From: Escherichia coli
GTDB taxonomy: Bacteria; Pseudomonadota; Gammaproteobacteria; Enterobacterales; Enterobacteriaceae
Assembly: GCF_003334255.1 (NCBI RefSeq)
Contig: NZ_QOWU01000111.1
Length of the DNA: 4,153 nt
Reading direction: 5' to 3' (one strand)
Shown: one piece after another, positions 1-4,153 of the stretch
Numbering within the stretch: the stretch's first letter is position 1
Layout of the letters: every line of letters begins with the position of its first letter
Notes under the pieces: generated by a model
What the model saw: the letters and a program-made list of their open reading frames with translations, nothing else
What the model was told of the DNA's origin: nothing
Database searches by the model: none
Made by a program: the position numbers and the translations under genes

Positions 1-114
1 ACGCGAGGCATCGTCTTAACGAGGCACCGAGGCGTCGCATTCTTCAGATGGTTCAACCCTTAAGTTAGCGCTTATGGGTTCAAGTCCCCGATGGCGGTCC
101 ATTATCTGCATCAT

Positions 115-191
115 GCGTTGTTAGCTCAGCCGGACAGAGCAATTGCCTTCTAAGCAATCGGTCACTGGTTCGAATCCAGTACAGCGCGCCA
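115..191 (+). tRNA. tRNA-Arg, anticodon TCT (decodes AGA), 77 nt with encoded CCA
   Basis: Hand-folded cloverleaf. Acceptor 115-121 GCGTTGT pairs with 181-187 ACAGCGC (one G-U pair). D stem GCTC 124-127 / GAGC 137-140. Anticodon stem ATTGC 142-146 / GCAAT 154-158 with 7-nt loop CTTCTAA, anticodon TCT at 149-151. 5-nt variable loop. T stem ACTGG 164-168 / CCAGT 176-180 with loop TTCGAAT. Discriminator G188, CCA 189-191. Resembles the argO/argN-type tRNAs carried in lambdoid late regions (from memory, not searched). Confidence 0.85.
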
Positions 192-298
192 TATTCATTC
201 TTCCAGATTCCTTTCGGCAGAGCCTTATACTGAAATATACCTGGCTCAGGATATTGTTGAAAATATTATATGTTTGTCAAAAATAAAAGTTCTGTTAA

Positions 299-655
299 GT
301 GTTGATTGAGTGTTTGTTATACGGTCTAATGGTTTTTTCAGCATTAAATATTTATCATTCATATGGTGTGGGTAGAGTGAATATTGATGAGGCGTCGGGG
401 TGTTTCATCCTTAGGCAGCGTATTGATATAGTCAATGCAGAACGAGCAAAGGCCTTCAGCCGTTTGACAGTTTTGTTCTGTACTCCTGATCGTCTTTCGG
501 GAAGAGACGTTATTATTCTGAATAGTGATGCTATACAGAGGGTTTGCGATGAGTTCATGGTGGCTAATTCAGAATTATTTGCTCTTGTTCAGGAGTACAA
601 CAGAATAGCCAGGACCTGTGGTATGGATGAACTTCGGATTACTCATCTGGGGTAG
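299..655 (+). CDS. hypothetical protein (118 codons as drawn; true start uncertain, candidates GTG299, ATG329, GTG377)
   Basis: Open frame from the six-frame track ending at TAG 653-655. No convincing Shine-Dalgarno in front of any candidate start. 6 of 11 Arg codons are AGA/AGG (3 AGA, 3 AGG), directly beside a tRNA-Arg(TCT). AT-rich promoter-like stretch 250-298 upstream. No domain recognised by eye. Confidence 0.3.
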   Translation: MLIECLLYGLMVFSALNIYHSYGVGRVNIDEASGCFILRQRIDIVNAERAKAFSRLTVLFCTPDRLSGRDVIILNSDAIQRVCDEFMVANSELFALVQEYNRIARTCGMDELRITHLG

Positions 656-735
656 ATACATATCTGGATTATCACCGGTTACGGTAAAAAGTGATTGCTT
701 ACTGTTTTTGTGAATGGCATTGCAGCAGCCGGATA

Positions 736-822
736 ATGTCAGTGCTGGCTGACGGTGTGCTGGTGGCGGGTGTGGTGGTTGCTGCTTTCCCGTTGCTGAA
801 AAAGAAAACGCCAGACTGTTAG
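736..822 (+). CDS. candidate small hydrophobic peptide, 28 aa (MSVLADGVLVAGVVVAAFPLLKKKTPDC); frame is open back to GTG691, which would give 43 aa
   Basis: ATG 736, TAG 820-822. One uninterrupted hydrophobic stretch of about 17 residues followed by KKK, typical of small single-pass membrane peptides (type I toxin-like or leader-like). GC-rich, E. coli-like codon choice. Only a weak SD (GGAT/CCGGA) upstream. Below the ORF-track length cut-off, so found by reading. Confidence 0.2.
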   Translation: MSVLADGVLVAGVVVAAFPLLKKKTPDC

Positions 823-1047
823 CCGGGTATCAGTTAGCGGGAGAAATTTTTAAATACTTCACAATTCAGGCGGTTGACTGTTGTCTGGTTTGCGGGGAGT
901 TTGTTAAAAGAAACTGGCATGGTGAATCCCCCTGTGCGGAGGGGCAATCAGCGAGTAGGTATATGGGATAATCGCGGATTCAGGTGCTGGTACTGAATTC
1001 ACCGGGAGGCACCCGGCACCATGCAATGGCACATAGCGCCACTCTCC

Positions 1048-1083
1048 AGCCCCTCTCCGGAGGGGCTGTTTATATTGATTTTG
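1048..1083 (+). terminator. Rho-independent terminator candidate, plus-strand orientation
   Basis: Perfect 8-bp GC-rich stem AGCCCCTC (1048-1055) / GAGGGGCT (1060-1067) with 4-nt loop TCCG, followed by GTTTATATTGATTTTG. On the minus strand the same hairpin is followed by GGAGAGTGG (no U tract), so it looks unidirectional. Confidence 0.5.
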
Positions 1084-1102
1084 TCAGATGTGAGTAAACT
1101 CC

Positions 1103-1438
1103 TTATGGACTTTGTTGTTTTAGCCCATAAGGACATATTTGCAGAGTGCAACGGTTATTAAAGCATTCATTCAATACGTTATCTGTATTTGTAGGGCATT
1201 CCTGGCTGTTTTTGATTAAATTCCAGAATGTTTTATTGAATGGTACTACGTTGTAAATGGTTACAGGCAGCACTTTGTTATTGAGCATGATGCCTGTGTG
1301 AGTCAGTGTAAATATACTTTCAGGAGGTAAGAAAGCATCCGATTGATACCAGATTATTAATTTTATTTTACTCCATATGACTGAAAAAGATATTCCGCAT
1401 GATGGCTGGATAACTGTATCAATCACAATCCACTTCAT
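1103..1438 (-). CDS. hypothetical protein, 111 aa, AT-rich moron-like gene convergent with the late operon
   Basis: Only long ORF in a roughly 30-35% GC block (hand count of subsegments) where the plus strand is littered with stops in all frames. SD AAGGA about 6-7 nt upstream of the ATG at 1438 (minus-strand reading AAGGAAACTAA-ATG). Cys-containing C-terminal segment ([26 protein letters not shown]). No family recognised. Confidence 0.4.
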
Positions 1439-1478
1439 TTAGTTTCCTTGTTTATGCCTTGCTGGTGATGTTCTGAAA

Positions 1479-1505
1479 AGTATAAATGATATTTTTGATT
1501 GTAAA
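1479..1505 (-). promoter_or_regulatory. possible sigma70 promoter for the minus-strand 111-aa ORF
   Basis: On the minus strand: -35-like TTTACA (plus coords 1500-1505), 15-nt spacer, -10-like TATACT (plus coords 1479-1484), about 40 nt upstream of the ATG at 1438. AT-rich context makes chance matches likely and the spacer is short. Confidence 0.2.
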
Positions 1506-1683
1506 CCATAGATCAGAATTATTTTTCTGATGTTGTTTATTGTTTATTTAAATGCAGGGTGGTTTATATCTCGTCTTGTAGTTTATCCATGCATATCTGC
1601 TTGATGATGAGGTTTTTAATTAAGGTATGGTTTTGTGTTTTTTCTGTATTACATGTCAGGTATTTTAAAGAATCATTTTTCAG

Positions 1684-1887
1684 ATGGTGGAAAGAACCAT
1701 GGCATTTAAACACTATGATGTTGTCAGGGCGGCGTCGCCGTCAGATCTTGCGGAAAAGCTGACACATAAACTGAAAGAGGGCTGGCAGCCGTTTGGTAGT
1801 CCGGTGGCCATAACCCCTTATACCCTGATGCAGGCGATTGCAGCAGAAGGTGATGTGGTGGTCAGTGGTGCAACTGAGCCGGAGTGA
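1684..1887 (+). CDS. DUF1737-like small phage protein (67 aa from ATG1684; alternative start ATG1699 preceded by GGTGGAAAG)
   Basis: Sequence MAFKHYDVVRAASPSDLAEKL...GWQPFGSPV resembles, from memory, the DUF1737 domain that occurs as small standalone prophage proteins and as the N-terminus of nanS-p-type esterases found between Q/stx and S in lambdoid prophages. Stop TGA 1885-1887. Confidence 0.6.
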   Translation: MVERTMAFKHYDVVRAASPSDLAEKLTHKLKEGWQPFGSPVAITPYTLMQAIAAEGDVVVSGATEPE

Positions 1888-2042
1888 TACTACGTCATCG
1901 TACTGGCCCGGCATTCCAGGCCATAAAAGACGGTCTGGCAGTGGGACTAAATGCACTGACGCTGACGGATATTACCAAAAATGCAACGTATGGCGTTGAG
2001 ATAGAAAGTCTGGTGCTGGAGATAAATGCACCGGCATCATCA
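1878..2042 (+). pseudogene. possible 3' remnant of a larger gene (frame shifted relative to the DUF1737 ORF)
   Basis: A different frame is open from 1878 to TAA 2040-2042 and translates to a protein-like tail (...[50 protein letters not shown]) with no ATG start (only GTG1884). Together with the upstream DUF1737 ORF this looks like an internally deleted multi-domain gene. Could alternatively be a small overlapping ORF or chance. Confidence 0.3.
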
Positions 2043-2130
2043 TAAAAAGTGAGCCAGTCAAATGGAAGGTATCGTTAAACTCACCGGTAGTGTCAGTGGG
2101 TCGTCTGAGACGCCTGCATGAGTTATCAGA

Positions 2131-2160
2131 GCCATCAGTACTTAACTGGTGGCTTTTTTA
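2131..2160 (+). terminator. Rho-independent terminator immediately upstream of the holin gene
   Basis: 8-bp stem GCCATCAG (2131-2138) / CTGGTGGC (2146-2153) with one G-U pair, 7-nt loop TACTTAA, followed by TTTTTT (2154-2159). Confidence 0.6.
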
Positions 2161-2194
2161 TTGTTGTCAGCTTCCGGATAACGGGAGACGGGGT

Positions 2195-2410
2195 ATGTAC
2201 CAGATGGAAAAAATCACAACAGGTGTGTCATACACCACGTCAGCGGTGGGAACGGGCTACTGGTTCCTGCAGTTGCTGGACAGGGTTTCCCCGTCTCAGT
2301 GGGCGGCAATAGGCGTGCTGGGGAGTCTGCTGTTTGGGCTGCTGACATATCTGACTAACCTGTATTTCAAAATCAAAGAGGACCGGCGTAAGGCGGCGCG
2401 GGGAGAGTAA
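2195..2410 (+). CDS. S: class II holin (phage 21 S21-like pinholin), 71 aa, probable dual start Met1/Met4
   Basis: Protein [71 protein letters not shown] is near-identical in the C-terminal two thirds to phage 21 S as I recall it. Two TMDs (a Gly/Ala/Ser/Thr-rich TMD1 and a hydrophobic TMD2) with a charged C-tail. SD GGAGA before ATG2195, second in-frame ATG at 2204. The ORF-track entry 2090..2410 is the same frame, but its extension runs through the terminator hairpin. Confidence 0.9.
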
Positions 2411-2414
2411 AGTG

Positions 2415-3305
2415 ATGAATAAAAAATATGAACTGGTTGTTAAGGGGATAAATAATTACGGGGATAAGGTTACTGTTACTGTGAAGCCGGAAGGTGACGG
2501 GCAAGCGTCGCTGTTGTTGCCAGATGTGGCGATTAGTCTTGACCGTACTGAAGGTGCCACGCTGGAGTTTTACGAAGCTGAGGCGAAAAAGCAGGCGAAG
2601 CAGTTTTTCATGGATGTTGCTGCCGGGTTATGTGAAGGGGATGGTCCGTTGCCGGAAAAGCGCCCCGTAATTTTAGAGGCGCAGGATGTGTTGATAACCT
2701 ACAAAGGAAAGCTACCGGGAAGAATTACTTGTTCTCTGAAGATGCCGCCGTCAACACTGCGGTCAGAAAAAGATGATGTTGAATCACGTATTGAAAAACT
2801 GGAGAGCTACGTCGTTGAGCTGAATAAGAAATGGTCGATATTGGTGCCTTCTGGCGATGAAAAGCAGTTTGCTGCGTTTGACGATTATTGTCGGAAAGTG
2901 ATGAGCAGAAATCTCGCAGAGTGTTTCAGTATTCATAATGATAATTTCAGTGACCCGGAATGGGAGTGTAACCGGCCATCCTTTGTTGTATCCGGTGATG
3001 CTGGGAAAATAACCATCTCAGAAAATGGGAAAGTAACACCTCCATCGCACCAGCACAGTGAGGAGCTCATTGAATTTGCCATTGATTACCTGAAGAACAA
3101 TAAAAAGCAGGGGCTGATGAAGCGCGTTGGCCGTTGCATGGGATATCTGCAGGTAGCTGCTGAGATTGAAGCGCTGGCCAGTGGTGCTGATAAGGATGCA
3201 ATTGTGCGGGAGGCTCTTCTTCGTGATTTTAATACTCCACCCTTTAAAAAAGTGCCGGCTTACTGGCTTCATCCGGGGCTGACTTATCTTAAAGTGCGTA
3301 TTTAG
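2415..3305 (+). CDS. hypothetical protein, 296 aa, inserted between holin and endolysin (function unknown)
   Basis: Long clean ORF with ATG at 2415 (GTG at 2412 also in frame). SD GGGAGAG at 2401-2407 sits 7 nt upstream and overlaps the last codons of S, whose TAA stop (2408-2410) lies between SD and start, i.e. translational coupling. No signal peptide or TM segment and no catalytic motif recognisable by eye. Stop TAG 3303-3305. Confidence 0.7.
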   Translation: MNKKYELVVKGINNYGDKVTVTVKPEGDGQASLLLPDVAISLDRTEGATLEFYEAEAKKQAKQFFMDVAAGLCEGDGPLPEKRPVILEAQDVLITYKGKLPGRITCSLKMPPSTLRSEKDDVESRIEKLESYVVELNKKWSILVPSGDEKQFAAFDDYCRKVMSRNLAECFSIHNDNFSDPEWECNRPSFVVSGDAGKITISENGKVTPPSHQHSEELIEFAIDYLKNNKKQGLMKRVGRCMGYLQVAAEIEALASGADKDAIVREALLRDFNTPPFKKVPAYWLHPGLTYLKVRI

Positions 3306-3341
3306 TGGGCCAGGGACAGCGGCTGAATATTTAATATATCC

Positions 3342-3875
3342 ATGAACACCAAAATCAAATACGGCCTGTCGGCTGCCGTTCTGGCGCTGATTGCCGCTGG
3401 TGCGCCTGCGCCTGACATTCTCGACCAGTTTCTGGATGAAAAGGAAGGCAAGCACACCACAGCATACCGTGATGGTGCGGGTATCTGGACCATCTGCCGA
3501 GGTGCCATCATGGTGGATGGTAAGCCTGTGATTCCTGGCATGAAGCTGTCGAAGGAAAAATGCGACTGGGTTAACACTATCGAACGGGATAAGGCGCTGG
3601 CGTGGGTGGAGAAAAACATCAGAGTGCCACTGACCGAACCCCAGAAAGCGGGGATCGCGTCATTCTGTCCGTACAACATTGGTCCCGGTAAGTGTTTCCC
3701 GTCGACGTTTTACAGACGAATTAATGCTGGTGATCGAAAAGGTGCCTGCGAAGCGATTCGCTGGTGGATTAAGGACGGTGGCAGAGACTGCCGTATTCGT
3801 TCAAACAACTGTTACGGTCAAGTATCCCGTCGTGACCAGGAGAGCGCGCTGGCGTGCTGGGGTATCGACAGATAA
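3342..3875 (+). CDS. R: SAR endolysin (phage 21 R21-type lysozyme, T4-lysozyme fold), 177 aa
   Basis: N-terminal weakly hydrophobic Gly/Ala-rich signal-anchor-release segment (GLSAAVLALIAAGAPAP). Catalytic triad spacing E35-x8-D44-x5-T50 (EGKHTTAYRDGAGIWT) seen directly. Overall very close to lambdoid/Stx-phage R proteins as I recall them. No strong SD upstream (36-nt gap after the previous stop). Confidence 0.92.
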   Translation: MNTKIKYGLSAAVLALIAAGAPAPDILDQFLDEKEGKHTTAYRDGAGIWTICRGAIMVDGKPVIPGMKLSKEKCDWVNTIERDKALAWVEKNIRVPLTEPQKAGIASFCPYNIGPGKCFPSTFYRRINAGDRKGACEAIRWWIKDGGRDCRIRSNNCYGQVSRRDQESALACWGIDR

Positions 3876-3965
3876 GCAGAATATTTTGCTGAAAAATGAG
3901 GAATGGCCACGCGGGCGGATAACACGAAATCCTGCGAACTGGCGAAACGTAAGTGAATAAAAGTA

Positions 3966-4008
3966 AAAACCCCGTTTGTTGGCACCAAGCGAGGTTTTGT
4001 GTTTCTGA
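3966..4008 (+). terminator. weak candidate stem-loop/terminator downstream of R
   Basis: AAAACCCCG (3966-3974) can pair with CGAGGTTTT (3990-3998) with one mismatch around a 15-nt loop, followed by GTGTTTCTG. The stem is A/U-rich at its base and the loop is long, so this is marginal. Confidence 0.2.
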
Positions 4009-4031
4009 CCTTGAGTAAGGCAAGGGAGAAC

Positions 4032-4153
4032 ATGGCGAAGTATAAACGAATTCTGTTGAGGTTGACTATGAAAAATGGCCTTGAACTGAAAGCGCCTGTA
4101 ACTGATGACATCAGCAGAGCACTGGCTTTTGCCATTAAGTGGGTGGCGGTCGG
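4032..4153 (+). CDS. hypothetical protein, 5' partial (runs off window end); occupies the slot between R and the expected spanin genes
   Basis: ATG4032 preceded by purine-rich SD AGGGAGA (4023-4029). Frame open to the window end (MAKYKRILLRLTMKNGLELKAPVTDDISRALAFAIKWVAV...). N-terminus is not TM-like, so not an Rz i-spanin. In Stx-type prophages an antirepressor-like gene sits between R and Rz (recollection), which may be what this is. Confidence 0.45.
   Translation, partial: MAKYKRILLRLTMKNGLELKAPVTDDISRALAFAIKWVAV

What the first reader, a model, noticed from the sequence alone, without database searches (positions are those of the whole stretch)
1..191. Phage-borne tRNA-Arg(TCT) preceded by a tRNA-like remnant
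A complete, well-folding tRNA-Arg(TCT) is encoded at 115-191. Upstream, 74-101 contains a T-arm-like GGGTTCAAGTCCCC and ends in GGTCCA, and 47-59 contains GGTTCAACCC, but I could not fold either into a full cloverleaf. This may be a decayed second tRNA (Stx-type phages carry a three-tRNA cluster here) or the footprint of a past recombination event.
Basis: partly seen in the sequence, partly recalled or inferred. Interest (0 to 1): 0.3.

Follow-up and report, generated by a model that had tools for sequence, protein, structure and literature searches.

The report
IS186 insertion splitting prophage tRNA gene
The "tRNA-like remnant" is the last 25 bases of a second prophage arginine tRNA gene (argN) that was cut in two by the common E. 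coli jumping gene IS186, while the neighbouring tRNA-Arg(UCU) gene is intact; this is an ordinary, explainable event.

Summary
ARAGORN and Rfam confirm a complete tRNA-Arg(TCT) at 115-191, the argO of the lambdoid ileZ-argN-argO cluster. The upstream "remnant" has two unrelated parts.

- **1-76:** 76/76 identical to the right end of E. coli K-12 IS186, including its 23-bp terminal inverted repeat at 54-76.
- **77-101:** identical to the last 25 nt of an intact argN, tRNA-Arg(TCG), in an almost identical prophage of strain G1/2. There the homology runs unbroken from 76 to 4153.

The break lies inside the argN T-arm, GGGGTTCAAGTCCCC. This matches the published IS186 target, GGGG(N6/N7)CCCC. It is the only such site in 9 kb of the intact prophage.

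Related genomes show complete IS186 insertions at the same T-arm position with 11-bp target duplications (GGTTCAAGTCC). They occur in both orientations and in several argN alleles. A junction I predicted for chromosomal tRNA-Leu(CAG) exists in one genome.

So argN was split by transposition, not decayed by mutation. Its 5' half and ileZ presumably lie about 1.34 kb upstream, outside the window. This is ordinary and of low interest. The one minor new point is that G4/C4 tRNA T-arms are natural IS186 hotspots.

The parts
1..76 (+). Right end of insertion sequence IS186 (IS186/IS421, IS4 family). This is the non-coding tail downstream of the transposase gene insL, which lies upstream of the window and reads towards argO. 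It corresponds to IS186A positions 1264-1339 of 1339.
   Evidence: 76/76 identical to K-12 IS186A (K-12 annotation). The same junction with a full 1339-bp IS186 (1339/1339 identical to K-12) is seen in L007. L006 matches the whole window 1-4153 with 1 mismatch.
54..76 (+). Right terminal inverted repeat of IS186, CAACCCTTAAGTTAGCGCTTATG (reverse complement of the left repeat CATAAGCGCTAACTTAAGGGTTG).
   Evidence: The 23-bp self-complementary match between the two ends of IS186A and window 54-76. The same ends bound every 1339-bp copy examined.
77..87 (+). Right-hand copy of the 11-bp target-site duplication GGTTCAAGTCC. The left-hand copy is expected about 1.34 kb upstream, outside the window.
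   Evidence: Inferred for this window. Shown directly in complete insertions at the same T-arm position: L011 (argN) and L010 (tRNA-Leu) have TSD GGTTCAAGTCC, L012 has GGTTCGAGTCC, and L004 has GGGGCGGGTCC. L007 has 'CC' before the left IS end, which is consistent.
77..101 (+). 3' fragment of argN, tRNA-Arg(UCG). It holds part of the 5' T-stem strand, the T-loop, the 3' T-stem strand, the 3' acceptor strand ATGGCGG, the discriminator T and an encoded CCA. It cannot form a tRNA on its own. G76 could belong either to the IS or to the tRNA.
   Evidence: Identical to the 3' end of the intact 77-nt tRNA-Arg(tcg) of strain G1/2 (L003 2450-2526). No tRNA is called here and there is no cloverleaf fold.
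102..114 (+). argN-argO spacer (TTATCTGCATCAT), unchanged from the intact cluster.
   Evidence: Alignment A1.
115..191 (+). argO, an intact tRNA-Arg(UCU) gene. It has anticodon loop CUUCUAA, a 7-bp acceptor stem with one U.G pair, and an encoded CCA.
   Evidence: ARAGORN. Rfam RF00005, 68 bits. Annotated as argO / tRNA-Arg in 933W and many Stx phages at about 94% identity. Identical to the argO region of strain G1/2 in alignment A1.

Best explanation
The window begins inside a copy of IS186 that transposed into the T-arm of argN. argN is the middle gene of the ileZ-argN-argO tRNA cluster that lies downstream of the Q antiterminator in a Qin-like lambdoid prophage of E. coli.

Mechanism. The IS186 transposase recognises the G-run/C-run palindrome GGGG(N6/7)CCCC. 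The argN T-stem and loop, GGGG-TTCAAGT-CCCC, is exactly such a site. Staggered cuts two bases inside each run, followed by repair, duplicate the 11 bp GGTTCAAGTCC.

Result. argN is split into a 5' piece, left of the IS and outside the window, and the 25-nt 3' piece at 77-101. tRNA-Arg(UCG) is therefore lost from this prophage. argO (115-191) is untouched and remains a functional-looking tRNA-Arg(UCU) for the rare AGA/AGG codons.

Shown: the identity of every segment, the position of the break, the target motif, and the TSD rule in sister insertions.

Inferred: (1) the 5' half of argN and ileZ still sit about 1.34 kb upstream in the source genome; (2) argO is still transcribed by read-through from upstream, that is from the phage promoters or insL, which points the same way. 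No sigma-70-like promoter was found between the IS end and argO.
For: - **IS identity:** window 1-76 is 76/76 identical to the end of K-12 IS186A.
- **Homology break:** the best E. coli genomes match only 76-4153. Strain G1/2 has 1 mismatch and carries intact tRNA-Ile/Met(cat), tRNA-Arg(tcg) and tRNA-Arg(tct) at the corresponding place.
- **Switch point:** alignment A1 shows the change from IS186 to argN sequence at 76/77.
- **Published target:** IS186 inserts at 5'-GGGG(N6/N7)CCCC-3' in either orientation (PMC5009759). The intact argN T-arm GGGGTTCAAGTCCCC is the only such motif in 9 kb of L003.
- **Complete insertions at the same position, with TSDs:** L011 (argN, inverted, GGTTCAAGTCC), L012 (another tRNA-Arg allele, GGTTCGAGTCC), L004 (degenerate argN allele, same orientation as the window, GGGGCGGGTCC, in 9 complete genomes) and L010 (tRNA-Leu).
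- **Prediction tested:** a chimeric tRNA-Leu(CAG)/IS186 junction built from the rule was found 72/72 in strain 300444.
- **Independent copies of the junction:** the window's exact junction occurs in two separate contigs, L006 and L007, and L007 has the full IS186.
Against: - The left junction is outside the window. The window's exact junction was not found in any of 5,426 complete E. coli genomes or any phage record. So the 11-bp TSD and the survival of the argN 5' half and ileZ in this particular genome are inferred from sister loci.
- L006 and L007 are draft contigs that break in or at the IS.
- A metagenome scan for the argN-5'/IS186 junction found nothing.
- Nothing here tests whether argO is still expressed.
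Confidence: 0.96

Rival explanations
1. A second tRNA gene that decayed in place by point mutations and small deletions (a tRNA pseudogene).
For: No tRNA is detected in 1-114. Degenerate argN alleles do exist in related prophages: the mEp460/strain 205 type is not called a tRNA by ARAGORN.
Against: Positions 77-101 are identical to the intact gene. Everything left of 76 is 100% IS186, not diverged tRNA sequence. The boundary coincides with the IS terminal repeat.
Confidence: 0.01
2. The 3'-tRNA fragment is an attachment-site duplicate (attL/attR type) left by a phage or island that integrates into a tRNA-Arg gene using a tyrosine integrase.
For: Duplicated 3' ends of tRNA genes are the usual footprint of integrase-mediated insertion (general knowledge). 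The fragment includes the T-arm and the acceptor 3' strand.
Against: The adjoining DNA is the inverted-repeat end of a 1339-bp IS with a DDE transposase, not an integrase-bearing element. The duplication in sister loci is 11 bp, typical of IS186. The gene is destroyed, not reconstituted.
Confidence: 0.01
3. IS186-mediated rearrangement rather than simple insertion: the IS sits at the argN T-arm, but adjacent deletion or recombination between IS186 copies has removed or replaced ileZ and the argN 5' half.
For: The left junction is not in the window and contigs L006 and L007 end at the IS. IS-IS recombination is frequent in E. coli (PMC5009759). L008 shows the argN 5' half joined to an IS186 and then, after an N, to a different prophage. 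That join could be a scaffolding artefact or a rearrangement.
Against: L007 has 'CC' immediately before the left IS end, as expected for an intact TSD. All four complete sister insertions are simple, with perfect TSDs.
Confidence: 0.1
4. Assembly chimera: a short-read assembler joined an IS186 end from elsewhere to the prophage at a G-rich string.
For: IS186 is multicopy and contigs commonly break at it. L008 contains an N at an IS end.
Against: The junction falls exactly at the IS terminus and inside a perfect IS186 target motif. It recurs in two different prophage backbones, L006 and L007. Complete genomes show the same kind of event with both junctions.
Confidence: 0.02

Closest known systems
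IS186 (IS186A/B/C of E. coli K-12; named 'IS4-like element IS421 family' by PGAP) and its hotspot insertions, for example the lon promoter of E. coli B and fimA/menC in mutation-accumulation lines
   Same: 100% sequence identity over the 76 nt present. The same 23-bp terminal repeat. The same target rule GGGG(N6/7)CCCC, with a 10-11 bp duplication in sister loci.
   Different: The target here is the T-arm of a prophage tRNA gene. I found no description of tRNA T-arms as IS186 targets in the papers searched, but that library is incomplete.
ileZ-argN-argO tRNA cluster of Stx-converting phages (933W, VT2-Sakai and others)
   Same: The same gene order and position downstream of the Q antiterminator. 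argO and the argN 3' end are about 94% identical to 933W.
   Different: argN is interrupted. The prophage has no stx, and a Qin-like lysis region follows instead. 933W argN has the T-arm GGGGTTCGAGTCCTC, which lacks the IS186 motif. argO here has A37 where 933W has G37.
Integrase-mediated insertion of phages and islands into the 3' ends of tRNA genes
   Same: A mobile element sits inside a tRNA gene, leaving a short tRNA 3' fragment beside it.
   Different: The mechanism is a DDE transposase recognising a G/C-run palindrome, not a tyrosine recombinase acting on an att core. The tRNA is inactivated rather than restored.
IS629/IS1203 insertions in Stx prophages (for example the PA2 versus PA8 prophages, PMC10810198 abstract)
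   Same: An IS element inserted in a lambdoid prophage regulatory or late region.
   Different: A different IS family and a different target. Those cases concern effects on Stx production, which is not relevant here.

Membership tests
IS186 (IS4 family insertion sequence) | 23-bp terminal inverted repeats CATAAGCGCTAACTTAAGGGTTG | tested here: met
   The right repeat is present at window 54-76, exact. The left repeat is outside the window, but is present in L007, which has the same junction.
IS186 (IS4 family insertion sequence) | Sequence identity to the reference element | tested here: met
   Window 1-76 is 76/76 identical to K-12 IS186A positions 1264-1339. The L007 copy is 1339/1339 identical.
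IS186 (IS4 family insertion sequence) | Encodes the InsL DDE transposase | not testable with these tools
   The gene lies upstream of the window. In sister loci the IS encodes WP_001300563.1, 'IS4-like element IS421 family transposase'.
IS186 (IS4 family insertion sequence) | Insertion at GGGG(N6/N7)CCCC with duplication of the core plus two bases on each side (10-11 bp) | tested here: met
   The uninterrupted allele has GGGGTTCAAGTCCCC at the break point, matching the rule in PMC5009759. The TSD itself is shown only in sister loci. The window holds just the right-hand copy.
tRNA (argO, tRNA-Arg UCU) | Cloverleaf that scores above the family threshold, with a defined anticodon | tested here: met
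   ARAGORN places it at 115-191 with anticodon tct. Rfam RF00005 gives 68 bits against 29.
tRNA (argN, tRNA-Arg UCG) | Complete cloverleaf | tested here: not met
   Only the last 25 nt remain (77-101). There is no tRNA call at E<=10 and no cloverleaf fold. It is a gene fragment, not a tRNA.
ileZ-argN-argO cluster of lambdoid/Stx phages | Three tRNA genes in this order downstream of Q | tested here: inconclusive
   The argN 3' end and argO are present in the right order and spacing. ileZ and Q would lie upstream of the IS, outside the window. They are present in the near-identical intact prophage L003.
Stx-converting phage | stxA/stxB immediately downstream of the tRNA cluster | tested here: not met
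   Downstream are phrog_2873, DUF3927, STnc100, iraM, holin, phrog_1085 and endolysin. There is no stx.

The most novel reading that the evidence does not exclude
tRNA T-arms whose stems are G4/C4 (GGGG-TTCRAGT-CCCC) form a systematic class of IS186 hotspots. IS186 would then repeatedly prune the tRNA sets of lambdoid prophages (argN alleles) and occasionally hit redundant chromosomal tRNA genes (leuQPV). Prophage tRNA alleles that lack the motif, such as 933W argN with CCTC, would be protected. The evidence does not exclude this. At least four or five apparently independent insertions were seen at the same T-arm position, in both orientations and in different alleles, and a predicted tRNA-Leu junction was found.
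Probability: 0.55. Interest if true: 0.25.

Novelty: already known. Interest (0 to 1): 0.12.

Why it matters
It matters little in itself. The result explains an odd-looking tRNA-like string as a routine IS186 insertion and removes the suggestion of a decayed tRNA or an unexplained recombination scar.

There are practical consequences. Annotators should mark argN here as interrupted and should not or 76-101 tRNA-like features. This prophage supplies tRNA-Arg(UCU), and presumably tRNA-Ile, but no longer tRNA-Arg(UCG).

The small general point is that the IS186 target motif coincides with a common tRNA T-arm sequence. Some tRNA genes are therefore predictable IS186 targets. This could be used when interpreting contig breaks and tRNA-count differences between E. 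coli assemblies.

Tried and rejected
- **Second tRNA in 1-114:** searched with ARAGORN and with Rfam at E<=10. Nothing was found except a chance sR33 snoRNA hit on the minus strand (14.9 bits against a gathering score of 37, E 1.2), which I rejected.
- **Folding:** 25-101 and 40-114 folded as RNA give no cloverleaf, with z-scores of -0.5 and -1.0.
- **Repeat family:** I first suspected 1-106 was a dispersed repeat such as a MITE or ERIC-like element, because it hits a median of 5 places per genome. This resolved as IS186 copies plus similarity at the target site.
- **Exact junction in public genomes:** absent from 5,426 complete E. coli genomes and from 50,697 phage records. Found only in two IMG/VR contigs.
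- **Left junction for this allele:** viral contigs gave only L008, an inverted IS in a scaffold containing an N. A metagenome scan gave 0 hits.
- **Outward promoter:** none found in the IS186 right end or the spacer by the consensus scan. This is weak negative evidence only.
- **Literature on IS186 in tRNA genes:** nothing found. SaiSree et al. 2001 (PMC95536) is not held. The supplement of PMC5009759 is not held.

Full report
**Observation**

The window's first 200 bases were read directly. ARAGORN finds one tRNA in the whole window, tRNA-Arg(tct) at 115-191. Rfam's tRNA model matches 115-188 at 68 bits against a gathering score of 29.

No second tRNA is detectable in 1-114, even with Rfam at E<=10. 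The 77 nt ending at 101 do not fold into a cloverleaf.

**What 1-114 is**

A megablast of the whole window against 5,426 complete E. coli genomes gave best hits that start at position 76, not 1. In strain G1/2 the match 76-4153 has a single mismatch. Three tRNA genes sit at the corresponding place downstream of a Q-type antiterminator. ARAGORN calls them Met/Ile(cat), Arg(tcg) and Arg(tct). This is the ileZ-argN-argO arrangement annotated in phage 933W.

Window 76-101 is the 3' end of the middle gene, argN. The intact argN folds as a clean cloverleaf at -35 kcal/mol, z = -2.9.

Window 1-106 searched alone hits many places per genome. The best of these lie next to a gene annotated 'IS4-like element IS421 family transposase'. 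Direct comparison shows window 1-76 is 76/76 identical to the last 76 nt of K-12 IS186A. IS186A is 1339 bp from repeat to repeat, and the window includes its 23-bp terminal inverted repeat at 54-76.

The K-12 annotation puts the insL stop 171 nt before the IS end. So 1-76 is non-coding IS sequence, not the end of a protein gene.

**The junction is real**

The exact junction sequence occurs in two IMG/VR contigs. L006 matches the entire window 1-4153 with one mismatch. L007 is a different prophage backbone. It carries a full IS186 that is 1339/1339 identical to K-12, preceded by 'CC'.

**Why the insertion is there**

Lee et al. (PMC5009759) characterised the IS186 target as 5'-GGGG(N6/N7)CCCC-3', used in either orientation, with only 54 such sites in K-12. 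The uninterrupted argN T-arm is GGGGTTCAAGTCCCC, a perfect N7 site. It is the only such site in the 9-kb locus L003.

In known copies the duplication is the core plus two bases of each run. Examples are K-12 IS186A with GGATCACTCC and yeaR::IS186 of B strains with GGGTAAACCC. This rule predicts GGTTCAAGTCC for argN. The window's right flank begins with exactly that, at 77-87.

**Sister events**

An orientation-independent query was built from the argN 5' half, the predicted TSD and the 23-bp repeat. It found two complete genomes with full insertions.

- Strain Z1323PEC0012 (L011) has ileZ, the argN 5' half, an inverted IS186, the argN 3' end and argO, with TSD GGTTCAAGTCC.
- Strain TUM9803 (L012) has IS186 in a different tRNA-Arg allele with T-arm GGGGTTCGAGTCCCC and TSD GGTTCGAGTCC.
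- Nine further genomes, for example strain 205 (L004), carry IS186 in the same orientation as the window. It sits in a degenerate argN allele with GGGGGCGGGTCCCC, which ARAGORN does not call a tRNA. The TSD is GGGGCGGGTCC.
- A draft scaffold, L008, shows an inverted IS186 against the canonical argN 5' half. It contains an N at the other IS end, so I treat it with caution.

As a test of the rule I built the junction expected if IS186 hit E. coli tRNA-Leu(CAG). I wrote that tRNA sequence from memory, and it matched all genomes. Its T-arm has the same GGGGTTCAAGTCCCC. The 72-nt chimera was found at 72/72 in one genome, strain 300444. There IS186 splits the third gene of the leuQPV operon, with TSD GGTTCAAGTCC.

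The differing alleles and orientations indicate several independent insertions at this T-arm position. 933W's own argN has GGGGTTCGAGTCCTC and lacks the motif.

**Consequences (inferred)**

argN is inactivated. argO is unchanged from the intact prophage in alignment A1.

In the intact prophage, a promoter-like TTGATT-N17-TAAATT lies just after Q; this is my reading of the sequence. It is followed by a strong terminator-like hairpin at L003 2304-2323, upstream of the tRNAs. The tRNAs therefore probably lie in the Q-antiterminated late transcript.

The consensus scan found no sigma-70-like promoter in the IS186 right end or the 38 nt before argO. On the sense strand inside the IS, the only terminator-like site it flagged is a weak one, with a 5-pair stem and a poor T tail. 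insL points towards argO. Expression of argO by read-through is therefore plausible but untested.

**Context**

The window is the late region of a Qin-like lambdoid prophage. It holds phrog_2873, a DUF3927/TciB-like peptide, the STnc100 sRNA, iraM on the minus strand, DUF1737, a holin, a 297-aa phrog_1085 protein and an endolysin. There is no stx.

**Comparison and novelty**

Every component is known: IS186, its target rule, argO and argN. This particular insertion allele is absent from the complete-genome and phage collections searched, but it is an ordinary instance of a known process.

The only mildly new point is that G4/C4 tRNA T-arms are natural IS186 hotspots. I found no mention of this in the searchable literature, and that library is incomplete.

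**Verdict**

Positions 77-101 are a remnant of argN produced by a DNA rearrangement, but the gene was split by IS186 rather than decayed. The 50-59 motif is IS sequence. Interest is low.

Noticed in passing
window 888-1077 (+): Full-length match to the Rfam sRNA family STnc100 (RF02076, 132 bits against 47). It ends in a strong hairpin at 1047-1068 followed by TTTAT. It lies between the DUF3927 peptide gene and iraM. In L007 it follows directly after the argO terminator.
   Followed up: partly
window 299-655 (+): This 118-aa ORF is a full-length member of phrog_2873 (E 1.7e-70, unknown function). No CDS is annotated at the corresponding place in RefSeq strain G1/2 (L003 2616-3116). It is probably a missed gene.
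   Followed up: partly
window 2412-3305 (+): This 297-aa ORF between the holin and the endolysin matches phrog_1085 end to end (E 2e-188). RefSeq annotates only its first ~110 codons, as an 'incomplete YdfR family' pseudogene. The long form looks like the real gene.
   Followed up: partly
window 1103-1438 (-): An iraM (anti-adaptor of RssB) homologue, 111 aa, scores above the NCBIfam cut-off (162 against 121 bits). It is carried antisense inside the prophage late region, as a moron-like cargo gene.
   Followed up: no
window 151 and 183, compared with L001 (933W argO): argO here has A at anticodon-loop position 37 and a U4.G69 wobble in the acceptor stem. 933W argO has G37 and U4-A69. A37 is the usual base for tRNAs reading A-starting codons, so the 933W G37 is the odd one.
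   Followed up: no
L002 2938-3020; L008 2300-2380 (-); L004 flanks of IS186: A second 'argN' allele (phage mEp460, strain 205 type) is not recognised as a tRNA by ARAGORN. Its T-loop region reads GGGGGCGGGTCCCC. It keeps a GGGG(N6)CCCC site and carries IS186 in 9 complete genomes. This one may be a genuinely decayed tRNA.
   Followed up: partly
L010 2250-3588 (E. coli strain 300444): IS186 is inserted in the T-arm of the third tRNA-Leu(CAG) gene of the chromosomal leuQPV operon, with TSD GGTTCAAGTCC. It was found by searching a junction predicted from the target rule. 1 of 5,426 genomes has it.
   Followed up: yes
L005 2077-2106 compared with window 77-106: The yeaR::IS186 junction of E. coli B/BL21 strains stays alignable with the window for about 30 nt beyond the IS end, outside the G4/C4 core. 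This could be chance, or a hint that IS186 target preference extends 3' of the C-run.
   Followed up: no
L008 2490 (N) and flanks: IMG/VR contig IMGVR_UViG_2690316200_000011 joins two different prophage tRNA regions across one IS186 with an N at the join. It is probably a scaffolding artefact at a repeated IS.
   Followed up: partly

Follow-up and report, generated by a model that had tools for sequence, protein, structure and literature searches.

What occupies the space between the last late-region tRNA and the holin of a lambdoid prophage, the place where Stx-converting phages carry stxAB, and does it hold functions that have not been described before? The question arises for positions 192-2194 of the Escherichia coli window analyzed here (the whole stretch of DNA, 4,153 nt), in which an initial annotation had seen mosaic, toxin-free cargo bounded by terminators and had judged it the likeliest place for new functions. 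Taken as a whole, the region is best explained, with a probability that we put at about 0.9, as a moron slot of the CFT073 type, made up of a module at 200-858, an STnc100-family small RNA (sRNA) gene, iraL, a remnant of nanS-p and a terminator. It is a genuine mosaic slot, already known and essentially ordinary, and its unexplained content is confined to a pair of small genes in the stx position, ORF92 and a gene for a DUF3927 protein.

The left anchor of the slot is a tRNA-Arg with anticodon UCU (115-191, plus strand; ARAGORN, and 68 bits against the Rfam tRNA model), the final member of the late-region tRNA cluster. Its right anchor is the gene for a class II (S21-type) holin (2195-2410, plus strand), called 'class II holin family protein' by PGAP and matching the holin families phrog_9876 and phrog_20. 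Between and beyond them the order tRNA, cargo, DUF1737, S, R was seen as first annotated. Strain G1/2 is 100% identical over 192-2194, with the gene order Q, tRNA-Ile, tRNA-Arg, tRNA-Arg, cargo, holin, lysozyme, terminase. The iraL locus of the CFT073 potB prophage (Hryckowian et al. 2014, mBio, PMC4045071) likewise runs from Q through tRNA-Ile, two tRNA-Arg genes, DUF3927, iraL on the minus strand and a DUF1737 remnant to the holin, and is colinear with the window over 78-2750 at 95.0% identity. These comparisons suggest that the prophage is of the Rac/Qin-like lambdoid kind and essentially the one that uropathogenic E. coli CFT073 carries as its potB prophage. The slot would belong to its late operon, preceded by a Q-dependent late promoter and the tRNA cluster and followed by the lysis cassette.

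The equation of the slot with the stx position is supported by the Stx2a phage Stx2_EH1846 (LC567840.1), which presents the same framework as the window in the order tRNA-Arg, stx2A, stx2B, STnc100, an iraM-like gene on the minus strand, nanS-p, terminator and holin. Its homology to the window breaks at 199/200, 8 nt past the tRNA-Arg, and resumes at 859, and because of this the block at 200-858 (plus strand, 41.6% GC) is seen to replace stx2AB, exactly in its position. The cargo is thus stx2AB (1,368 bp) in Stx2_EH1846, whereas in the window it is ORF92 and DUF3927 (659 bp). The block has no match in Stx2_EH1846 or in a second Stx2 phage, both of which have stx2AB at this point. As the initial annotation had stated, no stx-like gene is present in the slot: no A- or B-subunit ORFs or family matches follow the late tRNAs in the window, nor does the window contain a DNA match to stx2AB of Stx2_EH1846 or of another Stx2 phage. 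Beyond the cargo, the sRNA-iraM block of Stx2_EH1846 is only ~70% identical to that of the window, its esterase is intact, and its IraM-family protein shows 73% identity to IraL and 65% to IraM. A similar likeness to the window extends to the late regions of Stx2c and Stx2a phages with an iraM-like gene. The block itself is found in the lambdoid phage mEp460 (LR597641.1) at 98.3-98.5% identity. Very probably 200-858 represents an allelic replacement of stx2AB, specifying a 92-aa helical protein and a 43-aa hydrophobic DUF3927 peptide.

ORF92 (377-655, plus strand) matches phrog_2873 (E 1.7e-70) and has relatives at 54-63% identity; its conserved core comprises the 92 aa from GTG 377, with alternative starts at ATG 329 (108 aa) and GTG 299 (118 aa). 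Judged by its divergence from one relative (32% at the nucleotide level, with no indel or stop, an excess of third-position changes and a dN/dS of 0.28), ORF92 is a real gene under purifying selection. An AF2 model (pLDDT 84) shows two long helices in a generic helical hairpin, for which Foldseek found no significant fold match (all E values at least 0.46), and sequence searches returned no Pfam match even at E 10, no PDB match and no PADLOC match. It is a conserved gene in the toxin position that PGAP has left unannotated in every RefSeq record inspected, though of 5,426 complete E. coli genomes 1,183 carry at least 80% of its block. Its partner at 691-822 (plus strand) encodes the 43-aa small hydrophobic DUF3927 protein (PGAP WP_001438304.1; phrog_1470, E 1.5e-11). 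PHROG labels this protein 'TciB-like', a putative function, and since a literature search for 'TciB' found no relevant paper we could not trace the label. The sole promoter-like site for the unit, TTGAAA-16-AAAAAT at 257-284, is at chance level; a sigma-70 scan of the window returned 8 sites against 5.9 expected by chance.

The gene of a prophage sRNA of the STnc100 family lies at 888-1077 on the plus strand. It matches Rfam RF02076 over the complete model (1-206 of 206) at 132.4 bits (gathering threshold 47; E 4.5e-30) and ends in a Rho-independent terminator, a hairpin at 1047-1068 followed by a T-tail (-20.3 kcal/mol, z -4.10, none of 200 shuffles as good). What had been annotated as a terminator of the cargo at 1048-1083 is the 3' end of this gene. 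In Stx2 phages STnc_100 lies 75 nt after stx2B (PMC12370729), a distance that corresponds to window position 888. By alignment, the 5' end of the transcript probably lies near 917: published STnc_100 qPCR primers, used on other strains, match the window exactly at 918 and 991, and PasD2 aligns with its 5' end at 917-929. PasD2, a relative of STnc100 with the same 5' end (GCATGGTGAATCC), belongs to prophage PP2 of EPEC E2348/69, which resembles the window in carrying DUF3927, PasD2, an esterase and a holin; the Pas sRNAs of the E2348/69 prophages have been described by Pearl Mizrahi et al. 2021 (PMC8550237) and in a 2026 preprint by Zhu, Shabalina and Storz. Within 800-2250, other Rfam families gave only matches below threshold (Qrr at 16.5 bits, RcsR1 at 14.5 bits over the 2128-2156 terminator), which we regard as noise.

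On the opposite strand, iraL (1103-1438, minus strand) encodes a 111-aa RssB anti-adaptor of the IraM/IraL family, scoring 162 bits against NF007393 (cutoff 121) over residues 1-110 and matching IraM of PDB entry 8twd with E 9e-32. Two observations identify it with the IraL studied in CFT073, as distinct from IraM. Its accession, WP_000871291.1, is the same in CFT073 and G1/2, and the 32-mer determined by 5'-RACE (PMC4045071) matches the minus strand at 1471-1440 in 31 of 32 positions. IraL is 62% identical to K-12 IraM by our comparison, the published value being 58.9% (PMC4045071). The 5' UTR and promoter (1439-1507, minus strand) comprise the published start at 1471, a -10 hexamer TATACT at 1484-1479 and a -35-like GGTTTACA at 1507-1500, both read directly off the sequence. 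Published work shows that in a CFT073 lysogen iraL has a promoter of its own from which it is transcribed, and that the identical protein binds the adaptor RssB and stabilizes RpoS, acting in logarithmic phase (PMC4045071; its function is also described in PMC7157518). Through its action on RssB, IraL prevents RpoS from being handed to ClpXP, and RpoS accumulates in growing cells as a result. An identical IraL protein adjoins nanS-p in prophage PP5 of E2348/69. The related iraM of E. coli K-12 (b1160), adjoining the cryptic prophage e14, likewise lies in AT-rich, horizontally acquired DNA at a prophage edge, although its genomic context differs. K-12 iraM is controlled by PhoP and induced by Mg2+ starvation. 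Upstream of iraL, the PhoP box search gave a match with one mismatch at 1534-1550, among two such sites in the window where 1.43 are expected by chance.

The DUF1737 piece, first annotated as a gene, is instead the pseudogene remnant of a nanS-p sialate O-acetylesterase (1699-2045, plus strand; a PGAP pseudogene, phrog_143). Its N-terminal DUF1737 part (1699-1887) is stopped by a TGG>TGA change at 1887, and the C-terminal 53 codons (1884-2045) lie in another frame; about residues 1-62 and the last 53 are left, covering positions 1-58 and 582-632 of the 634 in phrog_143. With the intact 617-aa esterase of PP5 as reference, window 1219-1918 corresponds to PP5 sequence 1-700 and window 1903-2048 to 2192-2337, revealing that 1,507 bp have been deleted between imperfect repeats (CTGGCCsGGCAwTCCA), with the deletion junction at 1903-1918. 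A DUF1737 N-terminus joined in one frame to an intact SASA esterase domain, the arrangement that defines NanS-p, is not found here: with a nonsense codon and this deletion, the gene is dead, whereas the esterases of PP2 and PP5 are intact. E2348/69 also has PasA/PasC, encoded on the opposite strand in the gap from esterase to holin. These are missing from the window; queries extracted from E2348/69 by published coordinates gave only chance matches of 8-14 nt in the spacer at 2046-2194. The esterase-remnant unit is closed by an intrinsic terminator with a 12-bp stem (2128-2165, plus strand), 30 nt upstream of the holin start. Its hairpin at 2128-2156, with the tail TTTTTTATT, folds at -17.0 kcal/mol (z -4.16), and again none of 200 shuffles was as good. 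A role for this hairpin in the control of holin translation was considered and rejected, as its end lies 39 nt short of the ATG and also precedes the Shine-Dalgarno sequence, and it has a terminator-like T-tail. The segment 2126-2418 is common to Stx2 phages at 93-94%.

The composition breaks of the initial annotation are real, the computed GC values of 46.2% at 299-1080 and 32.5% at 1100-1680 both falling within the ranges it gave. The low-GC module that contains iraL (1091-1698, 608 nt) has 33.1% GC against 48.4% in the rest of the window (z = -7.6), and among all 608-nt segments of the sequence the GC is lowest in the one that begins at 1069. It had also been proposed that both sub-blocks end in terminators; both hairpins are genuine, but the low-GC block is not closed by the one annotated at 2131-2160, because what it consists of, a gene and its own promoter, lies on the minus strand. 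That terminator belongs to the block of the nanS-p remnant, 1699-2125. The mosaic nature of the region was confirmed, as its relatives each hold different sub-blocks. Phage mEp460 shares 84-1025 (the tRNA, ORF92, DUF3927 and the 5' two thirds of the sRNA gene) at 98.3%, and has TolA-like genes thereafter instead of iraL and the nanS-p remnant; PA2 shares 859-1025 and 1698-1806 and, without iraL, passes directly from the sRNA to nanS-p; PP5 shares 1219-1918 and 1903-2048. Against other phages the breakpoints recur at 199, 859, 1025, about 1698, 1903-1918 and 2126.

The marks of a moron were found to differing extents. Presence and absence between the same flanks is seen for both modules: that of iraL is missing in PA2 and found in Stx2_EH1846 and CFT073, and 200-858 alternates with stx2AB. 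Atypical composition is evident in the GC difference given above. As for transcription signals of their own, the iraL promoter coincides with the published start site and no clear minus-strand terminator was found for the gene, while 200-858 has only its chance-level promoter match and would use the terminator of the sRNA. We propose that the slot is built as a chain of separately exchangeable modules, whose boundaries would be recombination junctions common to Stx2, mEp460 and EPEC prophages, and that 1091-1698 is a low-GC insertion whose iraL gene runs on the opposite strand from a sigma-70 promoter of its own, with the start at 1471.

Three other readings have to be set against this proposal. 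Colinear alignment without composition breaks to a well-annotated backbone, with known functions for every block, would have told against a mosaic, and half of this picture applies: the region is colinear with CFT073 and near-identical and colinear in 859 of 5,426 complete genomes (which hold at least 80% of 192-2194), but the composition breaks are real and 200-858 is without known function. It could be argued from this colinearity that 192-2194 was inherited as one backbone block and was not put together from several units acquired independently. However, 200-858 occurs in 1,183 genomes, 1091-1698 in 1,428 and the composite in only 859, and the sub-blocks have other partners in other phages with recurrent breakpoints, which makes a single block improbable. 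A little less probable still is the view that patchwork and hairpins are leftovers in the non-functional debris of a decaying prophage. The destroyed nanS-p, the IS421 end in place of the 5' part of the first tRNA-Arg and the several pseudogenes marked by PGAP would all fit such decay; against it stand the function of IraL from exactly the same locus in CFT073 (PMC4045071), the dN/dS of ORF92, the full-length, high-scoring sRNA structure, the conservation of the composite at 95% identity or more in hundreds of genomes and the presence of 84-1025 in the mEp460 record.

The suggestion that the slot, as a hotspot like that of stx, holds new and uncharacterized lysogenic-conversion functions deserves more weight, yet we consider it doubtful. 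The position of 200-858 where stx2AB sits, the selection on an ORF92 without family or fold match and the uncharacterized DUF3927 partner speak for it. Conversely, roughly two thirds of the region is accounted for by what is already described (the STnc100 gene, iraL and the promoter of iraL, what is left of nanS-p, and the terminators), the ORF92-DUF3927 pair is common and already in PHROGs, and no search pointed to any phenotype. The initial expectation of new functions had missed both the minus-strand iraL and the STnc100 sRNA, each already described. Only tentatively, then, might ORF92 and DUF3927 form a functional lysogenic-conversion unit (for example in phage exclusion, or envelope or colicin tolerance) in the exact Shiga-toxin slot of roughly one in five complete E. 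coli genomes, its mRNA perhaps yielding STnc100 as a 3' product.

Returning to the modular CFT073-type slot, the sRNA, and probably the ORF92-DUF3927 unit too, would be expressed from the repressed prophage with transcription ending at the 1047-1068 terminator, and on induction Q-modified RNA polymerase would read through both terminators to S and R. The prophage of the window may itself be decaying, its late operon perhaps no longer inducible, given the IS421 insertion and the dead esterase. The locus, which is the one published for iraL in a prophage very common in E. coli and otherwise holds an sRNA already catalogued and an esterase gene that is dead, offers little beyond bookkeeping; the comparison does fix the junctions of the stx2AB replacement to the base, at 199/200 and 858/859, and reveals a recurrent recombination breakpoint within the sRNA gene, at 1025, where mEp460 diverges. 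Besides the IS421 end and ~5% sequence divergence, the window differs from CFT073 in the S-R gap, which holds a 297-aa DUF1327-fusion ORF where CFT073 has a 114-aa YdfR and a small minus-strand ORF.

The cargo of this late region occupies, to the base, the position at which Stx2 phages carry their toxin genes. In pairwise BLAST against the Stx2a phage Stx2_EH1846, homology ends at 199, 8 nt beyond the single intact tRNA-Arg of the window (tRNA-Arg(UCU), 115-191), is absent over 200-858 and restarts at 859, 46 nt past the stx2B stop, continuing at about 70% identity through an sRNA gene, an iraM-family gene and the start of an esterase gene. The order in that phage is tRNA-Arg, stx2A, stx2B, STnc100 match, iraM-like gene on the opposite strand, yjhS/nanS-p, holin and endolysin, and both junctions are identical in the 933W-like phage PA2. 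As the junctions at 199 and 859 recur in both Stx2 phages, the 659 bp of 200-858 represent an allelic replacement of the 1,368-bp stx2AB. These shared junctions bear out the initial annotation, which had read the slot (192-2194) as a moron hotspot with the architecture of Stx-converting phages; its account of the content was correct in the slot architecture but missed both the sRNA and the minus-strand iraL. ORF and family searches found no stx-like ORFs in the window, as had been stated.

The compositional observations made from the sequence alone are likewise confirmed. GC content is 46.2% over 299-1080 and 32.5% over 1100-1680, much as had been estimated, and the module at 1091-1698 (33.1% against 48.4% in the remainder of the window, z = -7.6) has the lowest GC of any equal-sized stretch in the window. 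The two proposed terminators were the top two hits of a terminator scan and are real by comparison with shuffled controls, with folding energies of -20.3 kcal/mol for 1040-1085 and -17.0 kcal/mol for 2120-2168 (z -4.10 and -4.16, respectively) and 0/200 shuffles as good in either case.

The locus itself has been described before: it is the iraL locus of a prophage that is very common. The slot is 100% identical to the E. coli G1/2 chromosome; among complete E. coli genomes, 859 of 5,426 contain 80% or more of its length. Its context in G1/2 is a Rac/Qin-like lambdoid prophage with the order ydfABC, cI/cro-like, DUF968, RusA, antiterminator Q, tRNA-Ile, tRNA-Arg, tRNA-Arg, cargo, class II holin, lysozyme, terminase and portal; the potB prophage of uropathogenic CFT073 has the same layout and is colinear with 78-2750 at 95.0% identity. 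The first 75 bases do not belong to the prophage but to the right end of an IS4-family IS421 element, which has taken the place of the 5' portion of the first tRNA-Arg in the late region and leaves only a 3' fragment of it at 76-101. This junction occurs in only 2/5,426 complete genomes (strains 205 and CP55_Sichuan, 96-97% identical).

The low-GC block is iraL (1103-1438, minus strand, 111 aa); its product reaches 162 bits with the NCBIfam IraM model (cutoff 121) and is 62% identical to K-12 IraM. The IraL accession, WP_000871291.1, is common to CFT073 and G1/2, the latter having the same DNA as the window over this region. The CFT073 gene was named iraL by Hryckowian et al. 2014, who reported that IraL binds RssB and stabilises RpoS in logarithmic phase, and mapped the mRNA 5' end by RACE (PMC4045071). 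The 32-nt RACE sequence matches the minus strand of the window at 31/32 positions (1471-1440), with the -10 hexamer TATACT at 1484-1479. Raised IraL levels have been reported in a CFT073 fur mutant (PMC7157518). A PhoP-box-like sequence with one mismatch, TGTTTATTGTTTATTTA, lies at 1534-1550 (plus strand), 63-79 nt upstream of where iraL transcription starts; such a match is at chance level in so AT-rich a stretch. At 80% coverage or more, the module is present in 1,428/5,426 complete genomes, and also in 45 phage records, the majority of them Stx2c or Stx2a phages whose copy is 74-78% identical. In PA2 the esterase comes directly after the sRNA with no gene between, which makes the iraL module an insertion with respect to the PA2 backbone. 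The copy in the Stx2a and Stx2c phages encodes a third allele of the IraM family (73% identity to IraL, 65% to IraM), placed directly after stx2 and STnc100; in Stx2_EH1846 it lies at 4252-4575 of locus L003 (minus strand). As far as could be seen this allele is not yet characterised, and through it Shiga-toxin phages would be connected with RpoS stability.

Upstream of iraL, STnc100 (RF02076) matches 888-1077 over all 206 model positions (132.4 bits, gathering score 47, E 4.5e-30). The match terminates in the 1047-1068 hairpin and T-tail, and the first of the two terminators is thus the 3' end of an sRNA gene. A 2025 paper (PMC12370729) locates STnc_100 75 nt beyond stx2B in Stx2 phages and reports its detection in outer-membrane vesicles; the qPCR primers of that study have exact matches in the window, at 918 and 991. 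The sRNA is related to EPEC PasD1/PasD2 (2026 preprint, 10.64898/2026.05.13.724894), and because the PasD2 5' end (GCATGGTGAATCC, from published coordinates) aligns at 917-929, the probable transcript start lies near 917, not at the first position of the Rfam model. Homology to the lambdoid phage mEp460, PA2 and many or most Stx2a phages halts at 1025, within the sRNA, while other phages match as far as 1067 or 1084. With this recurrent breakpoint inside the gene, the 5' body and the terminator of STnc100 seem to recombine as separate pieces. Phage vB_EcoS-640R1 (locus L002) has two STnc100-like copies in tandem (3397-3748 and 4001-4235), the first preceded by a DUF3927-like gene and 77% identical to window 723-1070, the second 93% identical and followed by iraL. 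The partial "hypothetical protein" pseudogene that PGAP calls over the sRNA at 907-1032 (minus strand) in G1/2, CFT073 and E2348/69 is most likely an annotation artefact.

Within the slot, only the two small genes that take the toxin's place are without a known role. The 200-858 block is 98.3-98.5% identical in mEp460 and is covered to 80% or more in 1,183 complete genomes. It encodes a 43-aa DUF3927 protein (691-822, plus strand; annotation and profile match) and ORF92, a 92-aa frame (377-655, plus strand) that PGAP left unannotated in every record inspected. ORF92 matches phrog_2873 (E 1.7e-70) and has relatives of 54-63% identity. The conserved core opens with VNIDE at GTG 377, the relatives reading MNIDE at this point. 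Compared with the relative at locus L010, the 276-nt core has 89 differences, distributed 25/22/42 over codon positions 1/2/3, no indels, no stops and a dN/dS of 0.28, a pattern that identifies ORF92 as a real gene. The L010 relative lies upstream of a DUF1737 gene, with TolA-like, AraC-family and IS3-family transposase genes adjacent, a neighbourhood consistent with the same kind of slot. No match to ORF92 was found in Pfam, PDB or PADLOC; its AF2 model is a confident (pLDDT 84), plain two-helix hairpin with no significant structural neighbour.

What had been taken for a nanS-like gene is a wreck. In prophage PP5 of E2348/69 an identical IraL is followed by an intact SASA esterase of 617 aa (nanS-p). 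Aligned with this esterase, the window matches as far as 1918 and then from 1903 onwards, the 1,507 bp between two imperfect direct repeats (CTGGCCsGGCAwTCCA) having been lost, and a TGG-to-TGA change at 1887 stops the N-terminal fragment ahead of the deletion junction. What is listed at 1884-2045 as a 53-aa "hypothetical protein" is simply the end of the esterase, still read in the frame it had originally. In agreement, the PHROG hits reach only residues 1-58 and 582-632 of the 634 in the profile, and PGAP flags the remnant as a pseudogene; the DUF1737 piece is a dead esterase. The second terminator (2128-2156) comes after it, and terminator, spacer and holin (2126-2418) are 93-94% identical to Stx2 phages. 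PasA/PasC, which in EPEC lie on the opposite strand of the esterase-holin spacer, are absent from the window by comparison with the EPEC copies.

For the identical locus it has been established that iraL has its own sigma-70 promoter and that IraL blocks RssB, allowing RpoS to escape ClpXP (PMC4045071). Beyond iraL, the anatomy of the region and general knowledge of lambdoid late operons suggest how the slot may be expressed. In the lysogen, transcripts from the late promoter would end before the region, leaving expression to units with their own promoters, namely iraL, the sRNA and possibly ORF92-DUF3927, and rightward transcripts would stop at 1047-1068 and 2128-2156. After induction, Q-modified polymerase would pass both terminators and reach S and R.

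The lysis genes are presumably of the phage-21 type, judging from a dual-start motif (MYQM...) in the holin at 2195-2206 and an N-terminal hydrophobic, signal-anchor-release-like segment (MNTKIKYGLSAAVLALIAAGA...) in the endolysin at 3342-3420. Between holin S and endolysin R lies a 297-aa ORF (2412-3305, plus strand) that matches phrog_1085 over its full length (296 aa, E 2e-188). DUF1327/YdfR covers residues 2-101 only (Pfam 6.6e-40), with no family for the remainder, and PGAP annotates the N-terminal third alone, calling it a "YdfR pseudogene"; in its place CFT073 encodes an ordinary YdfR of 114 aa.

Follow-up and report, generated by a model that had tools for sequence, protein, structure and literature searches.

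A probable 92-aa gene of a small prophage protein family in the Shiga toxin slot of an Escherichia coli lambdoid prophage

The stretch of DNA analysed here, referred to as the window, comprises 4,153 nt of Escherichia coli contig NZ_QOWU01000111.1 (RefSeq assembly GCF_003334255.1) and is the late region of a lambdoid prophage. In near-identical RefSeq loci, this region begins with a Q-type antiterminator gene, sometimes followed by a DNA methyltransferase gene, and then by tRNA-Ile/Met, tRNA-Arg(TCG) and tRNA-Arg(TCT). It continues with an unannotated gap of ~500 nt that holds the open reading frame (ORF) considered here, and then with DUF3927, STnc100, an IraM-like gene on the minus strand, DUF1737, holin and lysozyme. 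In the window, an intact argO-like tRNA-Arg(TCT) was found at 115-191 (+) using ARAGORN and Rfam (68 bits). Alignment to the O104:H4 locus L002 identified a 26-nt 3' remnant of an argN-like tRNA-Arg(TCG) at 76-101 (+), where neither ARAGORN nor Rfam called a tRNA. Window positions 1-75 are unrelated to the tRNA-Ile/Met and tRNA-Arg(TCG) of related loci, and the E. coli genomes that match the window best do so from base 76 onwards, an arrangement that suggests a recombination breakpoint within the argN-like tRNA gene.

Downstream of the tRNA gene, an ORF of 118 codons extends from 299 to 655 (+), with a GTG start, a TAG stop and an in-frame TAA at 296. A shorter coding sequence (CDS) of 92 aa, also with a GTG start, occupies 377-655 (+) and ends at the TAG. 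The end of tRNA-Arg(TCT) is separated from base 299 by 107 nt, in agreement with the ~110 bp given in the initial annotation. A DUF3927 gene at 691-822 (+), which follows the 92-aa CDS by 35 nt, encodes a TciB-like small membrane protein of 43 aa (PGAP WP_001438304.1; phrog_1470, E = 1.5e-11), and a terminator scan of the window found none between 655 and 888. The STnc100 sRNA was identified at 888-1077 (+) (Rfam RF02076, 132 bits, E = 4.5e-30), with a terminator at 1047-1068; a 2026 preprint (10.64898/2026.05.13.724894) links STnc100 to the prophage sRNA PasD. Between this sRNA and the lysis genes lies an IraM-like anti-adapter gene at 1103-1438 (-), of 111 aa and 35% GC, which is another piece of late-region cargo. 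An intact 297-aa ORF at 2412-3305 (+) is located between holin and lysozyme; closely related RefSeq genomes carry at this site only a PGAP call for a partial 'YdfR family protein' pseudogene. Upstream of the 118-codon ORF, a promoter-like site at 257-284 matches 9/12, such sites being no commoner than in shuffled sequence. A hairpin resembling a terminator, at 491-509 within the CDS, was rejected as spurious, with just 3 G-C pairs and no conservation in L007, the allele used for comparison below.

The placement of the ORF just downstream of the late-region tRNAs, where the initial annotation noted that Stx phages carry stxAB, was examined by blastn against phage 933W (locus L185). Window segments 76-206 and 859-1025 match L185 positions 1757-1886 and 3249-3426; the first aligns to argN/argO and the second to the segment just after stxB2. 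Because the flanks align in this way, window 207-858 replaces stxA2B2 of 933W in a slot bounded by recombination, which bears out the proposed position. The replaced segment is a cargo cassette holding the 92-aa gene and the DUF3927 gene, and STnc100 forms its downstream boundary; 933W has a homologous segment right after stxB2. Phage phi296, which lacks stx, carries almost nothing in this slot, 45 nt against window 207-842. Comparisons with phi296 and 933W thus show inserted DNA where related phages have the flanking genes side by side, as in moron or cargo genes. The likeness to the 933W slot and to lambdoid morons covers identical flanks, with argN/argO upstream and an STnc100-like segment downstream, and a location ahead of the lysis genes within the Q-dependent late region. 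The cargo, however, is unrelated to Shiga toxin and consists of a predicted cytoplasmic 92-aa hairpin and the 43-aa DUF3927 peptide.

ORF length by itself is weak coding evidence here, since in first-order Markov simulations of the AT-rich segment 192-1683 an ORF of 118 codons or more arose with P = 0.08 (P = 0.28 for 92 codons or more). Selection was assessed by comparison with the 62%-identical allele L007, against which the sense frame has a dN/dS of 0.27. The 88 differences between the two alleles fall 24/21/43 at codon positions 1/2/3, a third-position excess. The DNA similarity starts exactly at 377 and fades a few bases past the stop, and the sequence upstream is unalignable. The 92-aa frame and its GTG are kept in all 79 IMG/VR copies examined, and the sense frame is open in every homologue. 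Polymorphic sites inside the CDS of the window-type allele comprise 5 synonymous and 3 nonsynonymous, with ~63 synonymous and ~213 nonsynonymous sites available. These comparisons suggest that 377-655 is very probably a genuine, intact gene starting at GTG 377. The initial annotation had considered that the ORF may be a remnant or may not be coding. Both readings are rejected on the comparative evidence: the homologues lack any further 5' extension and align from GTG 377, which does not describe a truncated gene, and a conserved protein family under the constraint given above exists. As a separate observation, the second position of codon 22 of the CDS (window 441) is tri-allelic among near-identical copies, with GCA, GAA and GGA encoding Ala (44/79), Glu (27/79) and Gly (8/79), and distant homologues have Glu or Lys at this residue.

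The region can also be read on the minus strand, either as a 67-aa ORF at 558-355 or as a 38-aa ORF at 362-246, which is annotated as hypothetical in phage mEp460_ev081 (LR597641.1). The antisense frame has a dN/dS of 0.22 against L007, a value that reflects wobble positions common to both frames, and it is open for 95 aa in L097, a locus of the P0022-type sister allele. Against this reading, the antisense frame contains 2 stops in the window and 2 in L007, at partly different positions, and one of the L007 stops breaks the counterpart of the 67-aa ORF. No PHROG or NCBIfam match was obtained for the minus-strand products, the BLOSUM score between alleles is 257 compared with 289 for the sense frame, and the homology block has the start and stop of the sense-strand gene as its limits. 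A functional minus-strand feature is therefore extremely improbable, and the 38-aa call in LR597641.1 is probably spurious.

Turning to the start codon of the sense-strand gene, pairing of each candidate with the anti-Shine-Dalgarno (SD) sequence was calculated as the predicted duplex energy with the 16S 3' end. The values were -0.4 kcal/mol at 299 and at 302, -2.2 at 314, -2.4 at 329, +2.6 at 368 and -4.5 at 377. GTG 377 has the best, though weak, pairing among the N-terminal candidate starts, through the SD-like stretch GGTGTGGGT at 365-373 (+), and the earlier remark that none of the candidate starts has a good SD holds. For the P0022-type sister allele (L097 and L102), the leader is homologous to that of the window and reads GGCAGGAGTAGA-GTG, with a canonical SD (AGGAG) and an energy of -6.9 kcal/mol. 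At the matching positions the window reads GGTGTGGGTAGA-GTG, and its SD-like stretch is the degenerate counterpart of the AGGAG in the sister allele. PGAP calls the sister allele as a 92-aa CDS (WP_001017777.1), and homologues free of unrelated N-terminal extensions align from the residue of GTG 377. Leaderless or otherwise unusual initiation, which the initial annotation had offered as an option, is unneeded because the conserved start is GTG 377, the same GTG that follows AGGAG in the sister allele.

A longer product would start at ATG 329 (108 aa) or at GTG 299 / TTG 302 (118 aa) and would carry a hydrophobic N-terminus that anchors the protein to the membrane. Several observations are consistent with such a form. 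The 26-codon in-frame run at 299-376 (+) is open in 76 of the 79 IMG/VR copies and, if translated, gives a hydrophobic N-terminus whose Kyte-Doolittle mean over 19 residues (1.7) would allow a membrane segment. As a start codon, ATG is stronger than GTG, and many gene callers use ATG 329; the phrog_2873 model has 108 positions, and the closest copies are called as 108 or 118 aa in protein databases, where clusters of both lengths exist. However, the upstream run is not conserved and is unalignable to L007, L097 has no in-frame start upstream of its GTG, and L074 carries a frameshifting 1-nt deletion in the T-run 332-337, between 329 and 377. GTG 299 is GTA in 19 of 31 distinct variants, and polymorphism in 329-376 comprises 0 synonymous and 3 nonsynonymous changes. 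The SD energies of the longer forms are -2.4 kcal/mol or weaker, and every distant homologue starts at the position of 377. The longer product is thus very unlikely, and 299-376 is most likely a 5' leader rather than coding sequence. The 118-codon reading would then be the 92-aa gene preceded by 26 accidental in-frame leader codons and, given the start evidence for GTG 377, the 108-aa form of PHROG 2873 is most likely an over-extension to the nearest ATG.

Insertion sequences were also observed close to the gene. IS1 is found ~70 nt before GTG 377 (equivalent to window ~300-308) in two IMG/VR loci, L024 and L075. In the P0016-type allele (L003-L006), the core is directly adjoined by an IS3-family element, which yields the chimeric 119-aa protein P0017. 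The 92-aa core is intact in every IS-bearing locus.

The weak SD could alternatively mean that the window-type allele is silent or decaying, in which case the family would be real and this ORF would no longer be usefully translated, its SD having decayed from AGGAG to GTGGG. The difference in pairing energy between the window and the sister allele is in line with this, as are the absence of a PGAP call and the lack here of the TerB-like partner found in sister loci. On the other hand, all 79 IMG/VR copies are intact despite polymorphism, the polymorphic sites show a purifying pattern, and the gene is kept at >=95% identity in at least 1236 complete E. coli genomes. Holin and the 297-aa ORF of the same window have starts with SD energies of -7.4 to -8.5 kcal/mol, and several accepted genes of the window have SDs as weak as or weaker than that of GTG 377, for example lysozyme with +0.4 and DUF3927 with -3.0 kcal/mol. 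A silent allele was considered as improbable as the longer product, and an intact 92-aa gene remains the preferred reading.

Relatives of the 92-aa protein were sought with a word-indexed search covering 5.8 billion proteins and with HMMER, run in full against 1.84 billion representatives, and both recovered a small family. In the 118-aa form, residues 11-118 match positions 1-108 of the 108-position phrog_2873 profile (E = 1.7e-70, 235 bits). The relatives P0022 to P0034 likewise match PHROG 2873, and the distant P0026-P0034 match PHROG 4827 too; neither family carries a function label. By these matches the protein is assigned to a small family, PHROG 2873, found mostly in enterobacterial prophages. 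The likeness is a full-length profile match, whereas the model differs in including 16 N-terminal positions (the ATG 329 form) that lie outside the conserved protein by the comparative evidence. Two sister alleles, P0014-P0019 and P0022, share 56-64% identity with the window protein, and the distant members P0026, P0027, P0028, P0030, P0032 and P0034 share 22-41%. Without unrelated extensions, the homologues are about 91-106 aa long and align from residue 1-10; the longer relatives carry unrelated extensions, such as the IS3-derived N-terminus of P0017. Among the 1.84 billion representative proteins, no homologue was found that extends 5' as a longer disrupted gene. The most distant relative, P0034 (phrog_4827-type, 22% identity; L103/L104), sits in the tail/baseplate module of a Mu-like phage, directly upstream of a DNA-circulation (gp43-like) gene, a context very unlike a lambdoid late region.

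In an AlphaFold2 model built from the family alignment, residues 3-34 and 50-81 are predicted to form a pair of long antiparallel helices (mean pLDDT 88.9), and the loop that joins them carries a conserved TPDR motif. The 92-aa protein has a pI of about 5.3, a net charge of -2.4 and no Trp; the family is acidic (pI 4.8-5.7 in 6/7 members) and has no membrane segment. Pfam, searched with the single sequence and with all 9 family members, and NCBIfam gave no meaningful match. No PADLOC model matched the protein or five of six relatives, and the sixth, P0028, had one chance-level match (E = 0.009). A Foldseek search of the model against PDB and BFVD returned generic helical hairpins alone, with E > 0.1, and the fold matches in AFDB50 were solely uncharacterised ~95-aa proteins from Escherichia, Citrobacter, Salmonella and a few other Proteobacteria. 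The helical hairpin is a generic fold. A full-text literature search with peptide fragments of the protein and with 'phrog_2873' found no paper.

Two known families of small proteins were compared and rejected. The ANR family of AraC negative regulators (Aar, Rnr) has a signature of A10, E14, A22, W26, A29, W43 and R47, three helices and a mass <10 kDa (PMC4983702). Like the ANR proteins, the protein described here is small and all-helical, and an AraC-family gene lies directly upstream of the homologue in two allele groups. However, the 92-aa protein has two long helices and lacks Trp, and the AraC neighbour is inconsistent, being absent from most P0022-type loci and from the window. GapR / UPF0335 (DUF2312), a DNA-clamp nucleoid protein, is of similar size, and in a PDB profile search helix 1 and the loop weakly matched GapR chains (E = 0.04-0.2). 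GapR is basic, in contrast to this acidic family, and no Pfam DUF2312 match was obtained even at E <=10. The structural comparison gave no fold match either, with GapR absent among the top 50 Foldseek PDB matches listed.

The initial annotation had also called attention to rare Arg codons beside a phage tRNA and had raised the idea that such tRNAs support the expression of adjacent cargo. The codon count agrees with it: the 118-codon ORF has 11 Arg codons, 3 of them AGA and 3 AGG, and in the 92-aa CDS AGA or AGG (AGR) accounts for 5/10. In E. coli, AGA and AGG make up roughly 6% of Arg codons on average. Relative to this share the excess is large, with a binomial P of about 1e-5 to 1e-4. Relative to neighbouring prophage genes, taken as the annotated genes in the late regions of two related prophages, it is borderline (23% AGR of 133 Arg codons, Fisher P = 0.12; 16% of 148, P = 0.016).

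If expression of the gene were gated by the adjacent phage tRNA-Arg(UCU), as proposed for stx, both the codon excess and the tRNA adjacency would be expected throughout the family. The window-type allele itself fits, as it has more AGR codons than any homologue and 76 of its 77 IMG/VR copies lie downstream of tRNA-Arg(TCT), at 184-187 nt from the CDS in 75 copies and at 962 nt in one more. The enrichment, however, rests on 10 codons, and the homologues have 9/38 Arg codons AGR, which is the prophage background. The four Arg residues conserved among the closer alleles are encoded by CGN in all of them. The AGR codons occur at variable positions, where relatives have Lys, Ser, Glu, Gly, Gln, Asn or Leu, and several are one mutation from the Lys, Ser, Gly or Gln codons of those relatives, as AT-rich drift would give. 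Only the window-type allele adjoins tRNA-Arg(TCT); none of the 18 P0022-type loci has any tRNA, and other alleles have tRNA-Thr, or tRNA-Met and tRNA-Arg(TCG), further upstream. Therefore, tRNA adjacency is a property of one mosaic arrangement and not of the family. The host, moreover, already has argU and argW. A tRNA that specifically serves this gene was thus judged unlikely, though less so than the longer product or a silent allele. The tRNA adjacency and the AGR excess of the window-type allele are compatible with relaxed codon constraint, as a single evolutionary observation, and the tRNA may permit AGR drift in this allele. Because the AGR codons lie at variable positions and the tRNA is not common to the family, the case advises caution: a rare-codon excess beside a phage tRNA does not by itself indicate functional coupling.

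The neighbours downstream differ between alleles. DUF3927 lies at +314 after the window-type gene in nearly all copies; downstream of P0022- and P0026-type genes, a TerB-like gene and DUF3927 usually come first, and then holin. In L097, a terminator-like hairpin 24 nt past the stop separates the gene from the TerB-like gene. Inspection of the locus sequences found neither a TerB-like nor a DUF3927 neighbour in 7 P0022-type loci, in the P0016-type loci and in L090. A remnant of the TerB-like gene was sought in the window between 655 and 691, and none was found. The arrangement resembles the tci operon of phage P1 (tciA TerB-like, tciB, tciC), in that the downstream neighbour in the window is TciB-like (phrog_1470), the TerB-like gene and DUF3927 of the sister alleles mirror tciA-tciB, and the operon of P1 also lies among tRNA genes. 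In contrast, tblastn against 50,697 phage records gave no match to the 92-aa protein in P1, and the functions of the P1 Tci proteins are themselves inferred by homology only, according to the record notes. Equivalence to TciC was rejected, as TciC has 35 aa, is encoded downstream of tciB and has no homology to the protein.

These features suggest a model for the 92-aa gene. The gene would be transcribed as part of the late operon, when Q-modified RNA polymerase reads through the tRNAs, and possibly also from the weak promoter-like site at 257-284, and translation would start at GTG 377 through the weak SD. The predicted product is a soluble, acidic antiparallel two-helix hairpin with the conserved TPDR loop. 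It may act as a small protein-binding accessory factor, probably in the form of an oligomeric bundle of helices, and not by catalysis or DNA binding; this mode of action is a guess that we regard as doubtful. The partner may be the TerB-like/TciB membrane module, which follows the gene in sister alleles. The tRNA-Arg(UCU) can decode the five AGA/AGG codons of the CDS, as a general benefit to late genes with no dedicated coupling.

A broader proposal is that the PHROG 2873/4827 hairpins, together with the ~95-aa relatives in Enterobacterales and other Proteobacteria, are unrecognised small phage effectors whose target is a protein of the host or the phage and which cooperate with the TerB-like/TciB membrane module just before holin. 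This is unlikely, and more so than the accessory-factor guess. If it were true, possible roles would include lysis timing, envelope-stress tolerance and superinfection exclusion, and the window-type allele would tolerate its AGR codons by travelling with tRNA-Arg(UCU). The function would then be invisible to annotation-based screens, because roughly one in four complete E. coli genomes has the gene without a RefSeq annotation.

Of 5426 complete E. coli genomes, 1312 carry the CDS, 1236 with a coverage of >=80%, and no feature is annotated by PGAP under the CDS in 39 of 40 sampled RefSeq genomes. Among phages, tblastn of the 92-aa protein against the 50,697 records found mEp460_ev081 alone; this is the only phage of the INPHARED collection with the gene, which is unannotated there. 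Nothing here suggests a toxin or a new mechanism, and the locus holds an ordinary but real, under-annotated prophage accessory gene, neither a remnant nor toxin-like cargo. The main value of the finding lies in annotation. A conserved gene under purifying selection occupies the exact Shiga toxin slot and is unannotated in RefSeq, in carriers that include O104:H4 and ST131-type strains. Other pipelines give it the wrong start, and the 92-aa form from GTG 377 would be the right construct for experimenters.

Follow-up and report, generated by a model that had tools for sequence, protein, structure and literature searches.

What does the GC-rich, hairpin-rich stretch that follows a short hydrophobic ORF in this Escherichia coli prophage encode, and do the ORF and the stretch work together? 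The window, by which we mean the whole 4,153-nucleotide stretch of DNA analysed here, is a lambdoid prophage late region. A preliminary description of its letters had proposed that positions 688-1083 hold a small membrane peptide of the type I toxin-like kind, a small RNA (sRNA), or both, and had left the RNA without a name. The stretch in question is framed by the following features.

115-191: tRNA-Arg gene
299-655: unannotated ORF
691-822, plus strand: ORF best read as a decayed DUF3927 (TciB-like) small membrane-protein gene (Pfam PF13064, E = 1.4e-26)
1103-1438, minus strand: homologue of the anti-adapter IraM (NCBIfam NF007393, 162 bits against a cut-off of 121)

The IraM homologue is convergent to the structured stretch, and its stop codon lies 20 nt past the end of the T-rich tract at 1083. 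Downstream of it come, in order, a DUF1737-like ORF (so called because its homologue in phage vB_EcoS-733R4 carries that annotation), a holin, a 297-aa ORF and an endolysin. Prophages of O104:H4 and of other strains contain positions 600-1300 at 100% identity; this region was matched in 2859 of 5426 complete E. coli genomes, with at least 80% of the query held in 870. A PADLOC search for anti-phage defence genes returned 0 matches for the DUF3927 remnant, the IraM homologue, the ORF at 299-655 and the 297-aa ORF.

The RNA, its neighbours and the small ORF

A covariance search with Rfam, a check that the preliminary description had itself proposed, supplied the name it had missed.

888-1077, plus strand: full-length match to STnc100 (Rfam RF02076; 132.4 bits against a gathering score of 47, E = 4.5e-30)

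The alignment spans positions 1-206 of the 206-position model, and no second sRNA family was found at E <= 1 in the window. That the plus strand from 847 to 1083 carries one copy of an STnc100 small-RNA gene is, in our judgement, almost certain.

The same sequence has been met before under two names. STnc100_4 of E. coli O157:H7 EDL933 (supplement sequence, PMC5331693) has exactly the sequence of positions 888-1067, and both primers of the STnc100_4 northern probe match the window, at 945 and 1030; in EDL933 this RNA was northern-positive, with an RPKM of 1329 and a ribosome coverage value of 0.58 (PMC5331693). Positions 917-1067 are likewise identical to the copy in Sakai prophage Sp4, named EcOnc05, with 3 mismatches in the 70-nt leader (847-916). 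EcOnc05 was reported as an Hfq-CRAC peak in 5/5 passes with a northern signal of ~222 nt (PMC4104026 Table S2), and the peak maps to +32..+140 of the Sakai Sp4 copy. On the strength of this literature, the two identities mean that the exact allele is already known, expressed and Hfq-bound. The sRNA proposed in the preliminary description is therefore no new kind of element: it has an Rfam entry, and its identical alleles have northern, RNA-seq and Hfq-crosslinking support. The STnc100 family has been catalogued without a function, and the literature holds no target, phenotype or direct base-pairing for the window allele. Taken as a whole, the evidence is likely best explained by an Hfq-associated sRNA that base-pairs in trans.

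STnc100_4 and EcOnc05 occupy the same late-region position of lambdoid prophages as the window RNA, and the loci part ways after the terminator stem: the window continues with GTTTATATTG and the 3′ end of the iraM homologue, whereas the Sakai and EDL933 copies continue with TTCTTATGGAC and a convergent, anti-sRNA-type terminator. More broadly, the family is multi-copy in lambdoid prophages of E. coli, Shigella and Salmonella, and its slot is the ‘moron’ position between the Q antiterminator/tRNA genes and the lysis genes. Our collection, drawn from phage records, IMG/VR contigs and genomes, comprises 148 copies in 134 distinct contexts. An iraM gene lay downstream in 27 of the 134 contexts, and a back-to-back anti-sRNA-type terminator was present in 64. 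In Stx phages, Rfam places AsxR or AgvB on the minus strand directly after STnc100, and these convergent pairs are the ‘dyads of Hfq-binding sRNAs’ of the literature. AsxR and AgvB (RF02703, RF02702) use the same moron slot, bind Hfq and share a design in which a conserved part is joined to a variable targeting part, but they are encoded on the strand opposite to STnc100, measure 51-60 nt and have no sequence relationship to it. Neither family has a match at E <= 1 in the window, where the IraM homologue stands at the site that in many relatives holds an anti-sRNA of the AsxR/AgvB type.

The neighbour on the other side of the RNA is the small ORF. Its reading frame is as the preliminary description gave it, running for 43 aa from GTG691 to a stop codon at 820-822, with an in-frame ATG736 that gives 28 aa (MSVLADGVLVAGVVVAAFPLLKKKTPDC). 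Residues 2-43 align to positions 7-53 of the 53-position PF13064 model, PHROG 1470 (‘TciB-like’) matches at E = 1.5e-11, and RefSeq annotates the ORF as a DUF3927 family protein (WP_001438304.1). A literature search on TciB and DUF3927 returned no relevant paper, and ‘TciB-like’ is a database label. Full-length relatives upstream of other copies are ~52 aa long with two hydrophobic segments, and their pairwise dN/dS of ~0.2-0.6 is consistent with real coding genes. Compared with a full-length allele, the window ORF has 10-nt and 5-nt deletions and an ATG changed to AGT; its first hydrophobic segment is replaced by IAYCFCEWHC, while the second segment and the KKK are kept. It thus shares the C-terminal SRIMSVLADGVLVAGVVV..PLLKKK segment with DUF3927/PHROG 1470 and lacks the full architecture of ~50 aa, two hydrophobic segments and an ATG start. 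Full-length copies are also preceded by a TciA/TerB-like gene, as in Sakai Sp11, where that gene is followed by the annotated CDS ECs_5731 (168 nt), noted here by annotation and position and not assigned to DUF3927, and then by the RNA; in the window this gene is absent, just the last bases of a tciA-like gene being recognisable. The best reading of the ORF is that of a two-segment membrane-protein moron that has decayed to a remnant.

Is this ORF then a partner of the RNA? A short ORF in which KKK follows a single hydrophobic segment, adjoining a structured RNA, has the outline of a type I toxin-antitoxin or similar toxic-peptide system, yet the chance that the two form one is very slight. 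The ORF belongs to a two-segment family and is truncated in this allele, the RNA is co-directional with it and does not overlap it, and the Rfam scan of the window found no type I antitoxin RNA family at E <= 1. Across the collected contexts, a DUF3927 gene was the upstream neighbour of the STnc100 or related PasD RNA in 54 of 134, both PasD loci included, while Stx1B took that place in 9 and Stx2B in 10, so the pairing of DUF3927 with the RNA is frequent and not obligatory. Since in other phages this RNA is found after stx1B, after stx2B or after a tRNA terminator, ORF and RNA are separable, and the ORF probably does not work together with the RNA. Of the small membrane peptide first proposed, the membrane-protein family has stood and the toxin-like character has found no support.

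Scaffold, linker and terminator

The outlines of the structured stretch were largely as first described. GC content is 0.556 over 900-1059 as against 0.34-0.49 in the flanks, the CCCC...GGGG repeat is present as CCCCC at 928-932 and GGGG at 941-944, and the CCGGG/CCCGG repeat with its AGGCA loop forms helix H4 below. The start of the module near 880 had to be revised, as comparison between copies places the conserved module from near 847. Folding, another of the checks proposed at the outset, gave energies below those of nearly all shuffled sequences for each of three spans: z = -2.3 for 888-1083 (4/200 shuffles fold as well), z = -3.2 for 917-1083 (1/200) and z = -2.0 for 861-1083 (6/200). 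The folds divide the RNA as follows.

917-1024, plus strand: four-way-junction scaffold (MFE structure equal to the centroid)
917-924/1017-1024, plus strand: helix P1 (GCAUGGUG/CACCAUGC)
929-933/940-944, plus strand: helix H1 (CCCCU/AGGGG)
951-954/972-975, plus strand: helix H2, in a region that varies between copies
976-983/993-1000, plus strand: helix H3
1002-1006/1012-1016, plus strand: helix H4 (CCGGG-AGGCA-CCCGG)
1025-1046, plus strand: linker from scaffold to terminator (AAUGGCACAUAGCGCCACUCUC C), 22 nt, hypervariable between copies
1047-1083, plus strand: intrinsic terminator with a 9-bp stem, 1047-1055/1060-1068 (terminator scan and folds)

This fold recurs in other copies. Those with full flanks comprised 85 distinct cores, and P1, H1, a variable H2 region, H3 and H4 are common to 51 distinct scaffold versions. 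Part of the search had used a 16-base pattern, GCATGGTGAATCCNCCT, which against genome contigs gave nearly all chance matches; the usable copies from that scan were Escherichia albertii loci L020 and L021, and it contributed no Salmonella copies. P1, H1 and H4 are near-invariant, with the limit that the pattern by which the sample was collected fixed parts of these three helices, which were thus not free to vary in the sample. Among 20 diverged copies, 90.7% of cells pair on the window fold, as against at most 48% when the partners are slid, and 0/500 shuffles reach the observed pairing values. Changes on both sides of a pair occurred at 7/8 H3 pairs and 3/4 H2 pairs in these copies. Such compensatory changes support the variable helices of the four-way junction, which stay paired across the diverged copies.

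The covariation also bears on a second reading of the same DNA, in which the GC-rich stretch codes for a protein on the other strand.

904-1032, minus strand: 42-aa ORF overlapping the sRNA, annotated by RefSeq as a partial ‘hypothetical protein’ pseudogene

Beyond this annotation, antisense CDSs are drawn over homologous copies in other records. Scaffold lengths nevertheless differ by non-multiples of three (for example 114, 125 and 133 nt), the variation obeys base-pairing rules, and it is a plus-strand RNA that has been detected experimentally for the published identical alleles. From the non-triplet indels and the compensatory helix changes we judge the ORF spurious, and regard a minus-strand protein here as extremely improbable.

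The two parts that follow the scaffold behave differently from each other. The terminator hairpin is kept in most copies; in the window it lies where the preliminary description put it, with 7/9 stem pairs G-C, a UCCG loop and then GTTTATATTGATTTTG, and the T tract proved to be interrupted rather than continuous. The resulting U tract (GUUUAUAUUG) is weaker than that of most other copies. As to the features of an Hfq-dependent sRNA, the terminator is present with an interrupted U tract, and Hfq crosslinking has been published for the identical Sakai allele. The linker, by comparison, comes in at least 10 unrelated alleles on near-identical scaffolds. In the window fold, ACAUAGC (1031-1037) and CUCUC (1042-1046) are predicted to be single-stranded. 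Scaffold conservation goes far beyond what pairing needs, which hints at a non-seed function such as protein binding.

Two possible partners for the linker within the window itself were considered. The MFE structure of the window pairs GGGGAGU of the leader (894-900) with ACUCUCC (1040-1046), and we rejected this pairing for want of conservation: leaders and linkers in their native combinations do not pair better than when reassorted (Mann-Whitney p = 0.15). When the linker was compared with both strands of the window, the best non-self interaction, at -26.6 kcal/mol, lay within the range of shuffles (mean -23.2, minimum -31.0).

Sister RNAs and the 5′ end

Two sets of relatives bear on the 5′ end of the RNA and on its likely activity. 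The first is EcOnc27, also called sRNA103, a copy that lies ~100 nt downstream of stx2B and whose linker is matched by the published probe. It has the same scaffold, leader architecture and terminator type as the window RNA and is Hfq-bound; it differs from the window in the linker (AGUAUACAGAGAUUAGGCAUAUACCAAG) and in the H2 region, and in its context, with stx2B upstream instead of DUF3927 and AsxR as convergent partner. When it is overexpressed, fimZ and espA transcripts are reported to increase, and variants in the vicinity of the stx2-linked copy were described as predictors of haemolytic uraemic syndrome (PMC12711010).

The second set consists of PasD1 and PasD2 of EPEC E2348/69 (EcOnc13 in Sakai Sp3). 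These share with the window a GCAUGGUGAAUCC start, the four-way-junction plan, the GGGAGGC hairpin, the terminator and the promoter-like motif described below, and they sit directly after a DUF3927 gene, as the window RNA does. Their scores against STnc100, 38-41 bits, fall short of the gathering score, whereas the window reaches 132 bits; they are without the 55-nt TCACAATTCAG leader, and the distance from the DUF3927 stop codon to the RNA start is ~40 nt in PasD and 94 in the window. The PasD seed, CCUUGUGAG, is absent from the window, whose RNA is not a PasD member. PasD and STnc100 are sister groups and not the same RNA; a common origin has already been proposed by a 2026 preprint. PasD1 and PasD2 have been described as Hfq-dependent RIL-seq hubs, with chimeras that fall in the final ~50 nt, from just before the terminator into it.

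Where, then, does the window RNA begin? Its upstream part contains the following features.

847-916, plus strand: conserved leader of the STnc100 module (homology with Sakai Sp4 begins at 847)
859-869, plus strand: conserved TCACAATTCAG block within the leader
881-886, 902-903 and 905-910, plus strand: promoter-like motif (-35-like TTGTCT, TG and -10-like TAAAAG, respectively)

Upstream of 847, 46/70 positions differ from the Sakai Sp4 copy. The leader may serve as promoter DNA, belong to a longer form of the RNA, or do both. The promoter-like motif was found by copy-to-copy comparison and, with a -10 element that lacks the final T, is not listed by a generic promoter scan. Its -10-like TA(A/G)AA is kept in 55/58 distinct upstream sequences and lies 7-8 nt before a conserved G in 50. 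Within the 55 motif-bearing sequences, TG occurs at -15/-14 in 34, and a -35-like hexamer of the form TTGxxT is found in nearly all, at a spacing of 17-19 nt and with a spacer whose sequence varies. The 5′ ends of PasD1 and PasD2 (NC_011601 1060260 and 741157), which are RNA-seq estimates, fall exactly on the G equivalent to window position 917. Together with the motif, these ends predict a primary transcript of ~160 nt from 917.

The published northern sizes point elsewhere. At ~222 nt for EcOnc05, which is this allele (PMC4104026), and 235/247 nt for EcOnc27, they place a start 55-70 nt upstream of the conserved G, at ~850-863, which coincides with the TCACAATTCAG block and is near 847, where the homology begins. 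In EcOnc27 the Hfq-CRAC peak spans -40..+39 and so takes in the equivalent leader. For EcOnc13, the probe sequence given for the northern (PMC4104026) corresponds to the leader of a Stx1-type STnc100 copy and not to the PasD-type copy of Sp3, so it was left out of the placement of 5′ ends. Both 5′-end forms may exist, and the start of the Rfam model at 888 fits neither 917 nor ~850-863.

Instead of being a primary transcript, the RNA might be cut from longer read-through transcripts that come in from the DUF3927 ORF, from the tRNA genes, from stx or from the late promoter, which would make it an sRNA of the 3′-UTR type; the conserved block near 859-869 would then mark a processing site. We hold this origin possible, though on the unlikely side, and it is compatible with the main explanation of what the RNA does. 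In its favour, the northern sizes put the 5′ end near the edge of the module, the EcOnc27 peak extends over the leader, and a conserved promoter for the upstream end would need sequence that is not common to the copies; the block also contains CA/AUU, which we take to resemble, loosely, an RNase E site. Against it, the Sakai Sp4 module follows a terminator-like hairpin after the tRNA gene argO, so read-through there should be limited; the conserved G at which PasD1 and PasD2 start has a TTGACT-N17/18-TAAAAA motif upstream of it; the promoter-like motif is kept in 55/58 upstream sequences while its spacer varies; and RpoD ChIP-exo signal has been reported at the STnc100 copies of Salmonella LT2 (PMC10794520). 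The evidence on the ‘3′ UTR-derived’ origin put forward in the preliminary description is divided, with the module's own promoter-like motif and the PasD start at G917 on one side and the northern sizes and upstream start on the other.

Mode of action and significance

Before turning to the pairing mechanism, we consider whether the element might act mainly in cis, as a terminator or insulator at the moron junctions of late operons, with the RNA as a stable by-product. Its position is always between the late promoter and the lysis genes, it ends in a strong hairpin, it often stands back to back with a second, convergent terminator (the 64 contexts above) or in tandem arrays, and the literature holds no validated target for any STnc100-type copy. 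A conserved 108-nt four-way junction with covarying helices would nevertheless be needless for a terminator, and the RNA is abundant and Hfq-bound, as published for the identical alleles. The sister RNAs PasD1 and PasD2 moreover have many Hfq-dependent RIL-seq partners, and the reported effects of EcOnc27/sRNA103 overexpression on fimZ and espA transcript levels also argue against a role in cis alone. We consider a purely cis-acting element improbable.

For the trans-acting sRNA that we prefer, relatives suggest a mechanism towards which we lean for this allele. The RNA would associate with Hfq and base-pair in trans, with the variable linker at 1025-1046 as the putative seed that specifies its targets. 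The linker is a likely seed because the equivalent segment of PasD holds the predicted seed and the RIL-seq chimera sites, and because the equivalent segment in Sakai holds the EcOnc13 Hfq-CRAC peak. The terminator and U tail would supply the site for the proximal face of Hfq, and the closed, structured 5′ domain, whose first base would be paired if the start is at 917, would stabilise the RNA. The terminator may have a part of its own in the lysogen, where it would block transcription that is not Q-modified from reaching the late-region genes downstream, whereas Q-modified polymerase would read through it; we base this on the established Q biology of lambdoid phages.

A wider and more speculative proposal, to which we give a minority chance, is that the STnc100/PasD family is a recombining ‘seed-cassette’ platform, in which a near-invariant scaffold with its own promoter carries exchangeable linkers. 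The linker alleles, of which there are at least 10, would then reassort without regard to leader type or to the genes on either side. If this is so, each prophage copy would direct one and the same Hfq-bound chassis at another host RNA, a second binding partner would account for the extreme conservation of the scaffold, and the exposed CUCUC of this allele would be an anti-Shine-Dalgarno seed.

These results also have consequences for how such loci are read. Genome annotations miss the STnc100 RNA, draw a spurious pseudogene across it on the minus strand and list the decayed DUF3927 remnant as an intact gene, and the boundaries of the Rfam model are off from both of the experimentally inferred 5′ ends. 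The family concerned is very common, the region being matched in over half of complete E. coli genomes, and it adjoins Shiga toxin genes. Its anatomy, a scaffold followed by a variable linker, indicates where to mutate.

Boundaries and labels of the STnc100 annotation

The STnc100 copy in the window was called at 888-1077 on the plus strand with the Rfam RF02076 model, and a promoter-like motif corresponds to the first ~29 positions of that model (window 888-916). The model start disagrees with the PasD-type 5′ end, which is equivalent to window 917, and also with northern sizes of ~222-247 nt, which would put the 5′ end at about 850-863. The boundaries of RF02076 should probably be revised. 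The label of a published probe may be wrong: EcOnc13 maps to the Sp3 PasD-type locus, but the northern probe given for it in the supplementary probe table of PMC4104026 fits the Stx1-type STnc100 leader instead.

Protein annotation also overlaps the sRNA on the opposite strand.

Window 904-1032, minus strand (4308-4433 in L001, a compared locus): partial 'hypothetical protein' pseudogene (RefSeq), opposite the sRNA

Antisense CDSs of 130-400 nt are annotated over homologous STnc100 copies in other records (E2348C_RS28255, ECs_0817), and these CDS and pseudogene calls look like artefacts of a GC-rich structured RNA.

Tandem copies of STnc100

Several compared loci carry STnc100 in tandem.

L188 (an IMG/VR contig), 5013-7865: tandem STnc100 copies
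L009 (a compared locus), 1119-1776: tandem STnc100 copies
L020 (an E. albertii locus): tandem STnc100 copies

The IMG/VR contig has four copies; three of these are spaced at ~260-270 nt and differ from one another in their linkers. Pairs of copies separated by 467 nt are found in phage vB_EcoS-733R4 and in E. albertii.

Genes and signals flanking the sRNA

Window 1-101: truncated tRNA-Arg (argN), 3′ half only
Window 299-655, plus strand: 118-aa ORF matching PHROG 2873
Window 1103-1438, minus strand: full-length, prophage-encoded IraM homologue, convergent with the sRNA
Window 2128-2156, plus strand: terminator-like signal, a 12-bp hairpin and T run
Window 2412-3305, plus strand: 297-aa PHROG 1085 ORF, function unknown, between holin and endolysin

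In related prophages argN is the tRNA-Arg gene before argO, and just its 3′ half is kept in the window, whose first ~70 bases have no match in the O104:H4 and Stx2a copies. The sole tRNA called in the window by ARAGORN and Rfam lies at 115-191. The 118-aa ORF matched PHROG 2873, a family of unknown function, at E = 1.7e-70, and searches of Pfam, NCBIfam and PADLOC returned no match; it lacks annotation in the otherwise identical O104:H4 RefSeq record.

IraM is an anti-adapter that stabilises RpoS. The iraM homologue stops 20 nt past the T-rich tract ending at 1083, and in some Stx2a and Stx2c phages the same gene comes after the STnc100 copies linked to stx2. Further downstream, related prophages have a YdfR-family gene or pseudogene at the place of the 297-aa ORF. 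The hairpin at 2128-2156, ~40 nt 5′ of the holin start (2195), is a candidate second barrier to non-antiterminated transcription.

Follow-up and report, generated by a model that had tools for sequence, protein, structure and literature searches.

What is encoded by the AT-rich block at positions 1103–1683 of this 4,153-nucleotide stretch of Escherichia coli DNA (the whole of which was analysed and is called the window here)? A preliminary description, made from the letters and a list of open reading frames, had interpreted the block as a convergent moron with its own ribosome-binding site and promoter, whose 111-aa product belonged to no recognisable family. We find that the gene is already known, having been named iraL and characterised in 2014, and that it occurs here with an identical protein and with the same promoter hexamers and start. 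The block is, in our judgement, almost certainly the iraL cassette of a lambdoid prophage, with a product that binds RssB and stabilises RpoS, and no result speaks against this reading. As a discovery this carries little weight, and its value lies in correction and in context.

The open frame and the identity of its product

Computing base composition on the window, we found a GC of 0.325 over 1103–1683 (0.351 in the iraL coding region and 0.290 in the 245 bp upstream of it, 1439–1683) against 0.514 in the left flank (700–1082) and 0.513 in the right flank (1684–2400), which bears out the contrast with neighbours of about 50% GC that had been described from hand counts. The plus strand of the block is as rich in stops as had been claimed (10, 10 and 16 by frame over 1103–1683), and the minus strand carries the 111-aa frame, opening on an ATG (Table 1). 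By itself the length of this frame is only modestly unusual (p~0.02), as runs of at least 112 open codons arose in ~1.8% of blocks simulated under a Markov-1 model, the observed run being 111. With length such weak evidence, the status of the frame as a gene rests on homology, dN/dS and published experiments.

Table 1. Features of the iraL cassette and its immediate surroundings in the window (position 1 is the first letter of the stretch).
Feature	Position	Strand	Remarks
STnc100-family prophage sRNA	888..1077	plus	Rfam RF02076, 132 bits vs gathering 47, E=4.5e-30
Intrinsic terminator of STnc100 sRNA	1047-1068	plus	terminator scan; convergent with iraL
Variable cassette, ~630 bp	1070..1698	unstranded	begins right after the STnc100 terminator, stops short of the nanS-p ATG
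iraL CDS	1103..1438	minus	111 aa, ATG start; RssB anti-adaptor, IraM/IraL family
5' UTR, 33 nt	1439..1471	minus	start at 1471 from published 5'-RACE
Shine-Dalgarno AAGGA	1445..1449 (1449->1445)	minus	6 nt before ATG; inside published 5' UTR
-10 TATACT	1479..1484 (1484->1479)	minus	positions -13 to -8; same as CFT073
-35 TTTACA	1500..1505 (1505->1500)	minus	positions -34 to -29; same as CFT073
AT-rich cassette upstream region	1506..1698	unstranded	GC; contains PhoP-box-like repeat
nanS-p N-terminal remnant (DUF1737)	1699..1887	plus	RefSeq of 99.98%-identical genome; phrog_143 positions 1-58/634

Comparing the product with named proteins, we found all 111 of its 111 residues identical to those of IraL from the uropathogenic E. 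coli strain CFT073 (c1429, WP_000871291.1), and the gene in the potB prophage of that strain, which bears this RefSeq accession, has a translation equal to that of the window ORF. The two coding sequences differ at 2 of 336 nt, both synonymously, and the window gene thus lies within the IraL lineage as delimited in the literature, namely by a nucleotide identity of 95% or more with iraL of CFT073 across the whole coding region (PMC4045071). It was the IraM homologue of CFT073 that was renamed IraL and characterised (Hryckowian 2014, mBio, PMC4045071). The window gene falls outside the K-12 IraM lineage, which is delimited by at least 95% identity together with a PhoP-dependent promoter, since its identity to K-12 IraM (NC_000913) is 62% in amino acids over 107 residues and ~71% in nucleotides, so that the RefSeq name ‘IraM’ is to be read as a family label and not as an orthologue call. 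That family is itself recognisable, as NCBIfam model NF007393 (“anti-adapter protein IraM”) scores 162 bits, above its curated cut-off of 121, and covers residues 1–110 of 111; to describe the protein as lacking any recognisable family was therefore wrong. A Pfam-A scan of the window protein returned nothing even at E<=10. PF11183, which we take to be the PmrD family, is listed for close homologues in precomputed annotations, unlike in our scan of the window protein, a discrepancy that presumably reflects differing Pfam releases.

The substitution pattern had been put forward as a check on whether the frame is coding, and it favours coding. Among IraL, K-12 IraM and a third allele from Stx2a-converting phages (see below), dN/dS values are 0.168, 0.166 and 0.085 by the Nei-Gojobori method, and the differences between the three alleles are concentrated at third codon positions; as judged from these substitutions, the comparison shows iraL to be under purifying selection. 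So modest a length and an empty Pfam-A scan might suggest a frame that is open by chance, in a block that is a non-coding AT-rich spacer, regulatory or H-NS-bound. We give this next to no credence, as it would have to accommodate dN/dS of 0.09–0.17 with a third-position excess, a curated HMM match above cut-off, a family spread over the Enterobacteriaceae, a homologue, 62% identical, whose structure has been solved, and published experiments at the protein level.

Promoter and regulation of iraL

The AAGGA motif and the TTTACA and TATACT hexamers that had been picked out from the letters are all present on the minus strand (Table 1), and the choice of promoter proved correct, with the 5'-RACE start lying 7 nt downstream of TATACT. 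Aligning the published iraL 5'-RACE sequence to the window (1471->1440), we recovered 31 of 32 bases, with a match in 0 of 200 shuffles, and the resulting 33-nt UTR agrees with the published ‘-100 to +33’ construct (PMC4045071), in a study that assigns a sigma-70 promoter to iraL. The spacer between the hexamers is 15 nt, which is suboptimal, and the real promoter was absent from our consensus scan because that scan needs a spacer of 16–18 nt. The minus-strand sites that the scan did return (1546->1518 and 1387->1360) were dropped for their mismatch with the mapped start.

Across 1041–1720 the window differs from CFT073 by 12 SNPs, of which the two in the coding region are the synonymous ones noted above, and the hexamers are unchanged. 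A further four, one of them at position -1, lie within the UTR and promoter region (1441, 1472, 1499 and 1513), so that the window copy, in a host other than CFT073, may differ from it in expression level. Expression in the lysogen during ordinary growth, as the preliminary description had anticipated, accords with the published log-phase activity of iraL (PMC4045071), and we infer that the window copy is expressed and acts likewise in its own host. 

At 29% GC, the region upstream of the gene is a plausible candidate target of H-NS. K-12 iraM is reportedly repressed by H-NS. The iraL mRNA is up by 1.6 log2 at 37 C relative to 23 C (PMC12890032), a rise that is compatible with partial control of an H-NS type and is no proof of it, and full silencing of iraL is unlikely given that IraL is active in unstressed log phase in LB (PMC4045071). 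IraL is also elevated in a CFT073 fur mutant. Scanning 1439–1700 for a Fur box, we found a best site of 12 of 19 bases, a score reached or exceeded by 61% of composition-matched simulations; with no Fur box above chance, direct Fur control of iraL was rejected, and the effect of the fur mutation on IraL is probably indirect.

A further possibility is that IraL is the functional equivalent of K-12 IraM, which would make it controlled by PhoP/PhoQ and induced by Mg2+ starvation rather than constitutive across growth phase. The RefSeq name would suit this reading, and a PhoP-box-like direct repeat (TGTTTA-TTGTT-TATTTA, 1534–1550 on the plus strand) lies at -63 to -79 of the iraL start, with a similar repeat (CGTTTA-TTCTT-TGTTTA) at the aligned position of the Stx2a-phage allele. 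The repeat carries one mismatch, however, and 23 of 200 shuffles of the window contain at least one such one-mismatch match, so we treat it as a weak candidate and a lead only. DNA homology between K-12 iraM and the window is limited to the coding region (1119–1440), and the stop of homology at its ends indicates that the iraL and K-12 iraM promoters are unrelated. Where K-12 IraM is PhoP-dependent and induced by Mg2+ starvation, IraL is reported to be active in unstressed log phase and to interact with RssB in a pattern unlike that of IraM, and neither Mg2+ nor PhoP is addressed in the iraL paper (PMC4045071). Weighing these points, we consider equivalence to K-12 IraM improbable.

Fold, RssB contacts and the cysteine tail

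Function has been assigned by published work on the identical protein (PMC4045071): deletion of iraL shortens the log-phase half-life of RpoS from ~5 to ~2.5 min, single-copy iraL under its native promoter raises RpoS stability again, and IraL binds RssB, by two-hybrid and pull-down assays, through the RssB N-terminal domain only. In the mechanism that we propose on this basis, iraL would be read leftward, from a sigma-70 promoter that is its own (start 1471), independently of the late operon and convergent with it, to give a protein predicted to consist of a PmrD-like beta-barrel plus helix (residues 1–78) and a Cys-rich tail. This protein would bind the adaptor RssB, reportedly via its N-terminal receiver domain, and would most likely occlude the RpoS-binding face of RssB; RssB bound to IraL would be unable to deliver RpoS, the stress sigma factor, to the protease ClpXP, RpoS would remain stable in growing cells, and the lysogen would thereby be primed for stress.

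Structure prediction, which had been recommended for this protein, returned a PmrD-like beta-barrel of antiparallel strands, with a hairpin and a single helix within residues 1–78, that matches IraM. A phmmer search reached the IraM chain of PDB entry 8TWD (8twd_A) at E=9e-32, the AlphaFold (AF2) model superposes on that chain with a target-normalised TM of 0.91, an rmsd of 1.2 A and 65% identity, and a model from a deeper alignment (35 sequences) has a mean pLDDT of 86, with 89–97 across residues 1–80. Beyond 8twd_A, PmrD structures were the sole significant matches of the structure search. PDB matches to Kti11/Dph3 zinc proteins (E 0.26–0.9, residues 9–47) fall in the beta-barrel and not in the Cys tail, and were judged to be chance.

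The likeness to PmrD deserves weighing, since PmrD (4HN7, 2JSO, 2RQX) has the same unusual beta-barrel plus helix fold, and PmrD and IraM/IraL alike bind a response-regulator receiver domain. Fold matches to 2jso, 4hn7 and 2rqx at a Foldseek probability of 1.0, together with the homologues that have a precomputed PF11183 match, could be taken to mean that IraL is a PmrD-like connector shielding another phosphorylated response regulator, such as PmrA. PmrD, however, has PmrA~P as its target and is 14–20% identical to IraL, as against the 65% identity of IraL to IraM over the aligned core; the Cys-rich C-terminal tail is not found in PmrD or in relatives of PmrD length; and published work on the identical protein demonstrates direct binding to RssB and an influence on RpoS. 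We therefore regard a PmrD-like role as highly improbable, and the comparison indicates that IraL has the PmrD fold and is probably no PmrD orthologue.

To the RssB-binding reading, the crystal structure of IraM with RssB (PDB 8TWD), solved with residues 1–78 of K-12 IraM, adds contact residues in three clusters, which we compared with IraL. All five residues of the cluster facing the RssB N-domain (the 4-5-5 face; I4, I6, W22, K26 and I42) are identical in IraL. The cluster on the RssB C-domain retains 3 of 5 (with T13S and L75I), and that on the RssB linker 2 of 4 (with H63N and I64V, Pro66 being kept). This pattern would fit the reported N-domain-only binding of IraL, as opposed to the contacts that IraM makes with both RssB domains, and with C-domain and linker contacts only partly conserved the 8TWD complex can serve as no more than an approximate template for IraL. 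Taken side by side, K-12 IraM (YcgW/ElbA, b1160) and IraL have in common the family model, the fold, the RssB N-domain contacts and a tail with four cysteines.

A Cys-bearing C-terminal region had been noticed in the preliminary description, and it is present, with C81, C92, C97 and C102 arranged in the motif CP-x9/10-C-x4/5-C-x4-CP[YF]G at residues 81–107 (window 1118–1198, minus strand), a signature derived in this analysis and not a published criterion. Across 12 Escherichia alleles, C81, P82, C92, C97, I101, C102, P103 and G105 are invariant and the residues between them vary. Searching 1.84 billion representative proteins with a profile, we recovered ~50 relatives of 107–125 aa, leaving out of the family alignment matches of 400–3000 aa with 5–10 short stretches, which we judged to be noise from beta-strand repeats. 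When 35 members were aligned (24–73% identical to IraL), W72, C81, C97 and C102 are the only invariant columns, C92 and P103 stand at 97% and P82 at 91%. The four cysteines and two prolines rank in the top twelve positions of the family by conservation, although these 35 members were chosen for a match running through the tail, which biases the alignment towards conserved tails. As a check on this bias, short relatives without the Cys motif look truncated or frameshifted. Motif-bearing members come from at least eight genera that the source records name (Salmonella, Citrobacter, Enterobacter, Klebsiella, Cronobacter, Kosakonia, Dryocola and Intestinirhabdus). RssC of Salmonella and the other ‘IraM’ homologues of Enterobacteriaceae belong to the same family, whose relatives recovered with the profile in Salmonella, Citrobacter, Enterobacter, Klebsiella, Cronobacter and Kosakonia have 107–125 aa and the same Cys motif; the Enterobacteriaceae homologues are 24–41% identical to IraL, and rssC was given as 49% identical to iraL (PMC4045071).

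With an alignment of 12 sequences, AlphaFold placed residues 84–111 at pLDDT below 50, and with 35 sequences the tail rose to ~70, with a short helix and a beta-bridge. The IraM structural paper removed residues 79–107, calling them less conserved and flexible and full-length IraM unstable, and since IraM cut in this way retains its binding to RssB, binding does not require the tail. Its description as less conserved is true on average (mean column entropy 2.41 in the tail vs 2.19 in the core) but overlooks the Cys motif, and our literature search found no discussion of this motif. Tentatively, and with more doubt than confidence, we suggest that the tail may be a conserved four-cysteine module, CP(G)N-x8-C-x5-C-x4-CP[YF]G, that binds metal (zinc in the simplest case) or acts as a redox switch. 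Were this so, IraL and IraM would be post-translationally gated sensors and not simple stoichiometric blockers.

The cassette, its slot and its spread among prophages

We compared the window with related genomes to place the cassette in its prophage. Positions 76–4153 are 99.98% identical to E. coli G1/2, in which the order runs from Q through tRNA Ile-Arg-Arg, DUF3927 (TciB-like) and the sRNA region to iraL on the minus strand, followed by the DUF1737 nanS-p remnant, holin, a YdfR-like gene, lysozyme, Rz and terminase. Positions 78–2750 are 95% identical to CFT073, and synteny there is the same (Q, tRNA Ile-Arg-Arg, DUF3927, iraL, nanS-p, holin). The gene thus has the orientation opposite to the late genes that had been claimed for it, and this gene order makes iraL transcription convergent with the late operon; Q-dependent late transcripts, to which the iraL message would be antisense, may interfere with it. 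Together with its protein, promoter hexamers and mapped start, the IraL of CFT073 (YcgW, c1429) occupies the same prophage slot, from the tRNAs to nanS-p, and nanS-p is internally deleted in the window and in CFT073 alike; the two differ in that an IS421 end interrupts the upstream tRNA-Arg(TCG) in the window, and in CFT073 the tRNAs are preceded by an IS200. K-12 iraM differs in location from iraL with its late-region slot, as it lies beside e14. It has been described as being on e14 (PMC4045071), and in RefSeq e14 ends at 1211412, 268 bp before K-12 iraM (1211680–1212003). The hairpin at 1047–1068 was also considered as a bidirectional terminator that could serve iraL and was rejected, the T-run being on the plus strand only, which is not canonical.

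The contents of the slot differ among related phages. JLK-2012 and phi296 share sequence with the window up to ~1069 and again from the nanS-p ATG (1699), with 170–230 bp of unrelated DNA between; in strain 205 the slot is occupied by genes with a TolA C-terminal domain; and Stx2_EH1910 holds a homologous cassette with a divergent allele. A presence/absence survey, which had been proposed at the outset, showed that 1446 of the 5426 complete genomes of E. coli carry the block (~27%, by megablast of 1050–1720), nearly always as a single copy per genome and annotated ‘anti-adapter protein IraM’, with the unrelated DNA of some phages as its counterpart. Its composition and its variable slot support the description of the block as an AT-rich, horizontally acquired, self-contained cassette in a lambdoid late region, and with its own mapped promoter, a GC of 0.33 against 0.51 and a slot whose contents differ among related phages, the reading as a moron stands. 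Lambdoid morons (the stx slot, bor, lom) resemble iraL in having their own promoter, deviant GC, patchy presence and a benefit that falls to the lysogen and not to lytic growth. They differ in cargo, which for stx, bor and lom is a toxin or an outer-membrane protein; iraL encodes a regulator of host proteolysis and runs towards the late operon.

A third allele, of 107 aa, is present in the Stx2a-converting phage Stx2_EH1910 (2753–3076 on the minus strand of the retrieved locus). It is 73% identical to IraL and 65% to IraM, its promoter region is divergent, and it sits in the iraL slot directly after stx2B and an STnc100-like element. It occurs in 236 of the 5426 complete genomes, with O145, O111, O26, O157 and O103 strains as its best listed matches, and it too is labelled ‘IraM’. 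Our literature search found no study of this allele, and a paper on stx2a flanking regions is without mention of it. The RefSeq product name ‘IraM’ hence conceals at least three Escherichia lineages with promoters that are unrelated or divergent. The slot that iraL occupies, from the STnc100 terminator to nanS-p and just downstream of stx in Stx phages, is prone to recombination, so that with prophage traffic control over the general stress response would be redistributed between strains of E. coli. If the reading of the tail as a cysteine-gated sensor were true, the Stx2a-phage allele would tie RpoS stability to carriage of a Shiga-toxin prophage, and we regard the four-cysteine tail and this allele as modest leads for work on RssB and RpoS.

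Several smaller observations concern the rest of the window. Positions 1–75 are not prophage and match a multi-copy element, which occupies a median of 3 places per genome (23 at most) and occurs on plasmids as well; strain 205 has it as the right end of an IS4-like IS421 that lies between tRNA-Ile and the last tRNA-Arg. Of tRNA-Arg(TCG) the window keeps just the 3' part (76–101), and for this reason ARAGORN and Rfam detect a single tRNA here against three in the intact relative. Just downstream of the tRNAs, at the position of stxAB in Stx phages, a 108-aa ORF (329–655, plus strand, 35–41% GC) matches phrog_2873 (unknown function) over its full length at 235 bits, has no Pfam or NCBIfam match and lacks annotation in those RefSeq records that we examined; this ORF may represent a second moron. 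The small DUF3927 ORF (691–822, plus strand) matches a PHROG moron family, ‘TciB-like inhibition of cell division or resistance to colicin’. STnc100 has been related to PasD sRNAs in a 2026 preprint, and a partial ‘hypothetical protein’ pseudogene that RefSeq places at ~907–1032, on the strand opposite STnc100, is probably spurious. The internal deletion of nanS-p (SASA esterase) leaves a 62-aa ORF that corresponds to phrog_143 positions 1–58 and an ORF at 1884–2045 (plus strand) that corresponds to 582–632 of 634, such that the remnant is without ~1.6 kb relative to O104:H4 and Stx phages. Between holin and lysozyme, an intact 297-aa ORF (2412–3305, plus strand) matches phrog_1085, of unknown function, end to end at 626 bits, and the RefSeq annotation of the 99.98%-identical genome takes in the first third of it only, as a partial ‘YdfR family’ pseudogene.

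Follow-up and report, generated by a model that had tools for sequence, protein, structure and literature searches.

The DNA between positions 1699 and 2045 of the window, by which we mean the whole analyzed stretch of 4,153 nucleotides from Escherichia coli (contig NZ_QOWU01000111.1), is very probably a dead nanS-p gene: an inert remnant that has kept the N-terminal domain and the genomic slot of its family and has lost the catalytic and C-terminal features (rough probability 85%). The nanS-p genes of Stx and other lambdoid prophages encode a 9-O-acetyl-N-acetylneuraminate (sialate) esterase with the domain architecture DUF1737-SASA-DUF6645. Since the window lacks SASA, carries its tail out of frame and contains an early TGA, the locus cannot encode an esterase, and lysogens with this allele (CFT073, S88, JJ1886, 042) obtain no 9-O-acetyl-sialate esterase activity from the prophage carrying it. 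We infer that the two leftover ORFs are without function. What we see is the decay of an accessory gene of a prophage, and its biological weight is small; the kind of finding is already known, and the RefSeq pipeline already flags the pseudogene. Its modest interest lies in the mechanism of the deletion (a short imperfect repeat), in the remnants that figure as database 'families' and in a possibly useful liberated capsid-binding domain.

Homology to nanS-p

We used the intact 617-aa NanS-p protein (yjhS of phage PPyecE_EH1910) as tblastn query against the window. Residues 1–74 aligned to 1699–1920 in frame +1 with 91% identity (E 4e-38) and residues 572–617 to 1905–2042 in frame +3 with 87% identity (E 5e-20); residues 75–571 gave no match in the window. 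The two ends of NanS-p lie in different frames, as the preliminary description of this DNA had anticipated when it proposed a collapsed nanS-p-type gene consisting of an N-terminal domain and an out-of-frame C-terminal stub. The window lacks the SASA/SGNH catalytic domain with its GQSN block, and it has no DUF6645 / lectin-like C-terminal domain that shares the reading frame of the N-terminus. In the phrog_143 profile (634 positions) the ORF of 67 aa matched positions 1–58 and the tail positions 582–632, and in phage records the two halves matched the 5' and 3' ends of genes annotated as 9-O-acetyl-N-acetylneuraminate deacetylase or SASA esterase. An Rfam scan gave no match within 1684–2130.

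Counted from its first ATG, the ORF at 1684–1887 encodes 67 aa and covers the entire Pfam DUF1737 model (PF08410, 1–53/53, E 5.3e-17), which bears out its earlier assignment as DUF1737-like. RefSeq and all intact homologues begin at the second ATG, position 1699, giving a protein of 62 aa that reads MAFKHYDVV...ATEPE, and S88-type alleles do not conserve the sequence around the upstream in-frame ATG 1684; ATG 1699 is the probable true start. The extent first given for the locus, 1684–2042, needs adjustment at both ends: the ORF from 1684 is present, the start used by RefSeq and the homologues is 1699, and the stop codon ends at 2045. RefSeq treats 1699–1884 as pseudogenic ('DUF1737 domain-containing protein, incomplete, missing C-terminus').

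In frame +3 an open stretch of 55 codons begins at 1878 and reaches its last sense base at 2042, followed by a stop at 2043–2045. No ATG is present in this frame within 1878–2042; the earliest possible start is GTG 1884. An open, protein-like frame of about 55 codons lacking ATG had been noted before, and it was recovered here with its homology to NanS-p. By itself an open frame of this length is unremarkable; the decisive point is the homology to NanS-p. RefSeq annotates 1884–2045, beginning with the GTG that overlaps the TGA of the first ORF, as a 53-aa 'hypothetical protein' (WP_001309421.1). The structure of the NanS-p C-terminal domain (PDB 6YP6) spans residues 421–613 of the intact protein, of which the tail keeps just the final part.

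Compared with NanS-p of 933W, gp84 of phi24B and yjhS of PPyecE_EH1910 (PHROG 143), the locus occupies the same slot, after the tRNA and cargo region and directly upstream of terminator and S. The first 68 codons are 91–100% identical and the last 46 codons together with the 3' flank 87–97% identical, whereas the window is devoid of codons ~69–571 (SASA and most of DUF6645), has the tail out of frame and shows TGA at codon 63.

Table 1. Features of the decayed nanS-p locus and its 3' neighborhood in the window.
Feature	Position	Strand	Source
nanS-p N-terminal remnant, 62 codons and TGA, complete DUF1737	1699..1887	+	Pfam, tblastn, RefSeq
Secondary nonsense mutation, TGA for TGG (Trp63)	1885..1887	+	base-by-base comparison with U14A
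Frame +1 codons 64–68 of nanS-p (YYVIV), past the premature stop	1888..1902	+	tblastn and nucleotide alignments
Deletion junction, right-hand copy of the imperfect direct repeat CTGGCC[G/C]GGCA[A/T]TCCA	1903..1918	+	U14A alignments
Out-of-frame C-terminal remnant, NanS-p residues 572–617 and original stop	1905..2045	+	tblastn, phrog_143
Terminator-like hairpin and T-run	2128..2163 (hairpin 2128–2156)	+	consensus scan
Holin gene S (class II holin)	2195..2410	+	RefSeq annotation of near-identical G1/2 locus

Breakpoints and probable mechanism of the deletion

E. coli U14A carries an intact gene of 1854 bp in the same context (IraM-like gene upstream, S downstream) with a left flank of 99% identity, which identifies the short form as derived. 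By Pfam the intact protein contains DUF1737 at residues 3–50, SASA at 66–262 and DUF6645 at 467–577, and the NanS esterase structure (PDB 3PT5) spans its residues 59–379. We determined the breakpoints by left- and right-anchored alignments of the window to the U14A gene. Identity extends from the ATG to gene nt 210 and again from gene nt 1712 to the stop codon, and the hexamer CTGGCC (1903–1908) is common to both flanks of the deletion. The deletion comprises 1507 bp (3n+1), and because of this length the reading frame changes from +1 to +3. The internal deletion of the esterase domain suggested in the preliminary description is confirmed by this comparison, and the alignment to the intact homologous prophage region defines its endpoints. 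On the left, the breakpoint falls inside the codons for LAGQSN (GQSN motif), in this family the SGNH/SASA block I motif with the nucleophile serine. Given the limits of the Pfam domains, 3PT5 and 6YP6 relative to the breakpoints, all catalytic sequence and nearly all of DUF6645 have been lost.

In the intact gene the repeat is present as CTGGCCGGGCAATCCA at nt 205–220 and as CTGGCCCGGCATTCCA at nt 1712–1727, the two copies being identical at 14 of 16 positions. The window retains the right-hand version, which places the crossover in the first hexamer. As to the mechanism, we infer that the two imperfect 16-nt direct repeats were joined, probably by illegitimate/short-homology recombination or by replication slippage. 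The deletion eliminated SASA along with the remainder of codons ~69–571 and shifted the last 46 codons out of frame. Lacking esterase activity, the remnant is probably no more than a passenger between the cargo region and S, within the late operon of a prophage of lambda-like type, and recombination among lambdoid prophages has probably spread it to many E. coli lineages.

The premature stop codon

The TGA that terminates the first ORF lies 16 nt upstream of the junction. Homology in frame +1 continues for five codons past it and the intact gene has TGG at this position; the stop is therefore not a product of the frameshift. The collapsed nanS-p gene proposed earlier stands with respect to deletion and frameshift, and has to be corrected with respect to the stop of the first ORF, which goes back to a separate TGG>TGA change at codon 63. 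Among the IMG/VR sequences sampled, TGG was present at this codon in 114/114 intact alleles. Alleles with the exact junction (56 in IMG/VR) fall into about 48 with TGA and the 62-aa ORF and about 8 with TGG (E. coli S88 type), and in the latter the frameshifted ORF crosses the junction, reaches TAA 1924–1926 and measures 75 aa. If it had no TGA, the ORF of the window would extend to the same TAA. Since the same junction occurs with TGG in S88-type alleles and all intact alleles have TGG, the deletion came first and the nonsense change followed later in one sub-lineage. In that sub-lineage, which includes the window, the TGA now closes the frame right behind DUF1737. The assumption that every deleted allele has TGA was considered and proved wrong. 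A synthetic 70-nt junction query with TGG had no exact match in 5426 genomes; the S88 allele has TGG and differs from this query at two other bases.

Recoding would be another way to read the arrangement, with a programmed -1 frameshift or stop read-through joining the frames into a fusion of DUF1737 and the C-terminal tail. The GTG of the tail overlaps the TGA (GTGA, 1884–1887) and a -1 shift does lead from frame +1 to frame +3, but direct reading of the sequence revealed no slippery heptamer of the type X XXY YYZ in 1860–1925. The tail moreover corresponds to the last 46 of ~200 residues of the 6YP6 domain and is unlikely to fold, the TGA is altogether missing in the S88-type allele, and a 3n+1 deletion of an intact gene fully accounts for the arrangement. 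We regard such a fusion as extremely improbable; with no slippery site and a tail that would be a non-folding fragment, we discarded both programmed frameshifting and a translational coupling of the first ORF to the tail, in favor of decay by deletion.

Distribution of the deleted allele and other deletions

With a threshold of at least 95.7% identity over 70 nt, a search of 5426 complete E. coli genomes detected the junction in 837, among them CFT073, S88, APEC O1, JJ1886 and 042. About 15% of the complete genomes thus have the allele, for the most part those of extraintestinal pathogenic lineages. The vB_EcoS series contributes four phage records with the junction, and IMG/VR another 65 contigs. 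The occurrence in complete genomes and phage records rules out an assembly artefact. RefSeq places a pseudogene mark on the locus in G1/2, CFT073, 042, S88 and JJ1886. Stand-alone DUF1737 genes of about 65 aa as the common intact form had been named in the preliminary description as the opposing reading; the short form is indeed common among these genomes, yet it shows C-terminal homology and a defined junction.

The junction is found on two 5' haplotypes and beside several downstream modules, and such a mixture of haplotypes and flanks is typical of the mosaicism of lambdoid prophages. The same 1507-bp deletion could, however, also have arisen several times independently at the imperfect repeat rather than once with subsequent recombinational spread. 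The repeat exists in intact genes of several subfamilies, the two haplotypes carrying the junction (TGA-type and S88/TGG-type) are divergent with 11 differences in 1719–1776, and the downstream modules beside it differ (loci L018, L032, L046, L066). One of ~66 deleted alleles (L142, IMG/VR contig 3300029085_000005) reads CTGGCCGGGCATTCCAGG at its positions 373–393, a hybrid junction that would suit a crossover in the second identity block. It is only one base off the common junction, though, and could be a point mutation; L142 represents either a single-base substitution (C>G) or an independent deletion with second-block crossover. In every other copy, from 65 IMG/VR loci and the 837 genomes, the crossover interval is identical, and the mosaic recombination of lambdoid prophages accounts equally well for the mixed flanks. 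A repeated origin of this deletion is therefore considered unlikely, and we favor a single deletion with recombinational spread.

Two other loci have the same gene in the same slot but a different junction. In E. coli Z1323CEC0008 (locus L008) the deletion extends from gene nt ~166 to 1681 and in O157:H7 SS52 (locus L009) from gene nt 93 to 1118, leaving 31 codons. These deletions cut into DUF1737 or just behind it, and RefSeq lists both loci as DUF1737 and DUF6645 pseudogene fragments. L008, which shows 86% identity across the region, was considered as an ancient copy of the window's deletion and rejected, since the alignment revealed a different junction. The L008 and SS52 deletions are independent events, and from their different junctions it follows that internal collapse of nanS-p is recurrent.

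Databases pass on leftover ORFs of this kind as though each were a protein family. Small families built from the remnants are phrog_2036 (67 aa), phrog_12088 and phrog_6393, besides the RefSeq protein WP_001309421.1. It is likely that many E. coli entries counted as single-domain DUF1737 proteins are remnants of this type, and their share bears on the claim that most DUF1737 proteins are single-domain (bioRxiv 10.64898/2026.04.10.717836).

Possible function of the N-terminal fragment

In phi24B the DUF1737 domain of gp84 has been described in a 2026 preprint as a capsid-decorating hexamer at the central hexons of the T=9 head, apparently cleaved off the esterase after about residue 54–57, and residues 2–57 of gp84 were modeled on the capsid (bioRxiv 10.64898/2026.04.10.717836). 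For the question whether the DUF1737 capsid-binding domain functions independently of its esterase, the locus is a natural experiment. Besides destroying the three-domain esterase, the deletion and the later nonsense change might have left a functional stand-alone DUF1737 protein of 62 aa, made from the late operon and acting as a capsid-decorating hexamer, for instance at hexon centres, or in some other role; if true, the use of this protein would explain the persistence of the allele. The entire Pfam domain is present as in gp84, its frame is unbroken in 56/56 deleted alleles examined, and ribosome-binding context and start are the native ones of the intact gene. The protein ends just 5–8 residues beyond the reported phi24B cleavage point, close to the processed fragment, and most DUF1737 proteins in databases are single-domain (2528 of ~3000; bioRxiv 10.64898/2026.04.10.717836).

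Several observations argue against a retained function. The fragment is only ~59–61% identical to the 933W/phi24B-type domain, and the head genes of the prophage are lambda-like, one of them coding for a decoration protein; judged from these genes, the head is not the T=9 podovirus type of phi24B. Other independent nanS-p deletions do not spare DUF1737, as seen for the few codons left in O157 SS52, and chance would be expected to leave an ORF of 62 codons open for a short evolutionary period. Variants in the DUF1737 part that are private to deleted alleles are mostly nonsynonymous (7 nonsynonymous, 2 synonymous) and affect conserved positions: they include W29G, D7A, H5Y and S13P/A, all at positions invariant in 86 intact alleles. 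For the same part of the intact alleles we counted 15 nonsynonymous and 17 synonymous variants, with a neutral expectation of ~3.2:1. The contrast of 7:2 versus 15:17 is underpowered and not significant (Fisher p = 0.14); its direction suggests relaxed constraint in the deleted alleles. Taken together, we consider a working stand-alone domain quite improbable and keep to the reading of an inert remnant.

Genomic neighborhood

The terminator-like hairpin begins ~85 nt past the stop of the tail and upstream of S, in good agreement with the distance of about 90 bp given in the preliminary description. Its sequence is the native 3' flank of nanS-p, also following the intact nanS-p genes of Stx2 phage 86 and PPyecE_EH1910 (96–97% identity). 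The downstream holin gene S identifies this part of the late operon as the slot of nanS-p, and in this position from the cargo region to S the neighbors are the same as those of the intact genes in U14A and PPyecE_EH1910.

Over positions 76–4153 the window shares 99.98% identity with a prophage of lambda-like type in E. coli G1/2 (NZ_CP060083.1). The G1/2 prophage adjoins potAB and encodes a lambda-type terminase, portal, S49 peptidase, head decoration protein and major capsid protein as well as a lambda-type long tail. Positions 1–75 of the window have no match to G1/2, and 76–101 correspond to the 3' portion of a tRNA-Arg present in full in G1/2; region 1–101 looks like a recombination breakpoint within a prophage tRNA gene. 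The next tRNA-Arg(tct) at 115–191 is the only tRNA called there by ARAGORN and Rfam.

An ORF of 97 aa on the plus strand (362–655, ATG 362) gave a near-full-length match to phrog_2873 (E 1e-62); at the near-identical locus of G1/2 RefSeq leaves it unannotated. A full-length match to the Rfam sRNA STnc100 (RF02076; 132 bits compared to a gathering score of 47) was detected in the cargo region, at 888–1077 on the plus strand, with the tRNAs on one side and the IraM-like gene on the other. The latter is an ORF of 111 aa on the minus strand (1103–1438), annotated at identical loci as anti-adapter protein IraM (WP_000871291.1). IraM is a host-regulation cargo gene and occupies the slot of the toxin genes in Stx phages.

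Between holin gene S and the lysozyme gene R lies an ORF of 297 aa (2412–3305, plus strand) that matches phrog_1085 over the full length (296 positions, E 2e-188); the first 113 aa of the ORF correspond to the YdfR family (phrog_406). RefSeq annotates only its N-terminal part, as a truncated YdfR pseudogene; going by its sequence match, the long form of 297 aa may well exist as a protein that is under-annotated. The lysozyme gene R is located at 3342–3875 and is not directly followed by Rz in the remainder of the window (3876–4153). In G1/2 small hypothetical ORFs separate R from the gene annotated as 'lysis protein', the first of them starting at window position 4032.

Follow-up and report, generated by a model that had tools for sequence, protein, structure and literature searches.

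Phage 21 carries the experimentally defined pinholin S21 and the signal-anchor-release (SAR) endolysin R21. In the phage 21 genome (OL657228), the 71-aa S product is annotated as the antiholin and the 68-aa product, which begins at Met4, as the holin. The long form acts as an antiholin because Lys2, which lies between the two starts, retards the exit of the first transmembrane segment (TMD1) from the bilayer (PMC9636201; PMC4749879; bioRxiv 10.1101/2024.01.23.576932), and the working definition of a dual-start motif includes a basic residue between the starts (PMC9671378; PMC9636201). Phages that carry Shiga toxin (Stx phages) have already been assigned pinholin and predicted SAR-endolysin systems (PMC8136144; PMC10462455), and TCDB places S of the Stx phage H-19B among the pinholins, in the P21 holin S family (PMC10462455). 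This reading of Stx-type cassettes is published, and the module is a known one of low novelty. In our literature search, no paper turned up that explicitly discusses a dual start for the holins of Stx phages, 933W, H-19B or PA-2.

The window analyzed here is a 4,153-nucleotide stretch of Escherichia coli DNA (contig NZ_QOWU01000111.1, assembly GCF_003334255.1) that includes the holin gene S and the endolysin gene R (Table 1). Its cassette is an ordinary set of Shiga-toxin-type lambdoid prophage lysis genes, previously described, with an S of the 933W type. With moderate confidence, and from sequence comparison, we read it as the lysis part of the late operon in a 933W/Qin-type lambdoid prophage whose 71-aa form of S is likely not a charge-based antiholin.

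Table 1. Features of the lysis locus, in window coordinates.
Feature	Coordinates	Strand	Basis or remark
Terminator-like hairpin and T-run, ~40 nt upstream of S	2128..2156	+	Pattern scan; 12-bp stem
Hairpin CUUCCG-GAUAA-CGGGAG, 3′ arm = Shine-Dalgarno (SD) element for ATG1	2171..2187	+	RNA folding
Second SD-like element GGGGU, outside the hairpin	2190..2194	+	Anti-SD duplex energy; putative SD role
S, 71-aa class II holin (pinholin family), long product from Met1 (MYQM...)	2195..2410	+	PF04971; identity to S21 and 933W S
S, 68-aa product from Met4 (MEKITTG...)	2204..2410	+	Phage 21 annotation; H-19B sequence and annotation
YdfR-family ORF, 296 aa from ATG	2415..3305	+	297 aa from GTG at 2412; N-terminus DUF1327
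R, 177-aa GH24/T4-lysozyme-type endolysin, predicted SAR, RrrQ/933W type	3342..3875	+	
Predicted SAR segment YGLSAAVLALIAAGAPAP, R codons 7–24	3360..3413	+	Composition, hydropathy, family conservation
Catalytic triad codons E35 ... D44 ... T50	3444..3491	+	Regular expression and alignment to R21
Weak terminator-like hairpin after R	3973..3991	+	Pattern scan only
Start of 60-aa ORF with C-terminal TMD (phrog_1115)	4032..4153	+	First of two small membrane ORFs

Organization of the Locus and Its Named Relatives

The S protein of 933W (the Stx2a phage of E. coli O157:H7 EDL933; AF125520) is 100% identical to that of the window, MYQM included, and its R is 93% identical. The two 5′ leaders are near-identical; the stem of the hairpin, the ATGs and both SD-like elements are shared, while the loop (ATAA vs. 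ATTG) and sequence farther upstream differ. Both sets of lysis genes occupy a late-operon position downstream of Q and tRNA genes. However, 933W has S and R side by side and the ant gene between R and Rz, whereas the window has a 297-aa YdfR-family ORF between S and R, and its parent prophage has two small membrane ORFs ahead of Rz. The other Stx phage compared, H-19B (an Stx1 phage; AF034975), has an R 92% identical to window R and an S that is identical at 90% of the 71 aligned positions; from codon 3 onward, the S genes agree in DNA sequence. It differs in its 5′ leader and in having ATA for ATG1, so that only a 68-aa product is possible, as annotated.

S21 and window S align gap-free at equal length, with Met1 and Met4 in both and a common TMD2 G-x3-S-x3-G motif and C-terminal tail. 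The phage 21 leader also has an SD-sequestering hairpin upstream, and R21 shares with window R its fold, E35/D44/T50 and a SAR-like N-terminus without Cys. The differences are that the extension is MKS (Lys2) in phage 21 vs. MYQ (no basic residue) in the window, that phage 21 has one SD rather than two SD-like elements, that its S, R, and Rz are contiguous, and that window R is only 31% identical to R21, with a Cys-rich insertion (8 Cys vs. 4 in R21). The essQ-ydfR-rrrQ-rzpQ genes of the E. coli K-12 Qin prophage follow the same order as in the window (holin, YdfR-family gene, RrrQ-type lysozyme), and RrrQ is 88% identical to window R. The N-terminal domain of K-12 YdfR is 47% identical to that of the window ORF, but the protein is only 103 aa long vs. 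296–297 aa, and EssQ has a basic MKSM extension, unlike the MYQM of the window.

A preliminary description, made from the DNA alone, had named this locus a pinholin and SAR-endolysin module, and these comparisons agree: S has 77% identity to S21 and R has the SAR-like N-terminus and the triad, although both labels, as applied to window S and R, are predictions by homology. In other loci, the window's holin clade also adjoins R21-type endolysins (93–95% identical to R21).

S and R are not adjacent, and more than half of positions 2195–3875 is an intact 297-aa YdfR-family ORF (2412/2415–3305). The spanin genes Rz/Rz1 lie downstream, beyond the window end; in the parent prophage, R and Rz are separated by the two small membrane ORFs, and stx genes are absent from the window. 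The preliminary description mentioned neither the intervening ORF nor the off-window spanins. The terminator-like hairpin upstream of S is kept in 933W and H-19B with compensatory changes and, in its putative function, is presumably read through by Q-modified RNA polymerase.

The Holin Protein

S matches Pfam PF04971 (“Bacteriophage P21 holin S”; 8e-33, residues 5–67 covered) as well as phrog_9876 and phrog_20 (“holin”); NCBIfam returned no family for S or the YdfR-family ORF, and PADLOC returned nothing relevant. It is, as first described, a 71-aa class II holin with two TMDs and in-frame Met1 and Met4, whose ATGs lie at 2195 and 2204. Its hydropathy profile, the same as that of S21, has a single strongly hydrophobic segment, TMD2 (~residues 36–57), which alone passes the KD threshold; TMD1 (~residues 8–28) is weakly hydrophobic and rich in Gly, Ala, Ser, and Thr (11/21 residues by manual count, vs. 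12/21 in S21), and the protein ends in a highly charged C-terminal tail. The G40-x3-S44-x3-G48 face of TMD2 is present, and a 25-sequence family alignment shows no variation at G40 or S44 and at least 90% conservation at G48. In S21 this face lines the pinhole. By homology, and from the pairing of its clade with SAR-type endolysins, window S would form small (~2 nm) pinholes that depolarize the membrane and would not release a cytoplasmic endolysin. A canonical lambda-type holin was ruled out because S has two TMDs and belongs to PF04971.

Across 25 diverse family members M1 and M4 are invariant while residues 2–3 vary, and the paired methionines are therefore not a product of chance. The 68-aa product of the window corresponds to the S21-68 effector holin and to the only possible product of H-19B.

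Charge of the N-Terminal Extension Across the Family

The absence of an added positive charge in the extension had been remarked on in the preliminary description, which contrasted it with an S21 N-terminus given as MKSM. Both observations were accurate: window S starts Met-Tyr-Gln with no basic residue, and OL657228 gives MKSMDKISTG.... With MYQ in place of an extension containing Lys2, window S thus falls outside the basic-residue part of the dual-start definition.

Related loci were collected by pattern scanning and a further query, as those from the initial query were all 99–100% identical. Of 120 clusters, each judged by its representative, 55 have a basic extension (MKSM, MYRM, MLRM, MHRM, MMKM, MKFM), 45 have none (MYQM, MDQM, MNQM, MFQM, MHQM) and 14 begin at Met4. 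In most other clades the extension contains K or R, whereas the E. coli clade of the window has MYQM, MDQM or MNQM; MDQM alleles are common (989 member sequences in 4 clusters). At the DNA level, the 121 distinct contexts that share the 20-mer from Met4 onward read ATG-TAC-CAG (86), ATG-GAC-CAG (6), ATG-AAC-CAG (5) or ATA-CAT-CAG (24), i.e., ATG1 is kept in about 80% and missing from the ATA-CAT-CAG contexts (about 20%), and it is retained in all other clades. All 24 ATA alleles have one common, distinct 5′ leader and probably go back to one recombination event rather than to repeated loss. The change from R to Q is a single transition (CGA to CAA), found also in a separate MYQMDKL lineage.

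In these alignments the lack of a basic residue is a genuine and clade-specific trait, and it looks like a derived, relaxed state of the E. coli clade. The comparative data favour weakened or absent antiholin discrimination: MDQ or MNQ occurs in close alleles, and the H-19B type has ATA for ATG1. The suggestion in the preliminary description that the two products might be discriminated differently or not at all thus stands in part: the charge-less MYQ is a fact, while altered or absent discrimination is favoured by comparison (MDQ/MNQ and ATA alleles) and goes no further. The long-form lysis inhibitor is probably weak or missing in the window cassette, since its S is without the extra positive charge of the phage 21 long form.

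Leader RNA and the Choice of Start

The SD element GGGAG (2183–2187) precedes ATG1 by an ideal 7 nt and forms part of the hairpin, whereas GGGGU, which lies outside it, is separated from ATG4 at 2204 by 9 nt (2195–2203). Predicted anti-SD duplex energies are −7.4 kcal/mol for GGGAG vs. −6.4 kcal/mol for GGGGU. When 23 distinct family leaders (the window, 20 viral-contig loci, phage 21, and the H-19B type) were folded sequence by sequence, every one had an SD-sequestering hairpin, with differing stem sequences. RNAalifold predicted no structure on a MAFFT alignment of the 5′ leaders, in which the loops were misaligned, and individual hairpin z-scores are weak; the argument for the hairpin is instead that its position is conserved despite different stem sequences. 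Two ATGs 9 nt apart together with an SD-sequestering hairpin make up the dual-start architecture, which the window retains, and a start at Met4 only is therefore not established for this allele. Nor did any alignment make Met4 the sole start of window S, and S21 does start MKSM.

We regard it as unlikely that S is a single 68-aa pinholin made from Met4, with ATG1 a non-functional leftover of the leader. The H-19B-type alleles of a known Stx1 phage, with ATA in the ATG1 position, would suit such an arrangement, as would the cluster representatives that begin at Met4, the unsequestered GGGGU at its 9-nt distance from ATG4, the burial of the SD of ATG1 in the hairpin, and the freedom of residue 2 to vary (Y, D, N, H, F). 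Set against these are the ideal spacing of GGGAG and ATG1, the presence of ATG1 in about four-fifths of the contexts and in all other clades, and phage 21, which has the identical layout and uses both starts (according to its annotation and to reviews).

Still harder to sustain is the converse, in which the holin is only or mainly the 71-aa protein and Met4 merely an internal methionine. The stronger, optimally spaced GGGAG serves ATG1, and RefSeq annotates the 71-aa product; however, the 68-aa product must suffice alone in H-19B, Met4 is invariant family-wide, the effector of phage 21 is the Met4 product, and it is the SD of ATG1 that is sequestered. These patterns suggest that both starts are probably used and that the 71-aa product is not a charge-based antiholin.

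A Model for Lysis and Its Timing

By analogy with phage 21, Q-antiterminated transcripts would pass the hairpin upstream of S, and S would be translated from ATG1 (71 aa), ATG4 (68 aa) or both. The protein would insert with two TMDs, of which the weakly hydrophobic TMD1 would then exit the bilayer, leaving TMD2 to oligomerize via its G40-x3-S44-x3-G48 face into small pinholes that depolarize the membrane. R, exported beforehand by Sec and kept inactive by its N-terminal SAR segment, would be freed on depolarization, refold like R21, and degrade murein, with the spanins encoded farther downstream completing lysis. For the window allele, every step of this model is taken over from phage 21 by homology. 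As the Met-Tyr-Gln extension leaves the 71-aa and 68-aa products equal in net charge, the 71-aa product would most likely act as a holin whose kinetics are near normal or slightly slowed, rather than as an antiholin that works by charge. Lysis timing would then depend mainly on how much S is produced, with the hairpin sequestering the SD, and on the intrinsic exit of TMD1.

Counterpoints exist. M1 and M4 are invariant in full-length members (gene callers favour the longer ORF), and the hairpin and two-ATG layout is that of phage 21, in which both starts are used, so that selection may still maintain two products. A three-residue extension could also slow the exit of TMD1 without any basic side chain.

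The 71-aa form might, in line with the last point, still serve as an antiholin without a basic side chain, which we consider improbable. The longer N-tail may itself slow TMD1 exit, or the two products may be deformylated differently: fMet-Tyr would lose its formyl group and expose a charged alpha-amino group, while the fMet-Glu of the 68-aa product would keep it. Peptide deformylase disfavours Asp or Glu after fMet, and lambda S105 keeps its formyl group while S107 does not; both would fit, as would the conservation in the family of M1, of M4, of the acidic residue that follows it (M-D/E-K), and of the dual-start RNA architecture. A literature search on S105/S107 formylation returned irrelevant papers only. 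Yet the common MDQM alleles combine fMet-Asp with an extra negative charge, and single-start alleles exist, so discrimination is arguably dispensable.

A more speculative pair of proposals, to which we give little weight, is that S of the 933W type has a working antiholin without a basic side chain or that the clade lost its antiholin stepwise. The order of loss may have been Arg to Gln, then Tyr to Asp or Asn, then ATG to ATA. Were stepwise loss true, Stx phages would time lysis, and with it the release of toxin, in the absence of any holin inhibitor, and could instead rely on other genes of the cassette, such as the two small membrane ORFs before Rz or the YdfR-family gene.

The reading in which the 71-aa product is a holin is of interest because window S and the S of 933W, the reference Stx2a phage, are one and the same protein, and in such phages both burst size and the moment at which Shiga toxin is released depend on when lysis occurs. 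Should the long product not act as an antiholin, the textbook rule “dual-start = holin + antiholin” would not be automatically valid for the very common 933W/Qin-type cassettes, and annotations such as “holin/antiholin component S” would be over-interpretations. The alleles MKSM, MYRM, MYQM, MDQM, and those without ATG1 form a natural series on N-terminal charge vs. TM helix exit. Practical value is modest, and the known picture of pinholin and SAR-endolysin lysis is unchanged.

The Endolysin

R matches PF00959 (7.7e-23), and its PDB sequence matches are 3hde and 4zpu. The E-x8-D-x5-T triad reported in the preliminary description is present as E35-x8-D44-x5-T50, with the same numbering as in R21; in a 43-sequence alignment E35 and D44 are invariant and T50 nearly so. 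The Gly/Ala-rich SAR domain reported there likewise corresponds to R residues 7–24 (YGLSAAVLALIAAGAPAP), which follow K4 and K6 and are 50% Gly+Ala (10/18 G/A/S by manual count). Family N-termini have 2–3 basic residues, 18–19 uncharged residues, and a Pro directly after A-x-A, and this SAR-like feature is kept in 66 of the 68 distinct N-termini listed, the remaining two being aberrant. Cys occurs at 52, 74, 109, 118, 136, 150, 157, and 172, i.e., none before residue 52. As the SAR segment has no Cys, refolding would be R21-like rather than under the disulfide control of P1 Lyz and Lyz103, and P1-type disulfide regulation was ruled out.

The AlphaFold (AF2) model of R (pLDDT 86) places residues 11–30 at 95–97, and Foldseek aligns it over 174–181 columns with full-length R21 (3hde), and likewise over almost its whole length with DLP12 RrrD (4zpu) and P1 Lyz (1xjt); we read the N-terminal segment of the model as folded onto the enzyme body. 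SAR behaviour is predicted for this type of R. That R is instead secreted through a cleavable signal peptide, or regulated in some other way, seems unlikely, although A-x-A motifs are present and the hydrophobic core ahead of Pro22 spans only about 15 residues. A precedent is T4 RI, which was moved from the SAR class to that of cleavable signal peptides (PMC8385771). For R, however, the paired pinholin should not pass folded proteins, and an active secreted lysozyme would be expected to lyse the cell prematurely. Pro follows both A-x-A motifs, nearly universally in the family, and Pro at +1 blocks signal peptidase I, which argues against signal cleavage. The very high confidence of residues 11–30 and the near-full-length alignment to full-length R21 point the same way, as does a published SAR prediction for R (PMC8136144).

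The ORF Between S and R

The YdfR-family ORF fills the S–R junction, with its SD within the 3′ end of S. This interval is hypervariable in relatives, among which the type of holin start was not associated with carriage of the insert. The ORF has no PDB sequence match, and its AF2 model (pTM 0.39), which gave no significant Foldseek match in the PDB, contains two confident small domains. Its family is sparse, with only 74 representatives in 1.8 billion proteins, and its distribution is modular and fragmentary.

The lysis module and its class

Alignment to phage 21 and to Stx-phage S and R, as proposed in the preliminary description, placed the holin S at 77% identity, without gaps, to the phage 21 pinholin S21 and at 100% to S of the Stx2a phage 933W. 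The endolysin R shares just 31% identity with R21 but 93, 92, and 88% with R of 933W, R of the Stx1 phage H-19B, and RrrQ of the K-12 Qin cryptic prophage, respectively. The S21 query matched the Escherichia phage 21 genome (OL657228) at 100%; this record annotates the 71-aa product as antiholin and the 68-aa product as holin, and confirms that S21 begins MKSM, as the preliminary description had it. The open reading frame, its two in-frame ATGs, and the Pfam match agree with the earlier account of S as a 71-aa holin with Met1 and Met4. S also matches PHROG holin families, and its hydropathy profile is that of S21: a single strongly hydrophobic transmembrane domain (TMD), TMD2, and a weakly hydrophobic, Gly/Ala/Ser/Thr-rich TMD1.

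By homology to S21 and R21, together with the R model, family N-termini, and partner endolysins, the module reads, as previously described, as a pinholin with a signal-anchor-release (SAR) endolysin. In viral contigs, the holin clade of S mostly adjoins the 177-aa R type, and in 11 distinct contexts it lies directly beside endolysins 93–95% identical to R21. The classification is right but already published: Stx2a phage holins have been assigned to the P21 holin S family (PMC10462455), and Stx phages have been classed as pinholin plus predicted SAR endolysin (Pinto et al.; PMC8136144). The span flagged as the lysis module (2195–3875) does contain S and R, but the description omitted an intact open reading frame (ORF) between them, and the spanin genes fall outside the window.

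If every step is carried over from S21/R21, late transcripts would pass the conserved terminator-like hairpin ahead of S by readthrough, ribosomes would begin S at one of its ATGs or at both, TMD1 would exit the membrane while TMD2 builds pinholes, the depolarisation would free and activate membrane-tethered R, and downstream spanins would finish lysis. The departure from S21 is that the long and short S products are not distinguishable by charge.

Features of the window (start and end positions; L002 is the parent prophage locus, which reaches beyond the window)
Feature	Position	Strand	Remarks
tRNA-Arg	25-101	+	RefSeq; tRNA-Ile just upstream of window
tRNA-Arg	115-191	+	RefSeq; anticodon UCU
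STnc100 sRNA family (RF02076)	888-1077	+	Rfam, 132 bits vs gathering score 47
Terminator-like hairpin	1047-1068		
IraM anti-adaptor homologue	1103-1438	-	
DUF1737 ORF	1684-1887	+	flagged partial by RefSeq
Terminator-like hairpin	2128-2156	+	12-bp stem and T-run, ~40 nt upstream of S
Hairpin CUUCCG-GAUAA-CGGGAG	2171-2187	+	SD GGGAG in 3' arm, 7 nt before ATG1
S, 71 aa	2195-2410	+	ATG1 at 2195, ATG4 at 2204; PF04971 "Bacteriophage P21 holin S", 8e-33
YdfR-family ORF, 297 aa, intact	2412/2415-3305	+	separates S from R
R, 177 aa	3342-3875	+	PF00959, 7.7e-23
Two small ORFs, 60 and 43 aa	4032-4153 and beyond; L002 8957-9139, 9154-9285		between R and Rz

A dual start without a charge difference

Three sources agree that S21-71 is an antiholin because its extension brings in a positive residue, which hinders TMD1 externalisation (PMC9636201, PMC4749879, bioRxiv 10.1101/2024.01.23.576932), and in a working definition of the dual-start motif a basic residue lies between the two starts (PMC9671378). 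The MYQ extension of S contains no basic residue, and the net side-chain charges of its 71- and 68-aa products are equal. The remark that the Met1/Met4 pair here lacks the charge added in phage 21 was therefore accurate, judged by the sequence and OL657228. The searchable literature yielded no explicit discussion of the Stx-type holin dual start, which represents a small variation within a well-known holin family.

Among 120 cluster representatives surveyed at the protein level, the extension is basic in 55 (MKSM, MYRM, MLRM, MHRM, MMKM, MKFM, or MKM) and non-basic in 45 (MYQM 35, MDQM 4, MNQM 3, MFQM 2, MHQM 1), and 14 start at Met4; the four MDQM clusters hold 989 member sequences. At the DNA level, viral contigs were scanned for the 20-mer starting at Met4, which avoids gene-calling bias, and 121 distinct contexts carried ATG-TAC-CAG (MYQ, 86), ATG-GAC-CAG (MDQ, 6), ATG-AAC-CAG (MNQ, 5), or ATA-CAT-CAG (24), the last with the start codon absent and a different leader. 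Other clades have ATG-TAT-CGA-ATG (MYRM), ATG-TTA-CGC-ATG (MLRM), or ATG-AAA-TCN-ATG (MKSM); EssQ of K-12 belongs to the MKSM group, unlike S with its MYQM. Both surveys tie the missing basic residue to particular clades: the E. coli MEKITTG clade and, besides it, one or more other small lineages. The non-basic extension is most likely derived from a basic ancestor, and close relatives go further, to an acidic residue and to loss of ATG1. A separate MYQMDKL lineage reads ATG-TAT-CAA-ATG, where CAA is one transition from CGA, which suggests a second, independent Arg-to-Gln change. This lineage (MYQMDKLTTG...; holin start at locus position ~2501 in the relatives' loci L247 and L250, ~957 in L251) resembles a Cronobacter sakazakii cluster, and its nearest relatives have CGA.

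Because the long product brings no charge difference, a weak or absent antiholin is in our judgement the most likely state of this allele, at somewhat better than even chances. An antiholin acting independently of charge is unlikely; differential deformylation of fMet-Tyr versus fMet-Glu offers a possible route. In the family alignment, Met4 is always followed by an acidic residue and then nearly always by a basic one (M-D/E-K), so the short product always begins fMet-Asp or fMet-Glu; speculatively, such a start could alter how the N-terminus is processed, and with it the charge.

Translation signals upstream of S

All 23 distinct family leaders folded (the window, 20 viral-contig loci, phage 21, and the H-19B type) place the SD in the 3' arm of an equally placed hairpin, with stems that vary in sequence (CCG/CGG, CGC/GCG, CAC/GUG). 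When the minimum free energy of each leader was set against those of 300 shuffled versions, 5% of shuffles or fewer were equally or more stable for 15 of the 23; for the window the figure is 9%. Phage 21 has a single strong SD, whereas in the window an additional SD-like element, GGGGU, lies outside the hairpin, separated from ATG4 by 9 nt; its predicted anti-SD pairing is -6.4 kcal/mol versus -7.4 for GGGAG.

Since each ATG has an SD-like signal, use of both starts is plausible. Initiation at Met4 alone would suit H-19B, which carries the ATA-CAT-CAG allele and whose S is annotated as 68 aa, but we rate it improbable for the window: M1 and M4 are invariant among 25 diverse full-length holins, and the initiation-control apparatus is kept irrespective of extension charge, the main argument against ATG1 as junk. 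Met1 as the sole start, compatible with the stronger pairing of GGGAG, is less probable again. Further upstream, the hairpin at 2128–2156 is conserved in 933W and H-19B, where the changes are compensatory, which suggests a Q-dependent readthrough point just ahead of the lysis genes.

The endolysin and its predicted N-terminal anchor

The preliminary description of R, a Gly/Ala-rich SAR-like N-terminus and an E-x8-D-x5-T triad, holds on composition and motif: K4 and K6 precede YGLSAAVLALIAAGAPAP (50% Gly+Ala), and E35-x8-D44-x5-T50 is numbered exactly as in R21. In the AlphaFold model (mean pLDDT 86; residues 11–30 at 95–97), the N-terminal segment may be read as packed onto the catalytic body. 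Foldseek aligned 174–181 columns with full-length R21 (3hde) but only 144 with truncated R21 (3hdf), and also matched DLP12 RrrD (4zpu) and active P1 Lyz (1xjt).

R homologues from many Enterobacteriaceae carry 2–3 basic residues and then an uncharged stretch of 18–19 that follows the pattern LSAAVLxLxxAGA(S/P)AP. The A-x-A motif would fit a cleavable signal in place of a SAR domain, but a Pro follows it almost universally, and Pro in this position should block signal peptidase I; an uncleaved anchor is therefore favoured, and a cleavable signal is very doubtful. With no Cys in the anchor segment, R would, if regulated, be controlled by refolding as in R21 and not by disulfides as in P1. R has eight Cys versus four in R21; in the family alignment two of the eight are invariant and the other six nearly so. 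A Cys-containing insertion relative to R21 (~residues 152–158) lies beside C150 and C157; periplasmic disulfides are possible. Residues 141–160 are the sole low-confidence part of the model besides the extreme N-terminus.

Prophage setting and accessory genes

The window corresponds to the late region of a lambdoid prophage of E. coli. Positions 76–4153 are 100% identical to the E. coli G1/2 chromosome (NZ_CP060083), among 5,426 complete E. coli genomes 788 cover ≥80% of the window, and its best-matching phage records are Stx-converting and related lambdoid phages. In G1/2, RefSeq gives the order Q antiterminator, three tRNA genes, DUF3927, IraM (minus strand), DUF1737, class II holin, YdfR family, lysozyme, two small hypothetical genes, Rz-type "lysis protein," TonB-like gene, and terminase. 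Stx phages carry stx and nanS-p at the site held here by the IraM homologue and DUF1737 ORF, and the window contains no toxin genes. Only the second tRNA-Arg was found by ARAGORN and Rfam; the first may be atypical. The STnc100 match terminates at the hairpin at 1047–1068.

RefSeq labels the 297-aa ORF a truncated pseudogene, yet it is intact. It matches phrog_1085 across its full length, and its N-terminal DUF1327 domain (6.5e-40) is 47% identical to K-12 YdfR. Its YdfR-type family is small and modular (74 representatives), with no functional match found. In the AF2 model of the ORF product (pTM 0.39), two small domains are predicted with confidence, and neither sequence nor fold gave a significant PDB match. 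In relatives, the S–R interval is empty or encodes residues 1–84, 1–112, 1–296, or 120–296 of this protein, and thus behaves as a hypervariable accessory slot; no link between the insert and holin start type was seen among relatives' loci. Phage 21 has Rz directly after R and 933W has ant between them, whereas here the 60- and 43-aa ORFs (phrog_1115 and phrog_4906), with one predicted TMD each, could encode accessory lysis or membrane proteins.

Follow-up and report, generated by a model that had tools for sequence, protein, structure and literature searches.

A holin-coupled accessory gene in the lysis cassette of a lambdoid Escherichia coli prophage and its relation to the YdfR/DUF1327 family

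Introduction

In the cryptic prophage Qin of E. coli K-12 the gene ydfR (b1555) is located between essQ, which encodes a P21-type holin, and rrrQ, which encodes an RrrQ-type lysozyme. It starts 4 nt after the stop codon of essQ, overlaps rrrQ by 4 nt and encodes a protein of 103 aa. In the K-12 prophage DLP12 the genes essD and rrrD are directly adjacent. That a gene can be found between S and R is known already; it belongs to a catalogued and widely distributed family, for which K-12 provides the paradigm location.

RNase E is bound by several small proteins that change the decay of RNA. These comprise RraA and RraB of the host as well as Srd of phage T4, gp0.7 of phage T7 and Dip of phage phiKZ, and the phage regulators act during infection. 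For the YdfR family, a search of the literature on ydfR, DUF1327 and essQ/rrrQ returned functional data for K-12 YdfR only (PMC13232886). A bacterial two-hybrid screen yielded residues 1-72 of this protein as a fragment that binds RNase E, and full-length YdfR gave a two-hybrid signal with Rne 1-597 (PMC13232886). Moreover, Rne 1-598 co-eluted with Strep-YdfR and RNA co-purified, and YdfR was reported to bind the same N-terminal half of RNase E as RapZ (PMC13232886). The interaction was not shown with purified components, and overexpression of ydfR changed few transcripts and left growth unaffected (PMC13232886). In contrast to the regulators that alter RNA decay, YdfR is not known to affect the activity of RNase E.

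Results

The window, i.e. the whole stretch of 4,153 nt of E. coli DNA that was analysed, corresponds to the late region of a lambdoid prophage. A tRNA-Arg gene (115-191) lies at its left end, and an IraM-like gene on the minus strand, several small accessory ORFs and the remnant of a DUF1737/nanS-p-type gene are found left of the holin gene. Among the neighbours in the window, the IraM-like and TciB-like ORFs are moron-like. At a near-identical locus of strain Eco889 the gene of antiterminator Q and three tRNA genes lie upstream, and Rz-like, terminase and portal genes follow downstream.

The class II (phage 21 S-type) holin gene (2195..2410, plus strand) encodes 71 aa and matches PHROG holin families as well as Pfam PF04971 ('Bacteriophage P21 holin S', 8e-33). 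The protein is 80-82% identical to EssQ and EssD of K-12. With its dual start at Met1 and Met4 and its two hydrophobic segments it is a predicted pinholin of the phage 21 S type. The gene at 3342..3875 (plus strand) encodes a lysozyme of 177 aa (PF00959 Phage_lysozyme, 7.7e-23) that is 88% identical to K-12 RrrQ and finds the phage 21 lysozyme (3hde/3hdf) and RrrD (4zpu) in the PDB. Its translation starts with YGLSAAVLALIAAGAPAP, an Ala/Gly-rich and weakly hydrophobic stretch, and contains the triad E-x8-D-x5-T (E35, D44, T50), which together point to a SAR endolysin of the R21/RrrQ type.

Between these two genes lies an uninterrupted ORF on the plus strand that was listed as 2412..3305 with an in-frame GTG at 2412, corresponding to 297 aa. 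Translation from the ATG at 2415 to the TAG at 3303-3305 yields 296 aa (2415..3305). This ATG is the start common to all homologues, several of which have no in-frame GTG before it. In Stx2_95, for example, AGCG directly precedes the ATG and the in-frame GTG is absent. GTG 2412 is thus an unlikely alternative start. An SD-like sequence, GGGGAGAG (2400..2407, plus strand), with the core GGAG is located within the final codons of the holin gene and is separated from the ATG by the holin stop codon TAA (2408-2410), with 4 nt between this stop codon and the ATG. The same arrangement of SD, stop codon and ATG with a gap of 3-4 nt was observed in Qin, YYZ-2008, Stx2_95 and PhiR5_1 and in 66 of 80 IMG/VR loci, which had been collected with the alignment of the C-terminal domain and represent close E. 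coli relatives only. Translation of the gene is coupled to that of the P21-type holin gene. An earlier note, made from the letters of this DNA alone, had placed a 296-codon ORF between an S21-type holin gene and a SAR-type endolysin gene and had described an SD overlapping the end of S, with the S stop codon between SD and start; coordinates, Pfam matches and the 4-nt gap all agree with this description.

We also looked for signals that would allow expression of the gene independently of the late operon. A consensus scan of the plus strand from 2195 to 2415, which is weak evidence, revealed no promoter-like site, and a scan between the gene and R found no strong terminator. The gene is therefore not flanked by a promoter and terminator of its own as a moron would be. 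Without an own promoter it is probably silent in the lysogen, which argues against a role in superinfection exclusion.

The maximal Kyte-Doolittle mean over 19 residues of the product is 0.75, so that a transmembrane segment is not expected, and this is in line with the soluble product proposed before. A signal peptide is absent as well. For a eukaryote- or community-directed effector, lysis would thus be the sole exit from the cell, as for Shiga toxin from the same late operon, and the late position near that of stx or nanS-p in related phages would suit such a protein. Nevertheless, this role is very improbable, as neither a toxin-like nor an enzyme-like fold or motif was found, the strains listed show no obvious restriction to a pathotype, and RNase E, the one partner known for this family, is a bacterial enzyme of the cytoplasm (PMC13232886). 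An antisense ORF of 145 aa (3018-3455) has no PHROG match and was treated as spurious.

The gene had been regarded as unrecognised and its product as free of known motifs. Neither view can be maintained. Residues 1-100 match Pfam DUF1327 (PF07041) at model positions 1-88 of 93 with an i-Evalue of 6.5e-40, the order of genes is that of S-ydfR-R in K-12 Qin, and DNA that is 100% identical occurs in many complete E. coli genomes, where NCBI uses the name 'YdfR family protein'. PHROG 1085 covers the protein from end to end (1-296 of 296, E 2.2e-188, 625.8 bits), so the long form has already been catalogued, although this entry carries no function. Altogether eight PHROGs match the protein, all of them with the label 'unknown function', and PHROGs 406, 2091, 36381 and 26186 represent short, partial or fragment versions of the same gene. 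Both by identity and by architecture, the ORF is almost certainly a long two-domain form of the YdfR/DUF1327 family. With 296 aa it exceeds the size typical of the single-domain YdfR type (~100-115 aa). A match to a well-characterised family or universal presence of the gene in cassettes of this type, either of which the earlier note had named as evidence against its proposal, was not found.

The likeness to K-12 YdfR comprises residues 1-74, which are 47% identical. Beyond this region the two proteins differ: the K-12 protein ends in an unrelated short tail, whereas the window protein continues into a linker, followed by a helical segment and a conserved C-terminal domain of 112 aa, which is absent from both K-12 YdfR and the Pfam DUF1327 model. 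Other long forms with an N-terminal domain that is nearly K-12-like (P0022) have the same C-terminus as the window protein. Among the 53 members of the alignment, 16 match DUF1327 on their own, and a Pfam scan of all 53 returned nothing beyond this family. An NCBIfam search of the 296-aa protein did not yield a family, and PDB sequence searches with the protein and with the profile of the 53 sequences gave no match below E 0.2. Among PHROGs and Pfam, similarity to a known lysis family or antiholin was not found. A comparison with PADLOC gave no credible match either; the best one was PbeC on the coiled-coil segment (E 0.018, 11.3 bits).

The annotation of the long forms deserves attention. PGAP describes them as a pseudogene of 336 nt ('YdfR family protein, incomplete, missing C-terminus') that ends at about window position 2750, despite the uninterrupted ORF, and in 9 of 12 genomes among the matches listed the DNA of the C-terminal domain carries no annotated feature. 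The pseudogene call presumably is an artefact of the comparison with short reference proteins. RefSeq usually truncates the long form, and since the C-terminal domain is either unannotated there or part of a pseudogene, surveys that rely on genes will largely miss it.

We divided the protein into four segments. The N-terminal DUF1327 domain (aa 1-74, 2415..2636, plus strand) is predicted to consist of three beta-strands and one long helix. It is followed on the same strand by a basic linker that is predicted to be disordered (aa 75-119, 2637..2771; AF2 pLDDT <50), by a variable, helical and coiled-coil-like middle segment (aa 120-184, 2772..2966) and by the C-terminal domain (aa 185-296, 2967..3302), which was defined by AF2 and by conservation and for which three short strands and four helices are predicted. 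AF2 reached a mean pLDDT of 75.4 for the 296-aa protein with an alignment that included Salmonella orthologues and stand-alone DUF1327 proteins; a shallow alignment of E. coli sequences only gave 53.5, which was too poor to use. The pLDDT was 77-97 for residues 1-73 of the N-terminal domain, 63-74 for the middle helices (122-143 and 149-170) and 86-97 for residues 185-296. According to the alignments, the middle segment carries optional insertions in the 329-aa forms. The two terminal domains also differ in charge, with a pI of 4.9 (acidic) for the N-terminal and 9.2 (basic) for the C-terminal one. Conserved motifs of the C-terminal domain are H214, G239-R240, Q246, AAEIE, PPFK, W284, P287-G288 and Y291; a Pfam family or a detectable fold relative of this domain was not found. 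An internal duplication, in which the N-terminal domain would resemble the start of the C-terminal domain, was considered and rejected (hhalign probability 0.2%).

Among relatives with 61-89% identity the ORF has remained intact at a length of 268-329 aa. The pairwise dN/dS is ~0.4 for the whole gene, 0.5-0.72 for the N-terminal domain and 0.21-0.28 for the C-terminal 112 residues. The C-terminal domain is under stronger purifying selection than the N-terminal one, with a dN/dS of about 0.2. In this lambdoid E. coli prophage the ORF is an intact gene of the late operon that is under selection, and the intact relatives, the dN/dS and the 4-nt gap support the earlier proposal of a genuine coding gene that is coupled to the holin gene inside the lysis cassette. 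These values also bear on the question whether cryptic prophages carry the gene only as a decaying remnant without function or as selfish filler. Such decay could explain that 14 of the 80 IMG/VR loci are disrupted and that another copy (L011) is frameshifted, that long forms are called pseudogenes by PGAP and that the short forms of 103-114 aa are the commonest ones. It is improbable, however, given the low dN/dS of the C-terminal domain, the intact ORF of the window with its identical copies in many genomes, and the presence of the gene in complete genomes of Stx2a phages. Moreover, the pseudogene calls derive from short references, and the two-domain architecture is kept at 27-31% identity in Salmonella.

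The latter relatives were found in Salmonella enterica and comprise 245-338 aa with the same two-domain layout. Proteins of Salmonella prophages that are annotated as hypothetical (for example P0157, P0164, P0171, P0181, P0239 and P0263) contain a DUF1327-like N-terminal domain, a linker, a coiled coil and the C-terminal domain, the last with the pattern GRxMGxLQxAAEIE ... DNPPFK ... W..PG..YLK that is also present in the window protein. The long form, rather than the 103-aa protein of K-12, appears to represent the complete gene. The Salmonella copies belong to the same late operon, but they lie between Q and the holin gene, upstream of S, and are not coupled to S. They end 96-660 nt upstream of the holin gene, which is of the P21 type (PF04971) or of the HP1 type (PF16080), and the lysozymes that follow have SAR-like N-termini in all cases. 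Some of these copies have a start overlapped with a DUF4406 gene. The conserved feature is therefore the location in the late operon beside the holin gene and not the position between S and R. The family is taxonomically narrow, as only 115 clusters (50% identity) were obtained when 1.84 billion representative proteins were searched exhaustively with a profile.

In E. coli the interval between S and R is highly variable. It is empty in locus L008, where R starts 4 nt after the stop codon of S, and also in DLP12. A short YdfR of 103-114 aa occupies the interval in Qin, YYZ-2008 and L010. In L009 and L005 a gene of 185 or 213 aa was found that contains only the helical and C-terminal modules and has its own start, MNHEEMNQRF. 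Besides, there are intermediates of 211 and 268 aa and full forms of 296 aa (window) and 329 aa (Stx2a phage Stx2_95). The S-R junctions thus show that the gene is a presence/absence polymorphism. In the short 114-aa forms of L007 and L010 the similarity to the long form breaks off at about window position 2750 (aa 112). The 80 IMG/VR contigs with a C-terminal module comprise 28 loci with the 296-aa form and 10 with the 329-aa form, i.e. 38 full forms, as compared to 28 loci in which only the C-terminal module gene is present, and the 14 disrupted ones. In complete E. coli genomes, DNA of the N-terminal module was detected in 3044 of 5426 (56%) and DNA of the C-terminal module in 786 of 5426 (14%). 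The slot beside the holin gene is recombination-prone, and the modules (N-terminal domain, linker, helical middle and C-terminal domain) are shuffled, lost or split.

The 36-nt spacer before the endolysin gene (3306..3341, plus strand) had been interpreted as the trace of an insertion between two formerly adjacent genes. Its length is exact, but the interpretation as an insertion scar is too simple, since spacer and C-terminal module are inherited together. It is near-identical in L009, and R follows the gene with the C-terminal module at 36 nt in 65 and at 42 nt in 14 of the 80 IMG/VR loci. As the spacer is bound to this module and the family is old enough to have two-domain orthologues upstream of the holin gene in Salmonella, the event may have been either an insertion or a deletion.

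A gene that varies to this extent at a single locus could be a cargo gene for anti-defence or superinfection exclusion that is directed against a host immunity system or a competing phage and occupies a late-operon site of variable content. The narrow range of the family, the relatively high dN/dS of the N-terminal domain and the moron-like neighbours in the window are consistent with this role. On the other hand, no match in PADLOC was credible, the C-terminal domain is under purifying and not diversifying selection, and the probable silence of the gene in the lysogen speaks against exclusion. We therefore regard this explanation as quite unlikely.

Discussion

In this study we describe the complete two-domain form of a gene whose short relative is known from K-12, its conservation into Salmonella, the polymorphism of its locus, an annotation artefact that conceals it and a lead to RNase E. 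The family is very common in E. coli, including Stx phages, and is found inside one of the best-studied phage cassettes. It is tractable as well: an apparently complete long form extends to Salmonella, its best-conserved part lacks a Pfam family, and a homologue of the N-terminal domain has been linked to RNase E. If either a function through RNase E or a function in lysis timing were true, this would add a new regulatory layer to the late development of lambdoid and Stx phages; if neither were true, it would be an ordinary accessory gene. Anti-defence cargo, a decaying remnant and a released effector are all less likely than these two functions.

The location of the gene would fit a role in lysis. 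RIII of phage T4 is a soluble cytoplasmic antiholin that is encoded with the lysis genes; its target is holin T, a protein unrelated to S21. RIII and the window protein share no homology, and the comparison is a functional analogy only. A cytoplasmic modulator of holin triggering would be made at a fixed ratio with the pinholin owing to translational coupling, might bind the charged cytoplasmic C-terminus of the holin or the pathway of the membrane-tethered SAR endolysin, and would delay or sharpen lysis. In E. coli 3-4 nt separate the holin stop codon from the start of the gene, in Salmonella the orthologue ends a short distance upstream of the holin gene, and a SAR-type lysozyme was present in every cassette read. 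Moreover, PMC13232886 cites a screen for envelope integrity (Paradis-Bleau 2014) in which the deletion of ydfR in K-12 was flagged. This phenotype could, however, reflect a polar effect on the downstream rrrQ. The identical holin WP_000284510.1 was found in prophages that lack the gene, in others that carry a short YdfR and in others again with a 268-aa form, which means that the 296-aa gene is not needed for that holin in the cassette. The gene is dispensable for the lysis machinery and represents an accessory rather than a core lysis gene. Besides, the holins found with the orthologues belong to two unrelated families (PF04971 and PF16080), and similarity to PHROG 'lysis' families or antiholins was not observed. 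A function in lysis timing is therefore unlikely.

The best explanation of the locus as a whole is, tentatively, that a coupled and accessory long YdfR acts late in infection through RNase E. The 296-aa protein would be made in the cytoplasm late in infection, and its acidic DUF1327 domain would dock on the catalytic half of the host RNase E. The flexible linker and the coiled coil could then present the basic C-terminal domain to RNase E or to its RNA substrates, so that RNA turnover might be changed during the expression of the long late transcript. Taken by itself, the docking on RNase E is doubtful and is proposed by analogy to K-12 YdfR. RraA, RraB, RapZ, T4 Srd, T7 gp0.7 and phiKZ Dip, for which similarity in sequence or fold was not found, are comparable to the window protein by functional analogy only.

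Several results argue against an action through RNase E. The interaction was described for a 103-aa relative that shares 47% identity over only 74 residues with the window protein, few transcripts responded to overexpression of ydfR (PMC13232886), and none of the fold or sequence relatives provided a biochemical hint. Since the C-terminal module occurs alone in 28 loci as compared to 38 with full forms among the 80 IMG/VR loci, its function cannot depend on an RNase E anchor. In addition, the constant placement beside the holin gene together with SAR-type lysozymes fits a role in lysis at least as well.

Two more far-reaching possibilities, which we consider unlikely even when taken together, are that the long YdfR proteins form a class of bipartite RNase E adaptors or that the C-terminal module is a new cytoplasmic regulator of pinholin and SAR endolysin for which the N-terminal domain is optional. 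In an adaptor the coiled coil would dimerise the protein, and the basic C-terminal domain would redirect or block the cleavage of RNA. Because such an adaptor would be made in step with the holin, RNA decay would be reprogrammed only just before lysis.

Stand-alone DUF1327 proteins of 72-76 aa were also found, mostly on contigs that are too short to inform on the genomic context. One of their genes follows a gene similar to lambda tail gene I, and the small domain is therefore not confined to lysis cassettes.

Annotation and relatives of the long ORF

The long ORF of the YdfR/DUF1327 family that lies between holin and endolysin (window 2415-3305, + strand) is intact, and in RefSeq only its first 336 nt are annotated by PGAP, as a pseudogene 'missing C-terminus'. 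This annotation concerns the ORF of the window as well as the related loci L001, L011, L012 and L013. The conserved DNA encoding the C-domain was found in 786 complete E. coli genomes, and among the matches listed it carried no annotated feature in 9 of 12 genomes.

In some distant relatives on Salmonella-type contigs the start of the orthologue overlaps the stop of a DUF4406/nucleoside 2-deoxyribosyltransferase-like gene (PHROG 355; L014 1089-1487 and L015 3639-4004). Moreover, a HicAB toxin-antitoxin pair is located on the opposite strand between the antiterminator gene Q and the orthologue in some of these relatives (L014/L015). A stand-alone DUF1327 protein of 76 aa is encoded in a further locus (L022 1636-1866), where a lambda tail I-like gene directly precedes it and no lysis genes are near. 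Therefore, the small N-domain is also found at other places in phage genomes, where it forms a cargo gene of its own.

Other genes of the window

The Rfam model of the gammaproteobacterial STnc100 sRNA (RF02076) was matched over its full extent at window 888-1077 on the + strand with 132 bits, compared with a gathering score of 47, with a strong terminator-like hairpin (1047-1068) at the end of the match. The moron region between Q and the holin gene S of this prophage therefore contains an sRNA gene. On the - strand an ORF of 111 aa (1103-1438) scores 162 bits with the NCBIfam model of the anti-adapter protein IraM (PRK09919; cut-off 121) and also matches PHROG 4407. Its counterpart in Eco889, an E. 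coli strain with a nearly identical locus, is named IraM by PGAP, and the GC content around the ORF is low (30-38%). As a candidate moron, the IraM-like ORF would act on RpoS stability.

Two short consecutive ORFs of 67 and 53 aa (1684-2045, + strand) match PHROG 143, the former covering the first 58 and the latter the last 50 of its 634 positions. The 67-aa ORF is DUF1737-like and is labelled a truncated pseudogene by PGAP. Related Stx phages carry the large nanS-p/yjhS esterase gene at this place, and the ORF pair looks like an internal-deletion remnant of it.

Two further small ORFs were found on the + strand. The 43-aa ORF (691-822), named DUF3927 family protein by PGAP, matches PHROG 1470 'TciB-like inhibition of cell division or resistance to colicin' (1.5e-11), and the 118-aa ORF (299-655), which was left unannotated by PGAP in the Eco889 locus, matches PHROG 2873 with no assigned function (1.7e-70).

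At the start of the window, ARAGORN and Rfam both called tRNA Arg-TCT (115-191) and no further tRNA in the window, whereas tRNA-Ile, tRNA-Arg and tRNA-Arg are annotated upstream in the near-identical locus of Eco889. Compared in register over the whole window, the two sequences differ by 76 mismatches, and the first 20 positions listed all fall within 1-26. The stretch 1-110, which differs from Eco889 and has a tRNA-like 3' half at its end, may represent a degenerate or rearranged tRNA.

Follow-up and report, generated by a model that had tools for sequence, protein, structure and literature searches.

Which gene occupies the place directly downstream of the endolysin in this prophage lysis cassette, and what has become of the spanin genes? 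The window, i.e. the whole stretch of 4,153 nt that was analysed, derives from E. coli (GCF_003334255.1, contig NZ_QOWU01000111.1) and ends within an open reading frame, of which it contains the first 40 complete codons and 2 bases of codon 41. A preliminary description had noted that the endolysin is not directly followed by spanin genes, that about 155 bp after it are devoid of a convincing start, and that an ORF starting at ATG4032 with a good SD shows a hydrophilic, non-Rz-like N-terminus and leaves the window. We found all of this confirmed: the interval measures 156 bp (3876-4031), AAGGGAGAA is located at 4022-4030 upstream of the ATG, the N-terminus MAKYKRILLRLTMKNGLELKAP is hydrophilic and basic with no spanin match, and the frame is still open at the window end. 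The downstream view was obtained from the prophage of E. coli G1/2 (locus L002), which is 100% identical to the window; positions past the window end are given as window equivalents (L002 coordinate - 5925). The cassette comprises the following genes:

2195..2410, + strand: holin S, 71 aa, two in-frame starts (M1, M4); phrog_9876/phrog_20 holin, E 1.8e-40
3342..3875, + strand: endolysin R, 177 aa lysozyme, annotated 'lysozyme'; phrog_7 endolysin, E 1.3e-59
4032..4153 in the window, end at window-equivalent 4214, + strand: ORF60, 60 codons, product MAKYKRILLRLTMKNGLELKAPVTDDISRALAFAIKWVAVGVAVSPMLYGLAKLVIALKS; phrog_1115, E 2.6e-42
window-equivalent 4229-4360 (past the window, from L002), + strand: ORF43, 43-aa membrane ORF between ORF60 and Rz
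window-equivalent 4372-4830 (past the window, from L002), + strand: Rz, 152 aa; phrog_13, E 1.2e-72
window-equivalent 4583-4768, + strand: Rz1, embedded in Rz in the +1 frame, lipobox LVVSAC; phrog_3198, E 1.3e-29

Extension in the downstream direction, as proposed in the preliminary description, revealed Rz with embedded Rz1 in the identical G1/2 prophage. Rz starts 340 bp downstream of ATG4032 and 219 bp past the window end, with ORF60 and ORF43 in between. The spanins are intact and displaced rather than missing, and the cassette has its full set of S, R, Rz and Rz1. It is a phage-21/Stx-type cassette of pinholin and SAR endolysin with extra DNA between R and Rz. Holin S carries the RefSeq label 'class II holin family protein', and, as a phage-21-type class II (pin)holin, it resembles S21 68/71. 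The N-terminus of R displays an Ala/Gly-rich SAR-type segment (MNTKIKYGLSAAVLALIAAGAPAP), and Stx-phage endolysins of the same type have been described as SAR endolysins (PMC8136144).

The preliminary description would have been refuted had the full ORF turned out to be a spanin or a fragment with no conserved homologues. It is neither, being complete with 60 codons and having conserved homologues. The phrog_1115 profile covers residues 1-60, the full length of the product, and phrog_4493 matches at E 4.3e-30; together with phrog_3246 these are the only PHROG matches. Comparison of E. coli with Salmonella yielded a dN/dS of 0.19 in frame and of 1.2 and 5.3 in the other + frames. None of the alternative frames over the region showed purifying selection, save for a partial signal in one reverse frame (0.29, weaker than 0.19). 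Judged from these substitution patterns, ATG4032 opens a real 60-codon gene under purifying selection. Diverged members with 25–57% identity retain the motifs Y-[KR]-[RK]-[IF] and MK[ND]G.E.[DE]AP as well as the C-terminal TMD. The family comprises 121 clusters at 90% identity, all from Escherichia or Salmonella and labelled 'hypothetical', and at 50% identity no more than 32 clusters remain among 1.84 billion proteins; it is small and confined to enterobacterial prophages. The family alignment was too variable for a pattern search when more diverged loci were sought; a search of viral contigs (P0242) gave no match, and two loci from a further search (P0247) were left out as false positives.

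No match to ORF60 was obtained in Pfam, NCBIfam, PADLOC or the PDB sequences, PHROG and phage-record annotation offered nothing past 'hypothetical' with regard to function, and the peptide was not matched in the supplementary data of the Sakai RIBOseq paper on small genes. SD-like sequences precede both M1 (GGGAGA) and M13 (GAGG), and M13 is the annotated start of many database entries; since the N-terminal extension is itself conserved, the apparent dual start may reflect noise in the annotation. Database entries include frameshift fusions. The gene is also present in the plaque-forming phages PhiR12/PhiR5. A common origin with a second mini-protein type (modC/modD, phrog_6632) was considered and rejected: hhalign aligned the shared C-terminal tail only, with 39% probability, and the recombination joint in front of Rz or ORF43 falls at this tail.

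To which class of protein does ORF60 belong? The product is predicted to be a single-pass, tail-anchored inner-membrane protein with basic, presumably cytoplasmic N-terminal 25–35 residues, one C-terminal helix and a tail of 2–4 residues. The N side contains 8 K/R residues (net +5), the most hydrophobic 19-residue stretch spans residues 38-56, and AlphaFold2 returned a single helix at 25-59 behind a disordered N-terminus (pLDDT 65). An i-spanin would have an N-terminal TMD, then a periplasmic coiled-coil domain of ~100-150 aa and a spanin profile match; ORF60, with 60 aa and a C-terminal TMD, has no periplasmic domain and no spanin PHROG match. A spanin pair was likewise rejected, no lipobox o-spanin ORF being found inside ORF60 and Rz1 sitting in the downstream Rz. 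Holins and antiholins have at least one TMD, a charged, usually C-terminal, cytoplasmic domain and a holin-family match. In ORF60 only 2–4 residues follow the TMD, no holin PHROG or Pfam match was found, and an S21-type holin is already present. No similarity to the antirepressor Ant (phrog_524 / COG3561; ~190-320 aa) and no Pfam family were detected, and a releasin (DUF2730) was rejected on the missing Pfam match, the opposite topology and the basic cytoplasmic part. By these comparisons ORF60 is neither a spanin nor antirepressor-like, and it appears to be no holin or endolysin itself.

We then surveyed the interval between R and Rz in 86 Rz-anchored loci (Rz 83–100% identical), R being found in 83. 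R adjoined Rz in none of the 83; the gap ranged from 311 to 1911 bp, and its contents fell into at least 8 arrangements, among them some with mini membrane ORFs, with the Ant gene or with DNA methyltransferases. The region separating R from Rz is a hypervariable cargo slot, in which ORF60 precedes a second small membrane-protein gene, ORF43. The latter begins 14 nt past the stop codon of ORF60, no terminator intervening; its dN/dS was 0.29–0.46 at larger distances and 0.91 in one closer pair. This second small gene and its Stx-phage homologue are not mentioned in the preliminary description. At least 80% of the stretch formed by spacer, ORF60 and ORF43 was present in 990 of 5426 complete E. 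coli genomes. ORF60 is dispensable: its presence is patchy among near-identical phages, its place being taken by ant or by other mini-ORFs in close relatives, and neither lambda nor phage 21 is known to carry it. Truncated copies also occur in the slot, namely a 38-aa ORF60 core and a 28-aa piece in L006.

The locus had been likened to the arrangement of Stx phages, in which an extra, antirepressor-like gene separates R from Rz. With respect to layout this was correct. Stx phage P27 encodes a 189-aa 'antirepressor protein Ant' between R and Rz (phrog_524, E 1.5e-112), and the order S - R - ant - (small ORF) - Rz/Rz1 of P27 and 933W-like phages shows the same slot and flanks as the window. R of the Stx phages is about 90% identical to R of the window, the first ~95 nt of the spacer are alike, and an ORF43 homologue with 65–81% aa identity is located between ant and Rz, directly before Rz. 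With respect to the gene itself the comparison failed: the homology ends at about the ORF60 start codon (query position 731 of window 3300-4153), and the Stx cargo is the Ant-family protein, to which ORF60 has no similarity. A terminator-type hairpin precedes the cargo in Stx phages as well, but it differs in sequence (GGCACCGTAATGGTGCC).

The region between R and ORF60 contains the following elements:

3876..4031, + strand: spacer of 156 bp between the R stop codon and ATG4032
3966..3998, + strand: GC-rich terminator-type hairpin AAAACCCCG..CGAGGTTTT, from the terminator scan
3999..4033, + strand: second small hairpin, predicted only, pairing the T-tract region with the SD and start of ORF60

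On the + strand of the spacer no ORF of at least 20 aa starts, except for a 21-aa GTG ORF and an in-frame GTG extension of ORF60, which is not conserved among relatives. A crude promoter scan detected no sigma-70 promoter-like site on this strand of the spacer. A 93-aa ORF in the +2 frame overlaps the 3' end of R, and a 105/126-aa minus-strand ORF is also present. A known small RNA in the spacer was ruled out: an Rfam search of the window at E<=1 found none there, with only STnc100 and tRNA elsewhere, and the AsxR/AgvB and Pas sRNAs are placed upstream of the holin or after stx in prophage sRNA papers, not after R.

The seemingly empty 155 bp end in the hairpin at 3966-3998 and its T tract, both absent from the preliminary description. 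An A-rich tract lies upstream of the hairpin and the T tract (3995-4004) downstream. GC-rich stem-loop, U tract and compensatory changes are those of an intrinsic terminator, as far as the predicted structure goes. The stem in the window is weakened by a C3972/A3992 mismatch, with a dG of about -11 vs about -21 kcal/mol; values in relatives range from -18 to -29 kcal/mol. In 14 of 14 diverged loci the hairpin is located 20–60 nt upstream of the family gene. In the covariation analysis 97.6% of cells were paired and 3 pairs showed double changes in 10 cells, which was reached in none of 500 shuffles. The hairpin folds about equally on both strands, and the variants of L004, L075 and L097 use G-U pairs possible on the + strand only; strand assignment from G-U pairs and U tracts is mixed, both strands being plausible. 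The second hairpin is predicted with the same fold in the window and the relative L004, and for the spacer as a whole the folding z-score amounts to -3.3 in L004, compared with -1.1 in the window.

The family gene follows an endolysin directly in four independent settings, with three endolysin types and different holins, and is located near a holin in L103. About half of the diverged members have no lysis gene beside them; they follow genes for tail fibres or tail-fibre assembly, for the major tail protein or for a SASA esterase. In the tail-fibre contexts the hairpin is the second one, after the operon's own terminator, and L103 contains three tandem units, each consisting of hairpin and mini-ORF. 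The hairpin belongs to a mini-gene cassette and travels with the family gene, also outside lysis cassettes. This conserved hairpin moving with the gene is a new detail of an otherwise common prophage layout.

How would such a gene be expressed, and to what end? No sigma-70 promoter-like site was found on the + strand between hairpin and start, either in the window or in two tail-fibre contexts, and ORF60 therefore probably shares the late-promoter transcript of S, R and Rz. Q-modified RNA polymerase would ignore the hairpin and read the late transcript into ORF60, while unmodified polymerase would stop there, so that a membrane protein of potential harm to the cell would not be made in the lysogen. 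This putative terminator gate is built on a predicted structure and the crude promoter scan, and antitermination may fail to apply in prophages with P2/Mu-like tail modules. Late in infection the ORF60 protein would insert into the inner membrane as a dispensable accessory factor and most likely tune the pinholin / SAR-endolysin / spanin pathway, for example the timing of lysis, this last step being the weaker one. The position in the slot argues only weakly for a role in lysis because Ant and DNA methyltransferases, which have no such role, share it. Our best guess for ORF60 is an accessory membrane factor that is made late under the control of the terminator gate and most likely modulates lysis; taken as a whole, a real tail-anchored mini-protein gene in the R-Rz slot with terminator-gated late expression and an accessory lysis role is a reading we hold with slightly more confidence than doubt.

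Two small membrane proteins of other phages offer comparisons. The Mu releasin gp25 (DUF2730) is a small single-pass inner-membrane lysis accessory that acted on a 933W-type SAR endolysin (PMC9239132). Like ORF60 it is encoded a few genes from a SAR endolysin, exposes almost nothing to the periplasm and is no holin, endolysin or spanin. However, the 99-aa gp25 has its TMD at the N-terminus (N-out, C-in) and an acidic domain in the cytoplasm, whereas in ORF60 (60 aa) the TMD is C-terminal and the cytoplasmic part is basic; ORF60 moreover has neither DUF2730 nor any other Pfam match, and the phage of the window has a holin. Lcc6 of Shewanella LambdaSo (65 aa, single TMD) is required for pinholin / SAR-endolysin / spanin lysis, with the pinholin step as its proposed point of action (bioRxiv 10.1101/2024.01.23.576932). 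It sets a precedent in that pinholin / SAR-endolysin systems can require additional small membrane factors. Lcc6 differs in its N-terminal TMD and its location far from the lysis genes, and ORF60 is dispensable in many relatives; a sequence relation between the two is not expected.

A function apart from lysis was also considered. ORF60 could be moron-type cargo, an inner-membrane protein that aids prophage or host otherwise, e.g. by blocking the entry of superinfecting DNA or altering a host membrane protein, in a slot that is merely insertion-tolerant. Extra genes between late genes, often encoding membrane proteins, reportedly occur as morons in lambdoid late operons (Juhala et al. 2000; HK97 gp15), and HK97 gp15 is reportedly a moron-encoded inner-membrane exclusion protein inside the late operon, a precedent for this explanation. 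Members at classical moron sites (tail fibre/assembly genes at prophage ends, major tail protein), the non-lysis cargo of the slot (ant, methyltransferases) and the presence in some but not other closely related phages agree with it. A classical moron has its own sigma-70 promoter upstream and a factor-independent terminator downstream; ORF60, in contrast, shows no detectable promoter and has the terminator-type hairpin directly upstream, and lysogen expression, which exclusion needs, is therefore not evident. Further, ORF60 has no PADLOC match, and the family adjoins endolysins above what chance would suggest. We regard a moron as possible but improbable.

Type I toxin-antitoxin loci (hok/sok, symE/symR, ldr/rdl) combine a small hydrophobic protein with a structured leader, an occluded SD, tandem copies and prophage location. 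ORF60 shares with them the small hydrophobic product, the SD predicted to be sequestered, the hairpin near the start, the tandem cassettes and the prophage setting. It would then be a membrane toxin, with a ~65-nt antisense RNA reaching from codons 1-13 (minus strand) to the hairpin as a bidirectional terminator and covering the ribosome-binding region. The constant hairpin distance of 20–60 nt, its equal minus-strand fold and the long U-rich tail there would suit such an RNA, as would promoter-like matches on the minus strand that recur at one position in three contexts (TATACT or TATAAT with TAGTCA or TGGTCA), and an 8-codon upstream ORF overlapping the GTG start in L061, L088 and L102 recalls mok/hok. 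However, these recurring matches were no better than synonymously recoded controls (per-locus p 0.06–0.7, combined 0.17), and an antisense promoter inside ORF60 is improbable. Several hairpin variants need + strand-only G-U pairs, no toxin promoter is visible, and neither an Rfam family nor similarity to Hok or other Pfam toxin families was found; we consider a toxin-antitoxin locus unlikely. Highly improbable is the view that ORF60 and ORF43 are non-functional filler, i.e. recombination remnants hitch-hiking in a mosaic junction. The mosaic slot, its truncated copies and the frameshift fusions in databases would fit, but the constraint on ORF60 is restricted to its own frame, its motifs are held to about 25% identity across genera and contexts, and ORF43 is constrained at the larger distances as well. 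It is conceivable, though doubtful, that hairpin and mini-ORF form an undescribed mobile late-operon cassette, in which a tail-anchored membrane mini-protein is gated or otherwise controlled by the hairpin, perhaps with the help of an antisense RNA. Such units, single or in tandem, have spread through enterobacterial prophages to positions behind endolysin, capsid, tail-tube and tail-fibre genes, and their protein would represent a new type of accessory lysis regulator, or else of membrane toxin, in phages that lyse by pinholin and SAR endolysin.

For annotation the apparent anomaly disappears, the extra ORFs being ordinary, widespread prophage cargo. The R-Rz junction emerges as a recombination hot spot with late-expressed cargo of very different kinds, among them a small family of predicted tail-anchored membrane mini-proteins that always come with their own hairpin. 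If these mini-proteins tune lysis timing in pinholin/SAR-endolysin phages, including Stx phages, phage and toxin release would be affected. Should they act as toxins or in exclusion, the list of prophage-encoded small membrane effectors would grow. The plaque-forming carriers PhiR12/PhiR5 make the question directly testable.

The window, 4153 bp long, is late-region DNA from a lambdoid prophage of E. coli. All bases from 76 onward match the strain G1/2 chromosome at 100% identity, and many other chromosomes match at 99.5%. The G1/2 region was used as locus L002 (window coordinate = L002 coordinate − 5925), and features past the window are given as window-equivalent positions in L002.

Features of the window and of its continuation in L002
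115–191: tRNA-Arg (ARAGORN)
888–1077, + strand: STnc100-family sRNA (Rfam)
1103–1438, minus strand: iraM
listed between iraM and the holin: DUF1737 ORF
2195–2410: class II holin, 71 aa
2412–3305, + strand: 297-aa ORF between holin and endolysin
3342–3875: endolysin R
3966–3998, then a T tract: terminator-type hairpin AAAACCCCGTTTGTTGGCACCAAGCGAGGTTTT at the end of the "empty" spacer
ATG4032, stop at 4214 (L002): ORF60, 60 aa
4229–4360 (L002): ORF43 (MSDKLITLAKILCVIVGISFSLMLVALFLSMDWMMLSSSGLLG), phrog_4906, function unknown, starting 14 bases past the ORF60 stop codon
4372–4830 (L002): Rz, 152 aa, phrog_13 "Rz-like spanin", E 1.2e-72
4583–4768 (L002), +1 frame inside Rz: Rz1, phrog_3198, E 1.3e-29, with signal and lipobox LVVSAC, proline-rich
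past Rz/Rz1 (L002): TonB-family lipoprotein gene and terminase genes

Bases 1–75 are multi-copy sequence, found at up to 23 places per genome and also on plasmids; a copy in strain 205 directly follows an "IS4-like element IS421 family transposase" gene. Since these bases substitute the 5' part of the first of two G1/2 tRNA-Arg genes (junction at about 75/76), an IS end truncates that gene here, and ARAGORN detected only the second. The STnc100 match was full-length (132 bits, E 4.5e-30) and occupies the position past Q and the tRNAs that is taken by stx in Stx phages. A 2026 preprint (10.64898/2026.05.13.724894) relates STnc100 to the prophage sRNA PasD.

The preliminary description had noted that no spanin genes directly follow R. 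R indeed stops at 3875 and is separated from ORF60 by 156 bp (3876–4031) with no convincing start, as had also been observed: the only + strand starts are those of a 21-aa GTG ORF and of an in-frame GTG extension of ORF60 that is not conserved in relatives. ATG4032, noted earlier for a good Shine-Dalgarno (SD) sequence, follows AAGGGAGAA, the product starts with MAKYKRILLRLTMKNGLELKAP, which is hydrophilic and basic and, as described, not Rz-like, and the frame is open to the window end. Extension downstream, the check proposed at that stage, revealed intact Rz with embedded Rz1 in L002, 496 bp from R stop to Rz start; the spanins are therefore displaced, not missing. ORF60 itself is not a spanin: it lacks a periplasmic domain, contains no gene for an embedded lipoprotein and hits no spanin profile. 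The observation is real, and what it describes is a prophage layout of an ordinary and widespread kind.

The earlier statement that Stx phages carry an antirepressor-like gene between R and Rz was borne out by P27, where a 189-aa "antirepressor protein Ant" (phrog_524, E 1.5e-112) takes this place. The likeness to the Stx-phage layout thus held for the slot, but not for the identity of the gene: Ant and ORF60 are unrelated, alternative occupants of one position. Ant phams occur in 126 of 279 Stx phages (PMC8136144). The window shares with Stx phages the order R, extra gene, Rz but differs in the extra gene, homology running through R and the spacer and ending at about the ORF60 start codon. 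An ORF43 homologue (65–81% identity) lies directly before Rz in Stx phages too, often unannotated. In these phages, of both the Stx1 and the Stx2 kind, it comes after ant (L005 2480–2632; unannotated in most records), with a dN/dS of 0.29–0.46 against the window copy.

For a survey of the R–Rz interval, 80 viral contigs were gathered with Rz as anchor and combined with six annotated phage or genome loci, and R, Rz and candidate modules were mapped in each. In this sample, which is biased to Rz 83–100% identical to the query, R was located in 83 of 86 loci and abutted Rz in none of the 83. The interval is a cargo slot.

Contents of the R–Rz slot by gap length
311 bp: one other tail-anchored mini-ORF ("modC", phrog_6632)
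about 348 bp: diverged ORF60-family member ending ..IRWW
500–505 bp: ORF60 and ORF43 (window type, commonest)
655 bp: four mini-ORFs including truncated ORF60 pieces
about 1006 bp: Ant and ORF43 homologue
about 1210 bp: 231-aa Ant-like gene, mini-ORF and ORF43
1437 bp: ORF60, ORF43 and DNA methyltransferase
about 1910 bp: Ant, ORF43, mini-ORF and DNA methyltransferase

At least 80% of spacer, ORF60 and ORF43 was present in 990 of 5426 complete E. coli genomes and part of it in 2121; full ORF60 is also carried by seven plaque-forming PhiR12/PhiR5 phages. The DNA methyltransferase genes (255–327 aa; L083 1560–2495, L062 1707–2474, L102 1675–2608) lie directly before Rz and would be expressed late, with the lysis genes. 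The phrog_6632 mini-proteins (L006 612–1175, L095 547–827, L096 325–737, protein P0262), a second tail-anchored type, are found together with the ORF60 family, with either type coming first; they have DF[SK][KP]L[IV].. at the N-terminus and, after a TMD, end in ..IRWW or ..AIKG. Where Rz comes next the C-terminal tail is ..IRWW, and where ORF43 comes next it is ..ALKS, each up to the stop; these tails coincide with the mosaic joints and overlap the SD of the following gene. Between holin and endolysin, the 297-aa ORF matched phrog_1085 end to end (E 2e-188), only its first third being annotated in RefSeq, as an "incomplete YdfR family" pseudogene; this S–R junction thus looks like another slot for cargo. 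It holds a DUF1327 gene and a DUF1823 gene in PhiR12_1, a 329-aa ORF in Stx2_95 and nothing in PhiR12_3.

Nor is ORF60 a fragment without conserved homologues, the other outcome considered in the preliminary description. It is complete at 60 aa and aligns end to end with phrog_1115 (E 2.6e-42); the related phrog_4493 and phrog_3246 are matched as well, and none of the three has an assigned function. NCBIfam, Pfam, PADLOC and PDB sequences gave no match, and RefSeq names it a hypothetical protein (WP_001151823.1). The family is narrow: among 5.8 billion protein clusters 121 relatives were found, all from Escherichia or Salmonella and all "hypothetical", and when 1.84 billion representatives at 50% identity were searched with a profile, only 32 clusters came up. 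E. coli and Salmonella copies differ by 19 synonymous and 14 non-synonymous changes, giving a dN/dS of 0.19 in the ORF60 frame versus 1.2 and 5.3 in the two alternative + frames. ORF60 is a real gene. Members down to 25–57% identity keep an N-terminal Y-[KR]-[RK]-[IF], the motif MK[ND]G.E.[DE]AP and, at the C-terminus, a hydrophobic stretch that ends in ..ALKS, ..RWW or ..VLK. The best hydrophobic 19-mer of ORF60 spans residues 38–56, with eight K/R (net +5) on its N side and only four residues on its C side, and AlphaFold2 (23-sequence alignment, mean pLDDT 65) returned a single helix at 25–59 after an unstructured N-terminus. Hydropathy, charge and structure prediction agree in pointing to a tail-anchored, N-in inner-membrane mini-protein. 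Judged by the features that define these classes, ORF60 does not appear to be a holin and is not a releasin; of the features of classical morons it shows the presence/absence pattern and lacks the promoter/terminator arrangement. Four database "proteins" of 80–90 aa (P0092, P0093, P0098, P0114), one of them from another prophage of G1/2 itself, join the ORF43 N-terminus to the ORF60 core via a frameshifted linker and appear to be gene-calling artefacts or frameshifts of an L006-type array (ORF43, then truncated ORF60).

In most relatives the stem of the hairpin upstream of ORF60 is perfect (..CGGGGTTTT; dG about −20 to −22 kcal/mol). A G-to-A change in the window creates a C-A mismatch at 3972/3992 (GAGG for GGGG) and halves the predicted stability (dG about −11 to −12); about a dozen loci share it (e.g. 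L008, L010–L012, L017, L019, L020, L029). Diverged family members in other genomes carry a like hairpin 20–60 nt upstream of the start codon in 14 of 14 loci, with compensatory changes in the outer (CCCCG/CGGGG, GCCCG/CGGGC, AGCCCC/GGGGCT) and inner stem (TTTG/CAAG, ACTG/CAGT, GTG/CAC). Across 14 aligned sequences, 97.6% of cells of the nine outer pairs are paired, and three pairs have changed on both sides, in 10 cells; the sole unpaired cell of pair 19–41 is the window's own mismatch. None of 500 column shuffles matched the observed covariation, and sliding the partner columns abolished pairing. The family gene follows an endolysin directly in four independent settings, with three endolysin types and different holins, and every observed position is inside or at the end of a late operon.

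Genes upstream of ORF60-family members
933W-type SAR lysozyme: window; Salmonella L088
R21-type lysozyme: L102, followed by methyltransferase, then Rz/Rz1
phrog_181-type endolysin: L100, followed by two small lipoproteins
major head protein: L103, adjoining a phrog_920 holin
tail fibre, tail-fibre assembly or DUF4376 genes, at prophage ends: L090, L091, L094, L097, L098
major tail protein: L101
SASA esterase: L092, with two tandem paralogues

In the tail-fibre contexts the hairpin is a second one, past the operon's own terminator. In the metagenomic phage L103 (1423–2403) three copies of a 48-nt hairpin, 77–94% identical, lie past the major head protein gene, each with a small membrane ORF after it. 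Two of the three ORFs are diverged family members, and they flank the phrog_920 holin. L103 is a tandem array of hairpin and mini-ORF units. Hairpin and mini-gene therefore move together as a cassette. We found no earlier description of such a cassette or of its spread over late-operon positions; being based on 14 loci, it is a lead and not an established system.

A second, weaker hairpin is predicted at 3999–4033, in which the SD and the start codon pair with the T-tract region. Three loci (L061 2310–2345, L088 2475–2505, L102 1475–1505) have instead an 8-codon upstream ORF (MGREVLPL, then stop) overlapping a GTG start (..CTGTGAGG..), with the GGGAGG SD covered by a short stem, which suggests translational coupling or control.

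No sigma-70 promoter-like site was found on the + strand between R and ORF60. Together with the terminator-type hairpin this suggests that ORF60 would be transcribed only within the Q-antiterminated late transcript; unmodified polymerase would be halted at the hairpin, so that the membrane protein would not be made in the lysogen. Such a gate leans on what is established for Q-modified polymerase of lambdoid phages.

Because of the repeated adjacency to different endolysins and the precedents for accessory lysis factors, Mu releasin (PMC9239132) and LambdaSo Lcc6 (bioRxiv 10.1101/2024.01.23.576932), we tentatively take an accessory role in the pinholin/SAR-endolysin/spanin pathway to be likelier than any other single function. 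A releasin-like mechanism in particular is disfavored by the basic cytoplasmic part and opposite topology predicted for ORF60. Tail-fibre contexts and non-lysis cargo in the R–Rz slot would fit a moron-type membrane factor with no link to lysis, acting for example in exclusion, but such a factor has no promoter here for expression in the lysogen and we consider it rather unlikely. A cassette of the type I toxin kind, in which the hairpin would end an antisense RNA, would account for the recurring minus-strand promoter-like hexamers within codons 3–13 and for the long U tail on the minus strand. However, equally good sites arise after synonymous recoding (per-locus p 0.06–0.7, combined 0.17) and some hairpin variants need + strand G-U pairs; this reading appears improbable. 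That ORF60 is non-functional filler is contradicted by the selection signal and hardly credible. The finding is of modest interest as it stands and would gain if the cassette turned out to be a lysis regulator of a new kind or a toxin module under a gate.
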